A model generated the notes under the pieces. It ran no database searches. It was not told the origin of the DNA and saw only the letters and a list, made by a program, of their open reading frames with translations. Positions 1-64,000 of a stretch of DNA of 64,000 nt are shown piece after piece (positions within the stretch are counted from its first letter, which is position 1; the number at the start of each line of letters is the position of its first letter). This stretch comes from a virus (Duplodnaviria; Caudoviricetes): the IMG/VR virus record IMGVR_UViG_3300032038_000037, positions 1-64,000 of that record; one strand, 5' to 3'. The position numbers and the translations under genes are program-made.

Positions 1-62
1 AAAAAGTGTTGACAAGTTTCTAAATATGTGTTATACTCTTATTAGAAAGAGAGGTAAGAGAA

Positions 63-452
63 ATGAAAAATATTATCAGAGTTATCGTTCTTGTTATCGT
101 TATGTTGCTTTGTTGCATCGATTGCCACGCACAGTCACCGCAGAATTATAAACTTGTTAAAAAGGTTTGTGTTGAAAATTACGGATATAATAACATTAGA
201 ATTGTAAAAGGTTGCTATTCTAAACATGCAACTAAAATAATTCTTCATCGAAAAAATAAACCTTATATCGTAGTTGAAAAATTTGTTTCTTATTCTTGCG
301 GTCGTTATGGTTTTGATAAACACGGTCATTATATTAAATATAATAAGAAAGTGAAAAAAGGAAAAAGAGTTGTCAGTTATTGTATTTACAGTCCATATAA
401 TAACTATTGCGATGGGGTTGATTTTGTAGTTGATAATAAAATGGTAAGATAA
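63..452 (+). CDS. Hypothetical secreted/membrane-anchored basic protein
   Basis: Promoter and RBS upstream; N-terminal hydrophobic signal-like segment. Confidence 0.75.
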   Translation: MKNIIRVIVLVIVMLLCCIDCHAQSPQNYKLVKKVCVENYGYNNIRIVKGCYSKHATKIILHRKNKPYIVVEKFVSYSCGRYGFDKHGHYIKYNKKVKKGKRVVSYCIYSPYNNYCDGVDFVVDNKMVR

Positions 453-461
453 AATGCATTG

Positions 462-497
462 CGGATAGTTTAGCGGTTGTGCAGACTATCCGTTTTG
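462..497 (+). terminator. Rho-independent terminator
   Basis: CGGATAGT...ACTATCCG stem followed by T run. Confidence 0.6.
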
Positions 498-646
498 CTT
501 ATAATCGATTGTTAATCTTTTCACAAGCGCGCCGGCCGCCGACTTTGTTAAAAAAATAACTTTTAAAAAATTTCAAAAAAGGGGTTGACAGATTTTTCAT
601 TGTATGATATACTTTAGTTACAGTAAAGAAAGAGAGGAAATAAAAA

Positions 647-1315
647 ATGACAAAAATCGACAACAGAAAAAACTATTACATCGTACTTGACACAGAAACA
701 ACAAACGGATTTGATGACCCGTTAGTTTATGATAACGGTTTCGCAGTTATCGACAAAACAGGTAAAGTTTACGAAGCATACTCATTTGTAAATCGTGAAG
801 TCTTTTGTGATATGAAAGATTTAATGCAGAGCGCATACTATGCAGAAAAAATCCCGCAGTATTGGGAACAGATTAAAAATCATACACGCAAAATCACGAA
901 TTTCTATATGATTCGCAAAACATTAAGCGATGTTTGTAAAAAGTATAATGTCAAGGCAATTATGGCGCATAATGCACGTTTTGATTATAACGCACTCACA
1001 ACTACACAGAGATATTTGACAAAATCAAAATATCGTTGGTTCTTCCCTTATGGGGTTGAAATTTGGGACACATTAAAAATGGCACAGGATACCATTTGCA
1101 AACAGAAATCATATGTAAATTGGTGTCGTGAAAATGGTTATGTTACCAAAGGCAACAGACCACAGGCAACCGCAGAAATTCTTTACAGATATATTACAGG
1201 CGATTATGATTTTAAAGAATCTCACACAGGGCTTGAAGATGTGATGATTGAAAAAGAAATTTTCGCACATTGTATGCGTCAGCATAAGCCAATGCGTAAA
1301 AAGTGCTTTTCGTAA
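647..1315 (+). CDS. DEDDh 3'-5' exonuclease (DnaQ-like)
   Basis: ExoI LDTETT, ExoII AHNARFD, ExoII/III-region DTL and H-x4-D (HTGLED) motifs. Confidence 0.85.
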   Translation: MTKIDNRKNYYIVLDTETTNGFDDPLVYDNGFAVIDKTGKVYEAYSFVNREVFCDMKDLMQSAYYAEKIPQYWEQIKNHTRKITNFYMIRKTLSDVCKKYNVKAIMAHNARFDYNALTTTQRYLTKSKYRWFFPYGVEIWDTLKMAQDTICKQKSYVNWCRENGYVTKGNRPQATAEILYRYITGDYDFKESHTGLEDVMIEKEIFAHCMRQHKPMRKKCFS

Positions 1316-1319
1316 AATA

Positions 1320-1343
1320 AAGGGGTTGAGATTCAACCCCTTT
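1320..1343 (+). terminator. Rho-independent terminator
   Basis: AGGGGTTGA-GAT-TCAACCCCT hairpin with A and T flanks. Confidence 0.7.
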
Positions 1344-1468
1344 AATACTTTACCCCACTGAAGCGCGCCGGCATGATCGTTAAAAAAATAACTTTTAATT
1401 TAGGGGTTGACAAACTTTTAATTTTATGATATATTCTTATTAGAAAGAAAAAGAAAGGAGATAAAAAC

Positions 1469-1621
1469 ATGAATATATTTTTATTAATTCTCGCTATTAT
1501 TTTTATTGCATGATGGTTAATTTCTTTTATTCAGATTTTTGTTAAAGGTTTGAATTATCGTTTGGCAAAATGGAATGCTTTTGAAATTGTTTCTAATTTA
1601 ATTCTTAAAATTTTTGGTTGA
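1469..1621 (+). pseudogene. Small membrane protein gene with in-frame TGA at codon 15
   Basis: Own promoter and AAGGAG RBS; MNIFLLILAIIFIA*WLISFIQIFV... stays hydrophobic and open after the stop at 1511-1513. Confidence 0.55.
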
Positions 1622-1672
1622 CAAGCAAAAGTAAATCTGATATACTCTTATTAGAAAGAGAGGTAGAGAAGA

Positions 1673-1858
1673 ATGAAGTGGATTGATTACTTATTTTATG
1701 ACGCAGTAACAGGTGAAGAATTTTTGGTAGAAGTACAAGATTGTTACCTTTCATACAAAGAAGCATTTAACATTGCTCACGAAAATTTTGAAGAGCCAAG
1801 ACTTATTACTACAATGTCAGACACAGAAGGCGAAATGTTAGGACTTGACACTTATTGA
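1673..1858 (+). CDS. Hypothetical acidic early protein
   Basis: Promoter at 1618 and GAGGT RBS. Confidence 0.75.
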   Translation: MKWIDYLFYDAVTGEEFLVEVQDCYLSYKEAFNIAHENFEEPRLITTMSDTEGEMLGLDTY

Positions 1859-1871
1859 AAGGAAAATAAAA

Positions 1872-2030
1872 ATGTTTGATATTACTTGTAAAAATCCGAA
1901 CAAGAAAAATAAAAAAGAATACAACAAAAAGTTTCGCCATTGTGTAGAATTCAATACAGGTACACGCACTCACAAAAGCAAAAAAGATTATAACAGAAAA
2001 AAATTTAAAAAAATTGATTTTTGCTATTGA
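1872..2030 (+). CDS. Hypothetical basic small protein
   Basis: AAAGGA RBS before ATG 1872 (start revised from ORF track). Confidence 0.6.
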   Translation: MFDITCKNPNKKNKKEYNKKFRHCVEFNTGTRTHKSKKDYNRKKFKKIDFCY

Positions 2031-2080
2031 CAAAATTATAATGATATGATATTATAATTATAGAAAGAGAGGTAAAGAAA

Positions 2081-2260
2081 ATGAAATGTGCAATTTGTAA
2101 TCGTACAACTAACTGGGATGAATCTTATGGTTACGATGAATTTATTGTCTGTCCTTGTTGTTTTGATAAAATTAGAGAAATGTGCAACAATGATACGTCA
2201 AAAGCATTAGACATTATTTTCAAACTTGGTAAGTATGAAAAAATCAAAAAAATTGTGTAA
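2081..2260 (+). CDS. Small Cys-rich (CxxC...CPCC) putative zinc-binding protein, 59 aa
   Basis: Read by hand, absent from ORF track: MKCAICNR...IVCPCCFDK; promoter at 2027 and GAGGT RBS. Confidence 0.75.
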   Translation: MKCAICNRTTNWDESYGYDEFIVCPCCFDKIREMCNNDTSKALDIIFKLGKYEKIKKIV

Positions 2261-2319
2261 AACTCTTGACAAATAACATTCAATCTGATATACTCTTATT
2301 AGAAAGAGAGGTAAGGAAA

Positions 2320-2454
2320 ATGAGAAAACTTACTTATTCAATCTTTAACAAATACAATGTTTGGGTTGATACGGTTGATACTTACAAAGAAGCAAAAGAG
2401 TACAAGGAAAAGGGTTATACAGTACAGGAAAATCTGATTACAGTAAAGAGGTAA
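2320..2454 (+). CDS. Hypothetical early protein
   Basis: Promoter at 2266 and RBS place the start at ATG 2320. Confidence 0.7.
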   Translation: MRKLTYSIFNKYNVWVDTVDTYKEAKEYKEKGYTVQENLITVKR

Positions 2455-2458
2455 AAAA

Positions 2459-2641
2459 ATGACAAGACATATTGAAATTACAATCAATTTTGATTTAACT
2501 TGTTGGGGTCAAGATAAAGAAGATTTTGAAAATGATAATATCGAAGCAATAAATGAGACAGTTGCAGATTATATTATAAATGATTCAGCAGATTTACTTG
2601 AAAATGTAACAATAAAAAAAATATGGTATGAAGAAGATTAA
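2459..2641 (+). CDS. Hypothetical acidic protein
   Basis: GAGGT RBS; terminator hairpin follows at 2642-2672. Confidence 0.7.
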   Translation: MTRHIEITINFDLTCWGQDKEDFENDNIEAINETVADYIINDSADLLENVTIKKIWYEED

Positions 2642-2784
2642 AAAGAGAGTAACTTTTTAGTTACTCTTTTTTCGGCGCCGGCGCGGGTGTACATAAAAAT
2701 GTACAGCAAATTTCAAAAAAGGTATTGACATTTTCCTTTTTATCGTCTATAATCTAATTAGAAAGAGGAAAGGAGATAATAAAA

Positions 2785-3234
2785 ATGTTCAAGGCTTTAG
2801 TATTCGATATGGACGGAACAATCGCAAACCTTTACGGAGTAAAGAATTGGCTTTCTGATTTACAGTCAGAAAATACTCGTCCTTATGAAATCGCAGAACC
2901 CCTTTACAATGCAAAAGAAATTGCAAATATTCTTGAGGGTTGCAAGGAAAATGGTTGGCAGATTATTGTTACAACTTGGCTTGCCAAAGGTGCGTCAAAA
3001 GAATATGATAATGCCGTTCGAATTGCCAAAAAGAATTGGCTTATCTCTCAGGGCTTTCCATTCGATGAAATCCATTGTGTAAAGTATGGCACAACAAAGG
3101 CAAACTGCACACGCAAAAAAGGCGGTTTCCAAATTCTTATCGACGATAATAAAAAAGTTCGTGACGGTTGGACACTTGGAACAACCGTAAACGCAAACCA
3201 TAACATCATGAACTTTTTGAGAAGTCTCGCATGA
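2785..3234 (+). CDS. HAD-superfamily hydrolase (5'-nucleotidase-like)
   Basis: Motif I FDMDGT, motif II VTT, motif IV LIDDN. Confidence 0.8.
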   Translation: MFKALVFDMDGTIANLYGVKNWLSDLQSENTRPYEIAEPLYNAKEIANILEGCKENGWQIIVTTWLAKGASKEYDNAVRIAKKNWLISQGFPFDEIHCVKYGTTKANCTRKKGGFQILIDDNKKVRDGWTLGTTVNANHNIMNFLRSLA

Positions 3235-3339
3235 GCAACTTTTTAGTTGCTTGCGCGCCGGCGCCGCCCGCCGAAAAAAAATTAAAAAAATTTTAAAAAA
3301 GGGGTTGACAAATCACCAAATCAGTGCTATACTTTAATC

Positions 3340-3548
3340 ATGAAAGGGAGGTAAGGCAAAGCCCACAGCGGGTGAGACCCACGAGAGTCAGTAAGACCAA
3401 GCCGACAAAGACCCTTTACCGCGAGCCTAAATCCAACTTTAGCGGTATACAAATGTGGAGGCAGGAGATAAACAGATCGCGTAGCGGTTGGGAGCGATAG
3501 GGTGGTTGGACGTACCGCAGAACAGGGTGAAAGTCCCTGTTTCTTATT
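3340..3548 (+). ncRNA. Candidate structured small RNA of unknown family
   Basis: Between consensus promoter (3305-3333) and terminator (3520-3548); GC-rich, no ATG after the SD-like sequence, several stems. Confidence 0.6.
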
Positions 3549-3706
3549 TTGCTACTTGTTAAAAAATTCACAATCGGCGCCGGCGTAGTCACCGGCCCGC
3601 GCTTTAGCGAGGTAAAGTGGTAAACTACTAAAATTTTTAGATGTACAAACAAATGTACACCACTCTGTGCTATACTGTATATAGAAAAAGAAAGGAGGTA
3701 CATGCT

Positions 3707-4060
3707 ATGGCAGTATCACGAAAAGTCGAGCGTGAGATTCTCCGCACGGAGTTTCTCGAGAAGGTAAGCGAGTTTCTTGCCGCAAACGGAGAAGAAATTC
3801 TCCGTGTGAAGTCCAACGAAATCGCAATCCCAGTCGTTGGGTGCGAGGACAACGAGGATTTCATGGTCATCACGTTCAAGGTTCCCACGGGTTCCAATAA
3901 GGGGCGTGAGCCTTACGACGGATACTCCGAGGCGGAGTCTTACGAACTCCACTTGCGGGAGAAATCCGAAAAGGCGAAAGCCAATGCAGAGCGCAAGGCG
4001 CGCAAGGCGAAAAAGGACGCTGAAATTCGCGCCAAGCGCAAGGCAATCGCCAAAAAGTAA
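3707..4060 (+). CDS. Hypothetical protein with Lys/Ala/Arg-rich tail
   Basis: AAGGAGGT RBS, extended -10 at about 3668-3676, terminator at about 4064-4088. Confidence 0.75.
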   Translation: MAVSRKVEREILRTEFLEKVSEFLAANGEEILRVKSNEIAIPVVGCEDNEDFMVITFKVPTGSNKGREPYDGYSEAESYELHLREKSEKAKANAERKARKAKKDAEIRAKRKAIAKK

Positions 4061-4269
4061 AGGAAGGGGCGCAAGCCCTTTTCTTTTTACCTTCACCACT
4101 TCACCACTTCACCGTGCGAAAGTGCGCCGGCATGCCAATGTGGCCGGCCAAACTGACCGGCGCCGCATCCAACACTACCCCATTATATCATAGCACAATT
4201 CTGAGCGCAAGTCAAGCGAAAAGAATAAAAATTTTATAAACAATTATTAAGATTTTCTTACCGAGCAGA

Positions 4270-4650
4270 TTGTTAAATTTTTAACGTTAAAAAAATAACA
4301 CTCGATTGTTAAATTTTTCACAAGCTTGTTAAATTTTTGTCAAGCGACAATTTGATTTTAAAAGTCAAATTTTAAAGCAGCTGCACCTGCACCTGCGCGG
4401 CGCCGCGGGCGACCGTCAAATTTTTAAAGCAGCTGTGCAGCTGCGAAATTATTACAAAACGTGCATAGCAGCTGTGAAACCGCACGAAAATTACAATGCA
4501 GCTGGAAAACGCCTGCTGCCAGCTGGAAATTTGACAAAAAATTTCAAGTTTTTAAATAAAATTATAAGAAAATTTGACTTTAAAAATCAAGTTTTAAATA
4601 AAAATAAATTAAAAATAAAAAGAAATTTGACTTTTAAAGTCAAATTCCCA
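4270..4650. repeat. Cluster of palindromic/iterated motifs (TTGTTAA-N4-TTHACAA, CAGCTG x6, AATTTGAC-N-GTCAAATT)
   Basis: Motifs seen directly in the non-coding junction between convergent early regions. Confidence 0.7.
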
Positions 4651-4701
4651 GCGCGCATTAAACAAAAAAAGAGAGAGCTTTCGCTCTCCCTTTTCTCAAT
4701 C

Positions 4702-5046
4702 TCACTTCGCAAGCAGATAACCCTTCTGAGTACCCTTGCCCTTCACCTTGACGTCAACCTTCTCAGCAAAACCGCTTGCAACAACCTTGCGGAGCAGGGA
4801 AGAAGCCTTCTGAGTCGAAATTCCCACGGCCTCGCCGACAACAGTCGCAGTCTGCGGCTCATCATTCAGCACGCCCTTGATAGACTCGATAATCGGCAGG
4901 TTTGCTTCGGCCTTCTTGGACAGCTTGTTCCGACGCTTCTCGTTCGCAGCATCAATCTTAGCAATCTCGCTCTCAGCCCATGCCTTGACCTCGTCGTTCA
5001 TCTCACCAGCAGCAATAACATTCAGCATTTCTCTACGTGTAGCCAT
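4702..5046 (-). CDS. Winged-helix (MarR-like) DNA-binding protein
   Basis: TATVVGEAVGISTQKASSLLRKVV..G HTH pattern; RBS favours start MATRREM. Confidence 0.6.
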   Translation of the reverse strand: MATRREMLNVIAAGEMNDEVKAWAESEIAKIDAANEKRRNKLSKKAEANLPIIESIKGVLNDEPQTATVVGEAVGISTQKASSLLRKVVASGFAEKVDVKVKGKGTQKGYLLAK

Positions 5047-5689
5047 TTGTACCTTCTTTCTACCACCGTACGGCCGTGGTCGCCAGTCACATTGGTTAAT
5101 TTGTTTAGGAGAGGTTACTTCTCTCACCTTCTATATATATTATAGCAAGAATTTTTATTTTTGTCAAATTGTTTTCTCTTGAATCCTTGCTAATAATAAC
5201 TGTTGAGTGCGGGCGCCCGAAACGTTTCCGCTTGGAGAGGGAACTAAGTCTTTTTTCTTATCTCCCCTTCTCACTTTCTATATATATTATATAGGAATTT
5301 TGGAGAACTTTCAAATTTTTTAATCCCTATTCCTATGGAAGAAACAAAAATGTATATGGCAGCAGGCTTTCAAGCTTTATTATTACTTCCTCTCTTTATC
5401 TTACATATATATTATATGCGAAATTTCACAGAAATTCAAATTATAAAAGAGCTGTGACAGCTGGAACAACAAAAAATTTTTAAAAATTTGATTTATGGTG
5501 GTGGATGTGGCACCCTCCACTAATACTCTTCCTCCCTTTACCTCGACAACTCCCCTTTTGTAAACTTTTTCATTGCTTTACAGCTGCTTTTAGCGTCCAA
5601 CCCCAACCGTTTTACCATTTCTCCCTTGCCAAAAATCGCCCTCAGGGTCCCCATCTACCGCCACGACTTGAAATCGAGAAAATTATACG

Positions 5690-6460
5690 TATTCTTATAC
5701 GTTTTCTTATACGTTTAAATTCTCATTTACACTTTCTATACGTATACATTTACTTATACATTTCATGTACGTATTTTCATGTACGCTTTTTCCGCCTATT
5801 ATTTCTATCTATTTACTTATATGTTTTTCTATATGTTTTTCCATTAACCCTTTTCCATTCTCCTTTCCGTTCCTATTTACGTATACATTTATATGTAGCG
5901 ATTAATCCGCACTATTATTTATACATATGTATACGTTATATGTATACTGCGCGAACCCGACTACTTTATGTATAAGTTAAACGTATACTATAAACGTATA
6001 CGATTTCCGCTGATTGCGCGGGTATCATATAATTGTATAAGTTTTTACGTATATATAATCGTATACTATTTCATGTATACGTTTAACGTAGAGGAACGGC
6101 CTCGGACTCTACCGTCGGCGCTTCGCGCCTTTGGTGCGTTCTCGGCCGAACTAAAAAATTTAATTACTAATAAGTAAAACGTATACATATTATGTTATAT
6201 AATACGTATACGTTTATATTTATAAGTTTCTTAATACGATTATAAGTAGATTTTATAGAATATTTCCTACAATTTTTTATGACCTGAAATTTCTTAGAAA
6301 AACTTCCGATAACGTTTTGGAAAATTCCTAGAAAATTATTAAACGCAGAAAATTCCTACAAAATAAAATCCTGCAAAATTTTTGGAAAATATTTACACTG
6401 CGCGCTGTCACAAAACTATACGAAAATTGTAGAAAATTTTTAGAAAATTTTTTAATAAGA
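5690..6460. repeat. Putative replication origin: non-coding iteron-rich region
   Basis: Many TATACGT/ACGTATA(C) copies followed by AAATTCCTACAA/AATTTTTAGAAAA-like repeats; no credible ORF. Confidence 0.5.
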
Positions 6461-6485
6461 AAAAGGAGAAGTAAAAACTTCTCCC

Positions 6486-6671
6486 TTAATCTACCTTTAA
6501 AGCCTCCAAATGATCCTTCAAAACTTCATATGCGCGCCTCCGACGAATGATTCCTTCCATTGAATAATTTAAATCATGGACATATCTTGTATCACTAGTG
6601 TCACAAATTACTTCAGCTGTAATATGCTTACAATTATTAGGAACATCAATTACTAATATAGCTTTTGCCAT
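6486..6671 (-). CDS. Hypothetical protein
   Basis: Last gene of minus-strand operon; hairpin at 6461-6487. Confidence 0.55.
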   Translation of the reverse strand: MAKAILVIDVPNNCKHITAEVICDTSDTRYVHDLNYSMEGIIRRRRAYEVLKDHLEALKVD

Positions 6672-6906
6672 CTTTATCCCTCACTGTTGATATTCTCTGT
6701 GTATTTCTTTTGCTAGTAATAGCTGTAGTTTTTTTGGAATTTTTCTTCATGTTCTTTTTAAAGAACATTTTTGCCATGCGTTCTTCCTCACTATCAACAA
6801 GCAAGTAAAACATTTCATTAAAACAATGTAAAAAATATCCCACCAAAACACAATAAATAAAGCTAAAAACCAAAAACCCAAGAACTAAAATTATCTTCCA
6901 AACCAT
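6646..6906 (-). CDS. Hypothetical membrane protein
   Basis: N-terminal TM helix; RBS. Confidence 0.65.
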   Translation of the reverse strand: MVWKIILVLGFLVFSFIYCVLVGYFLHCFNEMFYLLVDSEEERMAKMFFKKNMKKNSKKTTAITSKRNTQRISTVRDKDGKSYISN

Positions 6907-6925
6907 AAACTATCCTTTCTACAAA

Positions 6926-7411
6926 CTAATCCCATAAGTTGGAAAACCATTTCTCAAGATTAACAAATCCCCTATGACGTTTAGCTTCCATAAGACGATA
7001 AATACGAAGCTCTTCATCACTGTATTTTTTCCACAATTCTTTTTGTTCTTCTGTATCTTTCTTAGAAAAATCTAAACGATCTTCGTATACGTTTGGATTA
7101 AGATCATCATTTGTCCCGTAATAAAAGTCATTAGCTATGTCTTTAAGAACCTTATCCCACTCTTTTTCTGTAATTCCATATGGATATCCATGAGTTGTTT
7201 TAGATAACTTATAGACTGAGCTAGCAATATAGTTTCCTAATGTAGAACCTAAATCCCATATATCTCTATCACACCATCCATATTTGGCGCGCTGCCAAGT
7301 CCACTTAACTTTTCGGAAAAAGCTACGAACTTTTAAGTCAGGACGATACCATTTCACTGGAAAATCCTGTGATTTCCATATATTAAGTCTGTTTTGTATT
7401 TCTATGCTCAT
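6926..7411 (-). CDS. Hypothetical phage protein
   Basis: ORF with RBS, tightly packed operon. Confidence 0.75.
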   Translation of the reverse strand: MSIEIQNRLNIWKSQDFPVKWYRPDLKVRSFFRKVKWTWQRAKYGWCDRDIWDLGSTLGNYIASSVYKLSKTTHGYPYGITEKEWDKVLKDIANDFYYGTNDDLNPNVYEDRLDFSKKDTEEQKELWKKYSDEELRIYRLMEAKRHRGFVNLEKWFSNLWD

Positions 7412-7419
7412 ATCTACTC

Positions 7420-7881
7420 CTAATATGATTGTATTAATTCTACTGGTATCCCTTCTTTAAAAGTTTCTTGTACTTCTGCATCTGCATTAAACCAATTAAT
7501 TACAGCCATAAGTTCCCAATCAAGACCAAGTTGATAACCACAATCATTACCAAGTGCGCGATTAAGCCACTCTTCTAATTCATCGTAAAGATTATTATAC
7601 TCATCTTCATCAAGTGCATCTTCCCTGTATTTAACAAAAGTAGAAATTTTTTTCATAAAATCTGGATCACGCAAATCACTAAGAGCTTCTATAAAATCAT
7701 CCCAATCAGCTTTAGTTACTTCAAAAAGCCAATCATCTTCAAGCATTTTACAACGTCTAGTAAAGAAATTTGCGATTGCCCAAGTTTTTCGACCATACGC
7801 AAGCTGAGAATCAAGCTCCTCTTCTAAGCTCATATCTTTTAAATCTTTATGCTTACGATAAAGTATAAGATCAAGACCCAT
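7420..7881 (-). CDS. Hypothetical phage protein (MGLD... type)
   Basis: ORF with GGAGG RBS. Confidence 0.75.
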   Translation of the reverse strand: MGLDLILYRKHKDLKDMSLEEELDSQLAYGRKTWAIANFFTRRCKMLEDDWLFEVTKADWDDFIEALSDLRDPDFMKKISTFVKYREDALDEDEYNNLYDELEEWLNRALGNDCGYQLGLDWELMAVINWFNADAEVQETFKEGIPVELIQSY

Positions 7882-7882
7882 T

Positions 7883-8119
7883 TTAATCCTCCTCTTTTAC
7901 TATTTCATAATATTTTTCTTCAAACTCATCTCGGCGCATAAAAACAACATCATTACGATCTGCGCCGCCATATTCCCAACCAGATTCAGACCATTCGTAA
8001 TTAAGTATTAACAAATCTTCTTCGGTTGAAATCATTACAACATAATTTTCTTGAAGAAGCATCTGCGCCACTTTCATACCATTTTCATGATTTTTAAAAC
8101 TTAATTCATTCTGAAGCAT
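7883..8119 (-). CDS. Hypothetical protein
   Basis: Promoter at about 8150-8185 and AAGGAG RBS. Confidence 0.75.
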   Translation of the reverse strand: MLQNELSFKNHENGMKVAQMLLQENYVVMISTEEDLLILNYEWSESGWEYGGADRNDVVFMRRDEFEEKYYEIVKEED

Positions 8120-8218
8120 AATTATAAAATCTCCTTTCTTTTCTTTCTATAATAATTATATCAAAATTTTTAAAAAAATGCAAATTTAAAAGAGCTGGTT
8201 CACAGCTCTTTTAGAATG

Positions 8219-8434
8219 TTATTTAATTTGAATAACTCCATCTTTATTAGTATAAACTGCAAAGAAATCTTCAAAAATTTGCATTAACTTATCATCTTCT
8301 ATAAAAAATAAATCATCAACTCCCGCGAATGTCTTTATATTTTCTATCAGTTGCCCGAAGCGCCAGTCTGGGACCTTTAACCAATATCTCTCTATTATTT
8401 CTAACATCCGAAGAATTCTCATTTGATCTCTCAT
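8219..8434 (-). CDS. Hypothetical phage protein (PDWRFGQL motif)
   Basis: Motif common in small phage proteins; operon context. Confidence 0.75.
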   Translation of the reverse strand: MRDQMRILRMLEIIERYWLKVPDWRFGQLIENIKTFAGVDDLFFIEDDKLMQIFEDFFAVYTNKDGVIQIK

Positions 8435-8435
8435 C

Positions 8436-8789
8436 TTACTTCTCCTCGCTCTTGGTTATATATCCTGCCTTTTCCATAGCTTCCATAAAATCTTCTACAA
8501 TATGTTCACCAACTCGTCCTTTAATATGAGATACATCAATTCCATAATCTATTAGTGTACCATAAAGACAACCCCAAGGAGTAAGTACATATTTTTCTTC
8601 TTCATCTTCTTTATCTTCTTCTTTTTCTCCTTCAAAATATGGACAATCACGTGTACCCATAAGAAAAGCAGAAGTAAAGACTCCTAATTCTGATTGGTGC
8701 ATACGATTAGTCATGTGTCGAAAACACTCAAACTTATCACAGCGATCACTGTCACTACACCAACAAATATCATCATCAAATAATCCCAT
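8436..8789 (-). CDS. Hypothetical Cys-rich protein
   Basis: ORF with RBS. Confidence 0.7.
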   Translation of the reverse strand: MGLFDDDICWCSDSDRCDKFECFRHMTNRMHQSELGVFTSAFLMGTRDCPYFEGEKEEDKEDEEEKYVLTPWGCLYGTLIDYGIDVSHIKGRVGEHIVEDFMEAMEKAGYITKSEEK

Positions 8790-8790
8790 A

Positions 8791-9252
8791 TTATTCTCCT
8801 TTCTTATATATAGCCTGCATAATAGGTTGAATATTATTCCATAAACGCTGCACTTCAGCTACATTATTCTTCATAAAATTACCTGCCCAAACAGTAGCTG
8901 CGCGCTCAATAGGGAGATTATAATAAAACTCGTCACTTAAACCCTCCTGATTAATAAGGAAATAATATTCTTCATATTCATATTCGTCAAAGTCATCAGT
9001 TGTTTCATAATGACCAATCTCATGAAGAAAACTCCAAAGAAAAATATCTGCTGTAATCTCTGGAAAAAGTTTCTTCGTAAAGTTAAGAAAAGATTTAGAA
9101 GAAGAATCAGTTACTAAAAGAGTATAAGCAATTGTATTCGACGCAGGAAGAAATGCGAAACTATCCCCTAAGAATACATCGCAATCAATATCATTTCGGT
9201 TAAGAAAATCTTTTAAATATTCTTCTAATGTATTGATATAATAGTCGAACAT
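8791..9252 (-). CDS. Putative HExxH metallopeptidase-like protein
   Basis: FLHEIGH motif plus downstream E (PIERAA). Confidence 0.6.
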   Translation of the reverse strand: MFDYYINTLEEYLKDFLNRNDIDCDVFLGDSFAFLPASNTIAYTLLVTDSSSKSFLNFTKKLFPEITADIFLWSFLHEIGHYETTDDFDEYEYEEYYFLINQEGLSDEFYYNLPIERAATVWAGNFMKNNVAEVQRLWNNIQPIMQAIYKKGE

Positions 9253-9307
9253 AATAAATTCCTTTCTATCTTTTCTATATATATTATATAAAAATTTTAA
9301 AAAAAAA

Positions 9308-11122
9308 TCAAATTAAAAGAGATGTTGTATTTAAAGAACTTATACTTGTCCCTAAGCTAACTGAAATATTTAAACTATTCAATATCTCTTGGCCTTTAGC
9401 TTCACCAATAGACGCATGAGTTGGGTATGATCTTAACTTTTGGATAAGAAACTCTGCAGTGTCTCCTCCTGCCTCACCACCAGAAATTGTAACATTAACT
9501 AACCTACCTCTATCTGTCGACATTCCTTTTATTATATTGTTTTGAATTTGATCTATAGCTTGTTGAACCAAATCTGCAGTTTCTTTCATTCTACCATTTA
9601 AAACATAAAACATATTTGAAGCTCCAGTTATAACTGAAGCTTTATCACCAATTGAAGATAAAGTTATTCCTAATAAATTTGTTACCTGACCTGCTAATAA
9701 TTTTTCTAAAGAACCCTCTAATTCTTTTTTAATATCTTGCGCGCTAGCTGGACCAAAAGCTAATTCGCCAGCACCTTCTCCTTTTGGCCTCCAAGCAGAA
9801 TCATGGTGTTGAAACCAAAGATTATTAGCTATAGCACCAGAAATATTACTTAAATCTATTCCATTTAATCCCATTCCTAAACTAGTATTAGATAAATTAT
9901 CAATAAACCCTAATAAATTTACAGAATCTTCAACTTTCCACCTAAAATTATCTATTTCTCCATTTCCTTGATTGGTAGTAAAACGAGATATAAAATGATT
10001 TTTGGATTGTGCGCGGGCAACTCTTTTTGATTTAGTATTTAATAACACTAAATCAGTTTGTGACATTTTTCCTGCTGCATGATAAGAATTCATTGGGGAA
10101 AGTAAAGAAACAGCACCCTTGCTTTTCAAAACTTGATTTACTGAATCTACTCCCTTTTCTTCTGAAAGATCTCCTATCTGTAAAGAAATAATAACAGTAT
10201 CTAAAGTTTTGCTAATGGCTTCCCTTACTTCTTCCCCTATGCTACCACTTACATTTGATTTATCTAACATTTTATTTTCATTTAAAGCCTTCTGCAACTC
10301 TGGTTTTAATCTTGCTATAAAATCTTCTATTGGTTTATTTAATGCATTTGGATCTCCACTCCACATAAAATGAACACTATTTTCAGCTTCTTTTTTCATT
10401 CTATTTTCTAATCTTTTACAGAAATTTGCTATAGCTTCATTTTTAGTTTGTACATTTGTAAATTGAGAACCTCTTAGTAATTCTGTAATTACTTTTTTAT
10501 AAACACCATTTGTTTTTAATGTTTGCGCTGCTTTAAAAACTTTATCTACTTCAGCAGTTTTTGCTTTTCGCCATTTAGTTTCTATCGTATTAACATCGAG
10601 TAAAGCACCCAACTGAGTAATGTGTGCACCAGCTTCAGAAACCACTATTTCCGTATTACTACCATTTAATGACGATATTATTATATTAGTTAAATCATTA
10701 ATATTATCGCCACCGCTTTGCAAATAAGTTTGTATAGTTTTACTCAATACAGTTTCACCAATTTGACCTGTTTTATTTTCTATAGCGGTATTTAGTTGAT
10801 TAGATTTAATCCTCTGATTTCTTGTTAATGATGATATCATGCTATAAGAATCTGAGCCATATAATACTCTATTTGCTAATTGATATAAAATCTCATTTGC
10901 ATTATCAGCTATACTTTGCGCACCTTCAATAGAAAAACCATCTAAAAACGCCTGTGCCTCAGCATGCAATTGTTCTTTTATAGATATTAATTTAGCTATA
11001 GTAGATTGAACATAAGTCATTCCATTTAATTCTGTTCCTGCAATACTATCTATCATGCCAACACCTACTGATAAATTAGCATTAGCTGCATTAGAATGTA
11101 CATAAGCACTAGTATTTGCCAT
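9308..11122 (-). CDS. Large hypothetical protein (possible virion/ejected protein)
   Basis: About 604 aa ORF; GGAGG RBS before MANTSAY; no recognisable motif. Confidence 0.7.
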   Translation of the reverse strand: MANTSAYVHSNAANANLSVGVGMIDSIAGTELNGMTYVQSTIAKLISIKEQLHAEAQAFLDGFSIEGAQSIADNANEILYQLANRVLYGSDSYSMISSLTRNQRIKSNQLNTAIENKTGQIGETVLSKTIQTYLQSGGDNINDLTNIIISSLNGSNTEIVVSEAGAHITQLGALLDVNTIETKWRKAKTAEVDKVFKAAQTLKTNGVYKKVITELLRGSQFTNVQTKNEAIANFCKRLENRMKKEAENSVHFMWSGDPNALNKPIEDFIARLKPELQKALNENKMLDKSNVSGSIGEEVREAISKTLDTVIISLQIGDLSEEKGVDSVNQVLKSKGAVSLLSPMNSYHAAGKMSQTDLVLLNTKSKRVARAQSKNHFISRFTTNQGNGEIDNFRWKVEDSVNLLGFIDNLSNTSLGMGLNGIDLSNISGAIANNLWFQHHDSAWRPKGEGAGELAFGPASAQDIKKELEGSLEKLLAGQVTNLLGITLSSIGDKASVITGASNMFYVLNGRMKETADLVQQAIDQIQNNIIKGMSTDRGRLVNVTISGGEAGGDTAEFLIQKLRSYPTHASIGEAKGQEILNSLNISVSLGTSISSLNTTSLLI

Positions 11123-11218
11123 CTCTATTCCTCCAAAAAAATAGGGGCAATCAAAAGATCGCCCCAAAAAGATATATTATAAAAAGTCAACCCGTTTGGG
11201 AATAAGACTTGGATTGCA

Positions 11219-12052
11219 TTAATTATCTAACAAATTACTTAATTCTGCAACCTTCGATCTCTCTGTAATAGGTAAATCAACATAACCAAATAACCTATTC
11301 CCTTTAAGTCTATCAATCATATAACTTAATCCTTCTGAAAAATTTTTACCTAAATCAGATTGCCTATAATCTCCTGCAATCCATAATTCAGAATTTTCTC
11401 CAACTCTTCCTAGTAAAAGCTGAATTAATTTCGGGGTTAAGTTTTCGGATTCATCTGAAAAAATTATCGCATTTTTTAAATCCCGTCCTCTTATATAATT
11501 AAGAGGTAAAATTTCTAACTGTTTAGACTCAATGAGATGAAGTAATCCATCTTCACCACCTATATGATCTGCAATAGGCATAGCCCATACTATTGTCTTA
11601 TCCAGCGCGGACCCAGGTAAATGTCCAATATCGGGTACGCCTTTAGGTGAAAGTCCATTTCTAACAAAAATTATCTTATCTTTATTTCCACTCTCAAGAC
11701 ATTGAAGCGCCGCATTAATCATAAAGAAAGTTTTTGCTGAGCCATAAACACCAGTTAAAACTTTCACAGGAATAGATGAATCATTTAATAAACTAATTGC
11801 TAATGATTGGTGTAGATTGCGCGGCTTGATAATTCCATACCAATTGTTATTAATCACCGTATGAGTAATTCTTTTTAATTCCCCATCTTGGTTTAAATAT
11901 TTATCTACTATATTCCCATTATCATCAGCAATTAATACAAACTCGTTCTCTAATAAATAAGTAGAATTTTTTAATTGCTTACTTTTATAAAATTCAGCCA
12001 TTTCTTTTTCGCTAAAAGAAATAACTTGATAGCCTTTATAATTATCTGTCAA
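11219..12052 (-). CDS. phoH: PhoH-like ATPase
   Basis: GVYGSAKT P-loop variant, IGHLPG, YIRGRDL, DESEN, RVGENS, GDYRQSD. Confidence 0.9.
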   Translation of the reverse strand: MTDNYKGYQVISFSEKEMAEFYKSKQLKNSTYLLENEFVLIADDNGNIVDKYLNQDGELKRITHTVINNNWYGIIKPRNLHQSLAISLLNDSSIPVKVLTGVYGSAKTFFMINAALQCLESGNKDKIIFVRNGLSPKGVPDIGHLPGSALDKTIVWAMPIADHIGGEDGLLHLIESKQLEILPLNYIRGRDLKNAIIFSDESENLTPKLIQLLLGRVGENSELWIAGDYRQSDLGKNFSEGLSYMIDRLKGNRLFGYVDLPITERSKVAELSNLLDN

Positions 12053-12063
12053 TTGCGCGCCTC

Positions 12064-12684
12064 CTAAAACAAAATATCTATATCCTCCACAATCTCATCG
12101 ACAACTTTCTTTTCCAACGCTAATTGCGCACGAACATAGAAATCAGAAGTAATCTTTTCTGCCATTTCTTCTTCTGTAAAATCTGTTCTAGATACAACGC
12201 TTTGCACTAATAAATTTAATTGTTGCTGGTAATCTTCTATTAAAGACAATACATCAGTAGCATTTCCGCTGAAACCTATGCTTCCTTTATGGAAAAGAAA
12301 ATAAGCATTAGGTAACATAAAACGTTTATGACAAGATAAAAAAATAAATGCACCTGCGCTCGCACAAACACCCATATTAATACCATAAACTGGGGTTTTG
12401 CTTAATTCGATTACATCAGCAACAGAATTATAAATATCTAACATTCCCCCCTGTGTATAGAAAAGTAACTTAATCGGTTTTCTTTCTTCAACAGGTAAAT
12501 CTTTATCATTTCTATTCCAATAAGTAATATATTGGATAACGTTAAGCGTAAATAAATTTATCTCATCACTAATCCAAATTGTCCTATTTTGTAAATCAAT
12601 ATACTGATTTAAAAGGTCTGGATCAGGAAGAGATAAATTGTCTAATCCACCAGGAATGATAACTGGTTTAATAATATCACTCAT
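12064..12684 (-). CDS. clpP: ClpP-like serine protease subunit
   Basis: RTIWISDEI, YTQGG, GVCASAG (catalytic Ser), FLFH motifs. Confidence 0.8.
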   Translation of the reverse strand: MSDIIKPVIIPGGLDNLSLPDPDLLNQYIDLQNRTIWISDEINLFTLNVIQYITYWNRNDKDLPVEERKPIKLLFYTQGGMLDIYNSVADVIELSKTPVYGINMGVCASAGAFIFLSCHKRFMLPNAYFLFHKGSIGFSGNATDVLSLIEDYQQQLNLLVQSVVSRTDFTEEEMAEKITSDFYVRAQLALEKKVVDEIVEDIDILF

Positions 12685-12782
12685 AACATACTCCTTATAT
12701 ATTAACATCTATTTCCTAAATATAAGTAGAGTTAAGAGCTGCAAGGTACGTTCTTTTATTTAAAAACAAAATGCCGAAACTT

Positions 12783-12995
12783 TTAAGTTTCGACATTTAT
12801 GTCTTGTTTTCCACAAAGTTCACAATATGCAATTTTTGTATCAGTATAACAATTATCAACAACCTGATAAGCTGTACACTTATCGCCTATACAGTTTTCA
12901 AATTCTTCTACGGCAATCCATTCTAATGGATAACCTCCACCAGTATTTCGACCAGAATTATATATGGTTCTTTTAAGAAACGGACACCTTTTCAT
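12783..12995 (-). CDS. Small Cys-rich hypothetical protein
   Basis: MKRCPF...ENCIGDKCTAY pattern. Confidence 0.6.
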   Translation of the reverse strand: MKRCPFLKRTIYNSGRNTGGGYPLEWIAVEEFENCIGDKCTAYQVVDNCYTDTKIAYCELCGKQDINVET

Positions 12996-13119
12996 TCTGT
13001 CTTTTCTTCCTTTCCCATTTTTTAATCAAATTTGCATTTTGTACAGGATTCATTCTCAAACGCTGAAGGCGCGCCTCGATATATTCTTTTGTTGAAGTGA
13101 GTTTCATTTTGTCTCCTTT

Positions 13120-13689
13120 CTACCAGTTAGTTGCACAATCACATAAGGTTGGTGGAGTACTCCATCCACCAGTATCATATACTTTTCCATATTTACCAAA
13201 TGGAGTTGCTAATACCTTTCTTACTTTTTTATAAGAAACGCTTGAACCCAATACTATATAATCGTTCTTATCACAAAAGAAACCGTTTTTATCTAAATGT
13301 AATCCAGGCACTGGAAGACTCCATATGGGTAATGCGCGCGAAGTATAGTAAGTGTATTTGCGCCCATGCCAATGCACTGGTCCACGTGTATGAAGGTATT
13401 TAATATAATATTGGCTACGCTTTTTACTTGGTAATTTTTCAGTGTTGAGATATTTTTTCACAACTGAAAGCTTTTTATTCTTATAAATAATGCGCGCCCA
13501 TACTTTTCCTTCTTTAATAAGTTTAACTCTTGTATTACGTGATACTTTATAAATTATTTTTCCTTTTGGCTTTTCTCTTAAATTTACTTTAATTGTTGTA
13601 TATCTATATGTACCACTAGCTTCAGCTTTAATTGGTAGAATTGCTATAACTAGTGCTACAATTAATATAAATTTTATATTTTTTTTCAT
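13120..13689 (-). CDS. Secreted SH3b + 3D-like cell-wall-associated protein (paralog of 18702-19331)
   Basis: Signal peptide, VNLREKP SH3b-like region, TPFG..GKVYDTG C-terminus. Confidence 0.6.
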   Translation of the reverse strand: MKKNIKFILIVALVIAILPIKAEASGTYRYTTIKVNLREKPKGKIIYKVSRNTRVKLIKEGKVWARIIYKNKKLSVVKKYLNTEKLPSKKRSQYYIKYLHTRGPVHWHGRKYTYYTSRALPIWSLPVPGLHLDKNGFFCDKNDYIVLGSSVSYKKVRKVLATPFGKYGKVYDTGGWSTPPTLCDCATNW

Positions 13690-16655
13690 TTATTTCCCCT
13701 CATGTCTGCTCCGCAATTTGGGCAGAAATTTATAAATTTAACTGTATGTGAATCATATTCTGTTCCACATTTTGGGCATTTACAATGTGGTATATATTCA
13801 GTATAACCGTCATGTTTAATTTCTTCGTACCAACGTACCCACTCACCTCTTACGTTCTCTCGAACATCGGCGGCTGGCTGTGCGTCAAGCAACTGCGCTA
13901 TACCCATGAGTGTCAATCCTCTTTCGTGACTGTTGATGTCGTGAACAATCGGATATGCTACCTCATATACCTGTTTAGCGAACTTGTCAGCGTCAATGTA
14001 TTTCATGTATCTGCTCTTTCTCCGTGACTACAACCAAACAAGAATCCTGTAATATCTACAACTTTATCATTATCATATTGGTTAACCAATACCTCTCGCC
14101 CGCATTCCTCTTCATATATGCAATCCTCACACCTTACGACCTCAACAAGATCAGCAGTCGGCGTCTTATTAATGACATCTTCCCATACACCTTTCTTCTC
14201 AACGCCTGTTTTGTTTAGTATTGTGTATTGGTTCTCGTTGGCGTCAATGTGTCTGCTCACCATTTCTCCTCCGTTTCTCCGCTTTCAAAAGTCTCTCATG
14301 CAGGTGTTTAATCGCATAGAACAGATCAAGCATTTCAAAAATATCTTTAATGGTCACTACTTTTACCTTCTAAAAACATTATGCTTAACGCTATGCATGC
14401 TATTAAGATAACCAAGTCGCTTGTATTCATTCAAATCTCCCTTCAATAAAATATGATTCTATCGACCATCTTGCCATTTGCTTCCGTGTACGCATATAGT
14501 ACATGGCTCCTGATGCCAATCGTTCAAACACCAACGACAAGTAGGGCATACACGGAGTTGATCGTCCTCATTACCCAGTTCTTCTTTTCTCTTTCCTTCA
14601 CTACAATAATCGTTTATAGCTACAGCTCTATTTAATCCTTTTTGATTTTCACACGTTAAACAACTAAAAAAGATATATTTAACTTGTTTTGCCCATTTAC
14701 ATTCTTCACATTTTACAATTTTTTTAGAATCAGCCATAATTATTCCTCGAATCACATGTAATATCTGGTACTTTCCAAGTTGGATGAGGTGTAATAGTTA
14801 TGGGATTATTTGGTGTTGCCCACACGCCTCTACCATCAGCTTTTCCTTGCTCATATGCGTCATCAACAAGTTTTTGTAAATCTTCTTTTGTAATTAAAAT
14901 ACCACCATCTTTTTCCACCGCAATAATAACTATTGGTTTCATTCTTCTTCTCCTTTGTATGGTTCGGGAAGTGGCATCCATGCTACTGGCTCTGAATTAT
15001 AAAGCCATTGTCCATTAAGCCAAGCGTTCCAATCAACTATCCATTCACCCCAGCCATCATTGGTAACTAAATATCTACCATCTTTTTTTGGTAAATGTTC
15101 TTCATCACATGGAGTCCATTGCCGCGCAGATGGTAATTCTTTTAAATCAGAGATATATGATTCAATTAATCTAAGTTCCCATTCAAATATTTTGCGTTCA
15201 ACACCAACAATATCCGTATCATCCAATACACGTTTCAATAATTCCGCACCATCATTAAGCAAATCAATTGCCTGTTGTCTGCTGATTAAATCATTCATCG
15301 TGTTCACCTTTCAGTTTTGAAAAATCTTTCATCACTTCTTGTATTCCATCTCTCACGCCGTCCGAATAGCCTCTCATATACGGATTATACTTTGTATCTT
15401 GAATAAACCATATAATACCCATTGTTATAAGACCGCAAAAGAAAGCAATCGCTTCACTCATTTTATTCTCCTTCGTTAAAGTTCCAAGTTTTATCGTCTT
15501 GACCGTAAATATTTTGATCGCCGAACATAATCAGGTTGTATTGATGCGCTCTCTTACTCGCTTCTTTCATGTGATGCTCACAATTTACCATACACCGTAG
15601 TTTATTCTTGCAATCACATGTTTTGCACTCTTTAATGTGTATCAATTCATTCTCCTAATTTTCCTTTATCAGCTGTTCACCTCTCATATCTGCTTTGTAT
15701 GGTTCAGGTAGCGACATCCATGCGATGACTTTATCGTCCTGTATAACGCCGAATCCCATATCTCTCCAATTAACCTTCCCGCTTCTCGGGTCTGTCATTC
15801 TGATAGCAATAGCGACACACCATTTATCGCCAGATATTTTTGACGGTTTTTTGCTGATTAGCACATAGTCTTCGTCCGGCAACCTCTCACTGCATGGAAT
15901 CCACTTCGATTCTGGCTGTGCGGATGGAATGTTCTTCAGACTCCCAATAACACACTCAATTGCTTTTCTTTCACGCTTGTCATTCTCTTCAAAGTAAACG
16001 GCATCAATCCACTCCTTCGCTTCATCAATCGCCGCCTGTCTGCTAATTAGATCATCCATCTTCTTTCTCTCCTCTCAACCACTCGATAACTGCGAGTCTT
16101 GAATCTGTATAAGCAAGTCCAAATTTTAACAGCAACCAGCATAGAAATTCGTACTGTTCTTCTGGTGTCTTACCATAAAGCTCTTGTTCAATACGGCTTA
16201 TCTCTGACTGTGCGGATGATAAAGATTTGATTGAATTACAAGCGTCACATATAGCTGAATGAATATCATAATCACAGTCTACTAAAGATTGTACAATATT
16301 AAGTGCATCTTTTTTCTTAATATACTCATCCATTGATACTCTCCTTTAATAGCTGCGCATCTCTCAAATCTGCACCGCAATGTTTACAGAATTTATCTTC
16401 ATAATCAATAATTCCTTTACAAGCAGAACACTCATGATGAGCTTTTTGTCCTTCTTTACCAGTATAGACAATGACCTTCTTGGCTTTAATATTCTCACGA
16501 GCCTCTGTTGTAGGCGGCATAAGTAATATTTTTGTTTTTAAATCTCTTAAAGCTCTTGCAATTAACCAGTGACTAAACCTATTTTCAATAATAAATTCAT
16601 AAATCACTGTTAATACATCTTCTTTTTTGACAAAATTTTTCATTTTTATCACCAT
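13686..16655 (-). CDS. Cluster of about 10 short overlapping ORFs of the 'DLISRQAAID' / zinc-ribbon / DUF551-like type
   Basis: ORFs 13686-14006, 14003-14263, 14459-14755, 14730-14981, 14939-15307, 15463-15645, 15655-16059, 16052-16333, 16326-16655; motifs WIPCSERLP, AWMPLPEPY, FCPNCGADMR. Confidence 0.75.
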
Positions 16656-16680
16656 TTCTTTAAATTATACTTCATGTTTT

Positions 16681-16906
16681 TAGGCCGGGTGTGCAGTTTC
16701 AATAAGGAGATTTAAATCTCCTTATTAATCAATCACACGCATCCTCTTCCGGGTTCAACGATTCGTAACTGGGGTAGCTTACGCGGATTTGTGTCTGGCA
16801 TATAGCTTCTGTCGTCCACCGCCGCCCTCTGTGGTGTCTCCCCACTGCTTCCCTTTCCCGAGGCTAACATTGTCTTTTCGACTTTTAATGCTTGTCTACC
16901 GACCTA
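16681..16906 (-). ncRNA. Candidate structured ncRNA (about 225 nt), family unknown
   Basis: Terminal stem TAGGTCGG...CCGGCCTA, GC-rich interior, no ORF, at the distal end of the tRNA array. Confidence 0.55.
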
Positions 16907-16907
16907 A

Positions 16908-17037
16908 AAATGAAGGTAAGGATTTGCACCTTACATGACTTCCCTGCTATTTTAACCTCCCCTTCAAAGTTTTTCTCTCGTTTGCAACCGAGTGGAAGTC
17001 CATGGGAGAAAGCGTCTACCTATTCCGCCACTTCATT
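16908..17037 (-). ncRNA. Long tRNA-like RNA 1 (anticodon arm replaced by an insert)
   Basis: Acceptor AATGAAG/CTTCATT, Leu-type D arm TGGCGGAATAGGTAGACGC, T arm GTAAGG-TGCAAAT-CCTTAC. Confidence 0.75.
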
Positions 17038-17043
17038 CAAAAA

Positions 17044-17131
17044 CGGAGCCTGAAGGATTTGAACCTTCGCGCGATTTCTCGCCTACATCCTTAGCAGGGA
17101 CGCCCCTTCAACCAAACTTGGGTAAGGCTCC
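17044..17131 (-). tRNA. tRNA-Ser(GCT)
   Basis: Cloverleaf with long variable arm; loop CTGCTAA. Confidence 0.93.
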
Positions 17132-17154
17132 AACTTAATTTTATAAAACTTAAA

Positions 17155-17227
17155 TGGCTTAGGGCGGAATCGAACCACCGACGCAGGAATTTTCAGTCCC
17201 TCGCTCTACCAACTGAGCTACCAAGCC
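17155..17227 (-). tRNA. tRNA-Phe(GAA)
   Basis: Cloverleaf; loop CTGAAAA. Confidence 0.95.
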
Positions 17228-17231
17228 TTAG

Positions 17232-17305
17232 TAGGCGAAAATAGATTTGAACTATCGACCTCGGAGTTATCAGCTCCGCGCTCTAACCACCTGAGCTATT
17301 CGCCT
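17232..17305 (-). tRNA. tRNA-Ile(GAT)
   Basis: Cloverleaf; loop CTGATAA. Confidence 0.95.
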
Positions 17306-17347
17306 AGAGTGAGCTGTGAGAGATTCGAACTCTCGACCGCTTGATTA

Positions 17348-17949
17348 CTTTACCACATCGTTTTTACATTGTGGTCTGGACTTTCTCTTAACCATAGAAT
17401 TATTCCGTAGGTTCATCGTGTAAAGTCTCTACACATAAGGTTTTTTCAAATGAATAATCAGAAGCAAGTGTAATATTGGATTGTTTGTTTTTTGGTAAAT
17501 CTTTTCTAATTTGAATAACTTTTCGATTACCTATTACTTCAATAGGAATAAGTACAATTTCATTCCATGGAGCTAAATAAAAACACATATAGTCTACTTC
17601 ACTTTCATAAGTGTGATGTATCCCATATTTTGTATGATAAGTACTGCTAGAACATGGACAAGAAATTGAATTATTTTCAGTTATTTGGCTACAATATTTA
17701 ATTTGAATTTTATTTAATTTTCCATTAAATTCTGCAATTAAATCATATCTAGCATTATCACCAAAAGGAACCGATACTTGTATTCCTAATTCTACAAATT
17801 TTGCTAATGCAATAGCTTCTCCAATATTACCCTTATCTTTACTATTCATTCTCCTTCCTCTTGCTCGGGATTAGCATATCATAGACTTAGCTTTCCCCGA
17901 ATTAGCGATGTTTTCACTCATAAGTTTCCATATGAGGCTCCTAATTTTA
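17348..17949 (-). mobile_element. Group I self-splicing intron
   Basis: P1 with U.G at the 5' splice site; core elements AATTCGGGGAA, AATCCCGAG, GTAGAGACTTTA, AAGAGAAAGTCC; terminal G. Confidence 0.88.
17400..17849 (-). CDS. Group I intron-associated PD-(D/E)XK homing endonuclease (I-Ssp6803I-like)
   Basis: KGNIGE...PFGDNARYDLI...KIQIK motif; lies inside the intron. Confidence 0.85.
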   Translation of the reverse strand: MNSKDKGNIGEAIALAKFVELGIQVSVPFGDNARYDLIAEFNGKLNKIQIKYCSQITENNSISCPCSSSTYHTKYGIHHTYESEVDYMCFYLAPWNEIVLIPIEVIGNRKVIQIRKDLPKNKQSNITLASDYSFEKTLCVETLHDEPTE

Positions 17950-17994
17950 AAAGTCAAGTGCTCTACCATCTGAGCTAACAGCTCATTTGCATAA

Positions 17995-18067
17995 GGTGAC
18001 CGATGGGATTCGAACCCACAACATGTGGATCCACAATCCACTGCTCTACCAGTTGAACTACGGTCAC
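17995..18067 (-). tRNA. tRNA-His(GTG)
   Basis: Cloverleaf; loop TTGTGGA; C73. Confidence 0.93.
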
Positions 18068-18069
18068 AG

Positions 18070-18143
18070 TGACTCCAGTGGGATTCGAACCCGACATTAC
18101 GGCCTTGAAAGGGCCGTGAACTGACCATTTGTTCGATGGAGCC
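18070..18143 (-). tRNA. tRNA-Glu(TTC)
   Basis: Cloverleaf; loop CTTTCAA; bulge in T stem. Confidence 0.88.
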
Positions 18144-18341
18144 ATATGACATATCCCTCTAGTAGCCTATAAGATATGTCAAATTGTAGTTTAAGGTCTA
18201 GAGCTACCCTGGACCATAGGACTAATTATCATTAAAACCACCAGAGCGTTTGATATATAAACCTATAGAATATACGGTGGGGCGAAAGCTGTCGCATAAA
18301 CGTGAATATATACCCCCTCTATGGGCGCATTTTAATGATAA

Positions 18342-18414
18342 CGTCCCAAAAAGGATTCGAACCTTTGACACACGGCTTAGAAGGCCGTTGCTCTATCCCC
18401 TGAGCTACTGGGAC
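18342..18414 (-). tRNA. tRNA-Arg(TCT)
   Basis: Cloverleaf; loop CTTCTAA. Confidence 0.95.
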
Positions 18415-18417
18415 AAA

Positions 18418-18493
18418 TAGAGGTGGCGGGATTCGAACCCGCGATCCCGTGATCCCAAATCACGTATCCTAAGCCAAACTAGACCACACCTCT
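18418..18493 (-). tRNA. tRNA-Pro(TGG)
   Basis: Cloverleaf; loop TTTGGGA. Confidence 0.93.
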
Positions 18494-18499
18494 TAGTTA

Positions 18500-18688
18500 T
18501 TACATAAAACGAAAATAAATAAAAGTGGCTATTAAAACTAATAAGTAACTAATCCAAATCGGAGAAAATATCCAACTCCACGCCCAATCAATAACATTAC
18601 TTAATTTTAAAACAATAAAGACTATTGTCAACAAATTTATAAATAATATTCCACCATATGCACACGCAATATATTTGTCATCTTTCAT
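18500..18688 (-). CDS. Small membrane protein (two TM helices, IDWAWSWIFSPIW)
   Basis: Common phage transmembrane motif. Confidence 0.75.
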   Translation of the reverse strand: MKDDKYIACAYGGILFINLLTIVFIVLKLSNVIDWAWSWIFSPIWISYLLVLIATFIYFRFM

Positions 18689-18701
18689 TTCATTTTCCTA
18701 C

Positions 18702-26027: not shown

Positions 26028-26546
26028 TCACGAACACTTTTTCACAAAATATGCGATTGGTCCTGTATAAATAAGTTCTTCTGAAATCTCCCACGGATCT
26101 TCGGAATAATCCTGAATTTCTTGAACTTCATGACAACCAATTTTTTCCATCCACATACCATATCTTTTAACTCGAAAATGATAGTCGATATATAACGGTT
26201 CATCTTCGGTTGGTGCATCTGGATTAACGCACATTCTAAAAGCTATAAGCTCTTCATTTCGATTTAAAGAAATATTTTTATTAGTAACTTGCTTTACTTT
26301 AAAATCTTCAAGAATCTGTGCCACATCTCGATCATAAAGTAGTTTTAAAATATCTTCAACACTCCAAGCATTTTCTTCATAAAGCCTGTTACCAAGTTCA
26401 ATATCATCTTCGACAAATCTATCATCAGGACTATACCACTCCTGAATATTAAAAGCAAAGCTTCCACAATTAGTAGAAAAACTATGCTCTTCAAAATAAT
26501 TCGGATCATGATTTGGCGCAAATGACATTGTTATATCCTTTCTCAA
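26028..26546 (-). CDS. Hypothetical protein (TNC..FA / DYHF..W..K.G pattern)
   Basis: ORF; possible Cys-His catalytic pair. Confidence 0.7.
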   Translation of the reverse strand: MRKDITMSFAPNHDPNYFEEHSFSTNCGSFAFNIQEWYSPDDRFVEDDIELGNRLYEENAWSVEDILKLLYDRDVAQILEDFKVKQVTNKNISLNRNEELIAFRMCVNPDAPTEDEPLYIDYHFRVKRYGMWMEKIGCHEVQEIQDYSEDPWEISEELIYTGPIAYFVKKCS

Positions 26547-26817
26547 ACTTATTATTCAATAGTTCTACAAAAAGTTTTACGTCCTCGGTAATAGGTAAGT
26601 GGACTGAAGCATAACGCGCTCCATTTTTTCGAGAAACTTTCGCACCTAAACATTCCTTACTAAAAGTAAGATATTCTTCATAAGTCATTCCCACTAAAGC
26701 TGCTTCAAGAAAATGGAAAGACGTATGAAGTGGCGGCATTTTAATTTCATCGAAGTGATTACATATTAATCCATAACCTTGATGCCATGGGAGTTCGTCT
26801 AAATAAAAAGCTGTCAT
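26506..26817 (-). CDS. Hypothetical protein
   Basis: Overlapping operon ORF. Confidence 0.7.
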   Translation of the reverse strand: MTAFYLDELPWHQGYGLICNHFDEIKMPPLHTSFHFLEAALVGMTYEEYLTFSKECLGAKVSRKNGARYASVHLPITEDVKLFVELLNNKFEKGYNNVICAKS

Positions 26818-27059
26818 AGGTTACACCTTCTTAAAAAATCTTGCTCCCAAGTAGAAATATTAATAATAGGAACCTCATCTAATGCTTCCCAATCAATCTC
26901 TTTTAATTTCTGGCATACCTTTTGAGATACATAATCTGGATCAATGTAGCGTTTTACCGTAGAAGGCGCGCGGCCGACTTCTTTAGCAACCGCAGCATAT
27001 GTATGATATTCAAGATAGAGTTCATTCATTTTAATGATTTCATCTTGAGTTACTCTCAT
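26814..27059 (-). CDS. Small HTH protein
   Basis: TYAAVAKEVGRAPSTVKRY HTH. Confidence 0.7.
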   Translation of the reverse strand: MRVTQDEIIKMNELYLEYHTYAAVAKEVGRAPSTVKRYIDPDYVSQKVCQKLKEIDWEALDEVPIINISTWEQDFLRRCNL

Positions 27060-27428
27060 TTACTCATTCTCCATTAACCACAAAGCTGTTTTCGGCCAGT
27101 ATGTCTTTGCATCCCAATTACATTGATCATCCCAGCACCAACACTCGATGCCCTCATCTGTACCTTCAATAAGAAGAACTGGAGTTGCCCAAACAGAAGA
27201 AAGATAAGTGTAAGTATCTTCATCAAAAATAGGACTACCATTTCTTAAAATGATATCACCTGTGTAATCCCAATCTTCTGCAAGACCTGCACTAGCATTT
27301 TTAATATTATGCTTTTTAATAATACGTACTGCTTTATGCCAATCAAACACTTTTGTTCGACTGTTTTCGTTTCTTTTTGCAGTAGCCATTTTAAAAATCA
27401 TATCTGAATCTAAATTTGTAATTTGCAT
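27060..27428 (-). CDS. Hypothetical phage protein
   Basis: Promoter and AGGAG RBS. Confidence 0.75.
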   Translation of the reverse strand: MQITNLDSDMIFKMATAKRNENSRTKVFDWHKAVRIIKKHNIKNASAGLAEDWDYTGDIILRNGSPIFDEDTYTYLSSVWATPVLLIEGTDEGIECWCWDDQCNWDAKTYWPKTALWLMENE

Positions 27429-27647
27429 AAAATCTCTCCTTTCTTTTTCTATATATATTATATTAGTTTTTTATTAAAAAATCAAAATTTATTTTCTTTC
27501 AAAATTCCTTCCTTTTTAATTACGCGCGTGCGCACGTATGATTCTACCATATTTTCATTTTAAAATCAAATTAGAAATTCATCAAAAATTTTGATTTCTT
27601 CTAAAAATTTTAGTATAATATATATAGAATAAAAGGAGGATATTTAT

Positions 27648-28064
27648 ATGGAACTAGATTACAAGTTGTTTGATCAAGTGACAGGTACTTTTTTAGTTAA
27701 TCTTATGGTAGAAGATCAACGTAATAATGGAATCGTACTTTCACCATTTAATCCAAACAATATAGATCATTTATATGCTTTTGAAGTAGCTTTAATTTTA
27801 AGCAATTCTACTCAAAAAGAATTTTATTTAGATATGGGAATTTATAATTATTGGAAGTTTAGACTTAAAAATTGGTCAGTAAGAAAAAGTTTTAAAAGAT
27901 ATAACGATACAGTTCCTGTATTTAAAATGGAATTAGATAAAATTTTAGACTTTATGAAGAAAAGTTTAGAATTAAAAGACGATACCTATGAACAAATTTA
28001 TAAGGAGTATTATAAAGTAGGCAATGAAAATAGAAGCATATACAGATGGAAGCACAAAAAATAA
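27648..28064 (+). CDS. Hypothetical protein
   Basis: Promoter 27591-27619 and AGGAGG RBS. Confidence 0.75.
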   Translation: MELDYKLFDQVTGTFLVNLMVEDQRNNGIVLSPFNPNNIDHLYAFEVALILSNSTQKEFYLDMGIYNYWKFRLKNWSVRKSFKRYNDTVPVFKMELDKILDFMKKSLELKDDTYEQIYKEYYKVGNENRSIYRWKHKK

Positions 28065-28503
28065 TGGTCGAGCTGGAGCCGTTGGCGGCTGGGCTTATGC
28101 AGTGATTGAGAAAGATATTATTCATGTTGATTTTAATTATGCTTATGATGTGACTAATCAACGTATGGAATTATATGCAGCAATAAAAGCTTGCGAATTT
28201 CTTGACAAAAACTACGGTGGCTTTGATTCTTTTACTATCTATAGTGATAGTGCCTATTTAATTAATTGTGCTAATGATAAATGGTACAATAGATGGTTAG
28301 AGAATGACTGGAAAAGTTTTACTAATAAACCAATTGGAAATAAAGACCTTTGGATACGCTTAATTCCATTCTTTGAGGACTATCGTTTTACTTTTATTAA
28401 AGTAAAAGGTCATTCTGATGTTGAGTTTAATAATTTTGTTGATGGACTAGCACAAAGTGCAGCAGAAAAAGGGAGAAAAGAATTTGAAAGTAATAGTAAT
28501 TAA
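28024..28503 (+). CDS. rnhA: Ribonuclease HI
   Basis: YTDGS, TNQRMEL.A, YSDSAY, NKDLW, KVKGHS, N..VD.LA. Confidence 0.95.
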   Translation: MKIEAYTDGSTKNNGRAGAVGGWAYAVIEKDIIHVDFNYAYDVTNQRMELYAAIKACEFLDKNYGGFDSFTIYSDSAYLINCANDKWYNRWLENDWKSFTNKPIGNKDLWIRLIPFFEDYRFTFIKVKGHSDVEFNNFVDGLAQSAAEKGRKEFESNSN

Positions 28504-29008
28504 TGGACAGGGCGGCATTGGTAAGAATACATTCGTAGGATATTGTATAAAAGCACACGAAGATACTCGATCAATCTCGTTAGTTAATGAAATTAAATAT
28601 GTAGCTAAAATTCTCGGTTGGAAAGGTGATAAAACGAAGAAAGATAGGAAGTTTCTCAATGATTTAAAACGACTTACAGCTAAATATAATAATTTCCCAT
28701 TTGAATCTGTTGCTTTAAATATTAGTAATATTCTGGAACAGTATAAAGAAGCTGGAAAATCGACTGAAGATTTGGTTATTTTTATTCATGCCCGTGAACC
28801 AGAAGATATACATTATTTAGTAAATAAATATGATGCAAAAACATTGTTAATTAGGAAAAGTGGCTTAGCTAAGAAATATGGAAATCCAGCAGACGATAAA
28901 GTTTTTGATATTGATTATGATTATATTGCTTATAATGATGCGAACTTAGAAGAATTAGAAATTGAAGCAGAAAAATTTATGGGAAAAATATTAGGACAGG
29001 ATAAGTAA
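28484..29008 (+). CDS. P-loop nucleotide kinase (dNMP kinase-like)
   Basis: INGQGGIGKNT Walker A, LGW.G.K...DRKFL, HAREP. Confidence 0.7.
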   Translation: MKVIVINGQGGIGKNTFVGYCIKAHEDTRSISLVNEIKYVAKILGWKGDKTKKDRKFLNDLKRLTAKYNNFPFESVALNISNILEQYKEAGKSTEDLVIFIHAREPEDIHYLVNKYDAKTLLIRKSGLAKKYGNPADDKVFDIDYDYIAYNDANLEELEIEAEKFMGKILGQDK

Positions 29009-30115
29009 ATGGAAAAATATATTGATGGAATTAATTTTTTTGAACTTGAAGCCGAAAAATATTTCGCGCCTCCTTCAAGTTGGAGCCAAGAAAAGAAAGA
29101 AGAGTGGGCGCGCACCCGTATTTTTAGTGGAGAGTGGTGGGGAGCACAGAAACGTGATGGGGCATTTTTCATGTTCTTAAAAGATGAGGACGGTAATATG
29201 TTTTTACGACCTCGCGCTCGCAACGTAAAGAAAGAATTTGTAAATAAAATTGATTGGGTTCCTCATTTACATGAGTTTTTTGAGAGTTTACCAAATGGAG
29301 TTTGTTTTCTTGGAGAAATTTACTTACCTTCAAACGAACAAGCTAAGTCAACGACCTCAATTATGAATTGCTTAGTAAGCAAAGCAATTAAGCGACAAGA
29401 AAAAGAACCATTACATTATTATATTTTTGACATTCTTGCGGATGCAGGTGAATCTTATTTAAATATGAAAGCTATTGATCGCTTTTTATCTTTAGGAGAT
29501 TATAGTAAAAAATATAATAACGATTGTGTTGAATGGGCGCATTATGTGAATGGAAAGGAATTATGGACAACAATTCAAAATTTACTTGCTGATGGATATG
29601 AAGGTGTTGTTATTACACGAGATGAATCCCATTACTTACCTGGTAAAAGAACTAATAAGGATACGCTTAAGATTAAGAAGGAGCTTCAAGATACGCTCGA
29701 TTGTATTATAATTGGTGCAAATCCTCCTACAAAAATTTATGAAGGTAAGGAAATTCAAGTTTGGAACTATTGGTATAATGAGCAGACAGATGAGAAAATA
29801 AATAAGCCTTTATATAAAGATTATGTAGACGGCGCGCCTGTGATTCCAGTAACGAAAAACTGGTTCTATGGTTGGGCAGGATCGTTAAAACTGGGATTAT
29901 ATGATAATGATAAAATTGTCCATATTGGAAACCTCAGTGGAATAACTGAAAAAATTAAAGAACACTGGAAAGACTATGTTGGAGCTGTTGCAGAAGTAAT
30001 TGCAATGGAAATTATGGATAATGCACAGGGCGGCCGAGGTATACGGCATCCGAAGTTTAAAGGGTTTAGAGTTGATAAAGACCCGAGAGATTGTACAATT
30101 AATCAGCTTAAATAA
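29009..30115 (+). CDS. ATP-dependent DNA ligase
   Basis: QKRDG motif I, FLGEIY, YIFDIL, YEGVV, LKIK, IRHPKF. Confidence 0.9.
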   Translation: MEKYIDGINFFELEAEKYFAPPSSWSQEKKEEWARTRIFSGEWWGAQKRDGAFFMFLKDEDGNMFLRPRARNVKKEFVNKIDWVPHLHEFFESLPNGVCFLGEIYLPSNEQAKSTTSIMNCLVSKAIKRQEKEPLHYYIFDILADAGESYLNMKAIDRFLSLGDYSKKYNNDCVEWAHYVNGKELWTTIQNLLADGYEGVVITRDESHYLPGKRTNKDTLKIKKELQDTLDCIIIGANPPTKIYEGKEIQVWNYWYNEQTDEKINKPLYKDYVDGAPVIPVTKNWFYGWAGSLKLGLYDNDKIVHIGNLSGITEKIKEHWKDYVGAVAEVIAMEIMDNAQGGRGIRHPKFKGFRVDKDPRDCTINQLK

Positions 30116-30148
30116 AAAAAGAGCCTTTTTAAAAGGCTCTTTTATTTT
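30115..30148. terminator. Bidirectional terminator
   Basis: AAAAAGAGCCTTTT-T-AAAAGGCTCTTTT between convergent genes. Confidence 0.8.
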
Positions 30149-30154
30149 ATATTT

Positions 30155-33100
30155 TTATGAGGTTTTTCCAGTTGCTATAATAAAGTTCACAACTCTAAAA
30201 GGTGGCATATTATTATGTGAATCACCAGATCCAAATGAATATGTTGCTCTTTGATATGGTCGTCCAGATTCTCCTGCTCCCGCACCAGTTCCAGTTGATG
30301 ATAATGTTGTTGTACTAAAATGACCTCCTGTAGATACGACAGGGTAACTAGAACTACCTACTGCACGCAAATTAATATAGCCAGATATACTTGGTAATTC
30401 AGCTTCTTTTAATGTGACCTCTTCTACTCCACCCGTTCCATTACCTAATTCACGATCGCTTACAATAGAACTTTCGCCATTTGGTAAATCATCAGTATTA
30501 GCTCCAAGTGGAAAACGTCCTCTTAAATCTGGTAAGTTAAAGGTATTATATCCATCTCCCGCGCCATATGTTGTTTCAATTACAGCAAATAATTCAGCAT
30601 AAGTTACTCGCGATACTTCTGAACCATCACATAATAACCAACCTGATGGTGGTGTTGATCCCGCAAACATTTGAATCATACCAGCCATACCTAATGTCAT
30701 TAAATTACCAGACCAATCAATAGTAAGGGCATTTGAGCGTGCATTTGATGTGCCATTACCAATAATAAAAGCATAATCACCTCTTTCAAGTCTTTTAGAA
30801 TCTTCTGAACCTGAAATTAATATAGTCCCCGTATCTGGTTTATTATATTCTCCAATTACCATTTGTGAAGCTCTTTGCGCTATTGTATGGTAGCCACCCG
30901 CATGAGAATTAGATCCCATTGATTGCGTTTCTCTACCTTCTGCATGACCATGGTATGCCATTGTACCATATCCTTCTGCATGAGCACAACGGCCAAGAGT
31001 TCTACAGAAAATACCTTCGGTATGAGAATCTGTCCCAGCTGCAACTGTTTCCTCCCCTTCAGCTATAGAATATCCTCCTATTGAGAACATCCAATGATTT
31101 TGATTCCAAGTTTCTGGAGTATCAATTGCTGTCTTACAAATATAAATTTTATTATCATATTTACAAAGGTCGCCAATTGCATATGTTCGAGTCTGATCAT
31201 ATACATCTGCTGTTTCTTTTCTTACTCCAAAAGTATAATATGGAGCAATATTACGATCGGAATATACTGCTTCACCATATCCAAGGGTAGCTATTTGCCT
31301 TGTACCAGTATTATTATATAACTTTAATCCATTAGTGTCTAATTCTAAAACATTCCTTCTTTGATTATCATTATCGCCTGAACCTATAACAAAATATGCG
31401 TTATCTATTGTTTTATTATATCGTCCAATTAAAAGTTGATAATTATTTAAATCAACAGTCATTCTGCTTTCATAATAATTATTTTCAGCAGGGTTTCCAG
31501 TAGGATTGTTTACAACAATATATTCATCATTTTGCTCTATATAATAAGTCTTACTATTATCTACTGTTGTGTCTTTTGATAAAAAGAACTCTTGTATTTC
31601 TGGTGGCTGCAATCCTTCTCCAATACTAACCGGAAAAGCTATATCAAAACCATTTCTTTCAGAAAACTTTCCTATTGCAATTCCCTTACCTCCTGCGCGG
31701 AAGTCAAGTAGAGCATAGGCTTGAGAAATAGAAATGATTTGACTTACTTTTTTAGAATAAGTAATTGAACCTTCTGTCTCAGGATCGTAATCATCACCAG
31801 TAAAATTGTATGAGATTTCCATTAAATACTGATGAGCTTTTTCCTCATCAAATTCAGAAGGTGATAAAATCAGTGTATAAACATTGCCCTCTTGTTGCCA
31901 CTGTCCTTGTATTTCAATATCATTTTCTTTAACAGTATAAGTAGTACTTTCATAAGTAAGTTCATCAGAAAGATTAGATATTACAGAACTATCTCCCACA
32001 TCACAAATAAAACGCATGAAAATTCCACTTTCATCGTCTTTCCATTCGTTATTTTCTATATTTCCTCTTGAAGCTTGTAATGTATAGGTAGGTAAAGAAA
32101 CTTGATTTACATTATAAAAAACTTTACTATTATATCGTGCTACGTCTTCCCAAGAAGTATTTGATTGAGTTGGGTCTATAATATAAAAATTATTAACTAT
32201 ATTATTAAAAGGACTAACTGTTGAAGTAAGAGTTTCATTACCAACAATTAAATTAATCGAAGGTAAATTTTTACAATTATAGAAACTATAAGCTATATTT
32301 GTAACGGAGTCTAAAAATAACTTCGTAGTATATAAATTTCTTAAAGAATAACAATTATAAAACATAGAACTTATATCAGTAGCATTACTCATATTAAAAT
32401 TTGATAGGTCAAGTAAACTTAATGAAGTACAACTACGAAACATAGAACCCATATTTGTAACATTATCTGTGTCAAATTGTGATATGTTGAGTGAAGTAAT
32501 ATTACAGAAAGCAAACATATAACTCATATTATTTACACTACTTGTATCAAAATTTGATAGATCAAGCGAAGGTAATGACATACAACCACGAAACATAGAA
32601 CCCATATTAGTAACTTTACTTGTATCAAATTGTGATAGTAAGTTAATTGAAATTAACGTACCACAACCATTAAACATACAACTCATATTAGTAACATTAC
32701 TTGTATCAAAATTTGATAGATCAAGAGAACTTAATGACTGACAATTTTCAAACATATGTTCCATATTATCTACTTTACCTGTATCAAAACTTAATAAATC
32801 AAGCTGAGAAAAACGTGTATATGCGAACATATAACTCATATCTTTAACATTGCTTGTATCAAAACTTGATAAGTCAAGTGAGTTTAATAACCTACAATTT
32901 TCAAACATATGTGCCATATTAATTACATTACTTGTATCAAAATTTGATAAATCAAGTGAAGTTAATGACATACAACCACGAAACATAAAACCCATATTAA
33001 TAACGTTACTTGTATCAAAATTTGATAAATCAAGTGAAGTTAATGAGCCACAATTTTGAAACATTCCATATGCTGTTTTTGGTTTAAAAAGATTTATTAT

Positions 33101-33937
33101 ATTTACTGATTGAACAAGATGATTATAAGTATACCATTTTGGACTAATACTACCAACTCTATCTTCTATTCCTGTCCAATAAATTATATTATCAATAGTT
33201 TCTCCATCAGTATATTTATCTTCTACATCCCTAAAAATTCTTAATTCTCTAGTATTATTATTAAAAGAAGCATAGCAAGGAAGAGAATTTATATCTGTAA
33301 AATATCCTGGATTAGATACACCCTCATCTATATGGGCATAATCTGATCCTATATTATTTGAATTATATGTCGTATTTTGTCCTCCAACTAATTGTCTACA
33401 CTCATAAAACATAGTTTGAGTAGAAGGTAATAATGCAGTTGTCCATAAAGGACCAACAATAATAGTTTTTAAAAATAAGCAGTTATAAAACATATTTTGC
33501 ATGTTAGTAACTTTATTTGTATTAAAATTTGATATATTGAGTGATTTTAAATTGGCGCAGCCTCTAAACATCTGACTCATATTAGTAACGTTATGTGTAT
33601 CAAAATTTGATAAATCTAATGATTGTATTGCTGTTAGCTTAGAAAACATAGCAACCATACTAGTAACATTAGTAGTATCAAAATTCGACACGTCAATAGA
33701 AGTTATAGAACTATTCTCACCAATTACTGATTGAAACATACCACTAGCATTATTGCCACTTGCCCACGAAATATGACCACTGCTAATTGTCGTAACATAG
33801 TTAAGATATGGTATCCAAGTCCAATCTGTGTAATCAACTTTACTATGACTAATAACACCTTCACCTATATATAAATGTCCTTGATCATCAATTGTCCATT
33901 GACAAGTTCCTTGTACCCCACTATATCTTATAGCCAT
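30155..33937 (-). CDS. Tail fibre/adhesin with BspA/DUF285-type LRR repeats, HAEG repeats and C-terminal tail-collar domain
   Basis: Repeated LDLSNFDTSNV.NM..MF..C; GMIQMFAG..PPSGWLLCDG...FNLPDLRGRFP...HNNMPPF. Confidence 0.85.
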   Translation of the reverse strand: MAIRYSGVQGTCQWTIDDQGHLYIGEGVISHSKVDYTDWTWIPYLNYVTTISSGHISWASGNNASGMFQSVIGENSSITSIDVSNFDTTNVTSMVAMFSKLTAIQSLDLSNFDTHNVTNMSQMFRGCANLKSLNISNFNTNKVTNMQNMFYNCLFLKTIIVGPLWTTALLPSTQTMFYECRQLVGGQNTTYNSNNIGSDYAHIDEGVSNPGYFTDINSLPCYASFNNNTRELRIFRDVEDKYTDGETIDNIIYWTGIEDRVGSISPKWYTYNHLVQSVNIINLFKPKTAYGMFQNCGSLTSLDLSNFDTSNVINMGFMFRGCMSLTSLDLSNFDTSNVINMAHMFENCRLLNSLDLSSFDTSNVKDMSYMFAYTRFSQLDLLSFDTGKVDNMEHMFENCQSLSSLDLSNFDTSNVTNMSCMFNGCGTLISINLLSQFDTSKVTNMGSMFRGCMSLPSLDLSNFDTSSVNNMSYMFAFCNITSLNISQFDTDNVTNMGSMFRSCTSLSLLDLSNFNMSNATDISSMFYNCYSLRNLYTTKLFLDSVTNIAYSFYNCKNLPSINLIVGNETLTSTVSPFNNIVNNFYIIDPTQSNTSWEDVARYNSKVFYNVNQVSLPTYTLQASRGNIENNEWKDDESGIFMRFICDVGDSSVISNLSDELTYESTTYTVKENDIEIQGQWQQEGNVYTLILSPSEFDEEKAHQYLMEISYNFTGDDYDPETEGSITYSKKVSQIISISQAYALLDFRAGGKGIAIGKFSERNGFDIAFPVSIGEGLQPPEIQEFFLSKDTTVDNSKTYYIEQNDEYIVVNNPTGNPAENNYYESRMTVDLNNYQLLIGRYNKTIDNAYFVIGSGDNDNQRRNVLELDTNGLKLYNNTGTRQIATLGYGEAVYSDRNIAPYYTFGVRKETADVYDQTRTYAIGDLCKYDNKIYICKTAIDTPETWNQNHWMFSIGGYSIAEGEETVAAGTDSHTEGIFCRTLGRCAHAEGYGTMAYHGHAEGRETQSMGSNSHAGGYHTIAQRASQMVIGEYNKPDTGTILISGSEDSKRLERGDYAFIIGNGTSNARSNALTIDWSGNLMTLGMAGMIQMFAGSTPPSGWLLCDGSEVSRVTYAELFAVIETTYGAGDGYNTFNLPDLRGRFPLGANTDDLPNGESSIVSDRELGNGTGGVEEVTLKEAELPSISGYINLRAVGSSSYPVVSTGGHFSTTTLSSTGTGAGAGESGRPYQRATYSFGSGDSHNNMPPFRVVNFIIATGKTS
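32330..33065 (-). repeat. Tandem 78-nt coding repeats (LRR units)
   Basis: Near-identical CTTGTATCAAAATTTGATA... units. Confidence 0.85.
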
Positions 33938-36900
33938 TACTCATCTCCTCCTAACCATACCAATCTTAAATTATCATTTGATGCTCTGCGCCATGCCCAT
34001 AATGGAACTGGTCCATCTTCAGTTTCTTTTTCGCCTACTTCCATTTCATTTAATACAACTGAATATGGTATGTATAATTTGTTATTAGATAAAAACGCTG
34101 TTTTATTATCTCCATACCAAAAACCAATTTCTTCATCAGTAACATGAATATGATTCTTAATTGGATCACCAATTATCATATCTTTAGTATTGATTTTATC
34201 TGAATTAATAACAACGCCTTCGTCAGTAGTAGTATTTATAATATTAACTATTCTATTACCATCATTTAAAGCAATATCAATTGAACTACCAACTATATCA
34301 AAATGCTTACCTATACTTTCTATATAATAATAAGTCTTTTCACTAATAACTTCAAAATCTTCGGTTTTAATATATATTCCATCTACAAATTCATAATATT
34401 CATTCTCAGCTGGAGAACCAGTTGGATTTTCAACTACTTTATATGTCGGTGCGGTATAAAAAGCTAAATATTGTTCTTCATCACCTAAATATATGTTATC
34501 AGTATATATACCTTGTTGTTCTTTGAGGTTTTCATAAACCAACTCATTAACAGCTTTTTTCTGATTTGTATAGCCCTTACCTTGAGTAAGTACATCTGCA
34601 CTAGGTAAAGTACCAAATACCCCTCTAATTGCATAATGTACTTTAATTCCACTCTCATCTTCAGGTTCAATTTGAGATTCAAATAAACTAATCGCGCGAG
34701 CTGGTAAATTCACTGCACTATCAGAACTATTAATTCCAATTCCATAATTTTCTGTAAGTGGTCCCCAAGGAGCATCTACACCAATCTTAGACTGCCCAAT
34801 TTTAGCCTTGTTAATTCTAGCGGCAGCTCTTTTATCACACGGATAATTTGCAAAACTAATCAGCGCGCCGCCCTCTAAAGAATCAACCTCATATTGTATA
34901 TTAGGAGTTTCAGTAATGGTAACCGCATACAATCCATTTTCATTATAAAGAGCATGGTCTTCACCAACATAAATTAAAGTTTGTGAAGAATTACCAAATT
35001 GAATTATTAAATAATTTTCTTCAGTATTAAATTCTTCTTCATGATTCCATAAAGACAAATTACCTAAATAAGTAATAGTAGAAATATTATTATCATTATT
35101 ATCTAATGACATAATAGTAGTTGGAACTCCAAAAGCAACAAAAGTTGATAAATCATCGTCTCCTTCTGGCTCATCTTCCTCATCATTTAATTCTTCTAAA
35201 ATTTCTTCTTCAAGTTCTTCATCTTCATCTGTAGTTACTATTTCAATTTCATAAATATACTTTTCTGTTAATGGCTCTAACGAACTAGTATCTGCATTTT
35301 GAATTGTTCCTTCATTATTTTGAATATCAATTATAGCAGGAATTTCTTTTATGTCTCCTGAACTATCAATTATATCTTGAAACATCTTCGCTCCACCAGC
35401 TAAAGTTATTACGTCATCATTAATGCTAGTTATTTCAAAAACATTAACCAAACCTGAAGCCGCAAGCGCAGAAGTTGGATCTTCTGAAGTATAATTACTA
35501 ACTTTACACCAGTCCCCAATAGAGAATAATAATGGTTTTTCAACTCTTACTAATAGATCATTAGCATAAATTATTGTTTCTTGATCTATTATATAATATA
35601 ACATTATATCATTTATATTTGGTTCACTTACTCGTCTATACTCAGTACCATTTTTAGTAAAATAATCAATATCATCACCAAACTCATATGTTGATGGCGC
35701 GGGTTCACCCTCTGGAATTAATTTTTGATAAGTATATTGTGAAGTTTGAGAGATAGTAGCTTCCTTAATAGTAGAACTTGGTCTAAATATGAAAATTCCA
35801 CCAACAGCTTCAATTTCTTCATATTCGAATACTGCTGTTTTAATTGCTCCACGTGCGGTAATATTATTAAATATGGCATCTCCACTAGATTTAATTGCCC
35901 AACCTCTTGAAGAATCATCAAAATATGTTGATGAACCTATGGTAGCATCAGTATCAGTACCTTGTAAAACTATTGATTCAGCACCTGAACCAACATTAAC
36001 TGAATCTGTAAAAATACCACCTTTAGCATTAATAATACCTGACATTTCTATATCGCCAGAATCATCAGTTTCAAAAACACTTTCTCCTTTGGAATTCTTA
36101 ATACGAATACCATATTGATAATTACCACTAGTGTCTTGCTCTAATGCGCCAATCTTAATACGCTCTTGGTCATTAGCTACAACTTGAAAATCATTATCAG
36201 AACTAATTGATACATAACCATCTGTATAAGAATTCTTAATGAAAAAACCGTCCCATAATAAACCAAATTGTGCAGTATTCTTAATATCCTCTAATGATTC
36301 AGCTTGGAATTCTTCTCCATCTAATACACCATATAAACCATATTTATCAAAACGTACATAAGTTTTTAAATCAATACCATTAGGACCATAACCATAAGCA
36401 TTTAATCCATATTTGTCCCAACGGAAAGAAGGATTATCACCATCTTTAATTAATACATTCTGTGTATCAATAGTATTAATTGTAAGTCCTTCTGCAGTAA
36501 CAACTGTATCCCAGTTATATCCACCGTCTAGACTTGTTTTTAATCCCGCACCTGCAATTTTCATTTGACGCATTGGATCTAAAATATCTTTTACTATAAT
36601 ACCATCTTCAACGGCAGTAATTGTATTATCTCCCGAAAGCATAAAACCGCCGCCTAATTCGTTTAATGATTTTAATAAAAGACTTGCATTAATAAATCCA
36701 CCTTCATCTAATATGGATGCAGCGCGCGAATATGAAGCAGAATTATATTCAACAGATTGTACAGCTGCAGCCATACGCTGGAATAAATCATCAAATTGTG
36801 TTTTATAATTCTGAATTGTAATTGTATTCTCCGAAGCATCATCTAAATGCCACTCCACTTCAGAAACAACTACTTCTTCTCTAATTGGTGTCTGTATTTT

Positions 36901-39900
36901 CCAGCTATATTTAACATATAATTCATCATCGTCAATATCATCAAGTATTGTAGCTATATTGTTTCTAAAATCATAACTAAAATGCATATGATGATCAAAA
37001 TCACGATAAATATCTAATACATCTGTTGTATTTTCTGGTAAATAAATTGTTTTATTTTCTACACTAAAAACATCTATATCTTCAATTATTTCATTGTGAT
37101 AACCAAAGAATTGAGTATCTTCTATATAAGTTTTATCACCAACTTTAAAAAGATAATTCTCAAAGCCTGGTTGTTCACTAATTTCATGAACTGTTAAATC
37201 ATAACTAACTTTAGGTTGCGCGCTAGTGTTTGAAACACTTAAAGCGTCAAGATAATATAATTCATTATCGATATAATCATCAGAAGTCCAAGTCCCTTCC
37301 TGAATATATCTGCTATATTTTTTATAAAATTTTGCCTCAACCTCATCTTTTTCATCTAAAAGTTCTTGCATTATATCTTTAATTCCTTTTTGTTCTTCAA
37401 TAGGAACTAAAGTAAAAGATTTTGTACCTTTTATTGGAATTGTAATTATAATAGGTTCAGCTGTTATATATGTTTGATCATTACTTGTATATTTTAATTG
37501 ATAATTGTCTGGATAATGCTTAAAATTTATTCTTTCATAGAGATTATCTTGAGAAAAAGATTTCTCTGTTACTGTAGTATTAATATCATATGTACCAAAA
37601 TCATTCTCTAATGTAAAAGATAATCCTTCTATATAATCATCTAATATTTCTTTTGTTGCATTATATTCTACGCCATCTACTACTTTTGAAATAGTAGATA
37701 CTGTTAAAACATAATTTTTTGTTCCATTAATGAGTAAATCTAATTCCTTTTTTTCTGTTTTACTCATTTCTAATAATGGTGTATAATCATTAATAACTTG
37801 TTGATTTGTATAAATTCTACCTACTATATCTGTTAAAGTCTCATGATCATTTGAAGGAATAATATTAACTAATCTTTTAAGTCTATCCTCTTCAGTAGGT
37901 GGATCATAAATTTTTTCTTCATTCTCTGTATGATTAATTTCCCATATATGTTTAGTAAAATAACTTAATATTGCGGGCGGTATTGTTGAAGTAAAGAATG
38001 GTGCATATGTTGAATAACTACCATCTGAAAAAGGAATTTCAAAACCTTCTGTATCGTCAACTATACCAATATATTTGATATCAGATAAAGTATATCCGCC
38101 AGCATCTAAGCTACTAATTTCATATTCTTTAGTAATAGAATCTATACCATCTACCCTATCTTTTTCATCAAGAACAATTTCATTACCATCTATATCAAAG
38201 AATTGTGGAGTAATAATTTCAACAAAATTAGGAAAAACACTGAAAAATTTTGTAACATTGTTCTCAACAGTAAAATAAAAACTTACATTATAACCACGAT
38301 CGTTCACATAGTCATTATATTCAATACCCGTTAAATCTTTAAACTCAAATAAAGAATCTGTATAATTTTTCTGTGCTTCTTCAACAAGTTCATGATATAC
38401 ATTTACATTACTATTAGCTTTTGTTCTTGCGATCGCAGCAAGTTGCCTTTGAGCATTATAATAAGCGTATTGAGTATTAATACCTTTTAATTGTTCTACA
38501 AAAGTATTATAATCAATATAATATTGTCGAGGATTTTCAATAAGTCCTTGATTTAAATAATAGGACATATTAATAATATAAGAGTCTCCACTCGGGTTAG
38601 ATTTCGCACTCGCTATTGAAACCACTCCGCCCTCAACAACATCGTTTTCAACTTGTTCTACAATTAATTTAGAAACAAACTCATCAGACTCTATTGTCCT
38701 TTGAATAGACTCTAAATTAATTCCATATTTAAAACCTGCAAAATTATCATCACCACTATATTTATGGAAAGATATTTTTTTAGACGGCGCGCCTTCTGAA
38801 TCTAACTTAATCGCTCCCGTTTCATCATGTTCAACAACGAATTTTGCCCAACACTCAAAAGACTCGCATAAATCTTGAATTATATTAAAACAATTAGATT
38901 GAGAAGCTTCAATCGTTGAAATTTTCTCATAATTTTCATTATATAAAGGCTTTATATCATTATCAGGGTCTAATCCTAAAGATTCTGCAATTGCGTCTAT
39001 TGAACTAAATGTTTCAATACTTTCTTCTTCTGTATCTTCTTCAGGTTGTAAATAGAAGAAATCAGTAGAAATAGAAGTTGCTTTAGGAATATTACCAATT
39101 AATACAATATTTCCATCGCCATCTAACTTTTTCTTAAAGAGCTGCACTTCTTTTATACAAAAATAACAATTTGGATTTACTTCTGTAGTATAATTTGAAT
39201 CGGTAATATATAAGAAAATTCCATAATCATCTGCCGTATCTGCTAATACTGTATTTGAAATAGATTTTTTACAAACAGCAGTAGTTAAATAATAATCTAA
39301 AAAATCAGAATTTTGTTCAACAAAAGTATGGGTATTAGTATCCCAAATTCTGTCAATTGTTGAATGATCTTCTAATTCTTCTCTATAGATACAATCGATA
39401 GTTGGAGTAACACTAACTCCATCTTTATAATAAGCTACATACTTATCATTATCATTTTTCTTAAAATAACCACCAGTTATTATAGTATTTTTTATCTCAA
39501 AAGGCCCATCAAATTCAAATAAGATATTATTAATATCTGGAGTATAAAGATAAACCTGTTCTTCTGTTTTTGATTTTTCATCATAAACAACTTTTGGCTC
39601 CATTGTATATTTAGCTATAACAGCCTTAATCAACCCTTCTTGTCCAGGTTGTATCTGCGGGCGGCCGCCGTCTTCATTTGTTAAGCCATAAGATATACGA
39701 AAAACATATTCTTCTCCTTTGGAAAAACTGCCAATTTCACTTCTATATTCTCCAATACCTTCATTAACAATAGAATCACTATAATTAGTAGCTTTTCCGC
39801 TTGTTTTCTTAAATTGAGTCCTTAAATATCCTTTAATACCATTAAGTTGTGTTAGATCAATAACTGATGATGCAGTAATATTTGGATAAGAAACCAATTC

Positions 39901-41511
39901 AATAGGTTGAAGAAGATATGCGCCTTTTTCAAGTGAAGTTGTAAACGTAAGTCCTTCATCATAAATTTCTGTTAAAAGCTGTTTTAAATCTAAATCAAAG
40001 GGATCAGTTAATATAGATATTAAATTTCCCCCATCATTGTTTTGGAAAGTAAAAGTATAATCTGAAGCATTAAGCATATCAGAATTATAATGTGCTTCTC
40101 CAATAGTAGTACCGCCTCTTTTAACATAAATATCTAAAAGGTCTGGTTGATGTTCAGAACCAGTTTTTTCAAAATTAGCTTTCCATGTATAAACTAATTG
40201 AATTTGATAATCTGCATTAATTTCATAAGTAAATACAGTATCTTGATAAGTTATAATTGTTCCTTCTTCTGCTTCTTCTTCAACGGGTTCTGGAGATAAT
40301 TTAATTCGTAAATCTGTTAGAATTTTTTTGAAATTTGTAAACCTTAAACTTTCTCCTATATTTTCTCCAACCCTTAAATCAGAAGATAATTTTGTAATTT
40401 TACTCTTTTCGCTTGGAGTAGCTGATGACCATCCATCTAAACTTCCATCTTGATAAATATTGAAGCCTGATCCATTAATTACAAAATTTGTAACTACATC
40501 AGAAGTTACATATTCATAATCTGTATATTTATAAATTGTTTTTTTAGAGCCATCATTATAAGTAGCTTCATATATTGTTACTGGTCTATCTTTAACCGTG
40601 TCATAACCAATTTGTTGATTATAAGCTAAACGATAACCACGATAATTAAGATTAATACCAGTTGAATTATACTCATCAGTTTGCCTTGATAAAACAACAT
40701 TATCAATAGTGATTTCTGTACCCGTTTCATTATATGTAACATTTTCTGCGTCAGCTAAAAAACAATAGTTAGGCATCTGCGCAACATTATTATCATCTAC
40801 TGTTGTTGTTTCTGGATCATAATCTTTTGCTCGTAAGAAGAAAATGTTTTCTTTACTCTTATTAGAAACTATACTGTAAAACATTAATAGTGTTTCATCA
40901 GCTTCTACCGTAACTTCCTCATTTGTCTGTAAGTCTTTTACAACTATATCTGAATTAATTGTATACTTATAAAGCGGCTCAGCAACAAATTGTTGGATTA
41001 TATCAGAGTGTTCTTTATCAATAACCCAGTCAGTTCCTTTAACCGCTTTTTCACCTAATTCAAAAATTGTTCCTTGATTATTTCTTAAATCATTAGAAAG
41101 AACAATATTATACCCAACTTTTCCTAATTCATTAGCAAATAATCCAGTAGCAGTATAATTAAAAACATTTGAATCAGAAGTTTCTTCACAAGTTTTTATT
41201 ACAAAATCATACCACTCTTTATTATAAAAAAGTTTAACTTTTCTTTCATTTACTAAATATTTTTCTAAAGGATTAACAATATAATCATTTATTAAATCAT
41301 CATAATATTTATGAACCAAATCAAAAGTTAAAGTTATCTGTCCATTTACATTTTGGATAAAAATAACATTACTAATTCTACTTGGTGCTGTCATTTGATC
41401 AGAACCAATAGTAGCTATTTTTACTTCTTTATAATATGATTTATCTTCTTCTTCAACCAATACATCTTCCCAAACAGAAACTTCATATGGTCTTTTCAGC
41501 TTATCGCTCAT
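33937..41511 (-). CDS. Large tail-tip protein (Tal/baseplate hub-like), 2524 aa
   Basis: Directly downstream of Dit; N-terminal hub-like region, coiled coil, beta-rich C-terminus. Confidence 0.75.
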   Translation of the reverse strand: MSDKLKRPYEVSVWEDVLVEEEDKSYYKEVKIATIGSDQMTAPSRISNVIFIQNVNGQITLTFDLVHKYYDDLINDYIVNPLEKYLVNERKVKLFYNKEWYDFVIKTCEETSDSNVFNYTATGLFANELGKVGYNIVLSNDLRNNQGTIFELGEKAVKGTDWVIDKEHSDIIQQFVAEPLYKYTINSDIVVKDLQTNEEVTVEADETLLMFYSIVSNKSKENIFFLRAKDYDPETTTVDDNNVAQMPNYCFLADAENVTYNETGTEITIDNVVLSRQTDEYNSTGINLNYRGYRLAYNQQIGYDTVKDRPVTIYEATYNDGSKKTIYKYTDYEYVTSDVVTNFVINGSGFNIYQDGSLDGWSSATPSEKSKITKLSSDLRVGENIGESLRFTNFKKILTDLRIKLSPEPVEEEAEEGTIITYQDTVFTYEINADYQIQLVYTWKANFEKTGSEHQPDLLDIYVKRGGTTIGEAHYNSDMLNASDYTFTFQNNDGGNLISILTDPFDLDLKQLLTEIYDEGLTFTTSLEKGAYLLQPIELVSYPNITASSVIDLTQLNGIKGYLRTQFKKTSGKATNYSDSIVNEGIGEYRSEIGSFSKGEEYVFRISYGLTNEDGGRPQIQPGQEGLIKAVIAKYTMEPKVVYDEKSKTEEQVYLYTPDINNILFEFDGPFEIKNTIITGGYFKKNDNDKYVAYYKDGVSVTPTIDCIYREELEDHSTIDRIWDTNTHTFVEQNSDFLDYYLTTAVCKKSISNTVLADTADDYGIFLYITDSNYTTEVNPNCYFCIKEVQLFKKKLDGDGNIVLIGNIPKATSISTDFFYLQPEEDTEEESIETFSSIDAIAESLGLDPDNDIKPLYNENYEKISTIEASQSNCFNIIQDLCESFECWAKFVVEHDETGAIKLDSEGAPSKKISFHKYSGDDNFAGFKYGINLESIQRTIESDEFVSKLIVEQVENDVVEGGVVSIASAKSNPSGDSYIINMSYYLNQGLIENPRQYYIDYNTFVEQLKGINTQYAYYNAQRQLAAIARTKANSNVNVYHELVEEAQKNYTDSLFEFKDLTGIEYNDYVNDRGYNVSFYFTVENNVTKFFSVFPNFVEIITPQFFDIDGNEIVLDEKDRVDGIDSITKEYEISSLDAGGYTLSDIKYIGIVDDTEGFEIPFSDGSYSTYAPFFTSTIPPAILSYFTKHIWEINHTENEEKIYDPPTEEDRLKRLVNIIPSNDHETLTDIVGRIYTNQQVINDYTPLLEMSKTEKKELDLLINGTKNYVLTVSTISKVVDGVEYNATKEILDDYIEGLSFTLENDFGTYDINTTVTEKSFSQDNLYERINFKHYPDNYQLKYTSNDQTYITAEPIIITIPIKGTKSFTLVPIEEQKGIKDIMQELLDEKDEVEAKFYKKYSRYIQEGTWTSDDYIDNELYYLDALSVSNTSAQPKVSYDLTVHEISEQPGFENYLFKVGDKTYIEDTQFFGYHNEIIEDIDVFSVENKTIYLPENTTDVLDIYRDFDHHMHFSYDFRNNIATILDDIDDDELYVKYSWKIQTPIREEVVVSEVEWHLDDASENTITIQNYKTQFDDLFQRMAAAVQSVEYNSASYSRAASILDEGGFINASLLLKSLNELGGGFMLSGDNTITAVEDGIIVKDILDPMRQMKIAGAGLKTSLDGGYNWDTVVTAEGLTINTIDTQNVLIKDGDNPSFRWDKYGLNAYGYGPNGIDLKTYVRFDKYGLYGVLDGEEFQAESLEDIKNTAQFGLLWDGFFIKNSYTDGYVSISSDNDFQVVANDQERIKIGALEQDTSGNYQYGIRIKNSKGESVFETDDSGDIEMSGIINAKGGIFTDSVNVGSGAESIVLQGTDTDATIGSSTYFDDSSRGWAIKSSGDAIFNNITARGAIKTAVFEYEEIEAVGGIFIFRPSSTIKEATISQTSQYTYQKLIPEGEPAPSTYEFGDDIDYFTKNGTEYRRVSEPNINDIMLYYIIDQETIIYANDLLVRVEKPLLFSIGDWCKVSNYTSEDPTSALAASGLVNVFEITSINDDVITLAGGAKMFQDIIDSSGDIKEIPAIIDIQNNEGTIQNADTSSLEPLTEKYIYEIEIVTTDEDEELEEEILEELNDEEDEPEGDDDLSTFVAFGVPTTIMSLDNNDNNISTITYLGNLSLWNHEEEFNTEENYLIIQFGNSSQTLIYVGEDHALYNENGLYAVTITETPNIQYEVDSLEGGALISFANYPCDKRAAARINKAKIGQSKIGVDAPWGPLTENYGIGINSSDSAVNLPARAISLFESQIEPEDESGIKVHYAIRGVFGTLPSADVLTQGKGYTNQKKAVNELVYENLKEQQGIYTDNIYLGDEEQYLAFYTAPTYKVVENPTGSPAENEYYEFVDGIYIKTEDFEVISEKTYYYIESIGKHFDIVGSSIDIALNDGNRIVNIINTTTDEGVVINSDKINTKDMIIGDPIKNHIHVTDEEIGFWYGDNKTAFLSNNKLYIPYSVVLNEMEVGEKETEDGPVPLWAWRRASNDNLRLVWLGGDE

Positions 41512-41525
41512 TCCCTTTATCTCCT

Positions 41526-42677
41526 TTAATAGTATAAATAATTATAGAAAATCTCAGGTTTTTGAGTAGATACCGCACAATTTAAATATATGCCTTGATG
41601 TCTAAAATCAAATTTATTTCCCTTAAAAATTCTACCAAAACTACCCTTTTTTATATGCTTATTGTATAAATTCCCAGTAGTACGCCAAGATTTTGAAATA
41701 TAATCATAATGTACACCTTCTATTAATTCGGCGCGGGTATTAATCATAATACCATTTTCTGAAGTCGTGCCAGTTGTTCTTTCAAAAGGTTCAATTACTA
41801 AATCAGGTAATCCATCTGTAGCAATAATTATATTTTCTCCTTTTTCTAAATCTGGATCAATTCTATTATTAACATAAGGAATAAATAAATAATATGGCGT
41901 ATCTATGTCTCCTGGATTATATACATTAATTTGTCCATTATATTTATTCAAATATCTAATGTTTTCAACTTCATCTTGATAAATATCGTATGCACCTTCA
42001 GTATATTCCTCTAATGTGAGTATTCCACTTGATGCCACCCATTCGTTAGTATTATCATATCCATTAGTCACATATTGATCTAAAGTTTTATATAATTGGC
42101 GCGCGAATGGATCATATGCTATAAAGCTAATTGATCCTTCGCCTTTGTAAATGCGCCTTTTTGTCCCTAAATAAACCTTATGATTTACACTTCCAGGAAT
42201 ATACATTCCTTCTTGACTATCTTCACCAACAGTATTTTCTCCAACAATAGCCGTTCCTACTGTTGCAACTGATGCTAATTCTTCTTTAGATTTATGACCT
42301 GTAGTATCCCAATAATAATCTTCTTCATCAAAACAAATTGTTTCTAAAGAAATCGGTTCTGCTAATTTAACATAATATACCTTATAAGGACGTTCATCAA
42401 AAATCAATTTACAAATTTTTCTTTGACCAAATAATCTACGAATATTTCTATACTGTTCTTCAGTAACACTATCAAAAGCTATTTGAATTTCTATATTACG
42501 ACTTTGATAAAAACTACCATAATAATAAACACCATCTTTACCACTAACTTCTACTGTTTTATCTTCAAAATCTGGTAATATAGTTTCTGCATATCTATCC
42601 CCATCGCTTACTCGAAGGATATTTAATTCACTTGAATGGACTCCATCAAAAGTAAAGCCCGTAAAATCTGACCACAT
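41526..42677 (-). CDS. Distal tail protein (Dit)
   Basis: GFTFDGVHSSELNI...V.GKDG.YY...LIFDERPYKVY...FIAYDPFA...NPGDIDT. Confidence 0.8.
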   Translation of the reverse strand: MWSDFTGFTFDGVHSSELNILRVSDGDRYAETILPDFEDKTVEVSGKDGVYYYGSFYQSRNIEIQIAFDSVTEEQYRNIRRLFGQRKICKLIFDERPYKVYYVKLAEPISLETICFDEEDYYWDTTGHKSKEELASVATVGTAIVGENTVGEDSQEGMYIPGSVNHKVYLGTKRRIYKGEGSISFIAYDPFARQLYKTLDQYVTNGYDNTNEWVASSGILTLEEYTEGAYDIYQDEVENIRYLNKYNGQINVYNPGDIDTPYYLFIPYVNNRIDPDLEKGENIIIATDGLPDLVIEPFERTTGTTSENGIMINTRAELIEGVHYDYISKSWRTTGNLYNKHIKKGSFGRIFKGNKFDFRHQGIYLNCAVSTQKPEIFYNYLYY

Positions 42678-42687
42678 AATATCCTCC

Positions 42688-44382
42688 TTATATTATTTCT
42701 TTACACAATACTTTAATATCTATTACAAATCTTACAGCTCCGTCTTTAAGGTTTTTCGTATTATAACTAAAAACGCCTGCGCTGCTTTCAGATTTTTGCA
42801 TAAATAATTCCCATAGTATTTGATTACTAGGATCTGAAGAAGATCCCCAAACTTTTTTACTACTGGTACCCATGTAGTAACCTATACCTTCAGAAGCATA
42901 AGAAATGTTATAACCAACAATACCTAATGGTATAAGACCTGGTAAACTAACTCTAATATATCTATGACCTGTAGTTTGACCTTTTTTCTCTATATAAATA
43001 GGTAAATGATTACCATGTCTAGTCCATCCTGTCGCTTGATCATAAACAGAATAAGTTACTTCACTACCAGTTCCAGCTGGAGAAGTTGAACCTCTACCTA
43101 ATCTTACGCTTTTTATTACTAATCGTGGAGAATATTTATTTTTTAATGATTTACCACTCTCAAAAAATTCTGTTGCTTTTATTGGAATATTAGAATAATT
43201 ACAAATAGTACCATTATTATCATATCCTATCATAAAACTTGTTGTAGAAGAACCATTCATATAAAATCTAGCTTCTTTTCCATATATATATAAATCGTCA
43301 GTTCTATAACCAGGATTTAATTGTGTAATTGAATTTGCATTTCTAACTAATAATCCTTTAGCATCTAAATATCCTTCTACTGGAGCTTTTATGTTTGTTT
43401 GCGTTTGTGTACTATCCACGATATAAATGCCAGTAGGTTTATTTTTGTATAAATATAAATTATCATCAAGTACATTAGTAATAAAATATGTACCCGCTGT
43501 ATAACCATCTAATGGTCTTCGATCATGTACATATGTATTTGACCCTTGATTAATAATATCAGCATCATTATGAAGTTGAGAAGTTGCTTCATAAGCGGCC
43601 TCCCTATTAGGAATTTTTATAGTATAAGTTTGAGAACCAACATATAAAGTACCAATAGTTACTCCAGATTCAACTTCTTCAGTTGCTTCATAATAAATAT
43701 ATGGCGTTGATTCCTCAGGTTCTGGAGTTGGTTCTGGAGTTGGTTCAGGCTCTGGACTTGGGCTTGGTTCAGGTTCGGGTTCTGGACTCGGTTCTGGACT
43801 CGGCTGAGAATTACCTATTAATCTTCTTGCTAATTCTTTAATTAAATATGGAGTCGCCGCAGTATTTTTATCCTCATCTGTATCTTCGGCATTTAACCAA
43901 GCATCAAAATCTGTATAACCACCCTCTTTTCCAAAACCATCTGTAAATAATTTAGTCAAACCATAATATTCACTATTTGCACGAACACCGCGTATAAGCA
44001 TATAATATAATGTATCATTCGCTGTAGCATCTAGCGAAGCTCCATTATATTCTTGTGTAATATCAGTATTACTTTGTTGACTAACCAACACAAAAAGACA
44101 AACCTCTCCGGCTTGCCACATATAATCAACTTTATCTTCTACATTTTTTGTTTTAATAAAAACACCTTCATCTTCAGAAAGTGCAGTTTGATTGTCCTCT
44201 CCATTAGACAAGCTTGTTCCATGGACAACTAGAGTAGGTGATTCTTCCGTATTGCCATTAGCAAAATAAACTGCTAATAAATCACCTACAACAATATCAT
44301 CATGTAATGGATTATAAATTGTAACTTCTTTTTCATTAGTGTCTGCGCTTGTAGCAGAAACCCCATAAAATAAATTAGCCAT
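42688..44382 (-). CDS. Putative virion protein with Pro/Glu linker
   Basis: (PE/PS/PT)n linker at about 43715-43805; structural module. Confidence 0.65.
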   Translation of the reverse strand: MANLFYGVSATSADTNEKEVTIYNPLHDDIVVGDLLAVYFANGNTEESPTLVVHGTSLSNGEDNQTALSEDEGVFIKTKNVEDKVDYMWQAGEVCLFVLVSQQSNTDITQEYNGASLDATANDTLYYMLIRGVRANSEYYGLTKLFTDGFGKEGGYTDFDAWLNAEDTDEDKNTAATPYLIKELARRLIGNSQPSPEPSPEPEPEPSPSPEPEPTPEPTPEPEESTPYIYYEATEEVESGVTIGTLYVGSQTYTIKIPNREAAYEATSQLHNDADIINQGSNTYVHDRRPLDGYTAGTYFITNVLDDNLYLYKNKPTGIYIVDSTQTQTNIKAPVEGYLDAKGLLVRNANSITQLNPGYRTDDLYIYGKEARFYMNGSSTTSFMIGYDNNGTICNYSNIPIKATEFFESGKSLKNKYSPRLVIKSVRLGRGSTSPAGTGSEVTYSVYDQATGWTRHGNHLPIYIEKKGQTTGHRYIRVSLPGLIPLGIVGYNISYASEGIGYYMGTSSKKVWGSSSDPSNQILWELFMQKSESSAGVFSYNTKNLKDGAVRFVIDIKVLCKEII

Positions 44383-44508
44383 TGAAATATCTCCATATAA
44401 AATAAAAAGCCTATTAGGATATACTAATAGGCCAACAAATGTTCATTTATAAGTTCGCCTTTATCTCCTAAGTATAAGTAGATATTGAAAAGAAAGGCTC
44501 TATTTTTA

Positions 44509-45000
44509 TTAAGATAATGTAATTTTACGAGGTACTGGTGTTATAAAACGGAAAATATATGTGTCAGTAGTATTAGTTGCTCCTGCAACATTTCCACCTA
44601 AATAAAAATTACAAGTCATAGTATTAGCATTAGTTCGTGCAGTATTTAAGAGTTGTCCAGTAATTAAAGGCCCAGTTGTACCATTTATACCAGTTGTTGT
44701 TTGCATAACCCAAGTATCATCAGAGCATACGTTTGTCCAACCAGTTATTGTTAAAGCACATACTTTTGCTCTAATAGATGTCCCTGCAGTTTTTTTTGCA
44801 GACATTTTAAATTGAATGACTATATTTGCCATATTTCCATCTATTTGACAAGTAGCACTAGAAACAGTATACCCACTACCATTAGTAGTAGAAACAGTTA
44901 AAGTTTCTGTCGTACTCCAATAATGATTTAGCTTTCGAATTTTTGTCCAGATTTCTCCTAATTGTGTTACAATTGTTTGTAATATAGTTAATAATCTCAT
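44509..45000 (-). CDS. Putative structural/fibre-associated protein
   Basis: Thr-rich beta protein in late operon. Confidence 0.6.
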   Translation of the reverse strand: MRLLTILQTIVTQLGEIWTKIRKLNHYWSTTETLTVSTTNGSGYTVSSATCQIDGNMANIVIQFKMSAKKTAGTSIRAKVCALTITGWTNVCSDDTWVMQTTTGINGTTGPLITGQLLNTARTNANTMTCNFYLGGNVAGATNTTDTYIFRFITPVPRKITLS

Positions 45001-45011
45001 TTTTATACCTC

Positions 45012-45500
45012 TTATGATAGTATACTTGGATATTTACATATAACCGGTCCGCCATGAAATTGTGCATTTTTATCTGCTGTTTGTACTGCCGCGATCTGAA
45101 AACTTCGATAAGCATAACTAGAATTTGCAGTGGTACAATAATAACTCTTTAAGCCGCCTGAACCTCCTGATATCAAATTACGAGCAAATATTGGACATTT
45201 TGTCCATTCTTCTTTGTCATCATCTTGTAATTGAAGTGTATCATAAAGTACGTTAGGAATATTACCAGTAGAAAAATTAGAACTTTTATATGTTGAATCA
45301 TATGTATTCTGTAATCCGCCATATGCTATTATATATACTGAACCACCAGAGAAATCAGAATCTAATGATCTAGTAACAGTTATAGTCCTTGCTTCAATAA
45401 ATCTATCACAAAGCTTCTGACTATAAGTACTATAAGAAATCATTTTATTTATAATTTTTTGAAAAATTAAAAATAATCTACCACTTGCCATATTTACCAC
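45012..45500 (-). CDS. Putative structural protein
   Basis: Late operon ORF. Confidence 0.6.
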   Translation of the reverse strand: MVNMASGRLFLIFQKIINKMISYSTYSQKLCDRFIEARTITVTRSLDSDFSGGSVYIIAYGGLQNTYDSTYKSSNFSTGNIPNVLYDTLQLQDDDKEEWTKCPIFARNLISGGSGGLKSYYCTTANSSYAYRSFQIAAVQTADKNAQFHGGPVICKYPSILS

Positions 45501-46513
45501 TCCTCTGTAACTTTATAATGATATCTACTTTGACATCGTGAAACTGGAATATCTGCTACAAAACGAAATTCACTAGTTTTAGCATAAAGAGCATCTATGC
45601 GGCAAACAATCGTTAAAGTAGTATTAGAAGAACTCATAACACAATGAAATGCTGCAGGACAAGCATTACCTGAGGAATAACCACTAGACATACATACTTC
45701 CTTTGGTACTGCATTAATATGACTTAAATTAAGAGATTCATCTACATATGTACCACCAGTTGTATGTAAAAAATCATCAATAGTAATCGTACATAAATCA
45801 GTATTTGTAATATTACCAGTTCCAATTGTCGTTTGCGCGGCACTAGTTAAGGACAATCTTATACTTATATTTAAATCATTACCAATCAAACGTACAGCAC
45901 TAGCAGCTACAGTTACTCCAGTAACATTTGGAGTTATTGTATGCTCTATAGAAAGGCATTGAGAAATTACATTTAAATAATAATCTAACTTTAAATTTAA
46001 ATAACGTATTTTTGTAGTTATTCTATCTAACATTGAATATAAGCCATTAGTTTTTACTTGAACTTTTAAAAGATTACTAAACTCAGGGGAAGTAAAAATT
46101 TCTTGTGCATTTACAGAAGAAATAGAACTATTGTAAGTAATATCACTAAAAGTTCCATAAAAACGATCTGTAGTAGTTGTGTCTACTGAATATGAATTAT
46201 TGTTACTGTTAAAAGATAAATTATATAGATAACCAAAATCCCCTTCATCATCTATAATTAAACCTATAGTATAATTAGTAGAACTAGTTTTATTACAATT
46301 TATAGTAATTGCCCAAACGTTATATGTTGTAGAATTACTCCCTATATAATTATATAGGGCAGTTAAGGAATAGTTTCCTATTGGTAAAATTTCAGCAAAA
46401 GCTTTTATATTTGGATATGTCCCAGTTTCTTTTATCCAATTTATTTTTCCGTCAAAATAAATACCTTGTTGAATTTCATTAAAATTAATATTCTTAGTTG
46501 CCATAGTCTTCAC
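45494..46513 (-). CDS. Putative structural protein
   Basis: Late operon ORF; C-terminus resembles 44509-45000. Confidence 0.6.
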   Translation of the reverse strand: MKTMATKNINFNEIQQGIYFDGKINWIKETGTYPNIKAFAEILPIGNYSLTALYNYIGSNSTTYNVWAITINCNKTSSTNYTIGLIIDDEGDFGYLYNLSFNSNNNSYSVDTTTTDRFYGTFSDITYNSSISSVNAQEIFTSPEFSNLLKVQVKTNGLYSMLDRITTKIRYLNLKLDYYLNVISQCLSIEHTITPNVTGVTVAASAVRLIGNDLNISIRLSLTSAAQTTIGTGNITNTDLCTITIDDFLHTTGGTYVDESLNLSHINAVPKEVCMSSGYSSGNACPAAFHCVMSSSNTTLTIVCRIDALYAKTSEFRFVADIPVSRCQSRYHYKVTEEW

Positions 46514-46516
46514 CTA

Positions 46517-47800
46517 TTAAACAGCATCTAAACTAGTCATTAATGCAGTATATTCCGCACTAGTAATCGTATGGTCTAAACTTGCAACCTCTAATCCATT
46601 TTGAATCACGGTATTCCCAGTCCATGATACTGTAAAAATATTATTTCTATTATAAGTAATTGAACTACCCGATCCAGACGGCCCTGAGCCATTTCCAATT
46701 ATGAATGCATAAGTATTATTTGTATCTGAAGTATTCCATTTACCAATAACAAATTGATTATCACTCCCAGCAATAGTTCCCCATCCCGCGGCAGAACTTG
46801 CAGCCCCATTTGCTTGGGTAGAACAGTTTTGGGCATGAGAGCGTGCTCCATAAGCAATAGTAGAGCAGCCTTCTGCGTGAGAATAATCTCCAGCAGCCAA
46901 TGTACAAGAACCTGTTGCCACTGAAGTTTTTCCTATCGCTGCAGATGAATAACGAGGATCTGAACCAGAATATTCTGTTGGGGTTGTGGCATACCATCCA
47001 CTACTTCCATATATTGCATTATAATAAGTTGTTTTTATAGTATCGATTGTAGCAGTAAAAGACCCAGAATATTTTCTTGGACCATTACCATGAACAAAAG
47101 AAGCATCTCCTTTAGTCCAAGTATATCTTCCTCCAGCATGACAATAATCACTATAAGCTGTAGTATACGCGCCTTCCGAATGAGCAGCATCACCATCTGT
47201 CCTAGTACACAATCCTTCCGCATGAGAGGCAAATGCTGCAGCTATTGTATAGCCATCATCCTGATCTCCTGATCCTTCTGCATGAGCCGAATGTCCTGAC
47301 GCTATTGTAAACCATCCTTCTGCAACCGCATGTTGTCCTGTAGCTTTTGTGCCATATCCTAAAGTAGTAGCATTTTGCCCAATAGTATAGCTTGAAGATT
47401 CTGTTGCACTTTGTACACTCCTCAAACTTCCAGTCGCGCTACCATCTAATAAATTCTGGGCACCTGCGGTAGCAGTTCCCCATGTAGGCGCACCAGAACC
47501 AGAAGAAATTAAAACTTGACCACTTGTACCTGCCGCTGTTGGCGCGTAGAAACTTGGAGTCGTAGTCGAACTCCCATTAAGTGTGACAGTAACTCCTGCA
47601 GGTACGCTTGCCCACGTCGGCGCGCCACTGCCATTTGATTTTAAAAAATATCCACTAGTACCAGCAGTTGTCGGAGCGTAAATGGCAGTTCCACTTGTAC
47701 TTCCATCCCAACTAGTACCATTAATACTAATTCCATTTTTTGTATTCATTTCATAAGTATTACTACCAACTGTAATACTTTTTAATCCATAAGTTGCCAT
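46517..47800 (-). CDS. Fibre/adhesin with YadA-head-like HAEG repeats
   Basis: Repeated A.G..SHAEG..T; YAPT.AGTSG repeats; YAFIIGNG. Confidence 0.75.
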   Translation of the reverse strand: MATYGLKSITVGSNTYEMNTKNGISINGTSWDGSTSGTAIYAPTTAGTSGYFLKSNGSGAPTWASVPAGVTVTLNGSSTTTPSFYAPTAAGTSGQVLISSGSGAPTWGTATAGAQNLLDGSATGSLRSVQSATESSSYTIGQNATTLGYGTKATGQHAVAEGWFTIASGHSAHAEGSGDQDDGYTIAAAFASHAEGLCTRTDGDAAHSEGAYTTAYSDYCHAGGRYTWTKGDASFVHGNGPRKYSGSFTATIDTIKTTYYNAIYGSSGWYATTPTEYSGSDPRYSSAAIGKTSVATGSCTLAAGDYSHAEGCSTIAYGARSHAQNCSTQANGAASSAAGWGTIAGSDNQFVIGKWNTSDTNNTYAFIIGNGSGPSGSGSSITYNRNNIFTVSWTGNTVIQNGLEVASLDHTITSAEYTALMTSLDAV

Positions 47801-47811
47801 TTATTTCCCCC

Positions 47812-48033
47812 TTATGCTCTGTTTCTTAATTCTAAATTTTTTGTTGCTAAGGTGTAAATCGCTTCTATATATCCATTATCTAATTCCATACTCGGTACGT
47901 CGCCAGTTGTAATTCTCATTATTGCTGCTGCGAAATTTGAAGGGGTCAAATTGTTTTCACGACCCTTATTATAAATAGCTTGTGCTATATCTCGCAAAAG
48001 CTGTTCAGTTATTAAAACTTTTTCATTAGCCAT
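47812..48033 (-). CDS. Small structural protein
   Basis: L.DIAQAI...LTPSNFAAAI motif seen in phage fibre N-termini. Confidence 0.6.
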   Translation of the reverse strand: MANEKVLITEQLLRDIAQAIYNKGRENNLTPSNFAAAIMRITTGDVPSMELDNGYIEAIYTLATKNLELRNRA

Positions 48034-48046
48034 TGTTTAACCCCCC

Positions 48047-49861
48047 TTAAGACGTTGTGACTGATAAAGTTAAATTTTTACTTGTCGAGTTATATGTGCC
48101 AATTAAAGCTGCACTTCCCATCGTATATGTAATTGCTCCATTTGATGCCGACATTCCTGTTACTACATTGCCAGAGCCACTTGATGTTACTGTTGTTACC
48201 GTATCAGTAAATTTAGGAGTAGAACCAACAGCAACTCCATTTAATTGCGTTGTTTGCAAATTTCCTGTTGATGGAGTGTATTTTAAATTAGTATTATATA
48301 AACAATTATATGCTGTACCGCTGGTAATAGAAGTAGGCCCTAATACTATTGGAATTGCTGTACTCCCTGTATTAGAAGTTAATTTAACTTTTTCATCAGT
48401 ATTGGTCACTGTAGAAGCTATTGTAATTTTCTTATTAGTAGTATCATCAGTAAGACTAATACCCGTTCCTGCGGCTAATTCTGCCGTTGTGGTTGTTGAA
48501 CCACTTCCACTACCTCCAGCAGTAAATGTCCAAGTAAACTTATGTGAACTAAGCGCGTTACTAAGTGAATAAGTTGTATCTGTATCACTAGTTGCTACAG
48601 TTCCAATATCAACTATTCCACTAGATGGATTTTTAGTTGTTCCATTTATTTTTACTCCGGTAACTGTACCAGTATATTGTTCAGTTTGTAAAAAAGTTTC
48701 CCATGTACCTTTTTGAGTAAGAGCTTTTGTAGTAGTAGATCCATCAAAAGCCAAAGTAGTATAACATAACTTATCACTATTACTATGATCTGCAACTACT
48801 AAATAATCTCCATTAGCTATAGGCATTTGAGAAGAAAAAGTTCCATCATTTTTTAAATACCCATGAGAGTGAGAACTCGCGGCTGCGCCTACATCAGAAG
48901 CAGATAAAGTAACATCTCCAGTTTTAGTATTAACTGAAGTTACTGGATAATTTATTGTTGGAATAGTAGGCATTGTAAAAATAACCGATGTTCCGCCAGC
49001 TGTTAATTTATATTTACCTGCACTCGCTAATGTAACTGTACTAGTACCCGTATCAATAGCTAAACTTGTTGTATGGGTATGATTACCCGCCGCAGCTGTA
49101 GTTGCTGTAGTACCAATTGTAAGAGCATCTGTAATTCCATAGCCACTTATCGTAGTTGGTGTATTACCAATTTCAGAAAAATTATAAGATGGCTTTGATG
49201 ATGCTTTTGCCCAACTTGGAACGGTTGGATCAGTTTCAGTAAAAGAAGTAAGATAAATACTGCTTAAATCTGGTATATCACTTGCAACTAAAGCTCTAAA
49301 GCTTGGTGCGGCCGCACTGCCTGATGTTGGGCCTGCAAGCACATAATTTGCTGTTTTAGTCCCATATGGATTTTTTGTATCACCATAAGCGTTAGCTATT
49401 GAAATAGTATAAGTTCCACTATTATAACTTCCTGCAATTGGTGAAGTAACAGCTACTTTTACAGATGCTTCTCTTACAGTCACGGTCCAAGCATTTGCAC
49501 TAGTTAACTTATAAACATATACCTGATCTCCTTGTTGAGAACTAGTATGACTACTAACGCTTCTATAATATTGAAATTCTACATTCGTAGGATTTGTAGC
49601 ATCACTAACATAAGCCATAAAAGCCATTCTAGTCTGTGAACCAGAGGCTGGATTGGCGTTAGAAGATGCCCTACAATAAACTACATGATTTGCCTTATAA
49701 GCTGTTAAAAAATCATTCCATGTGGATGTTCCATATGATAGAATTGTCATACCCGACATAAAATTACTATCATTTTGTAAATCACTAGTTTTAGTAGGTA
49801 TGGGGATGTGATAGGTTTTATTGCCTATTGTTAAATTTTTCATTTCGCCAACTAAGGCCAT
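48047..49861 (-). CDS. Thr/Ser-rich fibre protein
   Basis: ETDPTVPSWAK, PTTISGYGITDA, PVTSVNTKTGDVTL.ASDVGA, AAPSFRALVASDIP fibre motifs. Confidence 0.75.
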   Translation of the reverse strand: MALVGEMKNLTIGNKTYHIPIPTKTSDLQNDSNFMSGMTILSYGTSTWNDFLTAYKANHVVYCRASSNANPASGSQTRMAFMAYVSDATNPTNVEFQYYRSVSSHTSSQQGDQVYVYKLTSANAWTVTVREASVKVAVTSPIAGSYNSGTYTISIANAYGDTKNPYGTKTANYVLAGPTSGSAAAPSFRALVASDIPDLSSIYLTSFTETDPTVPSWAKASSKPSYNFSEIGNTPTTISGYGITDALTIGTTATTAAAGNHTHTTSLAIDTGTSTVTLASAGKYKLTAGGTSVIFTMPTIPTINYPVTSVNTKTGDVTLSASDVGAAASSHSHGYLKNDGTFSSQMPIANGDYLVVADHSNSDKLCYTTLAFDGSTTTKALTQKGTWETFLQTEQYTGTVTGVKINGTTKNPSSGIVDIGTVATSDTDTTYSLSNALSSHKFTWTFTAGGSGSGSTTTTAELAAGTGISLTDDTTNKKITIASTVTNTDEKVKLTSNTGSTAIPIVLGPTSITSGTAYNCLYNTNLKYTPSTGNLQTTQLNGVAVGSTPKFTDTVTTVTSSGSGNVVTGMSASNGAITYTMGSAALIGTYNSTSKNLTLSVTTS

Positions 49862-49884
49862 TGTAATTACCCCCTAATTTATAA

Positions 49885-50115
49885 TTATTCTTCATTTCCT
49901 TCCTCATATAAAGTCTCAAAACATTCGTTTAAAATAGGAGTGCCATATTGATCCTGTAATGTTAATGCAACTTTTAAAAATTGTGTTGAAGCTACTGCCG
50001 CGGCCGCGCGCTGATAATATAAAGCAAGACCCATTGCTCTATTCGATCTAGCCGTAATCGTACTATTAACAACCCCATCAGGTCTTGTCTGTAATTCTGT
50101 AACAAAATAATACAT
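49885..50115 (-). CDS. Hypothetical late protein
   Basis: AAGGAG RBS. Confidence 0.7.
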   Translation of the reverse strand: MYYFVTELQTRPDGVVNSTITARSNRAMGLALYYQRAAAAVASTQFLKVALTLQDQYGTPILNECFETLYEEGNEE

Positions 50116-50138
50116 TTGAATTCTCCTTTATAAAATAT

Positions 50139-50282
50139 TTATTCGCTATCATTTGAAGAGCCAATAGTTAAAGTAACAGTATAAGTATCTTCATCATATT
50201 CCGAATCAATTATGGTACTTAAATCTACATATTCTTTAGTAACTACGTCTTCATTATCTGTAATTTCTGTTAAATTTTTCAT
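50139..50282 (-). CDS. Small acidic protein, 47 aa
   Basis: Read by hand: MKNLTEITDNEDVVTKEYVD...; AAGGAG RBS. Confidence 0.6.
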   Translation of the reverse strand: MKNLTEITDNEDVVTKEYVDLSTIIDSEYDEDTYTVTLTIGSSNDSE

Positions 50283-50388
50283 AATTTACTCCTTTATATA
50301 AAAGCCCTTCCCATAATTAATGAGAAGGGCTATAATATATTTCTTCCCTCATTATTATTATCTCACAAATATAATGAGAAGTCAAATT

Positions 50389-51807
50389 TTAAACAGTAAC
50401 TACACACTTAATTGTAATTGCACTCGCGGCTGCAGAAGCAATAGAGAAATCTGAACCATCATAATCAACAATTACTGCTTCTCCACCTTGATAAGCTTGG
50501 AAAGTAATTAATTTACTTGCCACACCACTTGCACTAATTGAAGTTTGTCCCTGAGCAATTGTAAGTGTTGTATATGTAATAGCTCCTTGAGAAGCAGCTT
50601 CTAAGTTATCAAGTGTAGTCTTATCAGTTGCAGACATTAAACCATCAGCACTCTGTGTAGCATTACCAACTAAACCAGTAATATCTGACTTAGCTACCGC
50701 GGTCGTTCCATTCACATGACCATAAGCATCGGTTTTAATTTTATAAAAACCTGCTGTTCCAATTGCAGTTGCTCCACTTGGTGTTCCGTGACCTATCGTA
50801 ATACTTCCAGAAGATGTAATTGGACTACCAGATATAGTAATCAATCCACTATTAGAAATTCCAACACTAGTAACTGTACCGCTTGGTTCATCACCAGAAG
50901 GAATAACAACCCATTCAGAACCAGTTGAAATAATCGTATCTCCAACTTCAGCGGCCGGCTTACCAGTCTCAGCAGTATGAGCAGTAATAACCTTATAAGT
51001 GAAGCCTTCATTCGCAGCCACTGCAGTTGGTAAATTCGCCCAAGTAACAGTACCACCAGTACCAACAGATCCTTTAAATATCATTGGTTCTGGAAGGTTT
51101 TCAATCGCACTATCTACATAAGTCTTAACAGCACCAGAAGTTGGTAAGCTAGCACTAGAATCAACTGAAGTCACAACAGCTTTATATGCTGCATCGTCTA
51201 ATCCTTTAACTGCAATATTATCTACAGTACCTGCCGCTGTAGTAATTTTTAAAGTACCATTGTTTGTACCACTAGCAAGAGTTACTGTTTGGTGAGAACT
51301 CAAATATGTGGTCGTATCTAATGCCCAAGTATTAGCTGCAGTTTTCTTTAAAAGTCCACTTGTTCCAGTTAAAGCTTCAATTGCCTTTAAATCATCTGCA
51401 CCAGTAACTATTGAAAGTGGAATTGCTGTAATATCAACCGCCTTACTTGTTACTGTTAATGCCGTTCCATTAACTTTTACAGATTCAATAACATTAACTT
51501 GCGCACCAGTAGCAATTCCATTTAATTTAGTAACTTGAGTTGTGGTCATTAAACCAGCAGCACTAGTAGACGCATTTGGAATTGTTGCAATCCCACTGGT
51601 TACGAAAGAAGTTCCACTTGCATTTTGCACATCTTGTACTGAGCCAACTGCAATCCAAGCTGTACCATTATGTTGATACATTAAATGATCTGTACTATTA
51701 TAGTAAACTTGTCCTAAAGCTCCATTCGCGGGCGCAGTAGCTAATGGCTGAATAACTGCATTTTGTAATTCATTTTTATTTAAATTAAGATTAACTAAAT
51801 AATCCAT
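50389..51807 (-). CDS. Fibre/decoration protein
   Basis: L.LNKNELQNAVI, KLNGIATGAQVNVIESVKVNG, GLMSATDK motifs. Confidence 0.75.
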   Translation of the reverse strand: MDYLVNLNLNKNELQNAVIQPLATAPANGALGQVYYNSTDHLMYQHNGTAWIAVGSVQDVQNASGTSFVTSGIATIPNASTSAAGLMTTTQVTKLNGIATGAQVNVIESVKVNGTALTVTSKAVDITAIPLSIVTGADDLKAIEALTGTSGLLKKTAANTWALDTTTYLSSHQTVTLASGTNNGTLKITTAAGTVDNIAVKGLDDAAYKAVVTSVDSSASLPTSGAVKTYVDSAIENLPEPMIFKGSVGTGGTVTWANLPTAVAANEGFTYKVITAHTAETGKPAAEVGDTIISTGSEWVVIPSGDEPSGTVTSVGISNSGLITISGSPITSSGSITIGHGTPSGATAIGTAGFYKIKTDAYGHVNGTTAVAKSDITGLVGNATQSADGLMSATDKTTLDNLEAASQGAITYTTLTIAQGQTSISASGVASKLITFQAYQGGEAVIVDYDGSDFSIASAAASAITIKCVVTV

Positions 51808-51819
51808 TCCTAAACCCCC

Positions 51820-52431
51820 TTAGTTGCAATAAGCCTTTCCGCTAAAAGCTCCATTGAAACTAATAACGGCTTGCTCTGTTGTTTGTAAAACAATTTCTCC
51901 AGTCACCACTGTTCCTGCACTATCTACAACTGTAATTGAAGGAAATTTTCCTAAATTATGAACTACTGTCCATAAATTAGAAGCAACTTGTTGTTTATGA
52001 ATATAATTTTTATCAGCACTTTTTGTAATTTCCTCAGTTAATTCCTCAATTTGCTCAGTATGAGTTGCAATTCCTTGCTCAGTAGCAGTAACTCGATTTT
52101 TTAAGTCTTCAATAGAACTACTTTCCATTTCAGAAAATTGGTCATCTTTCCATAAATAAGCAGTTCCATCAGTTTTATTGATATAAAGTCGATCTTCTTC
52201 TCCTGTTACTCCAACAAGAGAATCAACAAAAATAATTTGATTATTTTCTGATTGATCGATGTAATTTAAATTAATCCAATCAGTAACTCCATCACCAACT
52301 TTAACTTTCATCTTATCCGTACTCAGCGCGGGTTCGCCAGCTCGTAGGATAGGATCGTATTGTATCCATTCCTCTTCGGTTGCGCGCCGAAACTGAATAA
52401 TCGCCTTTACATGGCGTTTAATTGTCCCCAT
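51820..52431 (-). CDS. Structural protein with Mtd_N/HylP-like N-terminal domain
   Basis: IQFRRAT..EW...DPIL..GE.....D..KVKVGDGVT.W..L.Y; C-terminal W.V.HNLGKFPSITVVDS. Confidence 0.75.
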   Translation of the reverse strand: MGTIKRHVKAIIQFRRATEEEWIQYDPILRAGEPALSTDKMKVKVGDGVTDWINLNYIDQSENNQIIFVDSLVGVTGEEDRLYINKTDGTAYLWKDDQFSEMESSSIEDLKNRVTATEQGIATHTEQIEELTEEITKSADKNYIHKQQVASNLWTVVHNLGKFPSITVVDSAGTVVTGEIVLQTTEQAVISFNGAFSGKAYCN

Positions 52432-52589
52432 AGCCTTTTACTCCTCCACCATCATATATCACTATTTCATCATAATAAATTTCTTCAGGTGATGCCTTTC
52501 CAGTATCTATTTTTGGCTTATCTTCCCATTTTTTCTGAGAAAATTTGGGAGAAAAAGACTTATTAGAAGAACTAAACTGTATTCTAAAA

Positions 52590-53087
52590 CTATGATTCTT
52601 CATTTTCTTCCTCTCCAGGAACAACCGAGGCTTGTCCTCTTACTTCTCCGTCTAAATCACCATAAATTCTAAAGTTAGTAGGATTAGAAATATATACCTC
52701 TTCAAAATTATCTTCATTAACTAAAACTTTAAACTGTACAACTGCAATATTTTTTTCAGCTGCAGGCCAAAAAGTAAAGCCTAAAGTCTGTTCTTGAGTT
52801 AAATGTAAAATACAAGCTATATAAAACTCTTCTTCTCCCTCACCAACTTCATAACCTTCAAAGTCTATATCATTAGAAATAAACTCATCACCATGGTTAC
52901 TATCTGTTATATCACTATTTTCTGCTTCTGCTAACAGCGGAACAACTTCAAAATCACTATTCGTTAATTGGATAATTTTTTCTCCATTTTGAGTAAAAGT
53001 TACATAAATTCCGCTTATTGCTTCATAATTAAATGGTAAGACAAAATTTAAAATTGGTGTCGTTCCCCTAGTGATCTTCATCTTCAT
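52590..53087 (-). CDS. Putative baseplate/structural protein
   Basis: TRGTTP...YVTFTQ...LTQEQTL pattern; start revised. Confidence 0.6.
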   Translation of the reverse strand: MKMKITRGTTPILNFVLPFNYEAISGIYVTFTQNGEKIIQLTNSDFEVVPLLAEAENSDITDSNHGDEFISNDIDFEGYEVGEGEEEFYIACILHLTQEQTLGFTFWPAAEKNIAVVQFKVLVNEDNFEEVYISNPTNFRIYGDLDGEVRGQASVVPGEEENEES

Positions 53088-53427
53088 TTCTTTTATCATT
53101 ACCTTTATCTCCCATCCAATCATATTGTTTTGGTAATTTGCAAAATTCTGCATACAACTCTGCACCTGTACCATTTCCACCATATTCTTTATATAAATCA
53201 TAAAGCATTGTGGTATTATCAAATTCGTAGAAGGTCGTATATCCTCTTGCAATTGCCTTTCTTGTATACTTATAAACTAAATCATGCAGAATTGCTAAAT
53301 CGGTTCTTGTGGTAATGTCTTTCTTTTGATCTCGTTTCTGGACTTTATAAAGTATAAACGCCCAAAATCCCTGAGAACCTATAATAGCAATTATTATACC
53401 TGCAATAATTTCGGGTGTAAAATACAT
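53068..53427 (-). CDS. Holin-like membrane protein
   Basis: Single N-terminal TM; LY..Y..YGGNG.G...KLP C-terminus typical of Firmicute phage lysis-region proteins. Confidence 0.65.
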   Translation of the reverse strand: MYFTPEIIAGIIIAIIGSQGFWAFILYKVQKRDQKKDITTRTDLAILHDLVYKYTRKAIARGYTTFYEFDNTTMLYDLYKEYGGNGTGAELYAEFCKLPKQYDWMGDKGNDKRNEDEDH

Positions 53428-53523
53428 TGCTAAGCCTCCATTCTATTAAAAACAATTCCTTCCTTATAATAAGTGGAGCATGAATTGTTAGTATCTACTT
53501 TTTCAATGTAGGAGGACTTAATT

Positions 53524-53901
53524 ATGAGCAGCTATGAAGAAAAGATTGTTACAATTTTAAAAAGAAATAAAATTAAATTTCAAAGAGAAAAAACTTTTTC
53601 AGATTTAAAAAAAGGTAAGTATCGCTTTGATTTTTTTATTCCAAATTACAAAGGCGCGCCAAGACTCTTAGAAATAAACGGTGAACAACACTACAAACAA
53701 GTTAAAAAATTCCAAAAAACTCGTAAAGATTTTCTTGCACAAAAAGAGCGAGATCGTAGAAAAATCTCCTACTGTCTCGCTCATAAGATTGACTTATATA
53801 TTATACCTTATTGGGACATTGACAAAATACAATCGGTTAAAGATCTATTTCGTCCAATGTACAAGGCGCGCAGTCGATGGCACTGCGATTTAAGTCGCTG
53901 A
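53524..53901 (+). CDS. DUF559/Vsr-like PD-(D/E)XK endonuclease
   Basis: REKTFSDL...RFDFFI...LEINGEQHY...RD.RK..YC....I.L..IPYW. Confidence 0.8.
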   Translation: MSSYEEKIVTILKRNKIKFQREKTFSDLKKGKYRFDFFIPNYKGAPRLLEINGEQHYKQVKKFQKTRKDFLAQKERDRRKISYCLAHKIDLYIIPYWDIDKIQSVKDLFRPMYKARSRWHCDLSR

Positions 53902-54369
53902 ATAAACTGTATTATCTGCTATAGGTATATTCGCTAAAGCATCTGCAATTTTTTGATCAACTTGCGCCGGAGTTGTATATGTAGATCCATGAGTATGATC
54001 TCCAGCTGCGGCAGTTGTAGAAGTATTGCCAAGTTTCACAAAACCATTAGATGCAACATCAGCAATTTTAATAAAACCATTAGATGCGACGTCAGCGATT
54101 TTAATAAAACCTGCTGTTGTAACATCAGATAATGTTATGAAGTTACTATCATTATTTAAGTCACTTATATTAGTAGGGATTTGTCCAGTAATTGCGCTTA
54201 CAGTAGCTTCTAAATCATCTATGTCTTCTCCTACATTATTCACACTAGTTTCTAATTCACCTAACCAACTATAAGCATTAGCAATACCATTTTCGATATA
54301 ATCCATATTTTCCTCAGTAATTAGTTCTTCATTAAACCAATCATGAGGCTCATAGCTATAATTACTCAT
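53890..54369 (-). CDS. Putative structural protein with short internal repeat
   Basis: Y.P..W...E.IT...M..IE.GI N-terminus; GFIKIADVASN repeated. Confidence 0.65.
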   Translation of the reverse strand: MSNYSYEPHDWFNEELITEENMDYIENGIANAYSWLGELETSVNNVGEDIDDLEATVSAITGQIPTNISDLNNDSNFITLSDVTTAGFIKIADVASNGFIKIADVASNGFVKLGNTSTTAAAGDHTHGSTYTTPAQVDQKIADALANIPIADNTVYSAT

Positions 54370-54475
54370 TTCTCACCTCAAAAATTTGATTTTTTCTCAA
54401 AATCTTTTTATAATTAGCTTGGGCGCAAGAAAAAAAGAAAACAAAAAAACAAAAAAACCTTTATTATATTATATA

Positions 54476-55408
54476 TTATAATAATTGATTTACTAATTTC
54501 TGAATTGTAGCGGGATCATATCCTGCTTTTTTTAAATTACTTGTTCTTGTCGCGCCATTTCCATATTTTCCTTTAACTACATCTTTGGCGACAGAATTAT
54601 ATTTATTAACACGAGCTTGAACTTGATTATAATCATAACCAGCATTTTTCAATTTAGCTTTTCTCGTATCACCTGTTCCCCATTTACCAGCAATTACTTC
54701 TCTAGCAATTGTATCAATTGATTTCTTTGACGTCGTTGTAGTTGTAGTCTTTTTAGGTTCTTCTTTCTTTGCTGTAGTAGCAGTTACTTTTGCTCCTGCT
54801 AATCTATCCCAATCAGTTTTTGAACCATAAAAACAATCCATATCTAAATTTCCGCCATATCCGGTTACTCTACCATTCGAAGAATATTGTCTAATAATAG
54901 CTTTAGACCAAGCACCTAAATTTGGATACTGTGCAGGTTGATAATACTTTGTTACATTATTATTTGGATAACCTGCTACCCATAATTGATAATTTTTAGC
55001 TACAGATGACCAATTATAAGCAGTAGTAACAGATCTACTAGTATAAATTAAAGCACGTTTTCCACTTAACTGATAAAATTTATCAAGAAAAGCCTTCGCA
55101 TAGTTTACTCCCTTCTTCAAAGCATTAGCTTCCCAATCTAATACAAAAATAGCTTTCCCATTATATTTTTGAACAGTTTTCCAAAAATAAGTAGCTTCTT
55201 TTTCTCCACTAGTACTTCCTGTAGCAAAATGATAAATCCCTAATTTCTTACCGCTTGCTAATATATCTTTTGCCCATTGTTCAAAACATGGATCTTTATA
55301 GTTAGTCCCTTCTGTTGCTTTTACAATTATGAAATCGGCACTAACCTTCTTCACGTTTAGACCCTTTTGCCAATGAGAAATATCAATTCCATTTAAATAA
55401 CTCATCAT
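54476..55408 (-). CDS. Endolysin: GH25 muramidase + two Cpl-7 (CW_7) repeats
   Basis: GIDISHWQ, VKATEG, LDWE, QYSS.G...NLDMD; IAREVIAGKWG.G..RK..L..AGYD. Confidence 0.92.
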   Translation of the reverse strand: MMSYLNGIDISHWQKGLNVKKVSADFIIVKATEGTNYKDPCFEQWAKDILASGKKLGIYHFATGSTSGEKEATYFWKTVQKYNGKAIFVLDWEANALKKGVNYAKAFLDKFYQLSGKRALIYTSRSVTTAYNWSSVAKNYQLWVAGYPNNNVTKYYQPAQYPNLGAWSKAIIRQYSSNGRVTGYGGNLDMDCFYGSKTDWDRLAGAKVTATTAKKEEPKKTTTTTTSKKSIDTIAREVIAGKWGTGDTRKAKLKNAGYDYNQVQARVNKYNSVAKDVVKGKYGNGATRTSNLKKAGYDPATIQKLVNQLL

Positions 55409-55542
55409 TTTATCTCCTTTTTAAATATATTTTCCATATACTCCTATTAATAAGTTGACTTTAAAGTGAAGTCCTTTATAAATTTGACTTTATTAATAAT
55501 ATGTGATATAATAATAATAGGGTTAAAATAGGAGAAAAGAAG

Positions 55543-56523
55543 ATGATACATATAAATTTAATAGAAGTTTTTTTAATAATATTAGTTTTCATTTTTGCTA
55601 TATTATATTATACTCAATATCAGCTTTATAAAACATTAAAAGAAACAAAAATTGAAGACTTTAATACAGAAACAAAACAAATTTGTAATGAAATTAAATC
55701 AAAAGAAAATAAAGAATTAGCTGAGTTTATCCAACAAACAAAACTAAAAATAGAAGAGTTGGAAAACTTATTATCTGAAAAAGAAAAAAGATATAGCGAA
55801 GTAAATCAAGATTTAGACATATACAAAACAGATAGGCTTTTAGATATTGATTCATCTATTGAAAACTATTATGAACTAAAACTTAATGAAATTATTGGTG
55901 TGCTTCAAAGCATAAAAGAAGAAAATTTACAAATAATCAATAAAGAAACTGAAGAACAACAAAAAGAAATCGAAGAAATTGAAAAAGAGTTAGAAAGTTT
56001 ACGTAGTAGACGCGCAGCAATAAATAAGGAGATTCTGCGACAAAGAGAAATTGAAGAGCAACAAGATTTTTACCGAATACAATTATTAGAAAATGATAAG
56101 CCAGATATAGAAATCTTGCAAACTACGGCTCCGCGCCTTCGACATCCAGAAGCTATTAATAAAATTATTTGGAGTAATTATTATCAAAAACCTTTAGCTG
56201 AATTAAGAAAACGTTTACTGCCAAATGGTGATTATAGTGGAATTTATAAAATAACTCGTCTTAAAACAGGAGAAATTTATATAGGTCAAACAACCTCAAT
56301 TGATAAACGTTTTCAAGATCATGTAAAATCAGCCTTAGGTGTTGGTACATTAACAAGTTCTCAACTTCATCGTACAATGGCTAAAGATGGCCCAGAGAAC
56401 TTTACTTTTGAAATTATTGAGCAAGTTGAAAAGGACAAATTAAAAGAGCGTGAAGCATATTATATAAATTTTTATGACAGTAAAAATTATGGGTTAAATA
56501 CAATAAAAGGACAAGAAAAATGA
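55543..56523 (+). CDS. Membrane-anchored coiled-coil protein with C-terminal GIY-YIG nuclease domain
   Basis: N-terminal TM, coiled coil, SGIYKIT...IYIGQT...RF..H...E..YI..Y.S..YGLN. Confidence 0.8.
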   Translation: MIHINLIEVFLIILVFIFAILYYTQYQLYKTLKETKIEDFNTETKQICNEIKSKENKELAEFIQQTKLKIEELENLLSEKEKRYSEVNQDLDIYKTDRLLDIDSSIENYYELKLNEIIGVLQSIKEENLQIINKETEEQQKEIEEIEKELESLRSRRAAINKEILRQREIEEQQDFYRIQLLENDKPDIEILQTTAPRLRHPEAINKIIWSNYYQKPLAELRKRLLPNGDYSGIYKITRLKTGEIYIGQTTSIDKRFQDHVKSALGVGTLTSSQLHRTMAKDGPENFTFEIIEQVEKDKLKEREAYYINFYDSKNYGLNTIKGQEK

Positions 56524-57569
56524 ATTTAAATGATAAACAAAAACAGGTTGTACAAACTACAAAAAATAAGGTTTTAGTTCAAGCCGCAGCAGCGTCAGGA
56601 AAAACAGCATGTCTTATTGAAAGATTGAATTGGCTTTTACAAATGGGGCAAGACCCTAGTAAAATTGTTGCAATTACTTTTACTAATAATGCTGCAGCTG
56701 AAATTAAAGACAGATTAATTACAAAAGCTGAAGGAATGTTTGTTGGTACTGTTCATTCTTATTGTAACTATCTTCTGCGCGCAGGTGGTATTGCAACAGA
56801 TAAGATTCTTGATGAAGATAGATTTGATGATTTGTTTCCTTTAATTAAAGAAAATCCGCATTGTATTCGTGAGATTGACCATTTAATTGTTGATGAAGCT
56901 CAAGATTCAACCGAATTACAATTTGAATTTTTTGAATTACTTTCTCCAAAAAACTTTATGTACTTTTTTGATCTACGACAATCTATTTATGGCTTTGCAG
57001 GTGCATATCCAGATTATCTGATTGAACTAAAAAGACAAAATGGAATTACTATTTATGAGCTAAACCAAAATTATAGAAATGGAAATGCAATACTTAATCA
57101 AGCAAGAAAAGTTATTAATAGTTTAGGTAGAGAATTTCAAGACCATTCAATTCCAATGCGTCATGTACAAGGAAAATTTGTTTATGGGGAAATGACTCTT
57201 GAAGGTATTGCTAATAAATTAAAAGAAGAAAAATTTGGAGATTGGTTTATTCTTTGTCGATCTAACAAAGAAATTGAACAAGTGTGTTTTGTTCTGAAAA
57301 AACATGGTATTCCTTGTGATACTTTTAAACAAAGAGATTTGAATAATCAACAAATACAAGATAGAATGAAAGCTGATACAGTAAAAGTTTTAACAGTTCA
57401 TTCTGCTAAAGGGTTGGAAGCTAATAAAGTTTTGGTTTATGACCCTCGTTTATTTGATGATAGCCAGAGAAGATTGTATTATGTGGCGGCAACCCGTGCA
57501 AGAGATGAGTTACTGTGGGTTAAACCGCCGAGAAAAACGCCGAAGAAAAAAACCACAAATTGGGAATAA
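56520..57569 (+). CDS. UvrD/Rep-like SF1 helicase (compact)
   Basis: AAAASGKT, AITFTNNAA, VDEAQD, D.RQSIYGF, NYR, TVHSAKGLE, YVAATRAR. Confidence 0.9.
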   Translation: MNLNDKQKQVVQTTKNKVLVQAAAASGKTACLIERLNWLLQMGQDPSKIVAITFTNNAAAEIKDRLITKAEGMFVGTVHSYCNYLLRAGGIATDKILDEDRFDDLFPLIKENPHCIREIDHLIVDEAQDSTELQFEFFELLSPKNFMYFFDLRQSIYGFAGAYPDYLIELKRQNGITIYELNQNYRNGNAILNQARKVINSLGREFQDHSIPMRHVQGKFVYGEMTLEGIANKLKEEKFGDWFILCRSNKEIEQVCFVLKKHGIPCDTFKQRDLNNQQIQDRMKADTVKVLTVHSAKGLEANKVLVYDPRLFDDSQRRLYYVAATRARDELLWVKPPRKTPKKKTTNWE

Positions 57570-57600
57570 AAAAAAGAGGTCTATTATAGACCTCTTTTTA
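57569..57600. terminator. Bidirectional terminator
   Basis: AAAAAGAGGTCTA-TTA-TAGACCTCTTTTT. Confidence 0.8.
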
Positions 57601-57606
57601 CTTACT

Positions 57607-58060
57607 TTATTTAACAGTAATAGTACAATCACCAGTAATTACAAGATAATCGCCAACATTTTCACAATTACCTGATGTTGCCTCTGACCCACCAGCTTCT
57701 ATTTTCATAACACCTTTATATAATGGTACTGTAAAAACTCCTTCGGTAATTTCATTAATAGAAATAACATCATTTGTAATAGTTGGTATAGCTAAAAAAT
57801 CTATATCTAAATCGTCTCCGCCATATATCGCAGTTACTTCAGCGGTTGTAATATCACTTGGTGGTGCAGGTACATTAACTGTAACCTTATTAAAAACTTT
57901 TCCTTCTTCTGGTGTATATACTTTATTTTCCTGAGCTGATAACTCAATTTCTTCTTTATTATCACTAGCCCCCAAAACTATCTAACATTCCAGATAATAC
58001 TGCACGATTAGTATTATGTGGTGTATTCATTATATAATCTAATACTTCTGCTTTATTCAT
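57607..58060 (-). pseudogene. Structural-type gene split by a +1 frameshift at a T4G5 tract
   Basis: AGGAGG RBS and ATG 58060 (MNKAEVLDYIMNTPHNTNRAVL) stop after 31 codons; the +1 frame continues to 57607. Confidence 0.7.
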
Positions 58061-58084
58061 TTTATTCCTCCTTTTTCATTTTTA

Positions 58085-58540
58085 TTAACGATCGTCACCA
58101 TCATCGCCATCATCGATTTGCAAATGATAATTTCCATCGTCACTTAAATAAGAATATTGAACTCCATCAATAGAAATATTATTTTCAACAGCAATAATTA
58201 AACTAGAACCAGAAAGAGAATCATATTCTGTATACATATCTGTTAAACTTTCAAGATAAAAAATTGTTGTTACTGTTGTTATACTCTTTGTACCGCCACC
58301 AGTATCATTAGATCTTGGTATTGATAATGCTAAAGGCCAACTCTGCGCTATCTCGTCAATAACCTCACCATTTATTGTTCCTTCTTCTTCTCCTACAAAA
58401 AAATTAGAAGCATCATAAATTACAGTAGCTGTACTACCACCTCCGCCGGAACCCGCGGAAGCTACACCATCTTCTAAGTGATTCAATTTTTCAGCAGTAA
58501 TTGTCTCACCAGTTGTCCAAGTTTGTTTTTCGTAACTCAT
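58085..58540 (-). CDS. Putative structural/decoration protein
   Basis: MSYEKQTWTTGETITAEKLNHLEDGV N-terminus; GGAGG RBS. Confidence 0.7.
   Translation of the reverse strand: MSYEKQTWTTGETITAEKLNHLEDGVASAGSGGGGSTATVIYDASNFFVGEEEGTINGEVIDEIAQSWPLALSIPRSNDTGGGTKSITTVTTIFYLESLTDMYTEYDSLSGSSLIIAVENNISIDGVQYSYLSDDGNYHLQIDDGDDGDDR

Positions 58541-64000: not shown

Follow-up and report, generated by a model that had tools for sequence, protein, structure and literature searches.

The window examined here (the whole 64,000-nucleotide stretch of DNA) covers the initial 64 kb of an IMG/VR virus record of 99,276 bp and 33% G+C. It carries a tRNA array on its minus strand (17043-25425), in which 14 tRNA genes were identified using standard tools, along with a tmRNA-like element and a ROOL RNA. 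A gap of 689 bp separates the genes of tRNA-His (17995-18067) and tRNA-Ile (17231-17305) in this array. The gap was found to house a split tRNA-Lys gene, situated within a tight minus-strand operon in the order His, Lys, Ile, Phe and Ser, which ARAGORN skipped in its standard mode and recovered when introns were permitted.

The 5’ exon (17950-17984, minus strand), identified from the sequence, the ARAGORN call with introns allowed and covariation, corresponds to nucleotides 1-35 of tRNA-Lys(UUU) and consists of the acceptor strand GAGCUGU, the D arm, the anticodon-stem strand CUUGA and the start of the anticodon loop (C32, U33, U34 and U35). The 3’ exon (17310-17347, minus strand), identified from the sequence and the tRNA call on the joined exons, provides nucleotides 36-73, namely U36, A37 and A38, the stem strand UCAAG, the variable loop, the T arm, the acceptor strand and A73, with CCA being absent from the encoded sequence. 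When joined, the exons form a flawless cloverleaf of 73 nt that is called as tRNA-Lys(ttt) by ARAGORN, with the anticodon UUU and an ordinary mature anticodon loop (CUUUUAA). The acceptor, D and anticodon stems were found to covary among 18 related pre-tRNAs (alignment A2, described below). No second tRNA-Lys gene was identified in the whole 99-kb record.

A first-pass annotation, made from the sequence of the window, had placed an intron of 602 nt (17348-17949, minus strand) between U35 and U36 of this tRNA-Lys(UUU), and these coordinates proved to be exact, with the exons refolding on its removal. Because the sequence repeats around the site, junctions after loop bases 4, 5, 6 and 7 (k=4 to k=7) yield an identical mature loop and are indistinguishable by it. 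The annotation had based its choice on P1 pairing and on the terminal G, and both were borne out, with a U.G pair at the splice site and a G at 17348; the junction between U35 and U36 is the sole one at which the 5’ site is preceded by a U and the intron ends in G, both being demanded by group I chemistry. Junctions at k=2 or 3, which would give Thr(UGU) or other anticodons, were considered and rejected, as they lack the omega-G and as the empty allele of a sister locus is a tRNA-Lys.

This sister locus (L002) encodes an endonuclease 69% identical to that of the window and is likewise followed by a tRNA-Ile gene. Its joined exons were found to equal the intron-less tRNA-Lys gene of two other phage contigs, L087 and L088, at 73 of 73 positions, with the upstream flank also being common to them. 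The gene of L087 and L088 is a natural empty site for the sister intron, and the comparison shows that intron-bearing and intron-less alleles coexist in nature. The empty site was seen for the sister L002 only, and an intron-less allele of the tRNA-Lys of the window itself was not found.

Relatives of the element were collected with the endonuclease protein, giving 54 IMG/VR loci, and with a 19-mer of the ribozyme core (GTGTAGAGACTTTACACGA), giving 31 IMG/VR stretches and 29 contigs of bacterial metagenome-assembled genomes (MAGs). ARAGORN called an intron-split tRNA around most of these 31 stretches, and ORF-less introns of 175-200 nt were identified at the same tRNA position among the relatives. 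Comparison of the insert to the Rfam model Intron_gpI (RF00028) gave an alignment with its 5’ half (17824-17956 to model positions 5-158; 22.2 bits, E 0.003), a full match on the window being impossible because an ORF splits the core. The ORF-less relative at L063 (positions 38-223) matched the whole model (1-253 of 253; 44.9 bits, E 1.6e-10). These matches, and the restriction of the 19-mer to 31 IMG/VR stretches that mostly surround split tRNAs, speak against a chance resemblance. Both the partial, ORF-split score of the window (22.2 bits) and that of this best ORF-less relative lie under the gathering cut-off of 50 bits, and no match to Intron_gpI was obtained at that threshold among 12 loci, ORF-less relatives included. 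Such a cut-off belongs to the Rfam model and is not a defining biological feature; the model contains no bacterial seeds, and cut-offs of 18 to 20 bits have been used for bacterial tRNA introns (Williams 2020, bioRxiv 10.1101/2020.01.27.920355). The 3’ part of the ribozyme, searched alone (17330-17470), gave no group I match in Rfam, and the support for this part comes only via its alignment with relatives.

An explicit helix map showed that all helices from P1 to P9 form on the window sequence. Conservation of this structure was examined in A2, an alignment of 18 related phage pre-tRNAs including that of the window, in which the canonical structure was counted explicitly with P7 as a pseudoknot, because RNAalifold cannot represent the crossing of P3 and P7. 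The fold drawn by that program, in which P7 is displaced by a local GUGUAGA/UUUACAC hairpin, was set aside for the same reason. Standard pairs were found in 93.6% of the 1310 cells counted, as against 37-42% when the 3’ partners were slid by 1-3 columns, with a covariation score of 0.568 compared to approximately 0.10 in the slid controls; none of 500 shuffles matched any of the observed measures. The window agrees with the family at each invariant column of A2, including that of the omega-G (G637). With the Rfam alignment, helix map and covariation taken together, the insert (17348-17949, minus strand; omega-G at 17348) could be confirmed, on comparative grounds, as a group I intron of apparent IC3-like tRNA type.

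Helix P1 (17938-17953, minus strand as for all helices here) is formed by exon nucleotides C32-U35 and intron nucleotides U1 and A2 (17953-17948) with the guide UAGGAG (17943-17938), the pairs being C32-G, U33-A, U34.G, U35.G, U-A and A-U, of which U35.G is the wobble at the splice site. The splice-site U.G was present in 18/18 sequences of A2. The pair of nucleotide 34 with the guide was GC in nine of these, UG in four, UA in three and CG in one, and it follows the host tRNA: G-C for Asn(GUU), U.G or U-A for Lys(UUU) and C-G for Lys(CUU). This is the most informative pair of the structure: the guide tracks anticodon base 34, and P1 behaves as expected of a working P1.

The P2 hairpin (17917-17936), which has a GAAA loop, was paired in 96.5% of cells, with all eight of its pairs changed on both sides among the relatives. 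The 5’ strand of P3 (CAUCG, 17906-17910) and its partner (CGAUG, 17414-17418) were paired in 100%, two of the five pairs being compensatory. Within the P4-P5 domain (17865-17900), P4 is formed by 17900-17895 with 17870-17865 (100% paired, one of six pairs changed on both sides), J4/5 is AAA and P5 was 97% paired and also holds changes on both sides; its GCUAAG...UAUGC motif resembles, as far as its sequence indicates, the 11-nt receptor of GAAA tetraloops. The 5’ strand of P6 (GC, then GAGG; 17857-17864) pairs with 17433-17440 (98% paired, three pairs compensatory), and its GAGG, lying 7 nt before an ATG, is likely to double as a ribosome-binding site. The P8 hairpin (17390-17413) was paired in 100% of cells, with three of four pairs compensatory.

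The 5’ strand of P7 (17423-17429; G, a bulged A and GACUU) and its partner (AAGUCC, 17378-17383) were assigned from the helix map and homology. P7 is invariant in 18/18 sequences and so is without covariation, its support being one of homology only; the missing signal in P7 and in part of the 3’ strand of P3 is partly due to the relatives having been collected with the 19-mer. Its layout is the classical one and agrees with the P7 pseudoknot line of the Williams seed alignment, and by analogy P7 would be the guanosine-binding helix. The P9 hairpin (17352-17375; ten pairs and one A.A mismatch) was poorly aligned in A2 and was compared by eye with that of L002, L061, L062, L068, L083 and L085. 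The L9 loop of the window is AAAA, with GAAA being found in relatives; set beside the receptor-like motif in P5, this loop suggests that a tertiary contact may be weakened. A P2 with a GAAA loop, a J4/5 of AAA, a P5 of CUAAG...UAUG and an anticodon stem that holds the exons are features which we take to be common to the IC3 introns of Azoarcus tRNA-Ile and of Anabaena and other cyanobacterial tRNA-Leu(UAA). In contrast to these ribozymes, the intron of the window occupies another tRNA and loop position and has a 450-nt ORF in L6 that enters the core.

This ORF (17400-17849, minus strand) is open and intact and encodes a protein of 149 aa. The protein was identified as a member of Pfam PF11645 (PDDEXK_5) with 105.4 bits against a cut-off of 26.1 (E 3.2e-30), protein residues 1-134 being aligned with profile positions 1-137 of 138, and its single sequence match in the PDB was 2OST (I-Ssp6803I; E 1e-4). 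An AF2 model (pLDDT 84.9, pTM 0.80) had chains A-D of 2OST as its best four Foldseek matches (E 1.8e-10 to 1e-8, TM 0.66-0.78), followed by the SPARDA nuclease, EcoRV and Hjc. Residues K4, G7, D36, Q49 and K51 were invariant and E11 nearly so among 18 homologues, and all of these are present in the protein of the window; in the alignment to 2OST, D36 falls on YDL and Q49-x-K51 on QVK. D36, Q49, K51 and E11 are the putative catalytic residues. By its sequence and the structural model, the encoded protein belongs to the I-Ssp6803I family of PD-(D/E)XK homing endonucleases, a type first known from 2001.

From a start in L6, the reading frame crosses the 3’ strand of P6, J6/7, P7, J7/3, the 3’ strand of P3 and the 5’ strand of P8 before terminating at a UAA codon (17400-17402) in L8. 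It had been noted on first reading that the endonuclease ORF enters the catalytic core, and the comparison agreed with this, as the overlap with the 3’ strands of P6 and P3, P7 and half of P8 was found to be kept in-frame in the intron-borne relatives. All of these carry the core in the same frame and have C-termini reading ...LCVETLH(D/E), which is the translated ribozyme core, and the free-standing relatives of the endonuclease are without the LCVETLH tail. The conserved stretch GUGUAGAGACUUUACACGA is accordingly both ribozyme core and protein-coding (CVETLH). The overlap of ORF and core is old and conserved, and its being kept in-frame across diverged relatives argues for selection on both functions. 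The passage of an ORF across P7 and the 3’ strand of P3 could disturb folding of the ribozyme.

The closest known system is an intron in the tRNA-fMet gene of Synechocystis PCC 6803, a group I intron that reportedly encodes I-Ssp6803I (PDB 2OST), in work attributed to Bonocora and Shub in 2001 and to Zhao et al. in 2007. Both it and the element of the window are group I introns of an anticodon loop with a PD-(D/E)XK enzyme of approximately 150 aa that belongs to PF11645, and its enzyme is the best fold match to that of the window. The window differs in belonging to a phage and not a cyanobacterium, in a protein identity of only ~20% and in the overlap of its ORF with the ribozyme core. I-Ssp6803I is a tetramer that targets a pseudo-palindromic sequence of 23 bp in the anticodon region (PMC3384342), and the DNA of the tRNA-Lys stem-loop in the window has a similar symmetry.

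Taken together, the element is very probably a mobile IC3-like group I intron inserted at position 35/36 of tRNA-Lys(UUU) and carrying a homing endonuclease of the I-Ssp6803I family. The basis for this reading is the observed anatomy of the locus, the covariation of its helices, the protein family and the polymorphism of the sister locus, from which we infer splicing, the site of cleavage and homing. By the chemistry established for such introns, the precursor would fold with exon C32-U35 paired to the guide in P1, upon which a free guanosine bound in P7 would attack after U35. The terminal G (17348) would next occupy the same site in P7, with the anticodon stem and a possible P10 of 3 bp (UUA with UAA) holding the exons for their ligation into a normal tRNA-Lys, the predicted spliced junction being GACUUU joined to UAAUCAAG. 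On some RNAs P6 would be open, allowing ribosomes to make the endonuclease; as the ORF spans the 3’ strands of P6 and P3, P7 and half of P8, and as its likely ribosome-binding site is a strand of P6, translation and folding would be mutually exclusive on any one RNA, with ribosomes passing through P7 and the 3’ strand of P3 unfolding the ribozyme. By analogy with I-Ssp6803I, the endonuclease would recognize the near-palindromic anticodon stem-loop DNA (CTTGA-CTTTTAA-TCAAG) where a co-infecting phage has a tRNA-Lys gene lacking the intron, and would cut it there; repair of the cut allele would copy the intron in, resulting in homing.

Three other readings of the locus were weighed. The first is that the intron is decayed, with splicing lost or poor, the tRNA-Lys gene in effect inactive and nothing but the selfish endonuclease gene being retained. 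Its L9 loop, which is not the GAAA of the family, the overlap of the ORF with the catalytic core and the presence of close relatives of the endonuclease in tRNA genes without a ribozyme, with phages seeming to tolerate the loss of tRNAs, are all in keeping with such decay. However, every helix forms and the window fits all invariant columns of A2, both exons retain a flawless cloverleaf in what is the sole tRNA-Lys gene of the record, and even distant relatives keep the ORF and the core overlapping in the same frame, making decay unlikely.

A second reading, which is less probable still, is that the endonuclease is mainly a weapon or anti-defence factor that cuts host tRNA-Lys genes, or that the intron shields pre-tRNA-Lys from nucleases like PrrC, of which tRNA-Lys(UUU) is a known substrate. 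The analysis turned up no support for either idea. The presumed target, the anticodon stem-loop, is conserved DNA that is possibly common to hosts, and a 2026 report describes SegB, a free-standing endonuclease of the T6 tRNA cluster, as aiding escape from tRNA-cutting defence (PMC13096335). SegB resembles the enzyme of the window in being a homing endonuclease that resides in a phage tRNA array (that of T4/T6) and has its targets there, but it is a GIY-YIG enzyme outside any intron, while that of the window is intron-borne and of the PD-(D/E)XK type. Against a role in defence, the mature loop CUUUUAA has no protective change, no defence-related neighbours were found among the ORFs of the array, and the protein family and the empty-site polymorphism are fully accounted for by ordinary homing; for an enzyme of this kind to cut the intron-less allele of a competing phage is no more than homing. 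The weakest reading, that the insert is an endonuclease gene without a ribozyme which is removed by proteins or left in place, finds a parallel in L040-L042 and Enterococcus phage EFP01, where an endonuclease gene by itself is inserted at 35/36, but is most improbable, as the window has approximately 150 nt of additional conserved, covarying RNA absent from such inserts and aligns with the 175-200-nt ORF-less introns to which the Rfam group I model fits over its full length.

With the mobile group I intron as the preferred reading, its distribution and novelty can be considered. The first-pass annotation had regarded the Lys(UUU) site as unusual for a phage, which was overstated: the same Lys(UUU) 35/36 intron was found in six further IMG/VR contigs, and introns of bacterial genomes labelled Lys.4Ug, Lys.3Ug and Asn.4Ug are among the seeds aligned by Williams (2020, bioRxiv 10.1101/2020.01.27.920355), in a study that extended the classes of bacterial tRNA introns from four to 21. 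Since Lys.4Ug is already among those seeds, the insertion site is not new. The Lys.4Ug and Asn.4Ug introns (seeds Mpe6.Lys.4Ug and Pam37.Asn.4Ug) share with that of the window an insertion after the fourth loop base, the U(-1) and omega-G, and the core words AAUUCGGGGAA, GUAGAG-C-A and AGUCC, with Lys.4Ug also occupying the same tRNA. They differ in coming from bacterial assemblies, the seed shown being GC-rich, whereas the intron of the window is AT-rich, phage-borne and furnished with an endonuclease gene; neither phages nor endonucleases are mentioned by Williams (bioRxiv 10.1101/2020.01.27.920355).

Elsewhere in IMG/VR, members of the intron family were identified in Lys(CUU), in many Asn(GUU) genes at 35/36, in Leu(UAA) and in other tRNAs, with L072, L078 and L084 being situated at the classical site of tRNA-Leu(UAA). 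Public contigs from bovine-gut metagenomes and one metatranscriptome contained a close relative (a contig of 513 nt with 18 differences over 17434-17946), as well as ORF-less versions in which 17435 is joined to 17858; no splice junction was seen in these contigs. A further joint in the public runs, of 17338 to 17957, was rejected as being intron-related since it derives from an unrelated tRNA. Among GenBank phages, a DNA search with the whole element gave no match, and a protein search gave no homologue above 36% identity.

Regarding introns previously described in phages, a review held that, although phages have many tRNA genes, every intron known from them interrupts a protein-coding gene (Hausner et al. 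2014, PMC3984707). Devoto et al. (2019, PMC6784885) later described 'enigmatic', unclassified tRNA introns of Lak phages and presented these as a first. The Lak megaphage introns are similarly located in phage tRNA genes, but they are unclassified, while the intron of the window is clearly of group I with an identifiable endonuclease. A literature search found no paper on phage tRNA genes that hold endonuclease-bearing group I introns. The novelty of the element is modest: it is real but a rather typical representative of a family of mobile phage tRNA introns that has received little description.

Relatives of the endonuclease that lack a surrounding ribozyme were also observed, with Pectobacterium phage My1 providing an example of one that is free-standing in the manner of SegB. 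In a tree of the endonucleases, the window and L002 were found to be nested among relatives without a surrounding ribozyme, with moderate support. Among the nearest relatives by endonuclease, four loci (L004, L007, L013 and L016) have a complete tRNA-Lys(UUU) gene, the endonuclease gene and then an orphan 3’ half of a tRNA that begins at loop position 36-38, at the stop codon of the ORF. The same order was seen at L008/L009, where the orphan half lies approximately 20 nt past the stop codon. In each of these loci (L004, L007, L008/L009, L013 and L016) the anticodon stem of the complete tRNA-Lys differs from that of the orphan half, and at L016 the matching orphan 5’ half also survives, upstream. 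A search for the empty sites of the L016 and L004 cassettes gave nothing beyond the contig of L004 itself. A third arrangement, seen in L040-L042 and in Enterococcus phage EFP01 (a cultured phage), has a tRNA gene (Ser(GCU) and Asp(GUC)) interrupted by nothing but the ORF, leaving no room for a ribozyme.

A possible, though rather doubtful, interpretation is that the intron of the window is one state of a selfish element targeting tRNA-Lys that switches how its insertion is paid for. In the window and L002 the ribozyme would restore the tRNA, and in the ribozyme-less relatives the endonuclease would travel with a complete tRNA-Lys(UUU) inside a resident tRNA gene. These cassettes may represent a strategy of replacing the target instead of splicing.

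For phage tRNA biology, the locus means that the sole tRNA-Lys of this phage was overlooked by standard annotation, and phage tRNA repertoires are undercounted because standard tRNA finders miss such split genes. Together with its relatives, it also shows that phage tRNA arrays are indeed colonised by group I introns of the classical, endonuclease-bearing type, which are not rare in gut and rumen viromes. This family offers a clean natural series of guide retargeting at one loop position, across Lys(UUU), Lys(CUU) and Asn(GUU), and supplies new small PD-(D/E)XK homing enzymes beyond the single characterized I-Ssp6803I. The ribozyme-less relatives are a more interesting lead than the intron of the window itself. 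The interpretation above, if true, would amount to a natural 'cleave and replace' drive, with gain or loss of a ribozyme within a single endonuclease lineage.

Homologues of the PD-(D/E)XK endonuclease encoded within the tRNA-Lys(UUU) intron of the window were also found to split tRNA genes by themselves. Among the gathered stretches of other virus contigs and genomes (designated L), tRNA-Ser(GCU) is split in its anticodon loop by a 446-nt insert (L040:2950-3490; also L041 and L042), as is tRNA-Asp(GUC) of Enterococcus phage EFP01 by a 463-nt insert (L090:1432-1967; KY549443.1, about 105.2-105.8 kb). A homologous PD-(D/E)XK ORF fills nearly all of these inserts, in which a ribozyme would not fit. 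In the EFP01 annotation (KY549443.1) this ORF is listed as hypothetical, and the split tRNA-Asp(GUC) is unannotated.

The commonest hosts of the intron family itself in other phages were identified as tRNA-Asn(GUU) and tRNA-Leu(UAA). The window phage's own copies of these genes, at 22448-22521 and 21704-21788 on the minus strand, respectively, are uninterrupted. The same tRNA array encodes, on the same strand, a full-length ROOL RNA (24621-25222; Rfam RF03087, 327.9 bits) and includes an 83-nt segment (25261-25343) that the tmRNA model matches with 51.2 bits. The 19-mer ribozyme core was additionally located at L076:199-217(-) and L082:11422-11440(+). No split tRNA was found around the core in either stretch. 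As the sequence downstream of it resembles protein-coding DNA, the intron family may also be inserted in protein genes.

At L021:2875-3670, a tRNA-Lys(UUU) gene free of interruptions lies 38 nt downstream of an intron-containing one and is possibly a cleavage-resistant or not-yet-invaded copy. A tRNA at L005:2833-2986 (the same in L006) carries in its anticodon loop a 78-nt insert of tRNA-like appearance ending in CCA, with the endonuclease gene directly downstream. At L003:2880-3000, an inverted repeat of 15 bp (CTTTTTGTACATTGT / ACAATGTACAAAAAG) borders the tRNA-Lys that lies upstream of the endonuclease gene, and would lengthen the acceptor stem of this tRNA.

Endonuclease ORFs at the protein-match coordinates of the IMG/VR search with the window endonuclease were found to contain one to two in-frame stop codons in L003, L004, L005/L006, L008/L009, L013, L014/15/17 and L054. 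The presence of Q, E or K at these positions in homologues suggests that these relatives belong to stop-codon-recoded phages. In L010, a tRNA with a CUA anticodon is encoded nearby.

The ribozyme was absent around close relatives of the window's endonuclease in L004, L007, L016, L013 and L008/L009. There, a complete tRNA-Lys(UUU) comes first, the endonuclease gene second and an orphan tRNA 3' half last (L004:2900-3460, L007:2899-3466, L016:2807-3455, L013:2860-3490 and L008:660-1290, the order being common to L009). In L004, L007, L013 and L016, the stop codon of the ORF marks the beginning of the orphan half, at loop position 36-38; in L008/L009 this half begins about 20 nt past the stop. Upstream of these genes, L016 additionally carries the complementary 5' half as an orphan, and a promoter-like sequence of the TTGACA type comes after it. 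In every case the anticodon stems of complete tRNA and orphan half differ. This layout may represent a 'cleave and replace' cassette.
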